The notes beneath the pieces are model-generated. The model ran no database searches. It was not told the DNA's origin and saw nothing but the letters and a program-made list of their open reading frames with translations. Positions 1-64,000 of a DNA stretch of 64,000 nucleotides are shown here, in pieces. The stretch covers positions 71,860,001-71,924,000 of the forward strand of contig NC_086108.1 of the NCBI RefSeq assembly GCF_963921235.1. The letters are read 5' to 3'. The stretch comes from Mobula hypostoma (taxonomy: Eukaryota). Both the position numbers and the translations under genes were made by a program. Positions within the stretch are counted from its first letter, which is position 1; every line of letters starts with the position of its first letter.

Positions 1-1450
1 TGGATGTGTTGAAAGACATTTTTAATCTGTTATTGTTACAGTCAGAAGTTCCCACCTGCTCCAAAAGGGCAACGATTATGCCAGTACCCAAAAAGAGCAG
101 GGTGAGCTGTCTTAACGACTATCATCCTGTAGCACTCACATTTATGGTGATTAAGTGCTTTGAAAGAGAGAGAGAGAGGCTGGTTATGGCTAGAATTAAC
201 TCCTGTCTCAGCATGGACTGGAAGCACTACAATTTGCCTATCACCACAATAGGTCTATGGCAGATGCAATCTTATTGACTACAGCTCAGCGCTTAACAAA
301 AGTATTCCTACAGTTCAGATCAAAGAGATCCAAAACCTGGGCCTCAGTACTGCCCTCTGCAACTGGATCTTCAGCTTCCTAACCAGAGGACCACAATGGG
401 TGGATTGGAAATAACATCTCCACTTCGCTGAGAATCAACACTGGTGCACCTCAGGGATATGTGCTCAGCCCACTGCTCTACTCTACACTCATAACTGCGT
501 AGCTAGGCACAGCACAAATGCCATCTATAATTAGCCGATGACACAATTATTGTTGGCAGAATTTCAGATGGTGACGAGTGGAAGTGCAGGAACCAGATTT
601 ATCAGTTGGTTGAGTGGTGTCACAACTTTGCTTTCAACATCAATAAGACCAATGAACTGATTGTGGACTTCAGAAAGTGTCAGACGAGGGAACACACACC
701 CGTCCTCATAGAGGGATCAGAAGTGGAAAGAGTGAGCAATTTCAAGTTCCTGAGTGTCAGTTTCTCTGAGGATCTATCCTGGGCCCAACATGTCAATGCA
801 CCTACAAAGGAAACACGACAGTGGCTGTATTTCATTAGGAATTTGATGAGACTTGGTATCACCAAAGACACTGGCAGATTTCTACAGATGTACTGTGGAG
901 CGTACTCTAACTGGTTGCATCACCGTCTGATATGAAGGGGGCGGTATTGCACAGGGTTGAAATAAGCTGCAGAGAGTTATAAACCTGGTCAGCTCCTTCA
1001 TGGGCACTAGCCTTCATAGTATCCAGGACATCTTCAAGCAGCGATGCCTCAGAAAGGCAGCATCCATCATTGAGGACCCCCATCCCCTCTTCTCATTGCT
1101 ACCATTAGGAAGGAGGTATAGAAGCTTGAAGGCACATACTCAATAATTCAGTAACAGCTTCTTCCCCTCTGCCATCTAATTTTTGAATGGAGATTGAATG
1201 CAAGAACACTACCTCAGTAACAAGAGAAAATCTGCAGATGCTAGAAATCAAAGCAATGCACACAAAATGCTGGGGGAGCTCAGCAGACCAGGCAGCATCT
1301 TTGGAAAAAGGAAAAAAAGACACTTGACTGTTTACTCTTTTCCATAGATGCTGCCTGGCCTGCTGAGTTCCTCCAGCATTTTGTGTGTAGCACTACCTCA
1401 CCACCGTTTATTTATTTTTGTGCTACCTATTTAATTTAACTATATATACA
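1..1450 (+). mobile_element. Rex1/Babar-type LINE, decayed RT region and 3' UTR (runs off window start)
   Basis: Broken frames give [52 protein letters not shown] and VDFRK..VERVSNFKFL..WAQH, typical of Rex1-clade RT; multiple frameshifts. Confidence 0.85.
1219..1390. mobile_element. Short palindromic Penelope-terminus-derived non-autonomous element
   Basis: Arm cacacaaaatgctgg..ctcagcag.ccaggcagcatct.tggaaaa is inverted against ttttccatagatgctgcctggcctgctgagttcctccagcattttgtgtg; flanked by direct repeat cactacctca (1207-1216, 1391-1400). Confidence 0.75.
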
Positions 1451-2150
1451 GTTTTTTCCTCACCGTATGGGTGGTGTGTATGTGAATGTTTCCCTCAACA
1501 ATCTTGGGCGGGTCCTCTACCAGAAGCCTGGGAGCTTGGTTTGAGGGTTTGGTGCAGTATGCTAGTAGTGCACTCTTCTGGACCGAGATCTCAGATGTTG
1601 TTCCCGGGATTTGTTGGAGCCACTCTCCCAGTCGAGGTGTCACAACCCCAAGTGCTCCTATCACCACCGGGGTTACTCTGGCGTTAACCTCCCACATCCT
1701 TTCTATCTACTCTTTCAAGACCTGGTATTTCTCCAGCTTCTCATATTCTTCCTTCCTGATTTACAATTAAAGTAAGGAATAGATTTCAAAGTCTAGAAAC
1801 AGAATCTGTTGAAGATGATAGCAATCATGTCGAAATGAAGTTTAACTATCTAAAGGATGCCTTGGTAGAATCAGCAAAGTCAGTGATTTCTAAAAAAGGA
1901 AAAAGCACTAAGAATAAATGGATGACAGATGAAATCAAAAATCTAATGGATGAAAGGAGATGGAAGAAAGCAAATCCTATAGAATGTAAGTCCTTAGATA
2001 AAAAAGTTAAAAGCTTATGTCAAAAAGCCAAAGAAGAATGGTTAAACCAGGAATTTGAGCAAATAGAGAGAATCCCTATTACTGATCCAAAAAGGTTACA
2101 TCAACAAATCAAGAATATCACTGGTAAAAAGCTCCTCTGTTCTTCAGGTA

Positions 2151-2280
2151 AACAACAGGAATTCTGTAGATGCTGGGAATTCAAGCAACACACATCAAAG
2201 TTGCTGGTGAACGCAGCAGGCCAGGCAGCATCTCTAGGAAGAGGTGCAGTCAACGTTTCAGGCCGAGACCCTTCGTCAGG
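2151..2280 (-). mobile_element. Single-arm Penelope-derived short element inserted in frame in the RTE ORF
   Basis: Nearly identical to the left arm of the 24516-24744 element; flanked by tcaggta at 2144-2150 and 2276-2282 (132-bp offset). Confidence 0.85.
2247..2280 (-). ncRNA. Minimal type I hammerhead ribozyme-like motif (5' strand of helix I truncated)
   Basis: Minus strand reads CUGACGA-AGG-GUCUCGG-CCU-GAAA-CG-UU-GACUG: both conserved core boxes, a 3-bp helix II and the palindromic ACGU in place of helix III, as in Penelope-associated hammerheads. Confidence 0.65.
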
Positions 2281-5260
2281 TAGATGTTTGAAAGCAAAGG
2301 ATGGTACCATTATCATGGAAAAAGATGAGATTATGAACAGGTGGACTGAGTATATTCAGGAATTGTTTGAAGACGATCGAGGCAAAAAACCAGAAACTAA
2401 GAAAAATATTGAAGGTCCAAGTATTTTAAAATCTGAAGTTCGCAATGCAATAAATAAAATGAAGAAAGGAAAGGCAGCAGGTCCTGATGAATTAGTAACA
2501 GAACAAATTATCACCCTTGTAGATTATGGAATTGAAAAACTTACTGATTTAATCAATGACATTTACGAGACTGGAATAATACCAGAAGAGATGAAAAAAT
2601 CAGTATTTATCACTCTTCCTAAGAAACCTGGAGCAAAAGAATGTGAATTACATAGAACCATAAGTTTAATGAGTCATATCACCAAGATACGTCTAAGAAT
2701 TTTGATGACAAGAGCTAAGAGTAAGATACAAGCTGAGATAGGTAAAGAACAACGTGGTTTTGTGAAAGACAAAAGTACAAGAAACGCAATATTGATGTTA
2801 AGGATACTATCAGAATGAGCTATTCAAGTGCAAAAAGATTTGTTTGTTTTATTGACTACACAAAAGCATTTGATAAAGTGAAGCACAATAAGTTATTTGA
2901 AATATTACAGAAAACTCTAGATTTAGATTCAAAAGACATCTGCCTGATCAGAAATCTGTACTGGGAACAGACTGCCGCTGTAAGGATAGATGGAGAAGTG
3001 AGTCAGTTTACGAAAATCAAGAGAGGCATTAGACAAGGGTGTGTTTTCTCCCCTGATTTATTTAACGTGTACAGTGAAACAATATTACAAAAAACAAGAG
3101 ACATCTTGGGAATCAAAGTTGGTGGTGAAAACATCAATAATTTCAGATATGCAGATGACACTGTGTTAATTGCAAGTATGGAGGAAGAACTACAAAACTT
3201 AATTTATACAATTGTTGAAGAAAGTGCAAAAACAGGTCTATCTATCAATTGCAAAAAGGCAGAATGTATGGTGATATCCAAAAAGAAGGAGAATCCTATC
3301 TGCAGGCTGAGAATAAATGAGGAAGACATAAAACAAGTAAAGAACTTTTGCTACTTAGGAAGCTGGGTGAGATCAGATGGCAGGTGCGACATGGACATCA
3401 AAAGAAGAATAGGGATGGCAAAAGACACCTTTACGAGAATGAAGAGTATACTGACCACTACTAGACTAGTCATGACAACCCGTCTCAGAGTACTGAAATG
3501 TTACGTTTATCCAGTTATGTTATATGGCTCAGAATGTTGGACAATACCTAGTAACATGAGGAAATGAATTGAAGCAGCAGAGATATGGTTTTTGAGGAGG
3601 ATGCAAAGAATATCATGGATGAAACGAATATCTAATGAGGATGTCATGAACAGAGCAAACACAAAAAGAGAAATAATGTATGAGATCATGAAAAGGCAAC
3701 GTAACTTCATTGGACATGTGATTAGGAAAGAGGATTTAGAGTGCATGGTAATTATGGGAAAGATTGAAGGGAAGAAAGCAAGAGGAAGACAAAGTCAAGT
3801 GATGATGGAGACAGCAGCCAGAGAACTAGAAATGAATACCAATGAATTGATCCACTTGACCCGCAACAGGAGTGTGTGGGACATGGCAGTCAAAGCTCAA
3901 ACTGGGCATTGCACCTGATGATGATGATGATGATGATGATGTTACTGTCATTTGGGATTGCCACATCTAATACTATTGCTTTCTTCTGTTCCTTGACCAG
4001 TATTACTATGTCAGGTTGCTTGGCCAGTACCTGCCTATCAGCCGGTGTTTAGAAGTCCCACGAGATCTTAGCTCTGTCATTTTCCACTACCTTCTCAGGA
4101 GTTTCCCATTTGGACTTGGGAGTGTCCAATCCATACTCAGTGCAGATGTTCCTGTGCACCATTCCTGCAACTTGGTTATGCCATTCAGTGTGTGCTGGTC
4201 CCCGCCTGCATCTTGCACCCTGCTACTACGTGCAGGATGATTTCAGCAGATTTCCTGTACAGTTTGCATCTTGGGTCTTGTCTGGTGTGGTAGAGCCCTG
4301 CTTCTATTGCTCTTGTGCTCAGCGTCTGTTCTTGTGCAGCCATGAGCAGTGCCTCTGTGCTGTCCCTCAGCCCTGCCATTTCCAGCCATTGGTAGGACTT
4401 CCTTATGTCAGCCACCTCAGATATCTGGTGATGGTACATCCCGTGCAGTGGCTTGTTCTGCCGTGGCCTCTGGTCCTCTGGCTCTGCTTCACCCACTTCC
4501 ATTTCCATATCTCCTGCATGCTGTCTGAGGTATTCTCCTAGCAGGTCATCTTAGGGGCCATCTTCTTGACATATTCCTGGATGTTTCACTTTTCTTCCAG
4601 AGCTGTGGCCCTGACACTTCCAAGTCCCCGTCCTCCTTTATTCTGGCTGGTGTACAGTTGCTTGACGTTGGACTCTGGATGGAATCCTCCATGCATTGTT
4701 AGTAGTTTCTGGGTCTTGATGTCAGCGGCTTTCAGTTTGTTCCTTGGCCAGCACACTATTGCGGCTGAGTTTCTGATGACTGGGAGAGCAAATGTGTTGA
4801 TGGCTCTGATCTTGTTCTTTCCATTCAGCTGACCTTTTAGGACCTGTCTCACTCTTCGTAGATACTTGGAAGTTGCAGCCTTCCTTGTGTCCTTATCATG
4901 GCTTCCATGTGCCTGCAGAATCCCCATGTAATTGTAACTGTCCTGTACATCTTGTACGTGGCCTTTGCCAACTCAGTTCCTTCAGTCTGGAGAAGTTTGC
5001 CTCTTTTCACGCCCTTGCGGCTGCACTTTTCGAGTCCCAATGACATCCTGATGTCTCTGCTGTACACCCTGGTCAGGTGGATTGGTGAGTCAATGTCTCT
5101 TTCATTTCTGGCATACAGCTTGATGTCATCCATGTACAGGAGGTTGCTGATGGTCACTGCACTCTTGAACCTGTACCCATATCCACTCTTTGAGATGATC
5201 TGGCTGAGGGGGTTCAAGCCTATTCAGAACAGGAGTGGGGACAGTGCATCACCTTGGTAT

Positions 5261-5646
5261 AGAAACATAGAAAACCTACAGCACAATACAGGCCCTTCGG
5301 CCCACAATGCTGTGCCCAACATGTACTTACTTTAGAAATTACCTAGGGTTACCCATAGCCCTCTATTTTTCTAAGCTCCATGTACCTATCCAGGATCCTC
5401 TTAAAAGACCGTATCATATCTGCATCCACCCCCGTTGCCAGCAGCCCATTCCATGCACTCACCATTCTCTGTGAAAAAAAAACTTACCCCTGACATCTCC
5501 TCTGTACCTACTTCCAAGCACCTTAAAACTGTCCTCCCATGTTAGCCATTTCAGCACCTGGAAAAAGCCTCTGACTATCCACATGATCAATGCCTCTCAT
5601 TATCTTATACGCCTCTATCAGGTCACCTCTCTTCCTGTCACCTCTC
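5261..5646 (-). mobile_element. CR1 LINE 3' fragment nested in the R4 RT domain
   Basis: Starts with tail agaaacatagaaaacctacagcacaatacaggcccttcggcccaca, the reverse complement of the 54600-54670 CR1 end; splits host GIY|QGD. Confidence 0.88.
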
Positions 5647-8170
5647 ATATTCCACATCTGATGGTCACTTGTGCTATTGGCTTTGGGTTAACATCTAGCA
5701 TTGTCCTCCAACTGCGCATTGAGTCCTTGAAAATCTTTGGCATCTTGTTGACCTTGTACAGAGACAGGCATTCCAGAATCCATGTGTGGGGCATTGAGTC
5801 GTACGCTTTCTGGTAGTGGATCCAGGCTGTGTTTAGATTGGTTTGCCTGGTCTTGGAGTCTTGCATGACTGCTTTGCCTACCAGTAGTTGGTACTTGGAG
5901 CCTCTGGTTCCAATACCAATCCCCCTCTGAGCAGGGGCTGAGGAATTTACACACACGTTCCTTCAGCTTGGTGGCTATGATGCCCGACAGGAGCTTCCAT
6001 GTTGTGGACAGTCAGGTGATAAGCCCAGTAGCTTGATGCTGCTGCTCCTTTGTGAGGTTCCTTCATTATGAGCACTGTCCTTCTTTGAGTAGCCAGGCAG
6101 GGTGGTAGCCTGCTTCAAGCAGTTGCTTCATTTCAGCTGCCAGCCATGTATGCAACGCTGTTCGTTTCTTCAGCCAGTAGGTGTGGATTTTGTTAGGCAC
6201 TGGTGTGGTCTGGTTCTTCATACTTGCTACCTGTTGCTGGACATCCACTGCTGTGATGGTGACTGGTTCTTCATCCGAGGGATTGCAGGGGCTTGCCTGT
6301 AGGTCTTTCAGCCATTAGACACTGGTGTGATATGATGCTTCTTTCTCCCATATGCTCTTTCAGTACTCCTCTCTTGCTGCTTTGGTTGGTTCAGGTACTG
6401 GCATGTTGCTGCACTGGAAATGTGTGAATACTCTTCCTGGTAAGAGTGTGTTAATTTTCTTGCATCATCGGTGTATCTCTGTAGTCTGGTGGCCAGAGCT
6501 GTCAACCGTAGCTTGGCAGTTTCCAGGTCTTTGGCTATGGACACACCTCTGTACTGCCTTAGTAGCTGAGATGAGTCTTTGGACTTGCGACTTTTTTGCA
6601 GCTCAGAGCTTCATCTCAGTGGTTTTCATCTTGGCTTTTAATCGTCGCCTCCCGGGGGGTGGGGGGCAGGTTATAACATTACTCTCCTCTGTATTTCATC
6701 TTGTAGCCCAGCGTTCCTAAGCCTCTGCTGCCGATGCATATATCAGGTTATCGGTCTCAATTATGTTGGAGGTTGCAATTGCGAGTAGTGCTTCATTGGC
6801 TGCCTCTAGCATGCTGTCTGATGAAGTTTATCAACAAGTTTGGGGAGCCCAGTTCATTGATTGACTGTCGCCAGTTTAGTTTTGATCTTCCCTTTGATTA
6901 CAGCAGCCAGCATCCATACGCTGGTGAGGTTCGAACTTGCATTTCCCATGTACAACGCAATGCTATTGCCGTTGCACCTTCTGTGAGTTGTGGAGGTGGG
7001 GTTTGAACTTGTATTTCCCGATCGGCTTGGTTCTGCGGTTATGTTGCCATGGTGTGTTGTGATTGTATGTCTTCCAATTCAAGATGTGGTAGCAATCCTC
7101 TGTTGACAGTGTTTGATCGCTGGGTAGCCAGTTGTTTTTTTCATGAATGTAGACGACGGTCTTCTTGTTACTGGAGTCCCCACATGCGCTTGATGTATCC
7201 TCCCTCTTGTGGGTTGCTATCAAAGTAGCTTTCCAGTAATTCCATGTTGTCCTGTCTCATCCATTTATGTTGTTCCAGTAGCCAATTTCTTGCCAGCTGG
7301 ACCCAGTTCCCCATCCTTTGGTGCAGACTTTGTTAATCTGGGCGACAACCGAGCCGGCATGACTATTCCTGTTCTTGTCATTCTCATCCGGATGATTTTG
7401 TGGGTTAGTGTAAGTGTGAGGGGCAATTCTGATTCTGAGATGATACAAAAGAATACCACTAGGTGGCGCTGTGCCCATGTCTCAGAACTGCAGAGAACAC
7501 CACTTAAAAACCAGGCCTAACAAATCTAATGTGCTACAATGCGTCTCCACCAGGGACCTGCTCCAGTTCCTGCTGAAACCACAGGGGATGAATTCATAGA
7601 GCAGGAGCTGTGAAAGCTGTGGGAATCCTGCATCTCGAGAATAGTTATGCAAGGCAGCCACATTTAGTATCAAAAAGAAACATAGTCACTCGTTGGGCTT
7701 GAGCTGTTACAGCAGTGGTTCTCAATGTAATCCAAGCTTTGAAAAGTGGATCTGACCCAGTTATAGTTATTGCATCATCAGAAAATTGCATGGGGGAATG
7801 GAAGAGAGTCCTCCAGTTATGTAATTTATGTCCCAGGGATCTGATGAAGCAGATTTGTGCTCCAAAGTGCCGTTGTAAGAGAACATTTGAATGTTGGGTC
7901 TCAGTACTGGCTGTCTTATAATGCGTGTGTGCTACTTGGTGTCTGAGGTTTGGGGTATAATGGTGGATATAGCATTTGATGATGCGTTATTGACCTTGAT
8001 CAAGCATGTGACATCATTGAACTCATGGCACTGAAGCCAACTTTCTTGTACTCACCTACATTTGAATTATAAGAATAGTAGGCAGGTTATATAGAATAGG
8101 ATGTAAAGTTGGGGATGTGCTACGTTCACCTACCTCAGGGTAAGGTAAAGTGCATATCCCAGCCCCTGGG

Positions 8171-8469
8171 TGTCAGGCCTGTTCCCGTAGGCATCTCCCA
8201 GTCTCCACCTAGCTTAGAGGATTGACCTGCCCCATTCTAGACTGATCACCTTCAGCCTATTTAACCCCAGTCCTCATCCAGTTGCTTCCAGCTTTCACTC
8301 TCCCTGTCTACAGTTTACCTTGTTGCCTGTTGTGTTTTGTTTCTGTTCTCTCTTGGGTTTTGGCCCTTGTGGTTTGTTAATTTACAGTCTATTATTAAAG
8401 TTATTGTTTACTGCTAAATCACCTCTGCTGTTCTGCTTCTGGGTCAAACCTCCCCTACGTTTCCTGACA
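8171..8469 (+). repeat. 5' LTR of the chromovirus-like element
   Basis: tgtcagg...cctgaca terminal inverted repeat; attaaa signal; similar to 12432-12747. Confidence 0.88.
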
Positions 8470-8991
8470 AGGTGAGTGGAACATCAGTTGAGCATGCTCA
8501 CCTAAAGGAAATCATCTGTAGGCAAGAGCACACGATCCGGAAGCAGCAGAGAATCATTGACCATCTGTCTCGGTACAGCAGCTTCGCGCCAGTCAACCTC
8601 CTCACTCTGAGACCCCGGATTCCTGCGGCCGAATGCTTGGGTGGATCCCCAGCCTGATGGCGCAGCTTCCTGTCCCAGTGCGTCTTACACTTCGAGCTCC
8701 AGCCATCTACGAACCGATCAAGATTGCCTTCCTCATTTCTCTCTTGTCCTGGTGAGCTCTGACCTAACCAGGACAGTAAGACCACCATTTGCAATAAGTA
8801 TGAGGAATTCACGGCTGAGGTGTGCTGGTTTATCGTTGGAATTCAGGACCCTGCTGGCGGAATATGACAGGAACGTGGAAGTGCTGCCAGCCCATTGCCA
8901 TCACAGCCTCCCGGGGTGTTTGGAAGATGAACTGTCTACCCGGGCGATGCCCAATGACCTGGCAAACCTCATCACTTTGGCTCTTTGTATT

Positions 8992-9147
8992 AGACCTTAA
9001 GATACAGCAGCAGAATTAGGTCATTTGGCCCATCGAGTCTGCTGCACCATTTCATCATGGCTGATCCAATTTTCCTCTCAGCCCCAACCTCTGGCCTTCT
9101 CCCCATATCCCTTTGTGCCCTGATTCTGTAAGAATCTTATGGAAAGC
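8992..9147 (-). mobile_element. Short CR1 3'-end fragment inserted in gag
   Basis: agaccttaagatacagcagcagaattaggtcatttggcccatcgagtctgct matches the reverse complement of the 21240-21306 CR1 tail; gag LALCI|DQ resumes after it. Confidence 0.8.
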
Positions 9148-9442
9148 ATTGACCAGCTCATCAGCCAGACCTCCACTTCTGTTCCCAGAACCATTTCAGG
9201 CTGCAGGACTCCTTATTACCTATGCCTTCAGAACTCAGTCAGGGAACGCTTCCTAAATACCCCCCCCCCCCACAAAGAGTGTAAGCTTCGGTGGAGAAGC
9301 CACGTGTGTCTACCGCGGAGCAGCTGACCACCGACGCACCGAATGCCCGTCGTGCCCAGAAAACGGTGCCTCCAGGTAGTGAGGAGAGGCTTTCTATCTG
9401 ACAGGTTTTGCCCGGTGCCTTGTTTCAGCACCATAGGTTGAT

Positions 9443-9645
9443 TCCCCTCTCCCCCCCTCTCCCCCTCTCTCCCCCTCTCTCCCCCTCTCTCCCCCTGTTC
9501 CCCCCTCTCCCCCTCCCCCTCTCTCCCCCTCTCCCCCCTCCCCTCTCTCCCCCTCTCCCCCCTCTCTCTCCCCCTCTCTCTCCCCCTCCCCCTCTTCCCC
9601 CTCTCTCCCCCGTTCCCCCCTCTCCCCCTCTCCCCCCCTCCCTCC
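9443..9645. repeat. C/T low-complexity tract (ccccctctct-like units)
   Basis: About 200 bp almost purely C/T. Confidence 0.95.
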
Positions 9646-12431
9646 AGATTGGACTCCCTACTGAAACGACCTCTCACCCCTTCAGCATCGCAGCCATTGA
9701 CAGATGTCCCTTGGGGTCTGGGCCAGTTCAAGCCTGGTTGGAACTCACTGTGAACTCATCCAATTCCTCCTGATCAACTGACCCAGCACTCTGCTCACCT
9801 TGGTTACCTTTGGCTCTCCGCTCACAACCCTCTCTTCCCCTGGTCACCCGGTTCACTGCTGAGCTGGGGACCCACCTGCCTGCAGTCTCAGTTGACTTCA
9901 CCCCGTAAATCCGCGGAGACGGGAAAACCCTCGACCTCACCAAACTCCCAGAGGAAAACGTCGACTTTGCCATTGCCTTCAGTAAAAGGAGAGGCAGCAC
10001 TCTGCCACCCTCATAGACTTCACGACTGCACAGTTGACCTCCTCCCTCCTGAGACCCCAACCATGAATGACTACATCCCGGAAGTGCTACAGAACAACTC
10101 CGTTTGACCATCCCAGTTTACAGCCAGTGTAGGATTCTTCTTTGTTAAAAAGAAAGATGGGGGTCTCCGACCTTCCATTGACCACTGTGGGCTCAGTTGA
10201 ATTACCATTAAAAACCACCAGCCGCTCCCCTGGATGATAGCGCTTTTGAAGCACCCCGTGGGCTCAGATATTCACCAAACTGGATTTATGTAGCACATAT
10301 AACCTGATCTACACCTGCCGGGGGACGATTGGGAGACAGCTTTCATAACACCCACTGACCGCTATGAATACTCGGGTGATGTCTTTTGGATTTTCCAACA
10401 CTCCAGCTGTTTTCCAAGCCTTCAATAACAAGATCCTCTGAGATATGCTACACAAATATGTGTTCGTCTACCTCAATGATGTATTCATCTTATCCAAGAA
10501 TCTCCAAGGTCACATCTTCATGTCCATTCAGTCCTTCAGCATCTCCTTGAAAACCAACTCGCCAAGTTACTGCTCCTCTTACCTTCCTCTCCAATGCACT
10601 TACCTTGCTGATAACCTGGTTTGCTGACGCAGACCGCACTTTTGAGGAGCTCAAGAGGGGCTGAACCATTGCTACCATCCTCTGCCAACCAAACCCCTCC
10701 AGGCCTTCTGTGGTAGAGGTGAATGCATCTGACATGAGTGCTGGGTCCTTCCTCTCCCAGCAAGGAGTGGATTGGAAGATGCACCTTTGTGCCTTCCTCT
10801 CACGCAAGCTCAATCCTGAACAGCACTGTTATGGGCCTTGGAGAAATAGAGACATTGGTTGATGGGTAACATTGAAACACTGAACCTTTCCTGATCTGGA
10901 CTGACCACCAGAACCTCATATCGATACAACAGTCCTGCCAACTCAACCGCCATCAGGCTCGCTGCACCTTCTTCTTCGAGCAATTCAACTTCTCCATGTC
11001 CTACCAACCCGGTTCCAAGAAGACGAAGGCGGACGCCCTGTCACGACAGTTCAATCCAGCTGAAATGGAGACCGACCCTCAACCTATCATCCCATCCTCT
11101 CAGATCCCTGTTGCTGTCATCTGGGACCTTGAGAACCAGATCTGCCAGGCCCTCCAATATGAGCCTGGTCCTGCCAACTCACCTGACAACCTCATGCACA
11201 TACTTGAGGTCATGCACTGTGACGCACTCCAGTGGGCCAGGTCCCCACTCCCCACCCTTCTCCGACCACCCGGACGCACAATGGACTCTGTATTTTCTGC
11301 AATGCTGCTTCTGGCGGCACACCGTCATCACAAATAGACATTAGTTCATTGCTGCTGGCCCTCAGTGTGCCTGGTGCAATTTCTCTAATCAGCAGGCTTC
11401 TGGGCTCCTGTGGCCCCCTACCGGTCCCTCAACGCCTGTTGTCCCATATCGTCGTGGATTTCATCAGGGACTTGCCTCCTTCCCATAGGCCCATGGTGAT
11501 CATGACAGTGGTGGACTGGTTATCCAAAGTGGCCTACTTCATTGCCCTTCCCAATCTTCCGTCAGCCACTGAGACGACAAACCTGATTCTCCCACGTGTA
11601 GTTCATCGCTATGGTTTCCCTCGGGACATTGTGTTGGGTTGGCGTCCACAATTTGCCTCCCTGTTTCTGGCGAGCCGTCTGCTTCCCCCTCCACACCTCA
11701 GTGAGTCTGTCCTCTGGCTATCATCCGCAGACTCACAGACAGCCAGAAAGAGCCAATCTGCCATTGGAGACATTTCTGCAATGCTTTGCTGCCTCTAACC
11801 ATTCCACATGGCTGACCAGTCCTACAATCTACATACCTCCACTGCCACCGATAGGTCACCCTTTGAAATGCCCCACTGTCCCCGCGGAGGTTCTGTTATC
11901 CCGGGCCCTGGTTTACCGCTGCTAGAATGCTCGGAGGAGGGCACAGAGGGCCAGCCTGGCTGCCAACCACTCCTACTGTTGCTAGTCCAACCACCGTCGG
12001 CAGCCAGGGAGATTACTCCGGCCCGGGGAACGTGCTGACTGTCCACCCGAGATCTGCCCCTGCGCACCGACTCCTGCAAGCTCTCGTCCCGGGTCCCATC
12101 GCATCAATCCAGTCACTTACCGTCTCCATCTGCCACCGTCCCTCGGGATCACACCCACCTCTCGTGTCCTGTCTCAAGCCTGTTGTCTATGGAGCACTCA
12201 ACCCAAGCTGAGCCTGTGCCTCCAGAACAGAGTATGGTGGAAGGTGGTCCAGGGTACATGATTCGCCAGTTGATGGATTCACATCACCGTGGAAGGGGTG
12301 CCTGGTCAACCAGAAGTCTTGGGTGCCGTCCGGTTACACCTTTGATCCATCGATCATCAAGGAGTTCCTCTCAACCCATCAGATTGAGCTGGGCTGTTGG
12401 GGACTGACTGTGGAGGAGGGGAGGGGGTTCC

Positions 12432-12747
12432 TGTTAGGCCTGCTCCCTCAGGCACCTCCCAGTCTCCATCCAGGATTCACCTAATGCTCATTCCAGACTC
12501 TACCTGCAGCCTGGTTAACCCCAGTTCTCATCTGTGGAACTTGTTCACTCATTGAACTAGCCAGCCCCAGCCAGTTGCTCCTCACTTTCACCTTCCTTGT
12601 CTAAAGTTTACCTCGTTGCCTGTTGTGTTGAGCTTCTGTTCTCTCTTGTTTTGTGGCCCTTCATGGCTTGTTACTTAGCTATTAAATTTATTGCTTACTG
12701 CTAAGTTGTCTCCACTTTGGGTCAAGCCTCCTCTGTATTTCCTGACA
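12432..12747 (+). repeat. 3' LTR of the chromovirus-like element
   Basis: tgttagg...cctgaca, preceded by polypurine tract ggaggaggggaggggg. Confidence 0.88.
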
Positions 12748-12999
12748 TATTTTCCAGCTTTGTCAAATTTAGATAAAGCTGTAAGATGAGCAAATCTTTA
12801 GCAGCAGTACGAAGGAAAAGAGCAGTAAGGAGAGAGGTCTGTATCTGATGTAGATTGCCATGATCGAAGCAAAAGCAAAATTAAAAAAAATGGAAAATAA
12901 CAGTTGATACAGAGCAGTTCAGTGGCTTTGAGGGACAAGAGTGACAAATGTTGGGACTGCTTTGAAATAGAGAGGCAAAAATGAAAAAAAAATAGAAAA

Positions 13000-13086
13000 A
13001 GATGAAAATGCCTAGCAGGTCAGACAGAAACTGTGGAGTGAAAAACAGAATTACTGTTTCAGACCAGTGACCTTTAATCAGAATGT
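13000..13086 (-). mobile_element. Old Penelope-terminus-related fragment with a degenerate hammerhead-like motif
   Basis: Minus strand ctgattaaaggtcactggtctgaaacagta followed by ttttcactccacag..tctgacctgct, resembling the younger copies. Confidence 0.45.
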
Positions 13087-15899
13087 TCTTATTGATTCTC
13101 AGTGAAGTGTGGATCTGATATTTCCTGATATTACATCCTTGCTCCCCATTGCCAAACTTACTCTTACCAGATACAAAAAGACGATCTTGTTTGCACAGGG
13201 CTACTAGGAGCCAGGTGTGGACATAGAGTTACGTGGACAGACCAGAATAAGCCCCAAAAGAAACCTCCTCTGAAGACCTATTATGGCCACCAACGTCAAG
13301 CCCCTGCTCAGCAGTCGGAGAAGTGATTAAGGTCACTTGGTAAGTTGCAAGCAATCTTAGTGACAAAGTAGCATCCAGAAACATTTATGTTTTCTTTTTC
13401 AAAATTGAAGTAAATGATGGCATTTAAAAGTATTTTTGAAAAAAAGGAAAAACCTATTAAACAAACCCCTATTTTTTCCTAAAATGCACATGGACTGATA
13501 ATCCACATTCAATTGAAAGGTCTGACCAAGAAATGAAGGCTGAGATCAGTGGTGAGTTTGGGACTTGCACTGAGAAATGCCAGCAATTCCACATGGAATA
13601 GCCGACAAAATCCAGCAAAATACAGACTATATTGTGTTGAAGACACTTTTGGTATGCAGCTGTGACAAAAAGTCATGGAATTTGACATTGCAGAGCTCAT
13701 GTGGCCAGTTACCTGTTAAAAATATGAATTCTTAAGGTCAATAGATATTAGAAAACTGCATTCCCACAGGTTATCTGGCTGAGACATTCACTGATTTAAA
13801 CCTTGCATCCTCATTTAAAAATGAACTTCCCTGGTTGTACTGCTAATATCATCAGGATTATCAAAATATTTGCTGCTGTCCCTTTGAAATCCTTATTGCT
13901 ATTAAATCCAACCATGAAAAGAAATACTGATGCTAATTCTTCTTATTTCTAAACTTTGATATGATATTATAGAGCTTGTTTCATAATAATTTGTTTCTCA
14001 AGTTATTATCTGGAAACTTAACAACTGTAGCAGTTCTTTAATCTTTTATACTTTAGAAGTGAATGAACAGAATTGCTAATTCTATGACAAAAGAAGAGCA
14101 AATAATGTTGCCTTTTGCCCAGCAGATTGAATAGAAGAGCATTTAATTATCATTGCAGTGTACTTTGTTCCATGCTACAGCCAGCACTGGCCAAATGCAG
14201 TCCAATTAACCTTCAAGTCCTTCACCTTTTAATGGATCGTATAGCAGAAGAGCTCATTAGAAAGTCCACTAAATCTAATGGTGTGATAAGAGATCAAATT
14301 TCAGTCACTCTGCCTCAGTCAGAATTTTTGTTCATCATGATCATATTCATAACACAAAGGGCAACCGATTTGCACTGTCTTTGGTCGAGTATGAAACAAT
14401 TAGCACTGGATGACTTTTAGATGCAGTTGCTCTCTTTCTCTTAGCCTATAATAATCACTTATCTCTGCTTTCTTCACGACAGCTCAGAGTAAAGCGTAGT
14501 GGTCCGCTGGCTTCTGTAATATATGGTTATGGGCACTGACACTACACTCTGCTAAAGCCAATGGCAGATGTGTGTTTTGTTTCCCAATTTCCCTGGAAAG
14601 GCAGTCCCTGAAATCACTCATAGTTAGTTTTTAGATAATATTCAAAGTCAATAGATTTAGTCATAAATTGCATTTCATGCAATTTTCTTTTTGCTAGCTT
14701 GGTAACTAAAGATATTTTTCTGCTTATTTTCAGAGGCCATTGAATAAAAATTCTAGGTTCTATTTACATAAGATTATATAATAATCCTTCAAACTCTAGC
14801 CTCTAGTTCTAATTTGGCTCATAATTTCCTGGGCACCATAAGAATAATTGGTCACAGTGAAGGTGCCCTGCTTAGCTGACAGGAGCCATTAATTGCTCTG
14901 ACTCTGCTGCTGGCAGTCATATTATCTGTGTGACGCAGTTGGTTTTGAGAGGTACCTGCATTCAGAGAGGTTCACAAACTAATCCCTTTTGGTATATGTT
15001 AGGACCACTTAGACTGGAGCTTATTTTTATACTCATAAGAGGCTGAACCCAACCAACAAACCATTTACTAAAAAAAAATTGTATGAAAACTCTTAATTAA
15101 AATGAAAATGATTTTGACTCTTTGATATATCATGATCCAATGGGGACAATTTTCAAGGAGATTCTTTAAAAACCTTACATAATTTGGCATCTTCCTTTTA
15201 CTGCTTAGATGAAGGTACTGAAAAATTGTCTTCTTGTACATCAAAATTGCAATAGCAAACTTCAAACTTGCTTGACAATTGCATCTTGGGCAATTATAAA
15301 AGGATTTATTTATATATTTGACCGCTTAAACAAAGAAAACCAATGATAACCTTTAGCAGTAGTCTCCTGCACGGTGAAACATATACTTTGTCTGACTAAT
15401 TCATATCATTACAATTACTTTTTCACATGATCAGTTTAAAATTATTTATTTTAATATATTTTTTTATTTGTTGCATATTCAGTAAAGGAGTTTCCCAGAA
15501 ATAGCATAGATAAAATGGTACACAAAACAAATTCTGTAGTCTATTTTTTATTTTAAAATAAGCTGTTAAAGTGAAGAACTAAATTTACATGCTTCTGAAG
15601 TGACAAAATCAGCGAAGCATCTTACTTCAAAGATTATCTCAGTCACTCTTACAGTACTTCTGTCTTCATTTCCTATAATGACATCAGCACTCGCCTTACC
15701 TTTGTATGAAGTTAATTATATATTTTGCAGAATAAATCTGATTGTGCACAACAGAAAAAAATCTCACAGCAGAGTTACAATGTACTTTTGATAAGAGAAC
15801 TAATGTTGAAAAGAATACCACCAAAGCACTGGAGGAACTTGTTTTCTTTAAATTAAACATTTTTACCCTTTGTTCATTTTCTGTTGCCCCAATAGCCCT

Positions 15900-16212
15900 T
15901 TAGTTGAGTGCTCAATCCAAAATGCTTTTTGCAAGATTTGATAAACACCAGACTGGGGTAAGATTTAAATGAGACCCGGTTGGGTGGGGGGGGAGTTTTT
16001 CACACAGGGGATACTGTGTACAGTATAGGAAACGTGCTTCCAGAGGATGTGTACAGTGTATATTTACAACAATAAAAAAGATATCTGGACAGGTTGATAG
16101 ATAGGGAAGGTATATGGAGCCAATGTAGGAAATTAAGAACAGTTTAGGGTGGCCCTTTGGTTGGCATGGATGCACTGGGCTTGTTTCTGTGTTGTATTCC
16201 TCTCCGACTCTG
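15900..16212 (+). mobile_element. Old CR1 3' fragment
   Basis: tttttcacacagggg..ctggacagg..ttggcatggatgcactgggc..tgtttctgtgttgta resembles CR1 ORF2 end and 3' UTR. Confidence 0.6.
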
Positions 16213-16214
16213 TC

Positions 16215-16720
16215 ATATCCAACCTGATGTCACCATTAAAAACTTCCTCTCCTTCTCTCTTTCAGCATTCCAAAAGAATTATTCTTTCTGGGACATCCTG
16301 GATCACTTTTTCATCTTTTGCACTGTTCTGTCCCCTTTTCATGGTGCTTTCACGTCTCATGGCAGGTGATGCAACACCTACCCTTACACCTCCTCTCTTC
16401 CTGCCATCCAGGGACTCAAGCATTTTTTTCTGGGTGAAGCAACAGTCTTCTGTTGGCTTCATGTACTCAATCTGGTGCTCTTTATCTGGCCTCATCTGGG
16501 AACCGGAAAGCAGACTGAGTGACCATATGGCAGAACACTTCCATTCAATCACTAAGGGTGACTCTGAGTTTACAGTTTCTGTCCGTTTAAATGCCCATCC
16601 CTTTCTACTTTGTCATTGGCCTCCAACGCTGTTCAATGAAGCTCAATTTATCCTTAAAGAATAACACCTCATCTTCTGCCTAAGCATGTTGCAACCTTCC
16701 AGACATAGTAATGAGTTCAG
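16215..16720 (+). mobile_element. Penelope-like element, decayed GIY-YIG endonuclease region
   Basis: MYSIWCSLSGLIWEPESRLSDHMAEHFHSI..TVSVRLN is a degenerate YCIRC..CGL.YIGET.RRL.DRFAEH..PVA.HFN; followed by EAQ..L.E.HLIF.L..LQP. Confidence 0.7.
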
Positions 16721-16721
16721 C

Positions 16722-17018
16722 ATACCATCAGGCTCAAGAACAGCTTCGACCCCAGTATTATAGGAGTATTAATGGTTCCCTAGTATGACATGATGCACTC
16801 TTGACCCCACAATTTATCTCATTGTTATCTTGCCCCTATTGATTACCTGTGCTACATTTTCTCTGGAACTATTCCACTTCATTCTGCGTTATTGTTTTAT
16901 CTTGTTCTACCTCAATACATTGTGTAAAGATCTGTTCTGCATGAACAGTACAGCAGACAAGCTTTTCACTGTATCTCAGTAAATGTGACAAAAATAAACC
17001 AATTCCAATTCTAATTCC
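16722..17018 (+). mobile_element. Rex1-type 3' end
   Basis: accatcaggctcaagaacagcttc (T.RLKNSF) then a UTR ending aataaaccaattccaattctaattcc. Confidence 0.6.
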
Positions 17019-17286
17019 AGTTTGTGATATCTAGCCTTTCTGGTCTTCATCCAATTCCACATCCTGCCTTCTGTTCTTTCTGTTTCTCCCCCACCAACGT
17101 CTGCTCACCATGCCCATTCCTCCCAGCTATTGGGAACTTCTAAACCCCAATTCCTTCAGTGCTACTTAGGACTTGTTTTATTTCTAACTTTACTCAGTTA
17201 AAAAGTTTAAAAAGTTTGTCTGTTTGGCGAGGTAAGTGGGTGAGTAGACTTATTTTTCCTGTTTCATTCGTGTAGAATTAGATAGC

Positions 17287-18222
17287 ATGCCTACAGGGTT
17301 AGTGCTTTGTTCAGGGTGTCAGATGCGGGAATCCTGGGAGACTTCCAGCCTCCCTGATGGCCACATCTGCGCCAGGTGCACTGAGTTGCAGCTCCTCAGA
17401 GACCGTGTTAGGGATCTGGAGCTGCAGCTTGATGACCCAGTGCTTATCAGGGAAAGTGAAGAGGTGATAGACAGGAGCTACTGGGAGGTAGTCATCCCTA
17501 GGCTACAGGAGTCAGAACACTGGGTCACTGTCAAGAGAGGGAAGGGAAATGCCCGGATAGTGGAGAGCACACCTGTGGCTGTCCCCCTCAGCAACAAATA
17601 TCTTGTTCTGGATGCTGTTGAGGGGGATGTCCTGACGGGGGACGCCCACGGTGAACGGGTCTCTGGCACTGAGCCTGGCGTTGTTGTACAGGAGAGAAGG
17701 AGGGTGAAGAGAAATGCGGTAGTCGTGGGGGATTCCATAGTCAGGGGAACAGACAGGAGACTCTGTGAGCCTGACAGAGATACCCGCATGGTGTGTTGCC
17801 TCCCAGGTGCCAGGGTACGGGATGTCTCGGATCAGGTCCTGAATATTCTAAAGGGGGAGGGTGAGCAGCCAGTTGTCTTGGTACATGTTGGTACCAATGA
17901 CATAGATAGGACAAAGGAGGAGGTCCTGAAGAGAGATTTCCAGGAGTTAGGAAGGAAGCTGAGAAGCAGGACCTCCAGGGTAGTAATCTCGGGATTGCTA
18001 CCTGTGCCACGTGCTAGCGAGGGCAAGAGTAGTCGGATCAGGCAGATGAATGCCTGGCTGAGAGACTGGTGTAGGGGGCAGGGCTTCAGATTCTTGGATC
18101 ATTGGGATCTCTACTGGGGGAAGTATGACCTGTTCAAAAAGGACAGGTTACACCTGAACCCGAAGGGGACCAATATCCTGGCGGGAAAGTTTAATAGAGC
18201 TGTTAGGGAGGGTTTAAACTAA
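17287..18222 (+). CDS. CR1 ORF1 protein (zinc finger, coiled coil, SGNH esterase)
   Basis: Uninterrupted 311 aa; CSGC...HICARC; heptad LQLLRDRVRDLELQL; SGNH blocks VVGDSIV, LPGAR, HVGTND and D.LHLN..G. Confidence 0.92.
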   Translation: MPTGLVLCSGCQMRESWETSSLPDGHICARCTELQLLRDRVRDLELQLDDPVLIRESEEVIDRSYWEVVIPRLQESEHWVTVKRGKGNARIVESTPVAVPLSNKYLVLDAVEGDVLTGDAHGERVSGTEPGVVVQERRRVKRNAVVVGDSIVRGTDRRLCEPDRDTRMVCCLPGARVRDVSDQVLNILKGEGEQPVVLVHVGTNDIDRTKEEVLKRDFQELGRKLRSRTSRVVISGLLPVPRASEGKSSRIRQMNAWLRDWCRGQGFRFLDHWDLYWGKYDLFKKDRLHLNPKGTNILAGKFNRAVREGLN

Positions 18223-18290
18223 TTTGGCAGGGGGATAGGAACTGGAATGATAGAGCGGAGGAAGGGGAAAACAGAAATAAATCTAAGATA

Positions 18291-21205
18291 GTGAGCAGTA
18301 AAGATGTCAGGAAAGACAGGCAGGTGATGGGGCAAATGTGTAGCCATTGGGATGAGTTGCAGTGCAATAAAGTTGCAGGGAAATCAAAGCAAAAAGTATC
18401 AAATACTGGTCTTAAGGTGTTGTACTTAAATGCACGCAGCATAAGAAATAAGGTGGATGATCTTGTTGTACAGCTACAGATTGGCAGGTATGATATTGTG
18501 GCCATCACTGCGACCTGGCTAAAGGATGCATGTCTCTGGGAGCTGAATGTCCAAGGATACACGGTGTATCGGAAGGATAGGAAGGTAGGCAGAGGGGGAG
18601 GCATGGCTTTATTGGTAAGAAATGATATTAAATCATTAGATAGAGGTGATATAGGATCGGAAGGTGCAGAATCTTTATGGGTTGAGCTAAGGCATAGCAG
18701 GGGTAAAAGGACCCTGATGGCAGTTATTTATAGGCCTCCAAACAGCTGCAGGGATGTGGACTACAAATTACAACAGGAAATAGAAAAGGCTTGTCAGAAG
18801 GGCAGTGTTATGATAATTGTGGGGGATTTTAACATGCGAGTAGATTGGAAAAATCAGGTTGGCACTGGATCTCAAGAGAGAGAATTTGTAGAATGTCTGC
18901 GAGATGGCTTTTTAGAACAGCTTGTTGTTGAGCCCACTAGGGGATCGGCTGTACTGGATTGGGTATTGTGTAATGAACCGGAGGTGATTAGAGAGATTGA
19001 GGTGAAAGAACCCTTAGGAGACAGTGATCATAACATGATTGAGTTCACTGTGAAATTAGAAAAGAGAAGCCGAAATCTGATGTGTCGGTGTTTCAGTGGA
19101 GTAAAGGAAACTACAGTGGCATGAGGGAGGAACTGGCCAAAGTTGACTGGAAAGAGACACTGGTGGGAAAGATGGCAGAGCAGCAGTGGCTGGAGTTTAT
19201 GCGAGAAATGAGGAATGTGCAAGACAGGTATATTCCAAAAAAGAAGAAATTTTCAAGTGGAAAAAGGATGCAATCGTGGTTGACAAGAGAAGTCAAAGCC
19301 AAAGTTAAAGCTAAGGAGAGGGCATACAAGAAAGCAAAAATTAGTGGGAAGACAGAGGATTGGGAAGTCTTTAAACCCTTACAAAAGGAAACCAAGAAGG
19401 TCATTAAGAGAGAAAAGATTAACTATGAAAGGAAACTAGCAAATAATATCAAAGAGGATACTAAAAGCTTTTTCAAGTATATAAAGAGTAAAAGACAGGT
19501 GAGAGTAGATATAGGACCGATAGAAAATGATACTGGAGAAATTGTAATGGGAGATGAGGAGATGGCAGAGGAACTGAACAAGTATTTTGCATCAGTCTTC
19601 ACTGAGGAAGACAGCAGGATACCGGACACTCAAGGGTGGCAGGGAAGAGAATTGTGCGCAGTCACAATTACGACAGAGAAAGTACTCAGGAAGCTGAATA
19701 GGCTAAAGGTCGATAAATCTCCTGGACCAGATGGAATGCACCTTCATGTTCTGAAGGAAGTAGCTGTGGAGATTGCGGAGGCATTAGCGATGATCTTTCA
19801 AAAGTCGATAGATTCTGGCATGGTTCCGGAAGACTGGAAGATTGCAAATGTCACTCCGCTATTTAAGAAGGGGGCAAGGAAGCAAAAAGGAAATTATAGA
19901 CCTGTTAGCTTGACGTCGGTGGTTGGGAAGTTGTTGGAGTCGATTGTCAAGGATGGGGTTACAGAGTACCTGGAGGCATATGACAAGATAGGCAGAACTC
20001 AGCATGGATTCCTTAAAGGAAAATCCTGCCTGACAAACCTATTACAATTTTTTGAGGAAATTACCAGTAGGCTAGACAAGGGAGATACAGTGGATGTTGT
20101 ATATTTGGATTTTCAGAAGGCCTTTGACAAGGTGCCACACATGAGACTGCTTAACAAGATAAGAGCCCATGGAATTACAGGAAAGTTACATACGTGGATA
20201 GAGTGTTGGCTGATTGGCAGGAAACAGAGAGTGGGAATAAAGGGATCCTATTCTGGTTGGCTGCCGGTTACCAGTGGTTTTCCACAGGGATCAGTGTTGG
20301 GGCCGCTTCTTTTTACATTGTACATCAACGATTTGGATTATGGAATAGATGGCTTTGTGGCTAAGTTTGCTGACGATACGAAGATAGGTGGAGGGGCCGG
20401 TAGTGCTGAGGAAACGGAGAGTCTGCAGAGAGACTTGGATAGATTGGAAGAATGGGCAGAGAAGTGGCAAATGAAGTACAATGTTGGAAAGTGTATGGTT
20501 ATGCACTTTGGCAGAAAAAATAAATGGGCAGACTATTATTTAAATGGGGAAAGAATTCAAAGTTCTGAGATGCAACGGGACTTGGGAGTCCTTGTACAGG
20601 ATTCCCTTAAAGTTAACCTCCAGGTTGAGTCGGTAGTGAAGAAGGCGAATGCAATGTTGGCATTCATTTCTAGAGGAATAGAGTATAGGAGCAGGGATGT
20701 GATTTTGAGGCTCTATAAGGCGCTGGTGAGACCTCACTTGGAGTACTGTGGGCAGTTTTGGTCTCCCTATTTAAGAAAGGATGTGCTGACGTTGGAGAGG
20801 GTACAGAGAAGATTCACTAGAATGATTCCAGGAATGAGAGGGTTAACATATGAGGAACGTTTGTCCGCTCTTGGACTGTATTCCTTGGAGTTTAGAAGAA
20901 TGAGGGGGGACCTCATAGAAACATTTCGAATGTTAAAAGGCATGGACAGAGTGGATGTGGCAAAGTTGTTTCCCATGATGGGGGAGTCTAGTACGAGAGG
21001 GCATGACTTCAGGACTGAAGGGCGCCCTTTCAGAACAGAAATGCGAAAAAATTTTTTTAGTCAGAGGGTGGTGAATCTATGGAACTTGTTGCCACGGGCA
21101 GCAGTGGAGGCCAAGTCATTGGGTGTATTTAAGGCAGAGATTGATAGGTATCTGAGTAGCCAGGGCATCAAAGGTTATGGTGAGAAGGCGGGGGAGTGGG
21201 ACTAA
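18291..21205 (+). pseudogene. CR1 ORF2 (APE endonuclease plus reverse transcriptase), split by one frameshift near 19060
   Basis: EN motifs YLNARS, IYRPP, VGDFN, LDWVL and SDH; RT motifs [34 protein letters not shown] and KFADD; one extra A in the 19060-19063 run would fuse 18291-19124 with 19082-21205. Confidence 0.92.
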
Positions 21206-21901
21206 ATAGGATAAAATGGATCAGCTCATGATAAAACGGAAGAGCAGACTCGATGGGCCGAATGGCCTACTTCTGCTCCTTTGTCTGATGGTCTTATGGT
21301 CTTATGATGAAAGCTCAATTTTTCTCTCTCTGCAGATGCTACCTGAATTATTGAGTGTTCCTGGCATTTTATGCCTCTCAGTAAACCTGTAAACTTCTTT
21401 TGGTCGCTAGCATCAAATACTCTTATTTGTTACTCTTACATTCCTCTGTTAAATATTGATCACATGGGGATACAAGTAGAACCAAAATGTATATTTTGTA
21501 TTTCCATTTTTTCAGCTGGTCACTTTAAGAAAGCTTAAAGAAATTAAAAATTAGGTACTCTAATATTTTGAATGAAATAGGCTAAAATATTTACAAACAG
21601 ATGGAAAGTGTTGCAAAATTTTATGTTAATGGTAGCAATGTCAGTTTAATTTATGAACAGTAGCAGTAGCATAATTCCTATTAAAGTGAACATATTTTCT
21701 TTAAATAAAAACCATCATAATAGGATCCAGATTGTACACCAAATTTTGCAGCATTCTTTTTCTTGAAAGAGTAACTTGTAAAGAGCTGTCATGAAGACTT
21801 CCTCATTTGGTGAAATTATTTTAGTAAATCCTTTGTTCTGATCTTGATAAAGAATGCCTTATATCAAATGTTCTTTACATTAAATTTTCATTCTGTTATG
21901 T

Positions 21902-22468
21902 AGTTACCATGAAACTCCACTGGTTTCCTTGGCTGCGTAAGTCTAGGGAGTACGCACTCTGGTTCCGTCAAACCGTGAGATTGAGATGGCTCTCCCATCC
22001 CAAACCCCGGTTTGTGTGGATGCTGTGTGATTTGCTACCCTGCTACAACTCAATCCCAAGAAACAACAGACAGCACGCTGTATACAATTAAAGGAATAAT
22101 ATTTATGAATCTTAACTAAAGGGTTTGTAAAGAAAGAAAAAAATAAAAAGGGCACATTATAATTAAACAGCCAAATGTAAACAAGCTGGAGCTGAATGCT
22201 TTCCAAAATTCATTTTCATCGATCCTCAGTCAATCTCGGCATCTGGCCCCATCTTCGACCGGTTCTCCCCAGCGGATTCTCTCTTCATCTCACGCTGAAG
22301 AAAAATCCCCAAAAGACAACCCTTCCTAATTGGATGGCACACTTTCCTCAGCATCCCTTATCTCCAACAATAGCCCAAACAGGCTGAAAGCAGAACAGAC
22401 TGCTCTTACAGAACTGCTAAAATGAAATACCTACAGCACAGCAGGAAAATGTGAACCAGGGTGTTACA
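21902..22468 (-). mobile_element. Probable solo LTR inserted in the LTR above
   Basis: Minus strand starts tgtaacaccctgg; no coding capacity; interrupts the host LTR just after its first bases. Confidence 0.5.
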
Positions 22469-23319
22469 AACATATCAGTATTATTTATTATTGAAAATAT
22501 GTAGTTTGATTAAGCATTCTTTGTTGTTTAAATAATTCATTATGGTTCTATGTATGAAGTACATGAATGGCATACGTTATCATCCCACCACATCATATGT
22601 GCACACTTGTTTAAAATAAAAATGAACATTCATGAGTTACATCCTGGCTCCCTTGTTTTCCTTTCAATTAATTTTTACGGTTTGGAGTTGCAAAACGTAA
22701 CAGTTGTGATAGTGAAGTTCTAAACAAACCAAAGATGACTCCCTACCTGTTGAATCATAGCGCGAAACAGTTGAGTAAAAAAAAGAGCAAAGTACAGGCT
22801 TCTTTTGGAATGGACGGAGACTGTCACATTAAGAAAAGGCAGCAAACAGACGAATTCAAGGGTTCATAAACAATGAGTACCAGTGATAATAATCATAAAA
22901 AAGCAGAAATAGCTGGTTACATCAGAAAGATTGACACATTAGATTACATAACAGATAACTGGATATTGTATATGGAATGAATTGAACAGTATTTAAAGCA
23001 AATGGAATAAATGATGAGGAGGAAGTGCCAAATTTGCTTGAGTGCATTGGGTTTAAAGTCATACACTTTGTCTGCTCTAACCAAACCAGCCAAAATGAGC
23101 TTTGCTGATATCATGAAAGTAATGCAGGAACAGTTAAAATCAAAACCAATGTTGATTGCTGGACACTTCAGGTATGATAAGCATAAACAAAAGGAAGGGC
23201 AGTCCACTTCAGCATACATGGCTGAACGGAAGAGATTGTCTGAACATTGTCATTTCAGCTTAATGGTACACTGAGAGATTGTTGAGATATGGAACCTTAC
23301 AAGAAAGTATTTTAAAATG

Positions 23320-23965
23320 GCCTTTTCTTCCTCTTTACCTTCTGCACCTGTGTTCAGTGCCAGTAGTCAGGTCTCCATGGCATTCCCCTGGAAGGTCATC
23401 CCTCACAACAAAGCGGCATACTTATTTTTGAGGGGAATGGCATAGGGGTGCTCTGTGATAACTGCCTATTCACATTTCTGTTTCTCCTGACAGTCACCCA
23501 GCTACTCGTCTTCTTCAACTTCAGGGCCTCTACTTCCCTGTAATTCTGATCAATGATCTTCTCACTCTCCTGTATAAGCTAGAAGTCATCCAGTTGCTGC
23601 TCCAGATCCCTAACACGGTCTTCAAGCAGCTACAGCTGGATGCACTTCATGCAGATGTGGTTCCCTGGGAGACTCAGGGTCTCCCAGCACTCTAACATCT
23701 GGCATGAAGAACACATAACGGCTATTTACTACACAAGGTATAGTAAGAGATTTAAAAATGAACCTTAACAGAAGCTTATCCAGAGCCAACACCTCTTCCA
23801 AGTCAAAGCCTCCTTTGAGACAAATCCTGACACTCCTACTCTCACCACTGGCCTACTCCCAACAATGGCCACCCTGCTTATCTCTTCTATACTTTTAAAC
23901 AAGCGTCACTGACCTGCGAGAAACCTCATTGCTGTGGCCTGCTCCTGCTGCTGATTGGGCCATCA
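23320..23965 (-). mobile_element. CR1 5' UTR and ORF1 N-terminal fragment
   Basis: Minus strand AVMCSSCQMLECWETLSLPGNHICMKCIQL*LLEDRVRDLEQQLDD, homologous to the ORF1 at 17287. Confidence 0.85.
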
Positions 23966-24515
23966 GAATGATGTCATATGTACACAGACAAACATATATA
24001 TATATATATGAGGTAAGCTGCATTCTATATCGAGTTAGAGTTTATGGAAGCAGAGTGATGGATTTAATATATCAGTAATATTTGAGTTATATTGTAAAAT
24101 CTTGTTTGATTAAGCATTCTGTGTTGTTTAAATAATTCATTCATTATAAATCTGATGCAAAAAGATGTTCTCTTAAATCCATTGGGATTTCAATGAGTTT
24201 GCTTTTGCGTCAACTATCATTAATAGAAGCAACAGATAATGATTCCAAGTGACCCTTTGATCCAACGATGCCTAAAATCAGAAAGGATCAACCTTTTACT
24301 GACAGGATTCCCAATAGACATACAGGGCCCTGATCACAAAGGTGTCAGTGCTGGGGCACAAACCCTTCCCAATTTTTGGCATCGGGTATATTGACCATAT
24401 TCGGGGAAAGTACAAGACTCCCAGATATAAAATGTAGCTTATGCTGCTGTTTTAACCTAAGTGTAACGTGTCGTTCAAAACAAAACTTTTAAAGCTGTAG
24501 TCATCATAAAGAGGC

Positions 24516-24744
24516 AAACATGAGGAATTCTGCAGATGCTGGAATTTGAAGCAACATACATCAAAGTTGCTGGTGAACGCAGCAGGCCAGGCCGCATCTC
24601 TAGGAAGAGGTACAGTCGACATTTCAGGCTGAGACCCTTTGACAGGATGAAGGGTCTCGGCCTGAAACGTCGACTGTACCTCTTCCTAGAGATGCTGCCT
24701 GGCCTGATCTGCTGCGTTCACCAGCAACTTTGATGTGTGTTGCT
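24516..24744. mobile_element. Palindromic Penelope-derived short element with 16-bp TSD
   Basis: Arms ~24550-24639 and ~24650-24744 are inverted repeats; perfect TSD gtcatcataaagaggc at 24500-24515 and 24745-24760; hammerhead-like GATGA-AGG..CCT-GAAA-CG-TC-GACTG at 24646-24676. Confidence 0.88.
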
Positions 24745-24760
24745 GTCATCATAAAGAGGC

Positions 24761-24940
24761 TATGATGTGCAGATGCTGAAAATCCGAAATAAAAATGGAG
24801 CATCCTAGAACTGCTCAGCACACCAGGCAGCACCTGTGGAAATAAAACAAGGTTAACATATTAGCAACGATGAAAGACTTTGATCTGAAATGACAAACAC
24901 ATGGCGAGATCTATTGACTATTTCTTGAACTTTTCCGTCT
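24761..24940. mobile_element. Older, diverged relative of the same short-element family
   Basis: tgcagatgctgaaaatccgaaataaaaa..ctcagcacaccaggcagcacctgtgga parallels the younger copies. Confidence 0.55.
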
Positions 24941-25676
24941 CAGCCATCCATTTTAATATTACGTGTCCTAAGTTATAGACAGTTTGTCTTGTGGATTTTT
25001 AATAAGAAATTTAAATAATTTTATATCCTATGGTTGTTCAGTTTTATTTTAGAATTCCCACTCATTTATTTCTGTGTTTTCTCCACTTTTTCACTGGACC
25101 CACAGGAAGTAGATCTTTGTTCAGCTGCTCTCAATCTTGTACTTGAATAGCCACTGAGACTGCTGGGGTACCTGGTGCGCTGTTTCCACCTCTCTCTATT
25201 TGTAAGAGGTTTGAATCCATTCAGATTCCTTCCTACAGGCTTTACAGACAATGGCTGAAAATCACAGTCCCAAACACAAATATTAACACCTTTATGTTAC
25301 AGATGGTACCAGCTGAGAACAGTTCCTGAAGGCATAATATGCTTTAAGGTCTATTTTTTTAAAACATCTGCTGCCCTTTGATTGAATTCAATTACTACTC
25401 TTATTTTGGCAGCTGTGTTTTTCTACGCCACAGTCTTTATTGCATTGTTAATGGTGCCGGCAATTTTTCTGTTAATTGGCCTGCTGTGAACTTGGAAGAA
25501 AGTCTGTTCCTTCCAAAGCGAACTTGGGTTGCAGTTTTCTTATATTATTCACCTGATTTTTCTGTGCTAATACTACACTGAAATATGGAAGTCAATAAGT
25601 CACAGGCAACACTAATGACACTAATGCACAGATTTCAATGATCAGCAGTATGCTTCATCATTGTCAAATAATTCTT

Positions 25677-26053
25677 TGAAGTGAATCAGGTACTCCAGTA
25701 GATTTGAGAGGATCAGGTACTAGAGTAGATTTGAGAGGATCAGGTACTCCTGTAGATTTCAGAGGATCAGCTACTCCTGTAGATTTGAGAGAATCAGGTA
25801 CTCCTGTAGATTTGAGAGGATCAGGTACTAGAGTAGATTTGAGAGGATCAGGTACTCCAGTAGATTTGAGAGGATCAGGTACTAGAGTAGATTTGAGAGG
25901 ATCAGGTACTCCTATAGATTTGAGAGGATCAGGTACTAGAGTAGATTTGAGAGAATTGGTTACTCCTGTAGATTTGAGAGAATCAGATACTCCTGTAGAT
26001 TGGAGAGGATCAGGTACTCCTGTAGATTTGAGAGGATCAGGTACTCCACTAGA
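25677..26053. repeat. 27-bp minisatellite, about 14 copies
   Basis: Unit ttgagaggatcaggtact(cct/cca/aga)gtagat. Confidence 0.95.
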
Positions 26054-26270
26054 CTCGATTCATGGAGACTTCCAAAAGTCTTTTGTTAAGGTGTAGCATA
26101 GTTAAATAAAGGATGTCAACACCTGGAATCAGATAACAAGCAGCAGAACAGATAGCTGGCTTGTTAACTGCAGATAACAGAGGGTGGGGTTTAAGAATAT
26201 TTATTTTGAATAGCAGAGAGTAAGAAGTGAGATTGTGTTCATCCACGGCTGCACTAGCACGTGATGATTG

Positions 26271-26489
26271 TGTAGGTTTTCACAAACAAAATGGGGTGAG
26301 GTATTTTACAGTATATTTAAGAAAAATCATAACAACTCATTTACTGTAATCCAAAAACTGAACACAAAGCGTGGCGAAAGTCCTTTACATAATTACCTCA
26401 TCATGTCAGACCAGCTTCCCAAAGTGAACCCCAACTCAATGTTGGTAGTTGTGAATTATGCACATTTCCACCAACTGCATTACCCAGCA
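26271..26489 (-). repeat. 3' LTR of the minus-strand Gypsy element
   Basis: Colinear with 32184-32325 plus 32913-32970; TG...CA ends. Confidence 0.85.
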
Positions 26490-29400
26490 CAGGACCCCAC
26501 AATTCACTAAAACCAGCATTGTGAGCCTGTCCGGAGCTTGGCTGTGCTGAGCCACCTGGCTCAGGCCCGATGTTTCATGGGTGGAGGAACAGCAGAGACC
26601 TCTGGCTCATCCAGAGATGTGTTGACACACTCGTGGTCATGTTGTGACAAAAGAGACATGGTAGCGGAATCCTCCAAGCCTTGGTGGGCCAGTTTAAGGT
26701 GATCTACCAAAATATATTCAGGTTTACTTCACCTATCTGTGATAGAAGTCTTTTCTCTCCTTTCCAAAACATGGAATGGGCCATCACAATGGGGCCTAAG
26801 GGGATGTTGGTGCGCATCATAGCAAACAAAACAAACAAGGCAGGATGTAGGTCAACACGAAGCCAAAAGAGCTGTACAGCATAATGGGAGGTGGGAATAG
26901 GTGCAAAGGAATTGAATTTACTGAGGAGAGAGGAATGCTGTTGAGAGGACGACCAGGCGGTTAAGGGATAAAATCACCTGGCCCTCCTCACAGCTGCCCC
27001 TATATCAACTCAGATACGGATGACCTCAGGTCCTCTTTTGGAGCTGTTCTGAGCCCTAAAAGGTCCTGCTGGAGATGATCATGCCAAGATGCATCAGTCA
27101 GGGAAGCCCTCAGAGCAGCCTTAAAGGAGCAGTGAAACCACTCGCATAGGCCATTGGACTTCATATCATACGCTCTGGTGTGATGTAGTCTAACGCCGAA
27201 GTTCTGAGCCAATGCAGCCCAGAGGTCTGAAATGAATTGGGGACTGCGGTCAGAGGAAATATCAGATGGGGTGCCAAACCGAGCAACCCAGGTGCTCATG
27301 AACACCCAAGCCACATCTGTGGCCATCGTGGATGCTAAAGGGATAACCCCTGGCCATTTGGTGGTACCGTCCACTATGGTGAGGATATGTATGAAACTGC
27401 GGGAGCAAGGAAGAGAACCGATAAGGTCCACATTGACACGGTCAAACCATCGCTCAGGAACCTCAATAGGTGCCAATGGTGTCTGGACATGACAGGTAAT
27501 TTTTGCCCACTGGCACTCCACATAGTCTGCAGTCCAATCACCCATGTCCTTTCTGTGTCCTTGCCATACGAACTTCCGTGCATCCATTTTCTGTGAGGCC
27601 TTTCGGTGCAGATGCAAGAGGCCATGTGTGGAGACAAAAGCAGTTCACCTCCAGTTTGCAGACAATATGGGGCGAGGGTGACCGGTTGAGACATCACACA
27701 GGCGAGAAACCCCAGCTTGCCGGAACTTAATGTCAGCAAACTGCAGGCCCTTAACTGCTGTTCGGTAAACCAGAACCTCTGGGTCAGGAGCTTGGTCAGC
27801 TGCTATGCCGGCATCGTCAGCCCCTATGTGTATGGCCTCAATGGCTGGCCGTGAGAGGCAATCAGCTACGGCATTATTTTCCCCCTGATATGTTGTGTAC
27901 CAGTGTGGAACTCTGATATGTAAGCCAATTGGTGTTGCTCCCGTGTAGACTAAGGGTCTGATAATTAGGTCATCACACGCACGAGGGGTTTCTGGTCAAC
28001 AAACACTGTGAAATGGTGACCCACTAGAAGAAAACAAAAATGCCTGACAGCCAGATAGAGACTGAGTAGTTCACAGCCAAATGTGCTGCACTTCCTTTTG
28101 GGGGAGATAGACCTGCTGGCTGAAGAAGGTGAATGGCTGCCATACCCCTCTGACCAGCTATTCATGCACAGCACCCACAGCATCATCTGAAGCGTCAGTA
28201 GTCATGGCTATAGGAGCTCTAGGGAGTTGGTGTGCCAGTAGGGTCACATCAGAAAGAGCCCATGTCTACTGACCAGTCAAGCACTTGATTAGGGGTTTTG
28301 CCTTTACAGAGGGAGCATATGTTCATCAGCTCATAGAATGAAGCAGTGGTAGAAATTCACCATGCCTAAAAACTACTGTCGTCATTTAGTAGTGTGGGGT
28401 GATGGGAAATCCATAGAAGTGGCTACCTTTGATTGTAGCGGCTTGCACCTTGCGTGGAGATGTGATGGCCGAAAAAGTCAAAGGTTGACAACCCGAACTG
28501 GCATTTAGTAGGTCAAATAATTAACCCGTGTTGGTTTAACCCCTCAAAAAGTGTGCGGAGATGAGATATGTCTTCAGACTTGGATGTACTGGTGTCAAGT
28601 ATGTCATCCGGGTAAACAAAAAGAAAGTCTAACTATCTTAATACAGAGTCCTTCAGCTGTTGGAAAGTCTGTGCTACATTTTTCAGCCCAAACGGCATGC
28701 GCAGAAACTCAAAAAGGCCAAACAAGGTTATCACAGCTTCCTTAGGAATGTTCTTCGAGCCCACAGGCACCTTATGGAAACCCTTAACTAGACTGACTTT
28801 GGATAAAATTAACTTTCCAGCCAAAGGTGCTGAATAGTCTTTGATGTGTGTGACTGGGTAATGAATAGGGGTGGTGGCCTCGTTAAGGTGTCAGTAATCG
28901 CCACGTGGGTGGCAACCACCATCAGACCTAGGAACCATATGAAGGGGCAAAACCCAGGGGCTATTCGACTGGCATACATTTCCGAGTCTTTCCATGTTGG
29001 CAAACTCAGCCTTCGCAGTCGCCAGCTTTTCTGGGTCCAGTCTATGTGTGTGGGCATAGGCTGTGAGCTAGTTGTAGAAATGTGGTGCCCAACCCCATGT
29101 CTCGTGACTGTAGTGGAGAATGTTGGGTTCATGAGGTTTGGGATAATCACCCAGCAGTCGAGTTAACTCACATGGCACTTGACAGAGTTCTTGTGGGGGA
29201 CTTACTGGGGGAACAGGGTAACAACCCAACATCCTTGACATTCACAAGTTGGCAGTTCTTAAGATTGACTAATAGTCCTAGGGCACACAGGAAATCTGCA
29301 CTGAGCAGAGGTCTAACCACTTCAGCCAGGATGAAGTCCCATGAATAATGTCATCTATTGAAGCACAGCGTCACCCGTAATGTCCTGCAGGTCTGGATCC

Positions 29401-30059
29401 TGCTGCCATTAACAGCCTACAGTGAGTTTTATTGCTCTTTGCCTTCTCATCAATAGGAGACTCTGGCAGCACACTCACTTGAGCACCCGTGTCACCCAGG
29501 AAACATGGCCCAGAAAGGGTGTCTGTAATGAACAGTAGATGACCCTGGTAGCTGGAACTCACAGTGTTCACAGACCTCTGATGTCCCGATGCACTGGCAT
29601 TGTCAAAGCTACAAGGTAGTCGGCACTTCCTAGCGTTCGTACCAAAGCGAGCACAGTAAAAATACAGGCCTGGCATCATCTATTTCACAGTCACAGGTAT
29701 CCTTATGATGGGGGTCTTGCTGACTGGGCTTACTGAGGTAGAGAAAGGAGGAGGAATGATGCACCACTGCCCTGCTGAGTGTAGACCATCAGCCATTTCA
29801 GCAAGCTCCCTATAGTCCTTCATGGGTGCATTAGTGAGGGCTATGTGAACTTGATCAGGCATTTGATGCTTGAAAAGTTCTTTAAATCTAGTCAGGTGGA
29901 AGAAGGCAATATACATGAGGTTTAATAGAGACAGGAGAGACAGCATGTGGTCCATTAGTTCTGACGTCTTTGCATCACCGAGGCCGGGACTTAGCTCAGA
30001 CTGTGATAGTCCAAAAGTCTGTAAAAGATGAGTTTTCAGTGATCTGTATTTATTGTGTT

Positions 30060-31905
30060 AACATAGAACACAGAACATAGAATAGTACAGCACAGTACAG
30101 GCCCTTTGGCCCACAATGTGCTGACCCTTAAACCCTACCTCTCATATAACCCCCCACCTTAGATTCCTCCATATACCTGTCTAGTAGTCTCTTAAATTTC
30201 ACAAGTGTATCTGCTTCCACCACTCTCAGACAGTGCATTCCACGCACCAACCACTGTCTGAGTAAAAAACCTTCCTCTAATATCTCCCTTGAACTTCCCA
30301 CCCCTTACCTTAAAGCCATGTCTTCTTGTACTGAGCAGTGGTACCCTGGGGAAGAGGCACTGGCTGTCCACTCTATCTATTCCTCTTAATATCTTGTATA
30401 CCTCTATCATGTCTCCTCTCATCCTCCTTCTCTCCAAAGAGTAAAGCCCTAACTCCCTTAATCTCTGATCATAATCCATACTCTCTAAACCAGACAGCAT
30501 CCTGGTAAATCTCCTCTGTACCCTTTCCAATGCTTCCCCATCCTTCCTATAGTGAGGTGACCAGAACTGGTCAATATGAATATTGTCAATATGAAACCGG
30601 TCCGCAGTGCAAAAAAGGTTGGGGCCCCCTGCTCTATACTATCCACAACACCACCAACCTTTGTGTCATCTGCAAACTTGCCAACCCACCCTTCTAGCCC
30701 CACATCCAGGTCGTTAATAAAAATCACGAAAAGTAGAGGTCCCAGAACCGATCCTTGTGGGACACCACTAGTCACAATCCTCCAATCTGAATGTACTCCC
30801 TCCACCACCACTCTCTGCCTTCTGCAGGCAAGCCAATTCTGAATCCACCTGGCCAAACTTCCCTGGATCCCATGCCTTCTGACTTTCTGAATAAGCTTAC
30901 CGTGTGGAATCTTGTCAAATGCCTTACTAAAACCCAAGTAGATCACATCCACTGCACTACCCTCATCTATATGCCTGGTCACCTCCTCAAAGAACTCTAT
31001 CAGGCTTGTTAGACATGATCTGCCCCTCACAAAGCCATGCTGGCTGTCCCTGATCAGACCATGATTCTCTAAATGCCCAGAGATCCTATCTCTAAGAATC
31101 TTTTCCAAAAGCTTTCCCACCACTGACGTAAGGCTCACTGGTCTATAATTACCCAGACTATCCCTACTACCTTTTTTGAACAAGGGGACAATATTCGCCT
31201 CCCTCCAATCCTCCGGTACCATCCCCGTGGACAACGAGGACATAAAGATCCTAGCCAGAGGCTCAGCAATCTTTTCCCTCATCCTGTAGAGCAGCCTGGG
31301 GAATATTCCGTCAGGCTCCGGGGACTTATCCGTTCTAATCTATTTTAACAACTCCAACACCTCCTCTCCCTTAAACATGCTCCAGAACATCAACTTCACT
31401 CATATTGTCCTCACCTTCATCAATCTCTAAGCATCAACCACATGTCCATAGTACATTTCCCCACAAAAACATCATCCCAACTCACACTCTCAAGTTCTAG
31501 CTTTATAGCCTCATAATTTGTCCTTCCCCAATTAAAAATTTTCCTGTCCTCTTTGATTCTATCCTTTTCCATGATAATGCTAAAAGCCAGGGAGCGGTGG
31601 TCACTGTCCCCCAGATGCTCACCCACTGAGAGATCTGTGACCTTACCCGGTTCGTTACCTAATATTAGATCTAGTACGGCATTCCCCCTAGTCGGTCTGT
31701 CAACATATTGTGACAGGAATCCGTCCTGGACACACTTAACAAACTCTGCCCCGTCTAAACCATTGGAACTAATCAGGTGCCAATCAATATTAGGGAAGTT
31801 AAAGTCACCCATGATAACAACCCTGTTATTTTTGCACCTTTCCAAAAACTGCCTCCCAATCTGCTCCTTGGTATCTCTGCTCCTACCAAGAGGCCTATAG
31901 AATAC
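30060..31905 (-). mobile_element. CR1 LINE, 5'-truncated with internal deletions, inserted in gag
   Basis: Tail acatagaacacagaacatagaatag; ORFs 30192-30530, 30485-31282 (GVPQGS, KFADD) and 31420-31845 (MGDFN, SDH). Confidence 0.92.
30571..30631 (-). mobile_element. One end of a hAT-type DNA transposon or MITE
   Basis: Minus strand caggggGccccaaccttttttgcactgcggaccggttt resembles hAT/Charlie TIR ends (CAGGGGTCCCCAACC); not CR1 sequence. Confidence 0.6.
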
Positions 31906-32167
31906 TCTAATCTATAGAATACTCTAATCTAATAATACTGTAACCCATCTGTTCAGATGGGTTTTCTAGTAGACCTACCACTTCCGCAGCTGTGGAGTTG
32001 CTGATCTGCTACCACATAGTAGAACTTGGTGGTGTTGGTGGTGATTTCTTGCAGTGCGAATTGAGCCTCTGAATGAACCAAACAATGATATTTTGCTCCC
32101 AAAACTCCAGCAGTATCAAAGTGACTATGTTGGCCAGCATGTTCAATAATTCTGGAGTCGTCCTAGA

Positions 32168-32182
32168 GCATCAGGGTCACCA
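32168..32182 (-). promoter_or_regulatory. Primer-binding site, tRNA-Trp-like
   Basis: tggtgaccctgatgc one base inside the 5' LTR, close to the tRNA-Trp PBS TGGTGACCCCGACGT. Confidence 0.75.
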
Positions 32183-32325
32183 ATGTAGGTTTTTACAAAT
32201 AAAATTGTGTGAAGCATTTTATGTTCAAGAAAACTATAACAGCTCATTTATTGTATTCAAAAAATTGAACACAATCATGGTAAAAGTACTTTGCATAATT
32301 ACACCATCACTTCAGACTAGCCTCT

Positions 32326-32912
32326 TAAGACCACAAGACCATGACATAGGTGCAGAAGTAGGCCATTTGGGCCTCAAGTCTGCTCTGCCATTCAATCATG
32401 GCTGATCCTATTTTCCCCTCCTCAACCCCACTCCCCAGTCTTTTCCCTGTAACCTTTGATGCTGTGTCCAATCAAAACTGTTCAAGTTCTGCCTTAACTA
32501 TACTCAACAACCTGGCCTCCACAGCTGCCTGTGGTAATATATTGCACAAGTTCAACACCCTCTGGCTAAAAAAATTTCTCCACATCTCTGTTTTCAATGG
32601 ATGCCCCTCAATCCTGAGGCTGTGTCCTCTGTTCTAGATTCCCCCACCATGGAAATATCCTCCACATCTACTCTGTCTAGGCCTTTCAACACTTGAAAGG
32701 TTTCCATGAGATACCCCCTCATCTGTCTAAATTTCAGTAAGTACAGACCCAGAGCTATCAAACACTCCTCATATGATAACCCTTTTATTCCTGGAATAAT
32801 CCTTGTGAACCTTCTCTGAACCCTCTCCAATGCCAGCACATCTTTTCCTTGAGGAGGAGCCCAAAACTGTTCACAATACTCAAGGTGAGCCCTCAACAGT
32901 GTCTTATAAAGC
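32326..32912 (-). mobile_element. CR1 3' fragment inserted in the 5' LTR
   Basis: Tail taagaccacaagacca; [23 protein letters not shown]. Confidence 0.9.
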
Positions 32913-32999
32913 CCAACTCAATGTTGGTGGCTGTGTAATTGTATAGTTCCACCAATTACATTACCCTACAATTGCAGACTTGTTCTTGCCGACAACACC

Positions 33000-33232
33000 C
33001 CATGCACTATTAATCTATAGGACATGACACTCAGGGACTTGGGCTCGAGTGTTATTTACTTTAGATAATGTTTACTGCTGTCATAAGTATATGTGCTTTG
33101 TGCCGTGTTTGACTGTTGGTATTGTGTTTTGTACCTTGGCCCCAGAGGAACGTTGTTTCCTTTGGCTGTGTTCATGGGTGTTCATGTATGGCTGAATGGT
33201 AATCAGATTTGAATTTGAACTTAAACTTGAAC
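33000..33232 (+). mobile_element. LINE 3' tail (Rex1-like)
   Basis: Ends in a degenerate short tandem tail ttgaatttgaacttaaacttgaac. Confidence 0.4.
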
Positions 33233-34310
33233 AAGAATTAGTGCTGGGATTAAAGTTGTTTACAATTTATAGTAATCATTCAGAATTAGAAGCTAAAAGC
33301 ATTGTTTCTAAATTTGTTAATGACAACTAATCAGTGAGGCTGGCAGAGGGGAGGTGCTCCGAGGAAGAGGGTTGATAGTCCATATGAACAAGATTGGGAA
33401 GAAATGAGTAATATGCACAAAATGCTGGAGGAGCTCAGCAGGTTAGGCAGCATCTATTGAAAGGAATAAAGATGTGACATATCGGGTGGAGACCTTTCAT
33501 CTGAACTGGAAAGGAAAGGGGGAAAAGCCAGAATAACGTGGGGGAGGGGAAAGATTCAAGCTAGAAGGTGATAGGTGAAAGCAGGTGAGCGGGAAAGCTG
33601 GAGGGTGGGGGAGGGGGTATGAAGTGAGAGGCTGGGAGGTGATAGGTGGAAAAGATAAAGGGCTGAAGAAGAAGGAATCTGATAGGAGAGGAGTGAATCA
33701 TGGGAGAAAGGGAAGGAGGAGGGACACCAGGGGGAGGTGTTAGGCAGGTAAGGAGAACAGAAGTAGTAATAGGGGAACCAGAATGGGGAATGAAATAATC
33801 GAGAGGGAGGAGGGGGGAAGAACGTACCAGAAGTCAGAGAAATCAATCATAGTCCGGTCTATGAAGTCCGCATTCCGGTTCACGGTCCGGTCTGTGGACT
33901 CAGGACTCCGGGTCTTCCAGCTGTCCCTCGTTTGGGTGAGTTAATCATAGACACCTGATTCCCATCTTGGGGCTTGGAACATAAGTAGCCTTGGGATTGA
34001 TTGTGGACTGCTGGATTGTCTTGTCAGTTCCCCCTGCAGCAACCTGCTGATGGAAGGCTAGTGAAACTATTTGTGATCTCTAGGCCTGGTTGGAGGACCA
34101 CTGCTTCATGGAGCCTTGTTGCCACTTGTTGGAGTAGTCTTTGTGGTATGGATTTGGCTGTTTCCCAGCCCAGCTGGGTGGCTGTCAGCCACTCTGAGCT
34201 AGGTTGGGATCTGGCTGTTTCTGTAGGCAGCGGAGGTTGCTGGCTGTAACTGTGACTTGGAACCCTGAAGCAGAGATGGAACTGTCTGTTGTTCTTTGGT
34301 GTTTGTCTCT

Positions 34311-34560
34311 TCTTGTCCTTGCCTCTGTGGGGTAAGTCAGGCTGTTCTGCTGTTGCCCTGTGGGGGGGGGGGGTCATGTCTTGTCTTGTCCTTGCCTCTG
34401 TGGGGTAAGTCAGGCTGTTCTGCTGTTGCCCTGTGGGGGGGGGGGTCATGTCTTGTCCTTGCCTCTGTGGGGTAAATCAGGCTGTTTTGCCATTGCACTG
34501 TGGGGGGATATGTCTTGTCTTTGCCTCTGTTGGGTAAGTCTGGCTGTTCTGCTGTTACCC
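34311..34560. repeat. Four copies of a 62-73 bp repeat with variable G-runs
   Basis: tcttgtccttgcctctgtggggtaagtcaggctgttctgctgttgccc-like units start at 34311, 34384, 34451 and 34513. Confidence 0.9.
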
Positions 34561-34783
34561 AACAGGTAGACCTGTCCCACCTTGGTGTGCAGAGGTTGAG
34601 TCCTGGCTTGTCTAAGTATGAGTCCTGGTTCTTTGTCTTTGTGCTGTCCTGTCTCATGTTGGTGTCATGTTAATGATGAGTCCTGGCTTTTTGAAGGACA
34701 AGTCCTGGCTCTATGTTGATGTTCAGTTCCCAGTCGGTCTCTTAGCTCCAGCCTCTGAGTTATCAGCCTCTGCATTTCAAGAT

Positions 34784-34887
34784 GAAGATCCCGCAGCCAA
34801 GCCCCAAGAACCCCAGCCTCGAAGATCTCGCAGCCAAGCCCCAAGAACCCCAGCCTCGAAGATCCCGCAGACAAGCCCCAAGAACCC
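34784..34887. repeat. 37-bp tandem repeat, about 2.8 copies
   Basis: gaagatcccgcagccaagccccaagaaccccagcctc-like units at 34784, 34821 and 34858. Confidence 0.92.
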
Positions 34888-35044
34888 TGTCATGTCCCTA
34901 CTCTAGTCAAGTCCTGTTCCTTGTACTTCAGTGTTTGTGTCTTACTTTTGGGTCTGTTACCAGCACCCCACTGTGACAAAATTTTCATGCCCTCAGGTTG
35001 GAAGCTACCCAGATGGAAAGAAAAGATGAGGACATTAATAAATC

Positions 35045-35500
35045 TGCAATATGAGCATATATTAGGTAATTAATTTAAAAGCAGATTGACGTTTGATGTT
35101 ACATTTTGTTAGGAAGCATGAGGTCATATGTTGTTTAGGGAAAATAAGAAGGGAAGGTAAGTTGAGTGCAGGAGCAAAGGGATCTCGTAAACCAATCAAT
35201 AAGAGCAATACCACAGTTAGTTACGGCCAAAACAGCCAGCCAAGCTCAAATATTTTTCTAGAGAAAATTGAAACAGCAAGAGTTATGCTAAACTTGTACT
35301 GAACTTTCTTTGATTAGGGTCGGTGTACTCGATGTGGTGCCTGTTGCCATACTATAAAAAGTATACAGAGGCACCAGAGGATGATAAAATGCATTAGCAA
35401 GAATAATACCAGAAACACAAAGATACCTTACTGAAAATAAAGGATAAACAATCAGTCTGTTTTCTCCTGAACAGCAAAAACTGAGAGTGACCTTATGAAC
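35045..35500 (+). mobile_element. Old CR1 RT C-terminal fragment (possibly continuing 33235-33410)
   Basis: Degenerate LHF.RK and VMLNLY.T motifs; KF.ND.T-like remnant near 33310. Confidence 0.45.
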
Positions 35501-37659
35501 TTGCTTTTAGACTTATTTCTTGGGATGTTGCTAGCCACCAGATTCTCACAGGTAACTAGAATTTGGAAATAAATGCTGGCTTCAGTAACAATACTGAAAT
35601 TCTGAAAAATGAATGAGTAAAATAAAGGTATGGTCTATTTCTAAATGCCCCTCAGAAGAGTGGTAGTGAGAAACTTCCTTGTGCCTAGTAAAGGTATTCC
35701 CACAGTTGTGTTGGGTAGTGAATTTCACAATTTAGACCCAATGACGATAAAAAAATCAGGACATACTTCCTCACCAGGGTGATGTGTTAATTGGAAGGGA
35801 ACCCAATGTCTTGATAGAATAGACATAGAGATTGTTTCTACTCATGGGACAAACAAAACTGAAGATCATTAGTGTAAGAAAATCACCAAGAAATCATTAG
35901 GCAATTCTGGGAATGGTGAGACGGAGTGCAATAGGGAGCTCTGGAAATGAAGGGTATGGAGGTGCTAAGGAGAAGGTAGCAAAATTGTGAGGTTGAATGT
36001 AGAAGTGTGTTAGATAAAGTGAACATAGAACGTAGAACAGTACAGCACGGTACAGGCCTTTGCCCGTTATGTTTTGCCGACCCTTTAACCTACTCTAAGA
36101 TAAATCTAACCCTTCTCTCCCGCATAGCTTTCCATTTTCTTTCATCCATGTGCCAAAGTGAGTTGTTAAGGAAACATAAATACTCTCATGATCCTGTTTC
36201 TCTGTTTAATATTTTCTGTAACTCTAAGTTTCAACATGCAGGACTTTAACACTTAACTTACAGCCATGACTTCAGACAAGACTATTTGTCAATGTCAGCC
36301 ATACTACTTAGTGGAGCCAATTCAGACCTGTCTTATAGGAGGTGAGAGAGCAGATCGCTTCCTACCCTTCTAACTGCCAAAGGGTGAGAATGGAAGAAGG
36401 AAAAATGTTCTACAGCTGATCTAATCAAATGAAATGATAACAGCAGCTTTGCAAAAGGGAATTCTTATGTACAGGCAAACGTTTAGTAAATTTTAATTTT
36501 CTCACAGAATTATGTCAGGTATTTAACGTTGGGGTGACCTTAAGTTAAGGTATGTAAGTATATTAGTGCCATTGATATTAGTTAACTTGCCATTTGATCC
36601 ACTGGGATTGAACCCTAGGGTCCTGGTTAAATTATCTACCTTGGTTTTTGCTGAATAAGTAAAATGGCATGGTGAATGAAGTGGAATAGAAATCAGACTT
36701 CTGTACAATTTAATTGAGAGTGTCAGCTAAATAATATACTTAAGAACCCTTTTTATTCTAACCATTTGTATCTGCAGTTGGAATATTTGAATAAATTAAG
36801 AGTTATAAATGTAACAAATGACTTTTTTTCAGTGTCACTCATTTAAATGATATCTTTAGTGGGGCTTATTTAGAACTCAAAAGCACCAATGTCCCTTCTG
36901 ATCTGGAAACCATGGTGGCTTTCATAATTAGGTGAATTGATCTGGATGTGCCTCGCTGGAAGCTTCAACTCAACAGGTGTTTTTGCTATCCAACAGGGAG
37001 TAACATTTTCAGAGAATGCATTTTGGGCAGATTGGGAGGCTGGATAAACCTCTGGGGTGGAATGCAGGTGTTGGTTAGCTGAAGGGAACAAAATGTCCAA
37101 CTGGAGCCTATACTGCAGATTACAGGCTGAATTTGGTTTCTCCAATACTGTACAGAGAAAACCAGTACTGTAAGTGTCAAGTGCAGTGTGCTAATTAGGG
37201 GAAATAAAAGTGAAAACAGGACTGAATGAACATTAAATCAAAAACTCACAGCGGATCAGCTACATCAACTGGATGTAAGTGAATGCATGGCGGAATTTGA
37301 AGAATGGCAGGGGAGACGAGAATCCATTCAATAACTTGAGCAGCATTTAACCTTGAACCAACATCACTAAAGTGGGAAAATATCTAGTCGTTCATTTCAG
37401 TTTTGAAATGGGACCCTTGAACAATCTGTCTCACTATATTACAAAAATGCTAGATGGTAATTCATTGATTATGAATATCTTTGGTATATCCTAACGTTGG
37501 GTGAGCTGCAATTATACATCTTCTTTTCCACCAATATTGCCCACAATCTGCAATTCTGGACAGAAAAGCTTCTGTAATTTATTTCAATATAAGAATTATT
37601 TCTACCATAGATGGGTCACAATATTTTGCTGACATAAGATGTTAAGTAGAGCACAGGAG

Positions 37660-38600
37660 AGTTACAGTGTGAGAACAGGCCCTTCAGCCCATGATGTTGT
37701 ACCAAACTAATTAACATCAAATGCCCAACTAAACTAATCTTTTCTGCCTACAACATTGCGATATCCTTCCATTTCTTGCTTATTCATGTAGTTATCTAAA
37801 AACCTCTTGAATGCCTCTATTGTATTTGCCGCCAGCACTACCCAAGGAAGCACATTCCAGGCACCCATTACATTCTCTGTTTTTAAAAAAAACATCTCTT
37901 TTGAACTTATTCCCTCTCACATTATATGCATATCCTCTGGTATTAGATATCTCAACATTGAAAAATATACTCTAGCTATGGCTCTTATAAAACTGGGCCA
38001 AATATCCCCTCATCATTTGCTGCTCTAGAGAAAACAACCCAAGTTTTTCCGGTTCTCTTTAGTGTATATACCCTCTAATCCAAGCAGCACCCTGGTAAAC
38101 CACCTCTGCACCCTCTCCAAAACATTAACATTCTTCCTATAATGGAGCGACCAAAACTGAATGCGAGATGTGATCTATCCAGAATTTTATAAAGCTGCAA
38201 CATAACTTTCTGATACTTAAACTCATTTCCATGATGAATAAAGGAAAGCATGCTTTCTTTACCACCCTTTCAATCTGTGCAAACCATTTTCAGGGAACTG
38301 TGGCCTTGCAGCCCAAGATCTCACGGCACATTAACATGTAACGTTCAATTTATATTTGATCTTCCAATGTGCAACGCTTCAAATGTGAAATTGGCCATTT
38401 CCACCTGACACTTCTCTGCCCATATCTGCATCTAATCTATATCCCACAATATACTTTGGCAGTCTTCTATGCTATTCACATCACCACCAAGTGTTGTATT
38501 GTCAGCAAACTTACTAACTCATCAATCTAGATTTTCATCCGGGTCATTTATATACTATATATTACAAACAGCAGATGCCCAATATGGATCCCTGCAGAAC
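37660..38600 (-). mobile_element. Old CR1 3' fragment
   Basis: caggcccttcagcccatgatgttgt 3' end; minus strand FWSLHYRKNV..LERVQRWFTR and SKFADNT. Confidence 0.75.
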
Positions 38601-39079
38601 ATCATGAGTCTGATTAAGACTGTAAACACTGTTCCCCAACTGTTCTCTCACTGAAAAGTCAATCACCTGGCCAAACTTATTATCCAACACCAGCTCCAGT
38701 ACAGCCCCTCCTCTTGTTGAACTATCTCAGCCTTCCCGGATGCACCTAACAAAATCTTCTGCATCTAAACCTCCTGCACTACAAAGCTCACAGTTCATAT
38801 TAGGGAATCAGAGACACTCTGTTCTGACACAACCTGGGGAGGTTGTTTACCTGAAATTGTAGAATTCCATGGTAAGGAGTCAATTCCAAAGAGGAGATGT
38901 TGTACCTTAACCTTACACTGGGCTTTGTTGAAACAATGTAAGAGGAGAAAGGCCGAGGAGGTAGTCTAGTTGCGGATCGCACAGCTGTTTCACAGATTCA
39001 GTGACTCAGTGGTCTCTAACCCACTGAAGCAGTTGTATACCTGCCGTGACATTGTGCTATTTTGAATCATAGGAAGGGA

Positions 39080-39520
39080 AGAAGTAATGAAGGGAACTGC
39101 AATAGCCTTGGGAGATTTCAATTTCTGTATTGACTGGATGAATCACCGGCAAGTGAATCATCGAAAAAGAATTTGTGGAATGAGTCAGGGATTGCTTCTT
39201 AAAACACTGTGTATAGAACCAAGCCAGGAACAGGCTCTTTTAGGTTTGTTCATGATTAATTAGGAAAGATTAAAAAGATATCTTGTGGTTAAAGATCTCC
39301 TAGGAGGTAATGACTACAGTAAAATAGAGTTTGAGGTAAAATTTGAGGGTGAACACCACAGAACCACTTTCTTCAACATAAATAATGACAATATAATAGT
39401 ATTAAGATGAGGTTGTCTAAGGTGGATTGGAAAAGATTCAGCATAGTAGATGAATAATGGTAGACAACCAAACATCTGGTACATAACGTTCAGCAGGAAT
39501 TTGTTGCAATTATCATAACA
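39080..39520 (+). mobile_element. Old CR1 endonuclease fragment
   Basis: LGDFNFCIDW..EFVE.VRDCFL..VKDLLGGNDY. Confidence 0.65.
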
Positions 39521-39587
39521 GATACAATGGAGCAGGCAAAGGAATGACACCTCATAAACAATATTCTAGGCTTCTTTCACCACCTCT

Positions 39588-39634
39588 ATAGCCAAAGAGG
39601 AGAGAAAATAGCCAAAGAGGAGAGAAAATAGCCA
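39588..39634. repeat. 20-bp tandem duplication
   Basis: atagccaaagaggagagaaa x2.3. Confidence 0.9.
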
Positions 39635-40829
39635 GAACCTCTTCTGTTTCTTTTAAGATGTCCAGTTACCACTTGTTTGTTCTAGAGTAATTTATTCACC
39701 TTTAAGAATTTAAAGATGCTAGATCCATTTGTACATTCCTTCTATCTGTGCTTAATGTTTCCAGCAGCATTCTTTCTCCTTTGTGTTAATACCTACATTA
39801 TCTCCTACTGTGATGACTAGCACCGAGTATTCGTCCAGAACTCTGCACGTACTCTGTCTACCGTATCTTCCATGTGCAGTCCACAATTTTTGTCTCTAAC
39901 AGCACCTGCTCTTTTGATTATCTGTCTTCCATTGATATATTTATTAAGAATTCCTGTGAATATTCTTCTTGTACCTTCTTTGTCTTTTTAATTTAATTCC
40001 TGTTTATTCTCTACTTTTCCAGTTCTGTTGTCATGTTGAACTCTAGGTACTTGTCATAAACTTCCCTTTCTTTCACAGTCTCTCTTTCTTTATATTCCGT
40101 ACCCTCCATTGTCACACTTGCTTCATGGAGCCAAGGCCTGATTCATTATCTGAGGAGTTAACACAACTTTGCTTCTGTATTTGGATCTGAACCTGACCTG
40201 TTCGGGTGGAAAAGGCAGGTGAAGGGTAGCTTATTGCCATCTTGCCTTTTAGCTAGAAATATTTGTGGGATAAATTTTGGCCTGGGATCAAAAGGATCAG
40301 TAGAATTTCATCATTGGTTATAGCCAGATAACTGAGCTGTCAACAGTGATTGAGCCTGGGAAAAAATTTTGAAGTTGGTTATGAGTGAGCTGGGAGCAAA
40401 CAGGATGGAAAAATTTAAAAATACTTTTCTTTTTATATTCTATGTCAATGATTTGGATAATGGAATTGATTGCAAGTTTCTGGCCAAGTTTGCGGATGAC
40501 GCAAAGATAATGGGTAGATAGTGATGAGGAAGCAGGGAGTCTACAGACTTGATGGGCCAAATGGCCTAATGCTCCTATGTTTTATGGTGTTATGGTCTAA
40601 AGTTAGTTTTCTCAAAGGGACCTTTCATCAGTGACTGCAGGGCAAGAATCCATACTGGGGCACTCTCAGCACTGGCCTCTCTTTGCAAACTAATTGTGAC
40701 AAAAAATTATTCAAAGGACCTGCTTGTGACTTCAGGCAACTACATTGCCCACCTAAAAGAATGGACCCCACAAATTTAGCAGTGGGACCAATGCCTAGGT
40801 TGGTAGATCATCACATAGTGCAACAGTTG

Positions 40830-43800
40830 ATCTCACTAGCAGGGATGAAGGCAGAACAGTAACGAATGGAGTTTCTGAAGGAGCAGGATAGATACATTCC
40901 AAAGAAGGAGGAGTATTTTAAATGTAGGATGATGCAACAGTGGCTGACAAGAGAAGTCAAAGACAATATAAAAGCAAAAGAGAGGGCAGATAATAGAACA
41001 AAACGTAATGGGAAGTTAGAGGATTTGGAAGCTTTTAAAAACAATCAGACAACAATGAAAAAAAGCCGCAATGATAAAATATGAAGTTAAGCTAGCAAAT
41101 AATTTCAAAGAGGGTACCAAGAGTTTTTCGCATATATAAATGGTGAAAGAGAGGAGCTATTGAACTGCTAGAAAATGATGCTGGAGAGCTAGTAATGGGT
41201 GATAATGGAAGTGGCGGATGAACTGAATAAGTATTTTGCATCAGTCTTCACTGTGGAAGACACTAGCAATATACCAGAAATTTCAGAGTGTCAGGGTGGG
41301 AGAAATGAGTGTGGTTACTTTTACTAAGGAGAAGATGCTTTGAAAGCTGAAAGATCTGAAGGTAGATAAATCACCTGGACCAGATGGACTACACCCTAGG
41401 GTTCTGAAAGAGGTAGCTGAAGAGATTGTGGAAGCATTTATAATGATCTTTCAAGAATCACTAGATTCTGGAATAGTTTTGGAGGACTGGAAAATTGTAA
41501 ATGTCACTCCACTCCTCAAGAAGGGAGGGAGGCAAAAAAAAAATTATAGGCCAGTTAGCCTGACCTCAGTGGTTGGGAAGAGGCTGAAGTCGATTGTTAA
41601 GGATGTGGTTTTAGTTAACTTGGAGGCACATGACAAAATAGGCCGTAGTCAGCATGGTTTCCTTAAGAGAAAATCTTGTCTGAAAAATCTGTTGGAATTC
41701 TTTGAGGAAATAGCAAGCTGGATAGACAAAGGAGAATCAATGGATGTTGTGTACTTGGATTTTCAGAAGGTGTTTGACAAGCTGGCACACAGAGGTTGCT
41801 TCACAAGATAAGAGCCCATGGTATTATAGGGAAGATACTAGCATGGAGAGAGCATTGGGTGATTGATAGGAAGTGAAGAGTAGGAAGCCTTTTCTGGTTG
41901 GCTGCCAGTGACCAGTGAAGTTTCACAGGGCTCTGTGTTGAGACAGCTCCTTTTTACATTGTATTTCAATAATTTGGATGATGGAATTGATGGGTTTGAA
42001 CTAAGTTTGTGGATGATACAAAATAGGTGGAGGGGCAGGTAATGTTGAGGAAGCAGGAAGGCTGCAGAAGGACTTGGAGAGATTCGGAGAAAGTGCAAAG
42101 GAGAGACAGATGAAATACAGTTTCAGGAAATGTATGGTCATGCAGTTTGGTCGAAGGAATAAAAGTGTAGACTGTTTTCTAAACAGGAGAATTTTCAAAA
42201 AGCTGAAGTGCAAAATGATTCCCTATTTTGTGTGCATAGAATATAAGAGCAAGGATGTAATGTTGATGCTTTATAAGGCACCAATGAGACCTCATCTGGA
42301 GTATTGGGAGCAGTTTTGGGCCCCTTATCTAAGAAAGGATGCGCTGATATTGGAGAGGGTTCAGAGGAGATTAATGAGAATGATTCTGAGAATGAAATGC
42401 TAATTGTATGAGGAATATTTGATGGTTCTGGGCCTGTATTCGCTGGGATTTAGGAGAATGAGGGGAGATCTCATTGAATGTTGAAAGGCCGAGGTCAAGT
42501 GGATGTGGAGAGGATGTTTCAGATAGTGGGGGGGTCTAGGTCCAGAGGGTACAGCCTCAGAATAGAGGGATGTCAATCTAGAATGGAGATGAGGAAGAAT
42601 TTCTTAAGCCAGAGGTAGTTAATCTATGGAATTTGTTGCCACAGGCGGCTGTGGAGGCAAGGTCATTGGGCGCATTTAAGGCGGAAGTTGATCAAGGCAT
42701 GAAAGGTTATGGGGAGAAGGCAGAAGGATGGTATTGAGAGGGAAAATAGATCGTCCATGATCAAATTGTCCATGAACATGTTGTTCCATTGTTTAAAAAG
42801 GGTTCTAAGAGTAAACCTAGCAATTATTGGCCTATGAGTTTGACATCAGTGGTGGGTAAATTAATGGAAAGTATTCTTAGAGATGGTATATATAATTAAC
42901 TGGATAGACAGAGACTGATTAGGAACAGTCAACATAGATTTGTGCTTGGAAGGTCACGTTTGACAAATCTTATTGAATTTTTTTGAAGAGGTTACTAGGA
43001 AAGTTGACGAGGGTAAAGCAGTGGATGTTGTCTATATGGACTTCAGTAAAGCCTTTGACAAGGTCCCACATGGAAGGTTGGTTCCGAAGGTTCAATCGTT
43101 AGGTATTGATATTGAAGTAGTAAAATGGATTCAGCAGTGGCTGGATGGGAGACACCAGAGAGTGGTGGTGGATAACTGTCTGTCAGATTGGAGGCCGGTG
43201 ACTAGTGGTGTGCCTCAGGGATCTGTACAGGGTCTAATGTTGTTTGTCATATACATTAATGACCTGGATGATGGGGTGGTAAATTGGATGAGTAAGTATG
43301 CAGATGATACTAAGATAGGTGGAGTTGTGGATAATGAAGTAGGTTTTGAAAGCTTGCAGAGAGATTTAGGCCAGTTAGAAGAGTGGGCTGAAAGATGACA
43401 GATGGAGTTTAATGCTGGTAAATGTGAGGTGCTACATTTTGGTAGGACTAATCAAAATAGGACATACATGGTAAATGGCAGGGCATTGAAGAATGCAGTA
43501 GAACAGAGGGATCTAGGAATAATGGTGCATAATTCCCTGAAGGTGGAATCTCATGTGGATAGGGTGGTGAAGAAAGCTTTTGGTAAACTGGCCTTTATAA
43601 ATCAGACAATTGAGTATAGGAGTTGGGATGTAATGTTGAAATTGTACAAGGCATTGGTGAGGCCAAATTTGGAGTATTGTGTAGTTTTGGTCACCGAATT
43701 ATAGGAAAAATGTCAACAAAATAGAGAGAGTACAGAGAAGATTTACTAGAATATTACCCGGGTTTCACCACCTGAGTTACAGAGAAAGGTTGAACAAGTT

Positions 43801-44273
43801 GGGTCTTTATTCTCTGGGAGGTTGAGGGGGGACTTGATAGAGGTATTTAAAATTATGAGGGGGATAGATAGAGTTGATGTGGATAGGCTTTTTCCATTGA
43901 GAGTGAGGGAGATTCAAACAAGAGGACATGTTGACAGTTAAGGGGCAAAAGTTTAGGGGTAACATGAGGGGGAACTTCTTTACTTAGAGAGTGGTAGCTG
44001 TGTGGAACGAGCTTCCAGCAGAAGTGGTTGAGGCAGGTTCGATGTTGTTGTTTGAAATTAAATTGGACCACTGTATAGATAGGAAAGGAATGGAGGGTTA
44101 TGGGCTGAGTGCAGGTCGGTGGGACTAGCTGAGAGTAAGAGTTCAGCACGGACTAGAAGGGCCGAGATGGCCTGTTTCCGTGCTGTAATGGTTATATGGT
44201 TATAAATAGCAGAGCAGACTTGATGGGTCGAACAGCCTAATTCTGCTCCTATGTCATATGGTTTTATGGTCTT
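40830..44273 (+). mobile_element. Decayed CR1 ORF2 and 3' UTR, host of a younger CR1
   Basis: ORFs at 40866, 41428 and 42074 are homologous to 19082-21205; the 3' UTR resumes at 44204 and ends atggttttatggtctta. Confidence 0.9.
42767..44203 (+). mobile_element. 5'-truncated CR1 of another subfamily nested in the 3' UTR of the previous CR1
   Basis: YMDFSKAFDKV, GVPQGS and KYADD; tail atggttatatggttat; aaat on both sides (42763-42766, 44204-44207). Confidence 0.9.
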
Positions 44274-45989
44274 ACCTCAAGTAACTAAGGAGAGCCAGCA
44301 TATTTTGAAAGGTCAGTACAGCATATATTTCTCTTTTATGAGTTATAAGCAATTATATTTCCTTTGATGCTGTTACAAGAAAAGTACTTTCTTTTGGCTT
44401 GTCCACTGATTTTTCACATCTGGTGCCTTCATTCTGGGGTGAATTTTGCTGAGTGCAGCACAGTGATTGAACAGCTCTGTAAAAGAGCAGATCCCAGATC
44501 CAGATTGCACCAGTTTCTCTAAAGCCACTGCCAAGCATTATGTCAAAAGTTAGCTTGTTTTCATTTATTTCAGTTTCATGCTTTTATTTTTATACAGTGA
44601 AACTTCTACTTCAAAGTCAGTTTGACTCAGCTCGCCTGATTTATATTTAGAAAAAATATGACAAATATATATCGGCACAATTTCAAAATCTTATGCATTA
44701 ACTATTTTAAGATATGAAAAACCAAGATGGAAAATATGCTCAGGGAATCAGTGTGAAAATTATGCCAACTTAGTCAATGTGTCTTTCATATAAGCAGTCT
44801 TGAATGCCTACTATTACTTTGGTTGCAGTAAGAGATTACACTTTCTTATTCACACAAGTGATATCCGATAGATAGTCCTCAGCGTTGATTGAAAATCAGT
44901 AAAAGTTGAATTGTTGCTAATGACAGTTCCTACCGTGAAGTGAGAATTTTGATTGCTGTTCGATGATTAAGGAATGGATCATAAGATATGAATGCATAAG
45001 CCAGCGACATTGACTAAAATGAAAGAAATTAGCAAGGTCTGCAAACCAATCCACCAGTCCAAAGGACAGTCAGTCATTCTTTCACTATTTTGAGTGCATA
45101 GGTTGATACTTTCATAAAACCTTTGAAACAATCCAGTTTTCTTGCCTGTGATGGTAGCAAATGGACTTAGTTACCCAGGCCTGATGCATATTTGAGCAAT
45201 ATTTATTTGTAGGAAAGCCTGCGAGACATATAGTAGGAGAAATATCTAAACAGACTGATAATAAAGAAGGATCATTTCTGTCACAAGTAACAAAATAGCC
45301 CTTCGACTAAAGATTCTTTATATCTCTAATTTAAACAGAATCTTCACTTCATAGAAAACAGGGATACTTCTGCAGAATAATTTTCAATGGCTTTTTAACC
45401 CAGTAATTGCATTAATATTTTGTGTTTGATCAGTTAGATTCAGTGAACTTGATGATAATATGCTCATTTTCATTTCCACTATCTGAAGGGAAATTCTAGG
45501 TATGGCACTTAATAATTCCTAGAGTTTATTTGGAAAAAGGTGGAGTACAATCAGCCAAGGTTGCCCCTGGACTTAGTGACTGCTCACTTTCTGTCACGAT
45601 GTTTCACAAAGGCATAATCTCTCTTGATCAAGGAGTAGGAATTCTCCCAGCAATGTAATACTGGTGCAGCTGGAATTTGTCATGGTAGATGGTCAGCCGA
45701 GGAGGGTTCCGTTTCCTGGATCTGGCACAATAAACACTTTAGAGACCTCATCAGATCAGGAAAGATGAGCTCAGTGGCACATGAGCCTACATGTTGATGA
45801 AAGATTACTCCAAGGGCCCTAATCTGCTCTGTTAAGTCTACTCTTGCCAACTCATTTTGCAGTTACACCCATCCCTGAATGCCTCTATTTTTCCCTACAT
45901 CTCTATCTGCTCAGCCATCAGCAATGTGGAAACTCAGCCTAGTGCAATATAAATATTCTCCCTTATAGTTAACATCAATAGCTTCTCTT

Positions 45990-46470
45990 CAATCACACTT
46001 TCAACACTTTCCATTATTCTTGGTGCTACAATGGGCGAGCATGTGGTAACGAAGAGATTGTGATGCTGTAATGAGATATAGATACAGATAGATTGGGCAA
46101 AAGCTTGGCAAGTTGAGTTGAATGAGGGAAGTTTGAGGTCACGCACTTTGGTAAGAGGAATCAAAGTGTGTTTCAGAGAGGATACAGTTGGAATACTGCA
46201 CATAGATTTGGTACCCTTACCTAAAAACAGAAGTATAAGCTTTGGAAAGGTTAAAAGTAGATTCACCGGGCTAATTCCTGGGAAGAGAGTGTTATCCTAA
46301 GAGACTAAATATTTTGGGTCATTATTTCTGGGAGATGCTTTACTCAAATATGTACAGTAAGATCCTCAGGAGTTGATGCCAACATAGATCAGCTATAATG
46401 ATATAGAATGACTAGGCAGGTTTGTGGGGTTTTGTGACCTACTCCTGTTCTTATTTTATTACATTCCTGT
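45990..46470 (+). mobile_element. Old CR1 3' fragment
   Basis: DRL.KSL..W-like and EYC..IW.PYL remnants; tail acctactcctgttcttatt. Confidence 0.55.
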
Positions 46471-46504
46471 AATCTCTGTTATAAATGTCTTCTTCAAGAT
46501 TGTT

Positions 46505-47700
46505 TATGATTCAAGATTCAGGATTGCTTAATGTCATTTCCAGTTCACAAGTGTAAAGAAGACGAAATATTTATTACTCAGCATCTGATGCAGCACCAAA
46601 AAAACACTAAGATAAAGAACACAATAATAATAAAAATACACAACAAAATATAAACATGTAAAAGTTTATATACATAGATTGATTGTATGTTCATACAATG
46701 ATACTGGGCACAGGAGTGTCTATACATAAGGTGACTGTCAGGAAATGATAAACTGGTGGTGGTAGGGGGTATGGTGGGGTGGGTCAGTGGGTGGAGGTGT
46801 TGATCAGCCTTATTGTTTGGGGAAAATAACTGTCTTTAAGGCTGGTGGTCCTGATGTGGATGCTATGTAGCCCCTGTCCTGATGTAAGTGGGACAAGCGG
46901 TCCATCAACAGGGTGGGTGGGAACCTTCATGGTGTAACTGGCCCTTTTCTGGCACCTTTCTGTATATATGTCCTTGATGATGGGTAGGGTGGTGCCAGTG
47001 ATGCAGTTTTGATTACCTGTTGTAGAACCTTCCTTTCCACCACATTGCAGTCTCCGTTCCGTGCAGTGATACGATCTGTCAGGATGCTCTCTACCGTGCA
47101 ACTGTAGAATGATGTGTGCATAGACGTGCATCGTCCAGTAGAGGCATTGGTGAGCTTTCCTGATTGTGCAAAATGTCTGCACCAGGAGAGTGTGTGTGAG
47201 ATGTGAAATCTAAGAAGTTTGAAACTGCTCGCAGTTCCCACTGCTGTGTCGCTGACATAAAAAGGGTTGTGAGTGTTGCAGGAACTCCTGAAGTTGATAA
47301 CCATCTTCTTTGTCTTGTTGAGGAAGAAGTTATTTGCATGCACCAGGCCTCGAGGTCTTCTACCATCTGGTTTCTGTCAGCTGTCTCGTCATTGCTGGTG
47401 ATGAGCCCCAACTCTGTTGTCTCATCAGCAAACCTGATAATGTGATTACTTGAACATTTGGCCGTGCAGTCATGTGTGAGAAGAGTGTACAGCAATGGGC
47501 TCTGCACACGGCCCTAGGGGCACCTGTGTTGAGCATGTTGGGGAAGGAGGAACGGTTGTGCATCCAGACTTTCTAAGGTCTGTTGGTGAGGAAGTCCAAC
47601 ACCTAGTTGCACATTAGACCAAGGAGTAGGAGTTTGTTCACCAAAGTCTGTGGGACAATAGAGTTGAATGCCGAACTGAATCCAGAAAAAGCTTCCCTTT
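46505..47700 (-). mobile_element. Rex1/Babar-type LINE RT and 3' end
   Basis: LNTGAP.., SPLLYTLLTHDC.AK.SSNHIIRFADETT, LNKTKKMVINFR, YSCTVESILT and TTSLKDSYFPQTIRLIN; tail gattcaagattcagga. Confidence 0.85.
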
Positions 47701-48370
47701 CTTGGAGGAGATGTGATTAGTATGGAGAGACAGAGCCAGCTGACTCACCTGTAAGGATGTAAGCCTTTCAGAGAAATGAGAAGAGTGAATGCAAGTCAGT
47801 TGGTTAGGTAGTTCCACGGCCTCCTGGTGACAGCAATCAATACTCAGACATGATACCAAAATGCTCATTCTAATGAGTGAAGTTAGCAGTGTGAGGAACT
47901 TAAACGACCAAACATGATGCTTATTTTCACGCCCCAGGCTATGTTCCTGTGTCTCAGGCTTATCGATGATCAAATACTCACGTGGGCATCCGTTTTGCCA
48001 CATGCATGCACCTTTATACCATGGTCACAAGGGGATAGTTATGAACCATGGCAGTCAAGATCTTGCCTTGAGGACTAATGTGCTAGCATCTGCCAGATCC
48101 CCAAAATATCTCTGGCTCTCCTGAACTGGTCCTGTGATAAAGAGGGTGATACCAGTAATGACCTTGGTAGCTTGGTAGCAGGATTGCACTAGGGAACAGC
48201 TGGAAATCACACCTATTATAAGAGCCTGAATCTCCTGAGGACCTTAGGCATGCAACAGAAAGCTCAGGTTGGCCACTGCGGACAGACTGCAGATGCCCTG
48301 TGAGGTTTTGGTGGTGGGATGGTCAAAGAGAATCTTTGATAGGGTGAGACCAAATGAGTTGGGCCTCATC

Positions 48371-48790
48371 TTAACGGAGCTGGAGGCCACAAACAGAAAG
48401 GTCAGAGTGGGAGTAGAGTAGTGGATTAAAGAAGACTAGAGGCTCGGAGTTGTTCCTGCTATTTGAACTTGAAGGCTCTGCAGAACGATCATCCAATCTG
48501 CAATTGTTTTCGCCGATGCAGAAGACCATTCTGTGCGCACCAAATGCAATCATTGCTTCACCTGGAAAAACTGTTTTAGTCCCTGGATGATGGGAAGGGG
48601 AGAGGTGAAAGGGCAGGTGTTGTTCTCCTGTGGTTGCATGGTGAAGTATCATGAGTGGGAAATGACAGGTAAGGAGAGAAGTGCGGACCAGGGAGTATCC
48701 CTTGTATATGTTGAAAGGTGTTGGTAGTAGATAGGTGGAGATAGAATATTTTTGTACCTGGAAGAAACTGAGAAGGACAATAAATTGATT
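48371..48790 (-). mobile_element. Penelope-like GIY-YIG fragment
   Basis: CIGENNCRLDDRSAE..PLVFFN..SHSDLSVCGL resembles YIGET.RRLGDRFAEH..PVA.HFNS.SHS..D.SV.GL. Confidence 0.65.
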
Positions 48791-48824
48791 GCAGAGGCTG
48801 ATGGAGTAAAGGTCCAGCAAGAAT

Positions 48825-49095
48825 TACTTCACTAACCACAATACTGAACTGTTTCCTCAAAATACAACTCCCTTTGAAGGAATCTTTACAACTTAAGTTC
48901 TCAGTAATATATTTTTAGCACAATTTATCTTTTGCTCATTGGTGGTTCGTCAATCATTATTTATATGTAGTTTTTTTCCAAATTCTATTGTATTTCTTTA
49001 CTTTCCTGTAAATGTTTAAAAAAAACCTGAATCTCAAGCTAGTATCTGGTAACATATATGTATGTTGATAATAAATTTTTCTTTGACTTTGACTT
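48825..49095 (+). mobile_element. LINE 3' tail (Rex1-like)
   Basis: Ends catatatgtatgttgataataaatttttctttgactttgacttt, similar to 58930-58980. Confidence 0.55.
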
Positions 49096-49099
49096 TATT

Positions 49100-49235
49100 C
49101 ATCAGATGAACTCTGAGGAACAGTCTCAAATCTGAACCCTGAACTGTTTCTCTTTCCACAGATGCTGACTGGCCTAGTGATTTTCCCGGCATTTTCTGTT
49201 TTATTTCAGATTGGCAGCATCAGCAATTTTCTGCT
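49100..49235 (+). mobile_element. Old Penelope-terminus-related short element
   Basis: ctgagga..ctgaac..tttccacagatgctgactggcct..gcattttctgttttatttcagatt.gcagcatc.gca parallels the right arm of the palindromic family. Confidence 0.55.
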
Positions 49236-50479
49236 GGAAGCTATGGGCTTGTAATGTGCGTTTATGGATAGCCCATCCTCTGAGATCCAGAGAAATGAAC
49301 CAAGAGTCAGAGGTGGAGTATGGGAAGGTGAGAGCAGGAGGCTCTCTCCTGGGGACGCTTGTCCTATGCCTGCACACCCCATGTGACAAGTACAGTCTTC
49401 TGCAAGGCTGACTTCCCCACTGATCTCTCATGCAGGGCTGGACTATCAAGGTGTTTTTTTTTTGCTGCCAGGTTCTCAGTTTAAGCTGTACTGTTCTGAG
49501 GGCCACTGGAAGATGTAAGGAGTCATTAGCAAGTTGTTACCTCCACAAAAGGAATTTGAACTGCAACATTTATGAACAGTTCTTTTTTTTTAATAACAAA
49601 TACTCTACTCCAAATCATTTAGGCAACCTCCCCCGTGAGTGCACAAGAGCCTCGCCCAGTCGGTGATGGAAGTAGAAGTGAGGCTGCAGCACTTATTGAT
49701 TGATTTGCCTGGTAGTTTGACTGCCCATTTGATGCCACTGTGTCATTGTCCTGCTTTCGTTGGTGAAGTCTCCTGCACATTATTTAAAATGTGAACCTTC
49801 TGTCTGTGTCACTCTAATGAGATATTAGCAAAATGAAATTGGCAACCACTTTCTCCCAAAGGTGTTACTCTCCTGTAAACTGACACACCCAGGTCAAATA
49901 CAAAAATCACTGGGTATTGGCTGATTCCTGATGCACTGTCACTTTCAGTACATTTAACCTCCAACTTGGCCAGAAACCCAGCCATGCACAGAGGTTAAAA
50001 TCCAGGCCAACTTTACTGTATGAACTGGATTTTGATTTTCAGCATTCCTGGTTGTGAAAGCCATCTAGCCAAACCTTCAATTGTAACTCAAATCATGCAT
50101 GTGCTTCCTGTTTCACATTCTGGGGCTTTTGAAATAAAGTGGATCTCAAAGCCAAAATCTTAAAGCCAGGACTGCCTGCATTGTGGATACATTCAAGCTT
50201 AAAAGGTGCATTATTTTTCTTGGAATGTACTTTTCTGACAGGTGAGTTTTATTCAATAAATCTAGGGATCAAATAACAGTAAGAGCACAGTATTATTAAG
50301 TTCTGGAAGCAAAACTGGCTTAGAAAAAACACGGCAGCAGAGAATTCTAGTGCGCTGTCTCAGTACACTTAATCCTCTGTGTTGTACAGATGGCTGAATA
50401 AACAGAACCTTCATTCTAATACACTTCCTCCAAGTGCAGCTGCATATTTCTTTTGAAGCTCCTGGGCATTTGGAAATCG

Positions 50480-53400
50480 CTGAGCATTTTTTTGATTCAG
50501 AGCGAGAAGGTTGCGGGTGAACGGCTAAGGATTTCTGGAGCGTAGGCAGTTTTACTACTCGGGGTAAGAGAGAGGCAAGACTGCACAGGTGTGTGACGTC
50601 AGCCAGTAGAGCAGGAAAAGTTTAAAAAGAAGACTGCCATATCCAGCGGGCAGCAGAATGAGAGGCTCAACGGGCTTAGGTAACGGGAAAAGATGAGGTA
50701 GGTCTACCTGTGTTAATTGCAAAAAGGAAGTAGTATGTGTGTGAGGCCAGTTTTCTGTGCTCGGTGTCAGATGTGGAAGGTCCTGGAGTCTCCCAGCCTC
50801 CCGGACGGCCATATCCGCACCAGGCGCATCGAGCTGCAGCTCCTAAGAGATTGAGTTAGGGAACTGGAGATGCAGCTCGATAACCTTTGCCTGGTCAGGG
50901 AGAGCGAGGAGGTGAGAGAAAGGGGTTATAGGCAGGTGATCACACTCAGGCCACGGGAGACAGATAAGTGGGTCACAGTCAGGGGAGGGAAGGGGAAGAG
51001 ACAGGTACTAGAGAGTACCCCTGTGGTTGCACCCCTTGACAATAAGTACTCCTGTTTGAGTACTGTTCGGGGGGGGGGGGGAGAACAGACTGCCTGGGAG
51101 AAGCGGCAATGGTCGTGCCTCTGGCGCAGAGTCTGACCATGTGGCTCAGAAGGGTAGGGAAAGGAAGAGTAAGGCAGTAGTGTTAGGGGACTCTATATTT
51201 AGGGGGTCAGACAGGCAATTCTGTGGATGCAGAAAAGAAAATCGGATGGTAGTTTGCCTCTCAGGTGCCAGGGTCTGGGATGTTTCAGATTGCGTCCAAG
51301 ATATCCTGCATTGGGAGGAAGAACAGCCAGAGGTCATGGTACTTATTGGTACCAATGACATAGGTAGGAAAAGAGAAGAGGTCCTGAAAAAAGACTTTAG
51401 GAAGTTAAGAAGGAAGTTGAGAAGCAGGACCACAAAGGTAGTCATCTCGGGATTGCTGCCTGTGCCACGCGACAGTGAGTTTAGAAATAGAATGAGTTGG
51501 GGGATAAATGCGTGGCTGAAGGATTGGAGCAGGGGGCAGGGATTCAGATTTCTGGATCATTGGGACCTCTCTTGGGGCTGGTGTGACCTGTACAAAAAGG
51601 ACGGGTTGCACTTGAGTCTCAGGGGGACAAATATCCTGGCGGGGAGGTTTGCTAAGGCTACTGGGGAGAGTTTAAACTAGAATTGTTGGGGAGTGGGAAC
51701 CGAACTGAAGAGACTGGGGTAGAGACGGTTGGTTCACAAATAGAGAACGCTTGTAGACAGTGTGTGAGGAAGGATAGGCAGGTGATAGAGAAGGGGCGCG
51801 CTCAGATGGCTGGTTTGAGATGTGTCTATTTTAACGCAAGGAGTATTGTGAACAAAGCGGATGAGCTTAGAGCGTGGATCAGTACTTGGAGCTATGATGT
51901 GGTGTCCATTACAAAGACTTGGATGGCTCAGGGGCAGGAATGGTTACTTCAAGTGCCGGGTTTTAGATGCTTCAGAAAGGACAGGGAGGGAGGCAAAAGA
52001 GGTGGGGGCGTGGCACTGTTGATCAGAGATAGTGTCACAGCTGCAGAAAAGGTGGACACCATTGAGGGACTGTCTACAGAGTCTCTGTGGGTGGAGGTTA
52101 GGAATAGGAAGGGGTCAATAACTTTACTGTGTGATTTTTATAGGCCACCCAATAGTAACAGGGATATTGAGGAGTAGATAGGGAAACAGATCCTGGAAAG
52201 GTGTAATAATAACAGAGTTGTTGTGATTGGAAAATTTAATTTCCCAAATATCGACTGGCATCTCCCTAGAGCAAGGGGTTGAGATGGGGTGGAGTTTGTT
52301 AGGTGTGTTCAGGAAGGTTTCTTGACACAATATATAGATACGCCTACTAGAGGAGAGACTGTACTTGATTTGAACCTGGTCAAGTGTGAGATCTCACAGT
52401 GCGAGAGCATTTTGGAGATAGTGATCATAATTCTGTCTCCTTTACAATAGCATTGGAGAGAGATAGGAACAAACAAGTTAGAAAAGCATTTAATTGGAGT
52501 AAGGGGAACTATGAGGCTATCAGGCAGGAAATTGGAGGTTTAAATTGGGAACAGATGTTCTCAGGGAAAAGTACGGAAGAAATGTGGCAAATGTTGAGGG
52601 GATATTTGTGTGGAGTTTTGCATAGGTACATTCCAATGAGACAGGGAAGTTATGGTAGGGTACAGGAACCGTGGTGTACAAAGGCTGTAATAAATCTAGT
52701 CAAGAAGAAAAGAAAAGCTTACAAAAGGTTTAGAGAGTTAGGTAATGTTAGGGACCTAGAAGATTATAAGGTTAACAGGAAGGAGCTTATAAAGGAGATT
52801 AGGAGAGCCAGAAAGGGCCATGAGAAGGCCTTCGCAGGCAGGATTAAGGAAAACCCCAAAGCATTCTACAAGTATTTGAAGAGCAAGAGGATAAGATGTG
52901 AAAGAATAGGACCTATCAAGTGTGACAGTGGGAAAGTGTGTATGGAACCGGAGGAAATAGCAGAGGTACTTAATGAATACTTTACTTCAATATTCACTAT
53001 GGAAAAGGATCTTGGTGATTGCATTACTGACTTGCAGCAGACTGAAAAGCTTGTGCATGTAGATATTAAGAAAGAGGATGTGTTGGAGCTTTTGGAAAGC
53101 ATCAAGTTGAATAAATTACTGGGACCAGATGGAATGAACCCCAGGCTACTGTGGGAGGCAAGGGAGTAGATTGCTGAGCCTCTGGTGATGACCTTTGAAG
53201 CAAAAATGGGGACAGGAGAGGTTCTGCAGGATAGGAGGGTTGTGGAGGTTGCTTCTTTATTCAAGAAAGGGAGTAGAAATAGTGCAGGAAATTATAGACC
53301 AGTGAGTCTGACTTCAGTGGTTGGTAAGTTGATGCAGAAGATCGTGAGAGGCAGGATTTATGAACATTTGGAGAGGTATAATATGATTAGGAATAGTCAG

Positions 53401-54670
53401 CATGACTTTGTCAAAGGCAGGTCGTGCCTTATGAACTTGATTGAATTTTTTGAGGATGTGACTAAACACATCGATGAAGGAAGAGCAGTAGATGTAGTGT
53501 ATATGGATTTCAGCAAGGCATTTGATAAGGTACCCCATGCAAGGCTTATTGAGAAAGTAAGGAAGCATGGGATCCAAGGGGACATTGCTTTGTGGATCCA
53601 AAACTGGCTTGCCCACAGAAGGCAAAAAGTGGTTGTAGATGGGTCATATTCTGCATGGAGGTTGGTAACCAGTGGTGTGCCTCAGGGATCTGTTCTGGGA
53701 CCCTTACTCTTCGTGATTTTTGTAAAAGACCTGGATGAGGAAGTGGAGGGATGGGTTAGTAAGTTTGCTGATGACACAAAGGTTGGAGGTGTTGTGGATA
53801 GTGTGGAGGGCTGTCAGAGGTTACATCAGGACACTGCTAGGATGCAAAACTGGGCTAAGAAGTGGCAGATGGAGTTCAACCCAGATAAGTGTAAAGTGGT
53901 TCATTTTGGTAGGTCAAATATGATGGCAGAATACAGTATTTATGGTAAGACTCTTGGAAGTGTGGAGGTTCAGAGGGATCTTGGAGTCATAGGACGTTCA
54001 AAGCAGCTGTGCAGGTTGACGCTGTGGTTAAGAAGGCATACGGTGTATTGGCCTTCATTAATTGTGGAATTGAATTTAGGAGCTGAGAGGTAATGTTGCA
54101 GCTATATAGGACCCTGGTTAGACCCCACTTGGAGTACTGTGCTCAGTTCTGGTCGCCTCACTACAGGAAGGATGTGGAAGCCATAGAAAGGGTGCAGAGG
54201 GGATTTACAAGGATGTTGCCTGGATTGGGGAGCGTGCCTTATGAGAACAGGTTGTGTGAACTCGGCCTTTTCTCCTTGGAGCGACGGAAGATGAGAAGTG
54301 ACCTGATAGTGGTATATAAGATGATGAGAGGCATTGATCCTGTGGATAGTCAGAGGCTTTTTCCCAGGGCTGAAATGGTTGCCGCAAGAGGACACAGATT
54401 TAAGGTGCTGGGGAGTATGTACAGAGGTTATGTCAGGGGTAAGTTTTTTACTCTGAGTGGTGAGTGTGTGGAATGGGCTGCCGGCCATGGTAGTAGAGGC
54501 GGATACGATAGGGTCTCTTAAAAGACTTTTAGATAAGTACATGGAGCTTAGAAAAATAGAGGGCTATGGGGAAGTCTAGTAATTTCTAAGGTAGGGACAT
54601 GTTCGGCACAACTTTGTGGGCCGAAGGGCCTGTATTGTGCTGTAGGTTTTCTCTGTTTCTGTGTTTCTAT
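50480..54670 (+). mobile_element. Second full-length CR1 LINE (different subfamily), decayed
   Basis: ORF1 pieces VFCARC.., VLGDSIF, IGTND and DGLHL; ORF2 pieces YFNARS, YRPP, SDH, GVPQGS and KFADD with several stops and frameshifts; tail tttctctgtttctgtgtttctat; 5' boundary approximate. Confidence 0.92.
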
Positions 54671-55282
54671 TCTCAATGGGTTTGAATTGTCACCCAAGTA
54701 CACCAATGGTACATCGAGCAGTTCAGATCAAGGCACTGCATCATAAATTGTTTGTATGACAAGACCTGAAGTTCAGAGAGTGATGTTTTTTTAATTGATT
54801 TTCTCACATATTCACATTACTTGTAATTGTTTTCATAGTAAACATCAACAGCAAAAATTGTAGGATAATTCTCCCATGTCCACTAACCTGTAATACTTTT
54901 CTTCAATGTGTTAGCAAGTGGAGGAATTAAAGTATTTTCAGTAGTGTAATAACAATAATAATAGCAATAACTAATCCATTCATCTCTTCACAATAATTGA
55001 GCAAATTTAACAGAAAATGGTACACCATGAACCATGCTATATAAGGAAGTCTGAAAGTCTGACAACATAAATGAGGTACAAATAGTTTAGCAGGATATGG
55101 ACTATCAATCTTCTAAATGTAGTGTACTAATGCAGTTAGGCTATTTTCAGAATGATTATTCAACTCAGGCATTTATATGAATCAAGTGCAAGATTTTAAA
55201 AGTGAGCGGGGCCTCTTGGGACTTATGGTGGAGCTTGAGATTGTTTGGGTTATTAGGTATGTAGCAAGGCTCAATAAAAAGA

Positions 55283-55787
55283 AGACCACAAGGCATAGGA
55301 GCAGAATAAGGCTATTTAGACTATTGAGTTTGCTTTGCCATTCCATCATGGTTGATATATTATCCCTCTTAACCCCATTCTCCTGCTTCCCCACGGAACT
55401 TTGACACCCTTACTAATCAGGAACCAATCAACTTCTGCTTTAAATATACCCAAACACTTTGGCTCCACAGCCGTCTGGGGCAATGAATTCCACAGATTCA
55501 TTGGCAAATGAAATTCCATCTCATTTCTCTTCTTAAGGGACATCTTTCTATTCTGAGGCTATGCCTTCTGGTCCTAGACTTACCCTCTATAGGAATCATC
55601 CTCACAACATCCACTTAATCTTGAACATTCAAAATTTGACAGGTTTCAATAAGATGCTCCCTCAATCTTCTAAACTCCAGCAAGTTCAAGCACTCAACCA
55701 CTCCTCATACATTAACCCTTTTATTCCTGGAATCATTCTTGTGAACAACCTCTGGAGCCTTTCCAATGCTAGCACATCCTTTCTTAG
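55283..55787 (-). mobile_element. CR1 3' end
   Basis: Tail aagaccacaaggcataggagcag; minus strand LRKDVLALERLQRLFTRMIPG. Confidence 0.88.
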
Positions 55788-56375
55788 AAAGAGGCAGCTG
55801 AAGAGATTATGGAGGCATTAGTAATGATCTTTCAAGAACACCATTTGGAATGGTTCTGGAAAATTGTAAATTCTACTCCACACTTTAAGAAGGGAAGGAG
55901 GCAGAAGAAAGGAAATCGTAGGCCAGTTAGCTTGACCTCTGTGAGTGGGAAGATGTTGGAGTCCATTATTAAGGATGAAGTTTTGGGGTATTAGGAACCA
56001 CTTGATAAAATAGGCCAAAGCCAGCATGGTTTCCTTAAGAGGAAATCTTGCCTGACAAATCTGTTAGAATGCTTTGAGGAAATAACAAGCAGGATAGACA
56101 CAGGAAAGTTTATGAATGTTGTTTACTAGGATTTACAGAAGGCCTTTAACAACGTGCTGCATGTGAGGCTATTTAACAAGATGGTATTACAGGAAAGATT
56201 CCAGCATGCATAGAAAACTGGCTATCTGGCAGGAGGCAAAGAGTGGGAATAAAAGCAGTCTTTTCTGATTTGCTGCCAGTAGATAGTGGTGCTCTGCAAG
56301 GGGCGGTGTTTGGACCACTTCTTTTCACGTTATATGTTACGTTATATGATGGAATTGATGGCTTTGTGGCCAAGC

Positions 56376-56880
56376 TAAGTCAAGTGATATCGACTGTATG
56401 CTTCACATGTTTGCTTTGACCATCAAACTATGGTCAATGTGCGAGTAGCTTTCATGAGGGTGAACCCACGAAAAGCATTCTGCCCAGATGGGGTACCTGG
56501 CCGAGTGCTAAATACCTCCGCTGATCAACTGGCTGGAGTCTTCGCTGAGATCTTTAACCTCTCATTTTGGCAGTCTGAGGTACCCATATGCTTCAAGCAG
56601 GCTTCAGTTATACTGGTGCCCAAGAAGAATGTGGTAACCTACCGCAATGACTATCGTTCAGTAGCACGTTGGTGATGAAACATACCAACTCCTGCCTGAG
56701 AAGTGATTTGCCTACCGACACAACAGTCCACAGCAGATGCCATCTCATTGGCTCTTCACACAACAGTGGAACATCTGGACAGCAAAGGTGCTTACATCAG
56801 GATGCTTCTTATTGACTAGGGATTGGCATTCAATACCATCATCCCCACAAAATTAATCAATAAGCTTCAAGACCTTGGCC
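56376..56880 (+). mobile_element. Rex1/Babar-type RT fragment
   Basis: VNPRKAFCPDGVPGRVL..ADQLAGVFAEIFNLS..SEVPICFKQA..VPKK..NDYR.VA. Confidence 0.85.
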
Positions 56881-58850
56881 TTGTAGTACTAACATGTCAT
56901 CTGAAATCTCATCCCAGGTTGTCTGGGATGCCATGAAAGCATATTTGAGGGGTCAAATAATTTCATATACTGTGAATCTGAAAAGAAAGACCTATTTAGA
57001 GTGATTAGACATGATTAGTCAAATTAAAGCAATAGACCAATTATATGCCCAGACCAAAAATCCCGAACTGTATAAGAAGCGAGTAGAAATTCAAACTAAG
57101 TTTGACCTTATTTCCATGCAGCCAGCTGAACACCAACTTCTTGAAAGTAAGAGTCGATTTTATATTCATGGTGATAAATCCGATAAGTTTTTAGTTAACC
57201 AACTAAGACGCTCTAAAGCTAAACAACAAATTACAAAAATTCAAATGGGAAATGGGAACATTACTTCGAATCATTCTGAAATTAATGATACATTTAAGAA
57301 CTATTATTCTCGACTTTATACCTCTGAATCTTTAAATGATAGTATCTCTGTTGAGCATTTTTTAAACAGTTTAAACATTCCTTCGCTCTCTTGCGACATT
57401 AAAGCAAAACTCAATGAGCCATTATCATTAGAGGAATTATCCTCTGCCATCTCTGCATTGCAGTCGGGTAAATCTCCTGGACCTGATGGGTTTTCTGCAG
57501 AATTTTATAAATCATTTTCTTCACTGCTTTCGTCTCAATTATTATTAGTTCTATCTGATTCGTTTAAACATGGTAAATTGCCAGCATCATTTAACGAGGC
57601 ATGTATCATTCTTTTAGCCAAAAGAGGTAAAAATCCAACAGAGTGTTCTTTGTATGGGCCGATTTCTTTGTTAAATGTCGGTGTTAAAATTTTGGCTAAA
57701 GTTTTGGCTCGTAGATTAGAGAACATTATATCTTCTATTATTTCTGAAGATCAAACTGGTTTTATTAAAAATCCCTTCCTTTTTTTAATATATGATGCTT
57801 ATTTAATATCTTATATTCACCCTCAACTGGGACTTCTGAATATGTTATTTTTCTTGATGCAGAGAAAACGTTTAATCGTGTGGAATGGAATTACCTTTTT
57901 GCGGTTTTAGAAAAATTTGATTTTGGATGAAGTTTTATTACATGGATTAAATTGTTATATTCATGTCCCACTGCTTCTGTTTTGACCAACTCTCAGCAAT
58001 CCCAGTCTCTTAGCCTTAAACGTGGCACCTGTCAGGATGCCCTTTAAGTCCCTTACTTTTTGATTTGGCTATAGAGCCACTGGCAATTGTGTTTTGTAGC
58101 TGTGCTGAATTAATGGGGATTTGGAGGGGAGGTGTTGAGCATAAAGTTTCACTTTATGCCGATGATCTTTAACTTTTAATATCAAACCCAACCACCTTCT
58201 TACCCCAATGTTTTCACTTCTTAATAAATTCGGTCAGCTTTCCGGTTATAAACTTAATTTACATAAGAGCGAACTCTTTTGAATTAATAGAGAAGCACAA
58301 TCATTAGTATTTCATGACCTCCCTTTTAAAGTAGTTAATAATCAATTCACTTACTTTGGTATTACAGTAACAAGGAACTTTAAGAATCTTTTTTGAGAAA
58401 ATTTTGCCAATCTTCTAAATTCTACAAAACAGAATCTGACACAGTGGTCACCCTTGTCCATGTCTCTGGTATGTTGAATTAATGTTACTAAAATGTATAT
58501 CCTTTCTAAATTTTTGTATTTATTTCAATCCTTACCAATTTTTATTTCTAAAGCTTTTTATGATGCGTTAGATTATATTATTTCGTCCTATCTGTGGAAG
58601 GGCAAACATTCCAGACTTAATAAAGCTCACCTTCAAAAATCTAAAAAGGAAGGTGGTATGGCCCTGCCTAATTTTCGTTTATATTATCGGGCAGCCAATA
58701 TTTATTGCCTTATTTTTTGGTCTTTCTTCCATAATCAGTCTGACTGCCCAAAATGGGTGGCAATAGAGTTGAACTCTACTAAGGATCTTTCAATTCCTGC
58801 ACTTCTCGGATCCGCACTTACTTGTCATTTGCCTAGACTTAATTGTTAAT
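56881..58850 (+). mobile_element. L1-clade LINE ORF2 fragment
   Basis: [62 protein letters not shown] and KKEGGMALPNFRLYY. Confidence 0.9.
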
Positions 58851-59629
58851 CCTTTCATTGATTTCATTATGGTTATTATTCTATTATGGATTTGTAGAAT
58901 ATGCATGCTAGAGGATGAATTACAGGTGTTTATATGGTGAGATATATGTACTTTGATAATAAATTTACTTTGAACATTGATCTTGGAAGTTTGCAGATGA
59001 TACGAAGGTAGGGGGAGAAACAGGTAGTGTTGAGGAAACAGAGTCTACAGAAACAGTTAGACAGAATGGGAGAATGAACAAAGAAGTAGCAGATGGAATC
59101 TAGTGTAGGGAAGTGTATGGTCATGCATCGTGTTAGAAGAAATAAAGGCATAGACTATTTTCTAAATGTGCATACTGATCTAAAAATCTCGGCACCATAG
59201 GTGTAGATAGAGTTTAAAGAGAAAGGAAAATGATTTGGAGAGAGAACTAAAAGACCAAGGGTCAAGGCAGCTGGAGAGAAGGCTGACAAAGTTGGAGCTA
59301 TCAATATTGATAGAGGTCAGATGTAGGGGAACAACAAGATCTTAGAGGACTTTTGAATGGAAGGAAATGATCAGAGTTGAAAAAAATTGCAACTGATTCA
59401 CTGATGTCTTTGACAGACTGAAACACATTATCCCTACTTGACCTGGATTTTGCCGTGTGGCCAATATTTAGTAGCCTTGCTACTTCAGTTTGTAATCATC
59501 ATCTGCATCCCATGAAAAGATACTTCTAATTCCCCAGTCTTGCATTTCTACAATAACAGGAATTCAATAGCTGATCGGACATGCACATCTAGTTTAGAAT
59601 AATGACAGCCTGGTCTACATTTACTAAAT

Positions 59630-59933
59630 AATGGCTCACGTAATGCGTTACAGTGTGATGATTTGGTGCAATACCTGCGTCTGTCTGTAAGGTGTTTGTA
59701 CATTCTCCTCATGACCACATGGGTTTCCCCTGGTGCTAAGGTTGCTTCTCACATTCCAACGAAGTACAGGCTAGTAAGGGTTAGTAAGTTGTGAGCATGC
59801 TGTGTTGGTGCTGGGAGCATGGTGACATTTGCTAGCTGCTTCAGCACATCCTCAGACTGTGTTGGTTGTTGATGCAAAATGATGCATTTCACTATATGTT
59901 TCGATGTTCATGTGGCTAATAAAGATAATCTTA
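59630..59933 (+). mobile_element. V-SINE (HE1-like), diverged
   Basis: Central V-domain-like ctgtaaggtgtttgtacattctcc..catgggtttcccctggtgct..ttctcacattcca; aataaa near the end. Confidence 0.65.
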
Positions 59934-60241
59934 AAAATCATAAAAATCTTAGCACAGAAGGAAACCATAGTGTGACAAGTCAGTTTTTGTCCTCTGAAAA
60001 AAGGCCCAGTCTTTATCCCTAACCTGCCGATCAGCATCTTCCAGTATATATCCAATTGTTGTATTAAAATCCCCCAGGATCTCCTTCCATCACCACATCA
60101 GCTAGTACATTTCAGATCAAATCATCCGTCCAAATAAAGACAAAGCTGATTTCCCCAACAGTTTGTGTATGTTGTTTCTTTTGCCAATTACGTTAAATAA
60201 TTTTAAATTATTTAAAACTCTTCTTACTAATCCATTTTTTA

Positions 60242-60321
60242 CAGGGGTTTCTAACCTGGGGTTCATGGACCCCTGGGTTAATGGGAGGGGGCCATGGCAT
60301 AAAAAAGTTCAGGAACCCCTA
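60242..60321. mobile_element. About 80-bp hAT-type MITE
   Basis: Imperfect TIRs caggggtttctaacc...gttcaggaacccct; no clear 8-bp TSD. Confidence 0.55.
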
Positions 60322-60471
60322 ATCTATCAGAATGAAACAATTACTACCTCTTAGTTTATTCACGTAGTTAATAACTCTGTAGTCCTCAACAGATCTTTAC
60401 TAAGGTTTCTCTACCTTCAAGTCAAACAATTTCAGATTCTCCAAGGTCTTCTCATCTTTGCCAGCAGCTTA

Positions 60472-60753
60472 GGGTGCCAAGGTAGCATAGTGGTTAGCCC
60501 AACACTATTACAGCTTGGGGCGTCAGAGTTCAGAGTTCAATTCAGGGTCATCTCTAAGGAGTCTGTACATCTTCCCCATGGAACACATGGGTTTCCTCTG
60601 GGTGCTCCAGTTTCCTCCCATAGTCCAAAAACGTACCAGGTAGGTGGATTGGTCATTGGAACTTGTCTCATGGTTAGGCGAGGGTTAAATCAGGGTTGTT
60701 GGGTTTTGATAGAGTGGAAGGCCCTATTCTGCACTGTGTTGCTGAATAAATAA
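60472..60753 (+). mobile_element. tRNA-derived V-SINE (HE1-like)
   Basis: A box tagcatagtgg; B box gagttcaattc; V domain tgggtttcctctgggtgctccagtttcctccca; LINE-like 3' end and aataaataa. Confidence 0.8.
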
Positions 60754-61291
60754 GAAACCTTCTTCATGTCCTTACAAGGTCTTGGCACCCTACTTTTAGA
60801 GTAGTGTCTGGAAATGTAAACAGTATTCCAGCAGAGACTTAATTAATCCATTTTAAAGAACTTCCTGGGTTCTGCATCAGTGACAAGTATCCCATACAAT
60901 TCACTACCCACCTTATGTGAATAAGAACACCCAGATCTCTTTCCTCTTGCATCATCTTTAACATGAAACAGTCAAAATACTTAAATTATATTTTGAATGC
61001 TAATGAGCAGTGAAATACACAATATCATTAAAATCTTTTTGTTATAATGCATTTATGTAAATTTTTAGCTAAGACCACAAAATGACAGGCCTCTATTTAC
61101 TTAGAAATTCAGTTGATATGGGCAGAACTCTGTTACTTCAGATTGTAAATCAAACACCTACAGTAATCAAGCTGTAGTCTCTCCAGAAATTGATGAAATA
61201 TTAGTGTAACTTGTTCTGATGTACAATCTCATGTTCTTATATTTTCAATTGACCTTATTTACTGGTTGCTATAACACACAATCACATTCTT

Positions 61292-62065
61292 AAAGCCATA
61301 AGACACAGGAGCAGAATTAGGTCACTTGGCCTTTTTTTCTCCTCTTCAGCCCCACTCACTGGCCTTCTCCCCATAACCCATGTTGCCATGTCCAATTAAG
61401 AACCTATCAAGCTCTTCCTTAAATACACCCAATGACCTGGCCTCCAAAGCTGCCTGTGGTAATAAATTCCACAAATTTACCACCCCCGGCTAAAGAAATT
61501 TCTCCATACCTCTTTTTTTAAATGGATGCCTCTCTATCCGGAGTCTGTGCCCTCTTGTCCTAGACTCTCCTACTATGGGAAACATTCTTTCCACATCTAC
61601 TCTGTCTAGGCCTTTCAACATTTGGAAGATTTCAATGAGATCCTCCCTCGAACATCCTTCTAAATTCTAGCAAGTACGGACCCAGAGCCATCAAATGTTC
61701 TTCACATGATAACCCTTTCGTTCCTTGGAATCATCCTTGTGAACCTCCTCTGGACCCTCTCCATTGCCAGTACATCTTTTCTTAGATGAGGAGCCCAAAA
61801 TTGTTCACAATATTCAAGGTGAGACCTCACTAGTGTCTTATAAAGCCCCAGCATCACATCCCTGCTCTTTTATACGAGACCTCTTAAAATGCGTGCTAAC
61901 ATTGCATTTGCCTACCTCACCCTTGACTCTATCTGAAAGTTAACCTTTAGGGTGTTCTCCCAAGTCCTTCTGCATCTCAGATATTTGGACTTTCTCCCCA
62001 TTTCAACAATAGTCTGCATATTTATTTCTACTACCAAAGTGCATGACCATGCATTTCCAACATTC
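61292..62065 (-). mobile_element. CR1 3' fragment
   Basis: Tail ccataagacacaggagcagaattagg; colinear with 32326-32912; minus strand LVRSHLEYCEQFWAPHLRKD. Confidence 0.9.
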
Positions 62066-62257
62066 CAACAATAGGGCAATCCTGCAGTACGATTATTTTT
62101 CATTCTTTGTGCCAATAGTAAGTCTTTTTACATGGCATAAACATTTATTGTTAACTGTTTCTGTAAATACTATTTAACAATTGTTTTATTAAAACCCAGC
62201 TGCAGTGGAGATGGTTCAGCCAAATTTCTTGAAGGATGAATCAGCTCTGTTTAATAC

Positions 62258-62473
62258 AAAACACACAAAATGCTGATGGAATGTAAGCTGTTGCCCTTCC
62301 ACCCTGATAGTGGCTCCATTGTGGTCTTCCCTCTTCCTTTCTCGTCTTGAAGAAGGTTCTTGGCCTGAAACGTTGAATGTTCATTCATTTGCATGGATGC
62401 TGCCTCCTGAACTCCTCCAGCATTTTGTGCGTGTTGCTTTGGATTTTCAGCATCTGCAGAATTTCTTGTGTTT
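62258..62473 (+). mobile_element. Penelope-terminus-derived short element with a degenerate hammerhead
   Basis: Short left arm acacacaaaatgctg; TTGAAGA-AGG-ttcttgg-CCT-GAAA-CG-TT at 62347-62374; right arm ending cagcatctgcagaatttcttgtgttt. Confidence 0.7.
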
Positions 62474-62501
62474 ATGATTTGCAGCTCATTATAATTCTCA
62501 C

Positions 62502-63874
62502 CTAGGGTTGGGTATTCAGTGATATAATGGAAGGATTATGCTCATTCCGGCTTGCACCTTCTGCTTGCCCCGTGTGGGATTTCCATGGTGACATTAACAA
62601 CCTGTAACCACAATGGGTTACACTAAGTCCTTGGCCTGACTGACCGGCTGCCCTGCAAAGCAGAGCAGTTTGCACACAGCAACTAGACCTCAGAAGGAAG
62701 ATCTTGTGATCTCACTACAGGATTTCCCTGTTGGCCTTCACATGTCCCTGACGTCCACACTACAACATATGAGCGTGGAAGTCAGCATGGTGCTGAGCTT
62801 TGTGAAGAGCAGCCCTTCAAGCAAGCAAAATGTAAGTTTATTTCAGCCTATGGAATAATACTACTACAGTCATCCTGTTCAGTATCTTTCACAAATACTA
62901 TCAGCAGCTGTTTAAGAACAGACCACTAGAGATTACTTATTTTTATACTAATTCTTATCTCCTGACTTCAATTAAGAAGGTTCAACGACATTATTTATTT
63001 TCTGTTCCATGAATTTTGATTTCCTCTAACAACAATCACATGAGGAACACTAATAAATGCCTGGTTCATTTAAATTAATTTAATGTTTAACTACAGTATG
63101 AGAATAATTGAAATACACAAAGCTGCATTCATACTTCCCAAAATGTGAACGTCAAAACAGCCTGTTTCATGCTCTAAAAATTAACTAACTATATTCCAAT
63201 GGCATTCAGAATGTTCATTAATATTGAGAAAAATGTTTTTGAAATAACTGTGGTGATCATGATTGAAATGCCAGAATGATAATGATAAAGAAAAACAAAA
63301 GCTTTCCGGAATGGTTGTGGTTAATGGAGGAGCTGGATGATTGCTGCTTTTGGTATCCATTTTTTAATCAGTTTGATTTTGCTGCATTTTATTTTGACAG
63401 AATCATTTAATGTAAGTTGTTGATGCAGTTCTGAAGCTTTGAAAAGTTTTCAGTGTTGTTGCATGCAAATGTTACCCTTTGAGGTCATCAGCTTCATGGC
63501 TTGACATGCCATTCAATCCAATTTTGTGCTCTGCATATTCTGTTCTTCTGCATTTGCAAGGCTTTGCCAGTATATAATGAACAATGAATAGCTTCACAAT
63601 GTAACAAGAGTGTTCACTTCTAAAAGCATCAACCGAATTTTTCATAGTATAGAGTCCGGGAAGTGCAAACATGTCACCTCAAAACTTCATAAAGAATCCT
63701 GATGCAGGGTTTTGTCCCAAAATGTTGATAATTACTATCATCGATGCTGCGTTCCTCCAGAAGGCTGTCTGTTGCTCCATAGTCTCCTGTGACTTCACTT
63801 CTTAAATCTAGTCTATCCCCATAGAATTGTTCCCCATGTGGCATCATGCCCAATCTGGATAAGGTACCTTTCAC
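62502..63874 (-). other. Candidate host exons (63678-~63874, 63476-63547, 62502-62652), product unknown
   Basis: Non-repetitive; GT/AG boundaries give mutually compatible phases; no recognisable protein similarity. Confidence 0.25.
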
Positions 63875-64000
63875 CCTCTCCTCAAAAGGAATTCATACCT
63901 ACATTCCAAACCCTGAGTACATGTTCAAGCCAACCAAACAAAACAAAAACAAATCACAATGATACAAGTAACAGCATTGAAGAAACTTTCTTGTAATTTC

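Follow-up and report, generated by a model that had tools for sequence, protein, structure and literature searches.

A 132-bp insertion carrying a minimal hammerhead motif is probably the 5'-truncated terminal module of a Penelope-like retrotransposon

The window analyzed here (the whole stretch of DNA, 64,000 nucleotides in length) contains a broken LINE reading frame, which we take to be RTE-like, and within it a short insertion carrying a hammerhead motif. The features of this locus are the following:

1760..3567, plus strand: host of the insertion, a broken LINE ORF (recognized from its ORFs and from an RVT_1 match, E 3e-23, in 2746-3564)
2144..2149, plus strand: TCAGGT, present again at 2276-2281; either a 6-bp duplication of the target or a 5-nt microhomology with the CCTGA of the element
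2150..2281, minus strand: insertion of 132 bp net, delimited by the empty-site joint; probable 5'-truncated terminal module of a Penelope-like element (hammerhead core, downstream block of about 65 nt, and tail)
2150..2184, minus strand: optional tail, the stretch of about 34 nt that separates the two preferred 3' ends (from loose ends and the arms of the window)
2247..2279, minus strand: minimal type I hammerhead motif (from sequence and core score), with the 5' strand of helix I absent
Parts of the motif, minus strand: CUGACGA; helix II region, 2272-2260; GAAA; ACGU palindrome, 2256-2253; predicted cut between 2252 and 2251; 3' strand of helix I, 2251-2247

The limits of the insertion were obtained by comparing positions 2000-2450 with the contigs of four public runs (X1, X2, X12 and X14; 4 of the 23 listed), of which X14 is guessed to be RNA, the other three being DNA runs. 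The empty site is recognized by a joint from 2143 to 2276, which skips 132 letters, with 6 ambiguous letters, and is found in 2, 4, 6 and 0 contigs of X1, X2, X12 and X14, respectively. The insertion starts at 2150, a refinement of the 2151 of the original prediction. The empty-site joints come from paralogous copies of the host LINE, and no contig across the filled site was found in any of the four runs compared; as a result, the insertion is undatable beyond its few majority differences (3 among the 40 variant rows listed, of 88).

Two explanations account for the presence of TCAGGT on both flanks: either it is a 6-bp target duplication, with the element beginning at the CGA of the core, or a truncated cDNA annealed to the target via CCTGA. 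The CUGA of the core is therefore of element or of target origin, and it is family sequence in either case. The insert is open in the frame of the host ORF (1760-2818), to which it adds 44 codons and no stop. Exaptation was rejected because the host ORF is broken downstream, at 2816-2818, and the read-through is taken as chance.

By direct reading, minus-strand positions 2279-2247 are CTGACGA-AGGGTCTCGGCCT-GAAAC-GTT-GACTG. The intact core that had been claimed there was confirmed letter for letter, with 12 of the 12 core positions, and the ACGU palindrome said to replace helix III is present at 2256-2253 (positions 15.2-16.2). The 5' strand of helix I is lost in this copy, again as claimed, with only 2 of 5 pairs left, and for this reason the 2150-2281 copy is predicted to be inactive. 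It bears a U at the cleavage position and a G-U pair at 10.1-11.1, where site G (see below) has a G-C pair. Across nine arms of the family described below, a register of helix II with a bulged A (23 of 27 pairs) fits about equally well as the unbulged register that had been proposed (20 of 27 pairs).

On its own, the motif is just modestly unlikely: our descriptor (core, helix II of at least 3 bp, paired 15.2-16.2, UH) matched once in the window, at 2279-2247, and matched at least once in 10 of 200 shuffles. No Rfam hammerhead family matched the window or the locus, and folding of the monomer as a single strand gave neither a hammerhead fold nor unusual stability (z +0.81), the absence of the fold being expected since the motif is minimal. 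Together with the TCAGGT on both flanks, these observations are compatible with the intact core being an accident, i.e. with CUGA coming from the duplicated target and the rest being merely hammerhead-like. We regard such an accident as extremely improbable, because eight other arms of the window carry the core (8-11 of the 12 positions each) independently of the TCAGGT target, and because contigs in all four runs continue past 2280 into the complement of helix I. Pattern scans for the motif gave no hit in metagenomes and none in viral contigs; a shorter pattern hit 34 metagenome loci, none of which extends past 20-24 letters, and these were put down to chance.

A profile built from eight arms was then used to search the window at a threshold of E<0.05, with the reversed window as a control. 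It detected 12 arms at 10 sites, including 4 arms outside the training set, as against none in the reversed window, showing that the repeat family is not due to chance. Besides the 2150-2281 copy, the sites are as follows:

24516..24744, both strands: site A, head-to-head inverted pair with a 16-bp duplication (24500-24515 and 24745-24760)
1219..1390, both strands: site B, inverted pair without the hammerhead core, with a long and a short 3' end and a 10-bp duplication (1207-1216 and 1391-1400)
62294..62472, plus strand: site C, older copy that extends about 50 nt beyond the core on its upstream side; a weak inverted arm lies at 62253-62307
33406..33860, minus strand: site D, older copy whose core (33503) is decayed; about 350 nt of pyrimidine-rich sequence lie ahead of it
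49113..49233, plus strand: site E, old copy, back to back with coding remnant 1 (see below), with about 400 nt between them
12985..13081, minus strand: site F, old copy
63698..63772, plus strand: site G, weak old copy (E 0.039)
24765..24887, minus strand: site H, old copy, absent from the original list of motifs
21308..21376, plus strand: site I, old partial copy that immediately follows a long LINE (about 17200-21307), outside the training set (E 3.5e-5)

The six further motifs of the original prediction all lie where it had placed them: C3 is at 24645 (minus), 62347 (plus), 33503 (minus), 13081 (minus) and 49113 (plus), and the arm at 24646 (plus) is truncated within the core. The arms are 72-92% identical to the 2150-2281 copy, in agreement with the proposed existence of copies of several ages, and each has a defect as anticipated, helix I having at most 3 of 5 pairs in nine of nine arms. 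An Rfam match to mir-3926 at site A (44 bits, cut-off 82) was discarded as a mere reflection of the inverted pair.

Very many contigs of the four public runs fall on the module, although this contig depth is not a copy number, and they carry the part of the motif that the 2150-2281 copy lacks. Indeed, loose ends at 2280 (388, 567, 397 and 113 contigs of X1, X2, X12 and X14, respectively), read along the element strand, start with (U)AGUC in X1, X2 and X14 and with CAGUC in X12. In the four runs they pair with the GACU(G) that follows the cut site, so that the family has a helix I of 4-5 bp, as the original prediction required. Judged from its sequence, the family motif is thus a complete minimal type I hammerhead, and its assignment to the Penelope kind is supported by the presence of the core, the palindrome and the family helix I. 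The cleavage position is a C in 79, 83 and 95% of the contig depth in X1, X2 and X14, respectively, and in 29% in X12.

The conservation of the motif is less distinctive. In seven arms of the window, the GAAACGTC block has 43 of 56 majority letters versus 175 of 231 for the downstream block, and the 5' core has 28 of 49, a value probably lowered by alignment end effects; conservation of the core across the window arms is thus not clearly above that of the downstream block (40 of the 88 contig variant rows being listed). Within the ACGU palindrome, changes of the CpG account for about 2-21% of the depth per position across runs; in the three DNA runs (10-21%) they are no less frequent than at a CpG outside the motif (2212-2213, 8-10% in X1), which would fit neutral decay after insertion. 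The downstream block at 2200-2232 (minus) is conserved as the core is, in old and young copies, and is a candidate for a protein-binding signal or a signal for the start of reverse transcription. Loose ends at 2274 in X2 comprise 74 contigs with a core variant, CUGCUGA (C in place of A6), which suggests that a subfamily with a defective core has spread.

The copies have two preferred 3' ends. Loose ends at 2150 come from 213, 285, 193 and 31 contigs of X1, X2, X12 and X14, respectively, and others lie at 2183-2185 in X1, X2 and X14 (among the 24 loose-end rows listed, of 915). The same long and short 3' ends, 33-35 nt apart, are found on the arms of the window, and sites A and B have the long 3' end on one arm and the short one on the other: at site A, the left arm (minus) has the long 3' end and begins 2 nt ahead of C3, and the right arm (plus) has the short 3' end and begins at G5. 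Since two 3' ends at this distance match the tail and the two start sites of reverse transcription of Penelope-like elements (PLEs), they were counted in favor of a Penelope origin.

As far as can be told from their anatomy, the copies bear the insertion marks published for endonuclease-bearing PLEs (Craig et al. 2021, PMC8557442; Arkhipova et al. 2013, PMC3846280): truncated 5' ends, a neighboring inverted arm that is itself 5'-truncated, an optional tail of 30-40 bp on one arm, and target duplications, of about 10 bp in those elements. A microhomology 5' junction is also described for an insertion into a LINE (PMC3846280). Unlike in the published elements, most copies here keep only the last 70-130 nt, and their 5' ends partly cluster at helix I. 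We consider it probable that the 132-bp insertion represents the end of a Penelope-like retrotransposon, namely its terminal module (pseudo-LTR and tail) in 5'-truncated form, and that the reverse transcriptase and endonuclease of that element made the copy.

The original prediction had likened the family to retrozymes, whose tandem units are cut by the hammerhead into monomers, circularized, reverse transcribed and reinserted. Non-LTR retrozymes are indeed non-coding and share with the module a type I hammerhead and a kinship with PLE pseudo-LTRs (Cervera & de la Pena 2020, PMC7229834; Li et al. 2026, bioRxiv 10.64898/2026.07.22.740005), and they are reported in the one chondrichthyan genome sampled (bioRxiv 10.64898/2026.07.22.740005). 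In the window, by contrast, the module shows neither tandem units nor cleavage-defined monomer ends: it is in none of the ten tandem arrays, the pairs are inverted rather than head to tail, and the predicted cut site lies inside the copies. A monomer released by cleavage would have GACUG at its start and GAAACGUC at its end, whereas the copies have the core at their 5' end and run 100 nt past the cut site. Moreover, the motif is minimal, whereas described retrozymes mostly have canonical motifs (PMC7229834). A retrozyme origin is therefore very unlikely, and that part of the prediction is not supported. Ends of units are not set by the cleavage site; only site B, whose right arm begins about 2 nt ahead of the predicted cut site, begins near it. 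Both arms of site B (1300-1335) begin within a few letters of that position, a point in favor of retrozymes, and site B could be a copy of cleaved RNA, albeit a single insertion only. One tandem repeat of the window, at 25685-26053, has a 27-bp unit in 13.7 copies and is open in frames on both strands.

The 5' ends of the copies are more heterogeneous. Among the seven arms with a placeable 5' end, three start within about 3 nt of C3: the 2150-2281 copy and both arms of site A. Similarly, of the 12 joint rows listed (of 86), 7 leave 2279/2280 after no more than 2-4 additional letters. The consensus of the loose ends at 2280 has an agreement of about 0.4 over 30 letters, which is low beyond about 9 nt upstream. 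On the other hand, contig joints have partners scattered inside the module (2173, 2193, 2194, 2210, 2211, 2221, 2245 and 2246), and sites C and D have a 5' extension with shared sequence: the first 45-55 nt upstream of site D are homologous to site C (1 of 300 shuffles reached the score). The rest of the pyrimidine-rich sequence ahead of site D is presumably the 3' UTR of the element. Joints between opposite strands occur in 3 of the 15 rows listed, the 2194-2280 joint being one of opposite strands. The loose part has a median length of 58-106 letters at 2280 as compared to 255 letters for the 3' ends, and the consensus of the X12 loose ends at 2280 resembles the sequence upstream of site D; both observations point to a situation in which many copies likely continue into further repeat sequence while a share of them stops at helix I. 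Because 5' ends cluster at helix I, their pattern is not one of purely random truncation.

This clustering bears on the possibility that the module of about 135 nt is a separate, non-autonomous, SINE-like family, with a transcript of its own starting from helix I and mobilized in trans by Penelope proteins. The 5' ends close to C3, the joints that leave 2279/2280 and the low agreement further upstream all speak for such a family, as do the very many contigs on the module (not a measure of copy number) and the existence of non-autonomous PLE derivatives (PMC8557442; bioRxiv 10.64898/2026.07.22.740005). Against it stand the shared upstream sequence of copies C and D and the scatter of the other 5' ends within the module; in addition, copies that begin at helix I lack an evident promoter, so that each would presumably be a dead end. 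Importantly, an autonomous transcript starting near helix I would yield identical clustering; in Drosophila virilis, the Penelope transcript starts within the upstream pseudo-LTR (PMC2377424). We therefore find a separate family unlikely. The corresponding claim of the original prediction survives in a weaker form on the strength of those 5' ends that cluster at helix I, while the variable 5' ends argue against the family as it had been proposed.

One possible, if doubtful, scheme is that the short copies favor a 5' boundary in the 5' strand of helix I, and not at the cut site, because reverse transcription is primed in the upstream pseudo-LTR of a Penelope transcript (or on a dedicated short RNA) and runs off at an RNA end just before the ribozyme. 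Were this scheme true, the element would mass-produce hammerhead-headed modules of about 135 nt recording its RNA start in vivo, and the few copies that begin at GACUG (site B) would be a record of germline cleavage by the ribozyme. Directly ahead of the helix I strand (33504-33535, minus, and loose ends at 2280) lies a pyrimidine tract that ends in CAG and resembles a 3' splice site, and the intron of D. virilis Penelope is described as ending at helix I (PMC4209133). The copies keep the AG of this tract; thus, no splicing is seen.

We also looked in the window for coding sequence that could be related to the module. Two decayed remnants were found:

16340..16720, plus strand: remnant 2, decayed coding sequence resembling, by eye, the linker and GIY-YIG endonuclease of Neptune-type PLEs; upstream of site I, on the same strand
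48370..48650, minus strand: remnant 1, likewise decayed coding sequence, with homology to remnant 2

The homology of the two remnants is clear (score 132, as compared to a maximum of 43 upon shuffling; 0 of 300 shuffles). Both follow, by eye, the Cys linker and the 'YxIxC..C...YIGET..RL..RF.EH' pattern of Neptune rows in a supplementary alignment (PMC8557442), and they lie in an orientation matching that of sites I and E. Downstream of remnant 2, on its strand, come another repeat, a pyrimidine-rich spacer that ends in CAGTT, the long LINE and finally module I, which begins with TGATGAAAG. Searches of the remnants against Pfam, PHROGs, PDB sequences and protein databases gave no real match (the best Atlas match, 0.85, is without family), and two protein matches of remnant 1 were rejected as driven by internal repeats. 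The fold model was unusable (pLDDT 43) and was not taken to a fold search. Neither the comparison of the spacer (17010-17200) with the sequence upstream of site D (121 of 300 shuffles) nor that of the start of site D with the end of remnant 2 (229 of 300 shuffles) was significant, and no intact Penelope ORF joined to this subfamily was found. The link between the module and a Penelope protein, based as it is on likeness by eye, is thus suggestive only. The LINE at 17200-21307 (plus), which we assume to be CR1-like, is near full-length and has two long ORFs as well as a short tandem tail at its 3' end; it appears to have inserted right at the hammerhead of an old Penelope-like copy.

From the anatomy of the copies and the cited papers, the following course of events can be proposed. 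A Penelope-like protein would bind its own RNA and nick the target; the cDNA would start at one of two sites, about 70 and about 100 nt downstream of the hammerhead cut site; and reverse transcription would copy through the uncleaved ribozyme and stop early, a second cDNA sometimes being attached head to head. In the case of the 2150-2281 copy, the truncated cDNA would have annealed to the target via CCTGA. In the parent element, the minimal hammerhead may cleave only as a dimer or with the help of a protein. That the copies span the cut site is expected if the template is unprocessed RNA. The Poseidon element of Anolis (Frangieh et al. 2024, PMC11167929) provides a parallel on both counts: two start sites of reverse transcription downstream of the hammerhead define its tail, and its template in vitro is mainly the uncleaved RNA. 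It differs in that it belongs to the Penelope/Poseidon clade and has been tested biochemically, whereas the remnants found here are Neptune-like by eye.

The motif itself is close to the minimal type I hammerheads that have been described in the PLE repeats of fish, reptiles and amphibians, and more generally in metazoan PLE pseudo-LTRs (Cervera & de la Pena 2014, PMC4209133). It shares with them a CUGANGA/GAAA core, a helix I of 4-5 bp, a palindromic 15.2-16.2 without helix III, and a possible extra nucleotide between 9 and 10.1. As here, the genomic copies are mostly single or on opposite strands, and they are interpreted by these authors as probably truncated PLEs. By contrast, helix II has 3-4 bp here versus 7-8 in their Schistosoma families, and G10.1 pairs with U in the window copies of this subfamily, in place of the conserved C. 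No cartilaginous fish names were found in the available text of that paper or in two of its supplement files. The insertion is thus likely a truncated PLE end with a hammerhead, for which this class already offers published examples, and not a new kind of mobile RNA. Literature searches listed no paper devoted to this module family or to the clustering of 5' ends at helix I.

The window thus adds a further family to those already known to tie minimal hammerheads to Penelope-like elements, in a genome in which such ends are very abundant. The 5' ends of thousands of short copies would constitute a fossil record, readable by a genome-wide count, that bears on whether PLE hammerheads cleave in vivo and on where the template RNA begins. 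Among the other repeats of the window, decayed coding fragments resembling those of LTR retrotransposons, and presumably integrase-like, lie at 10876-12407 (plus) and 27000-30057 (minus).
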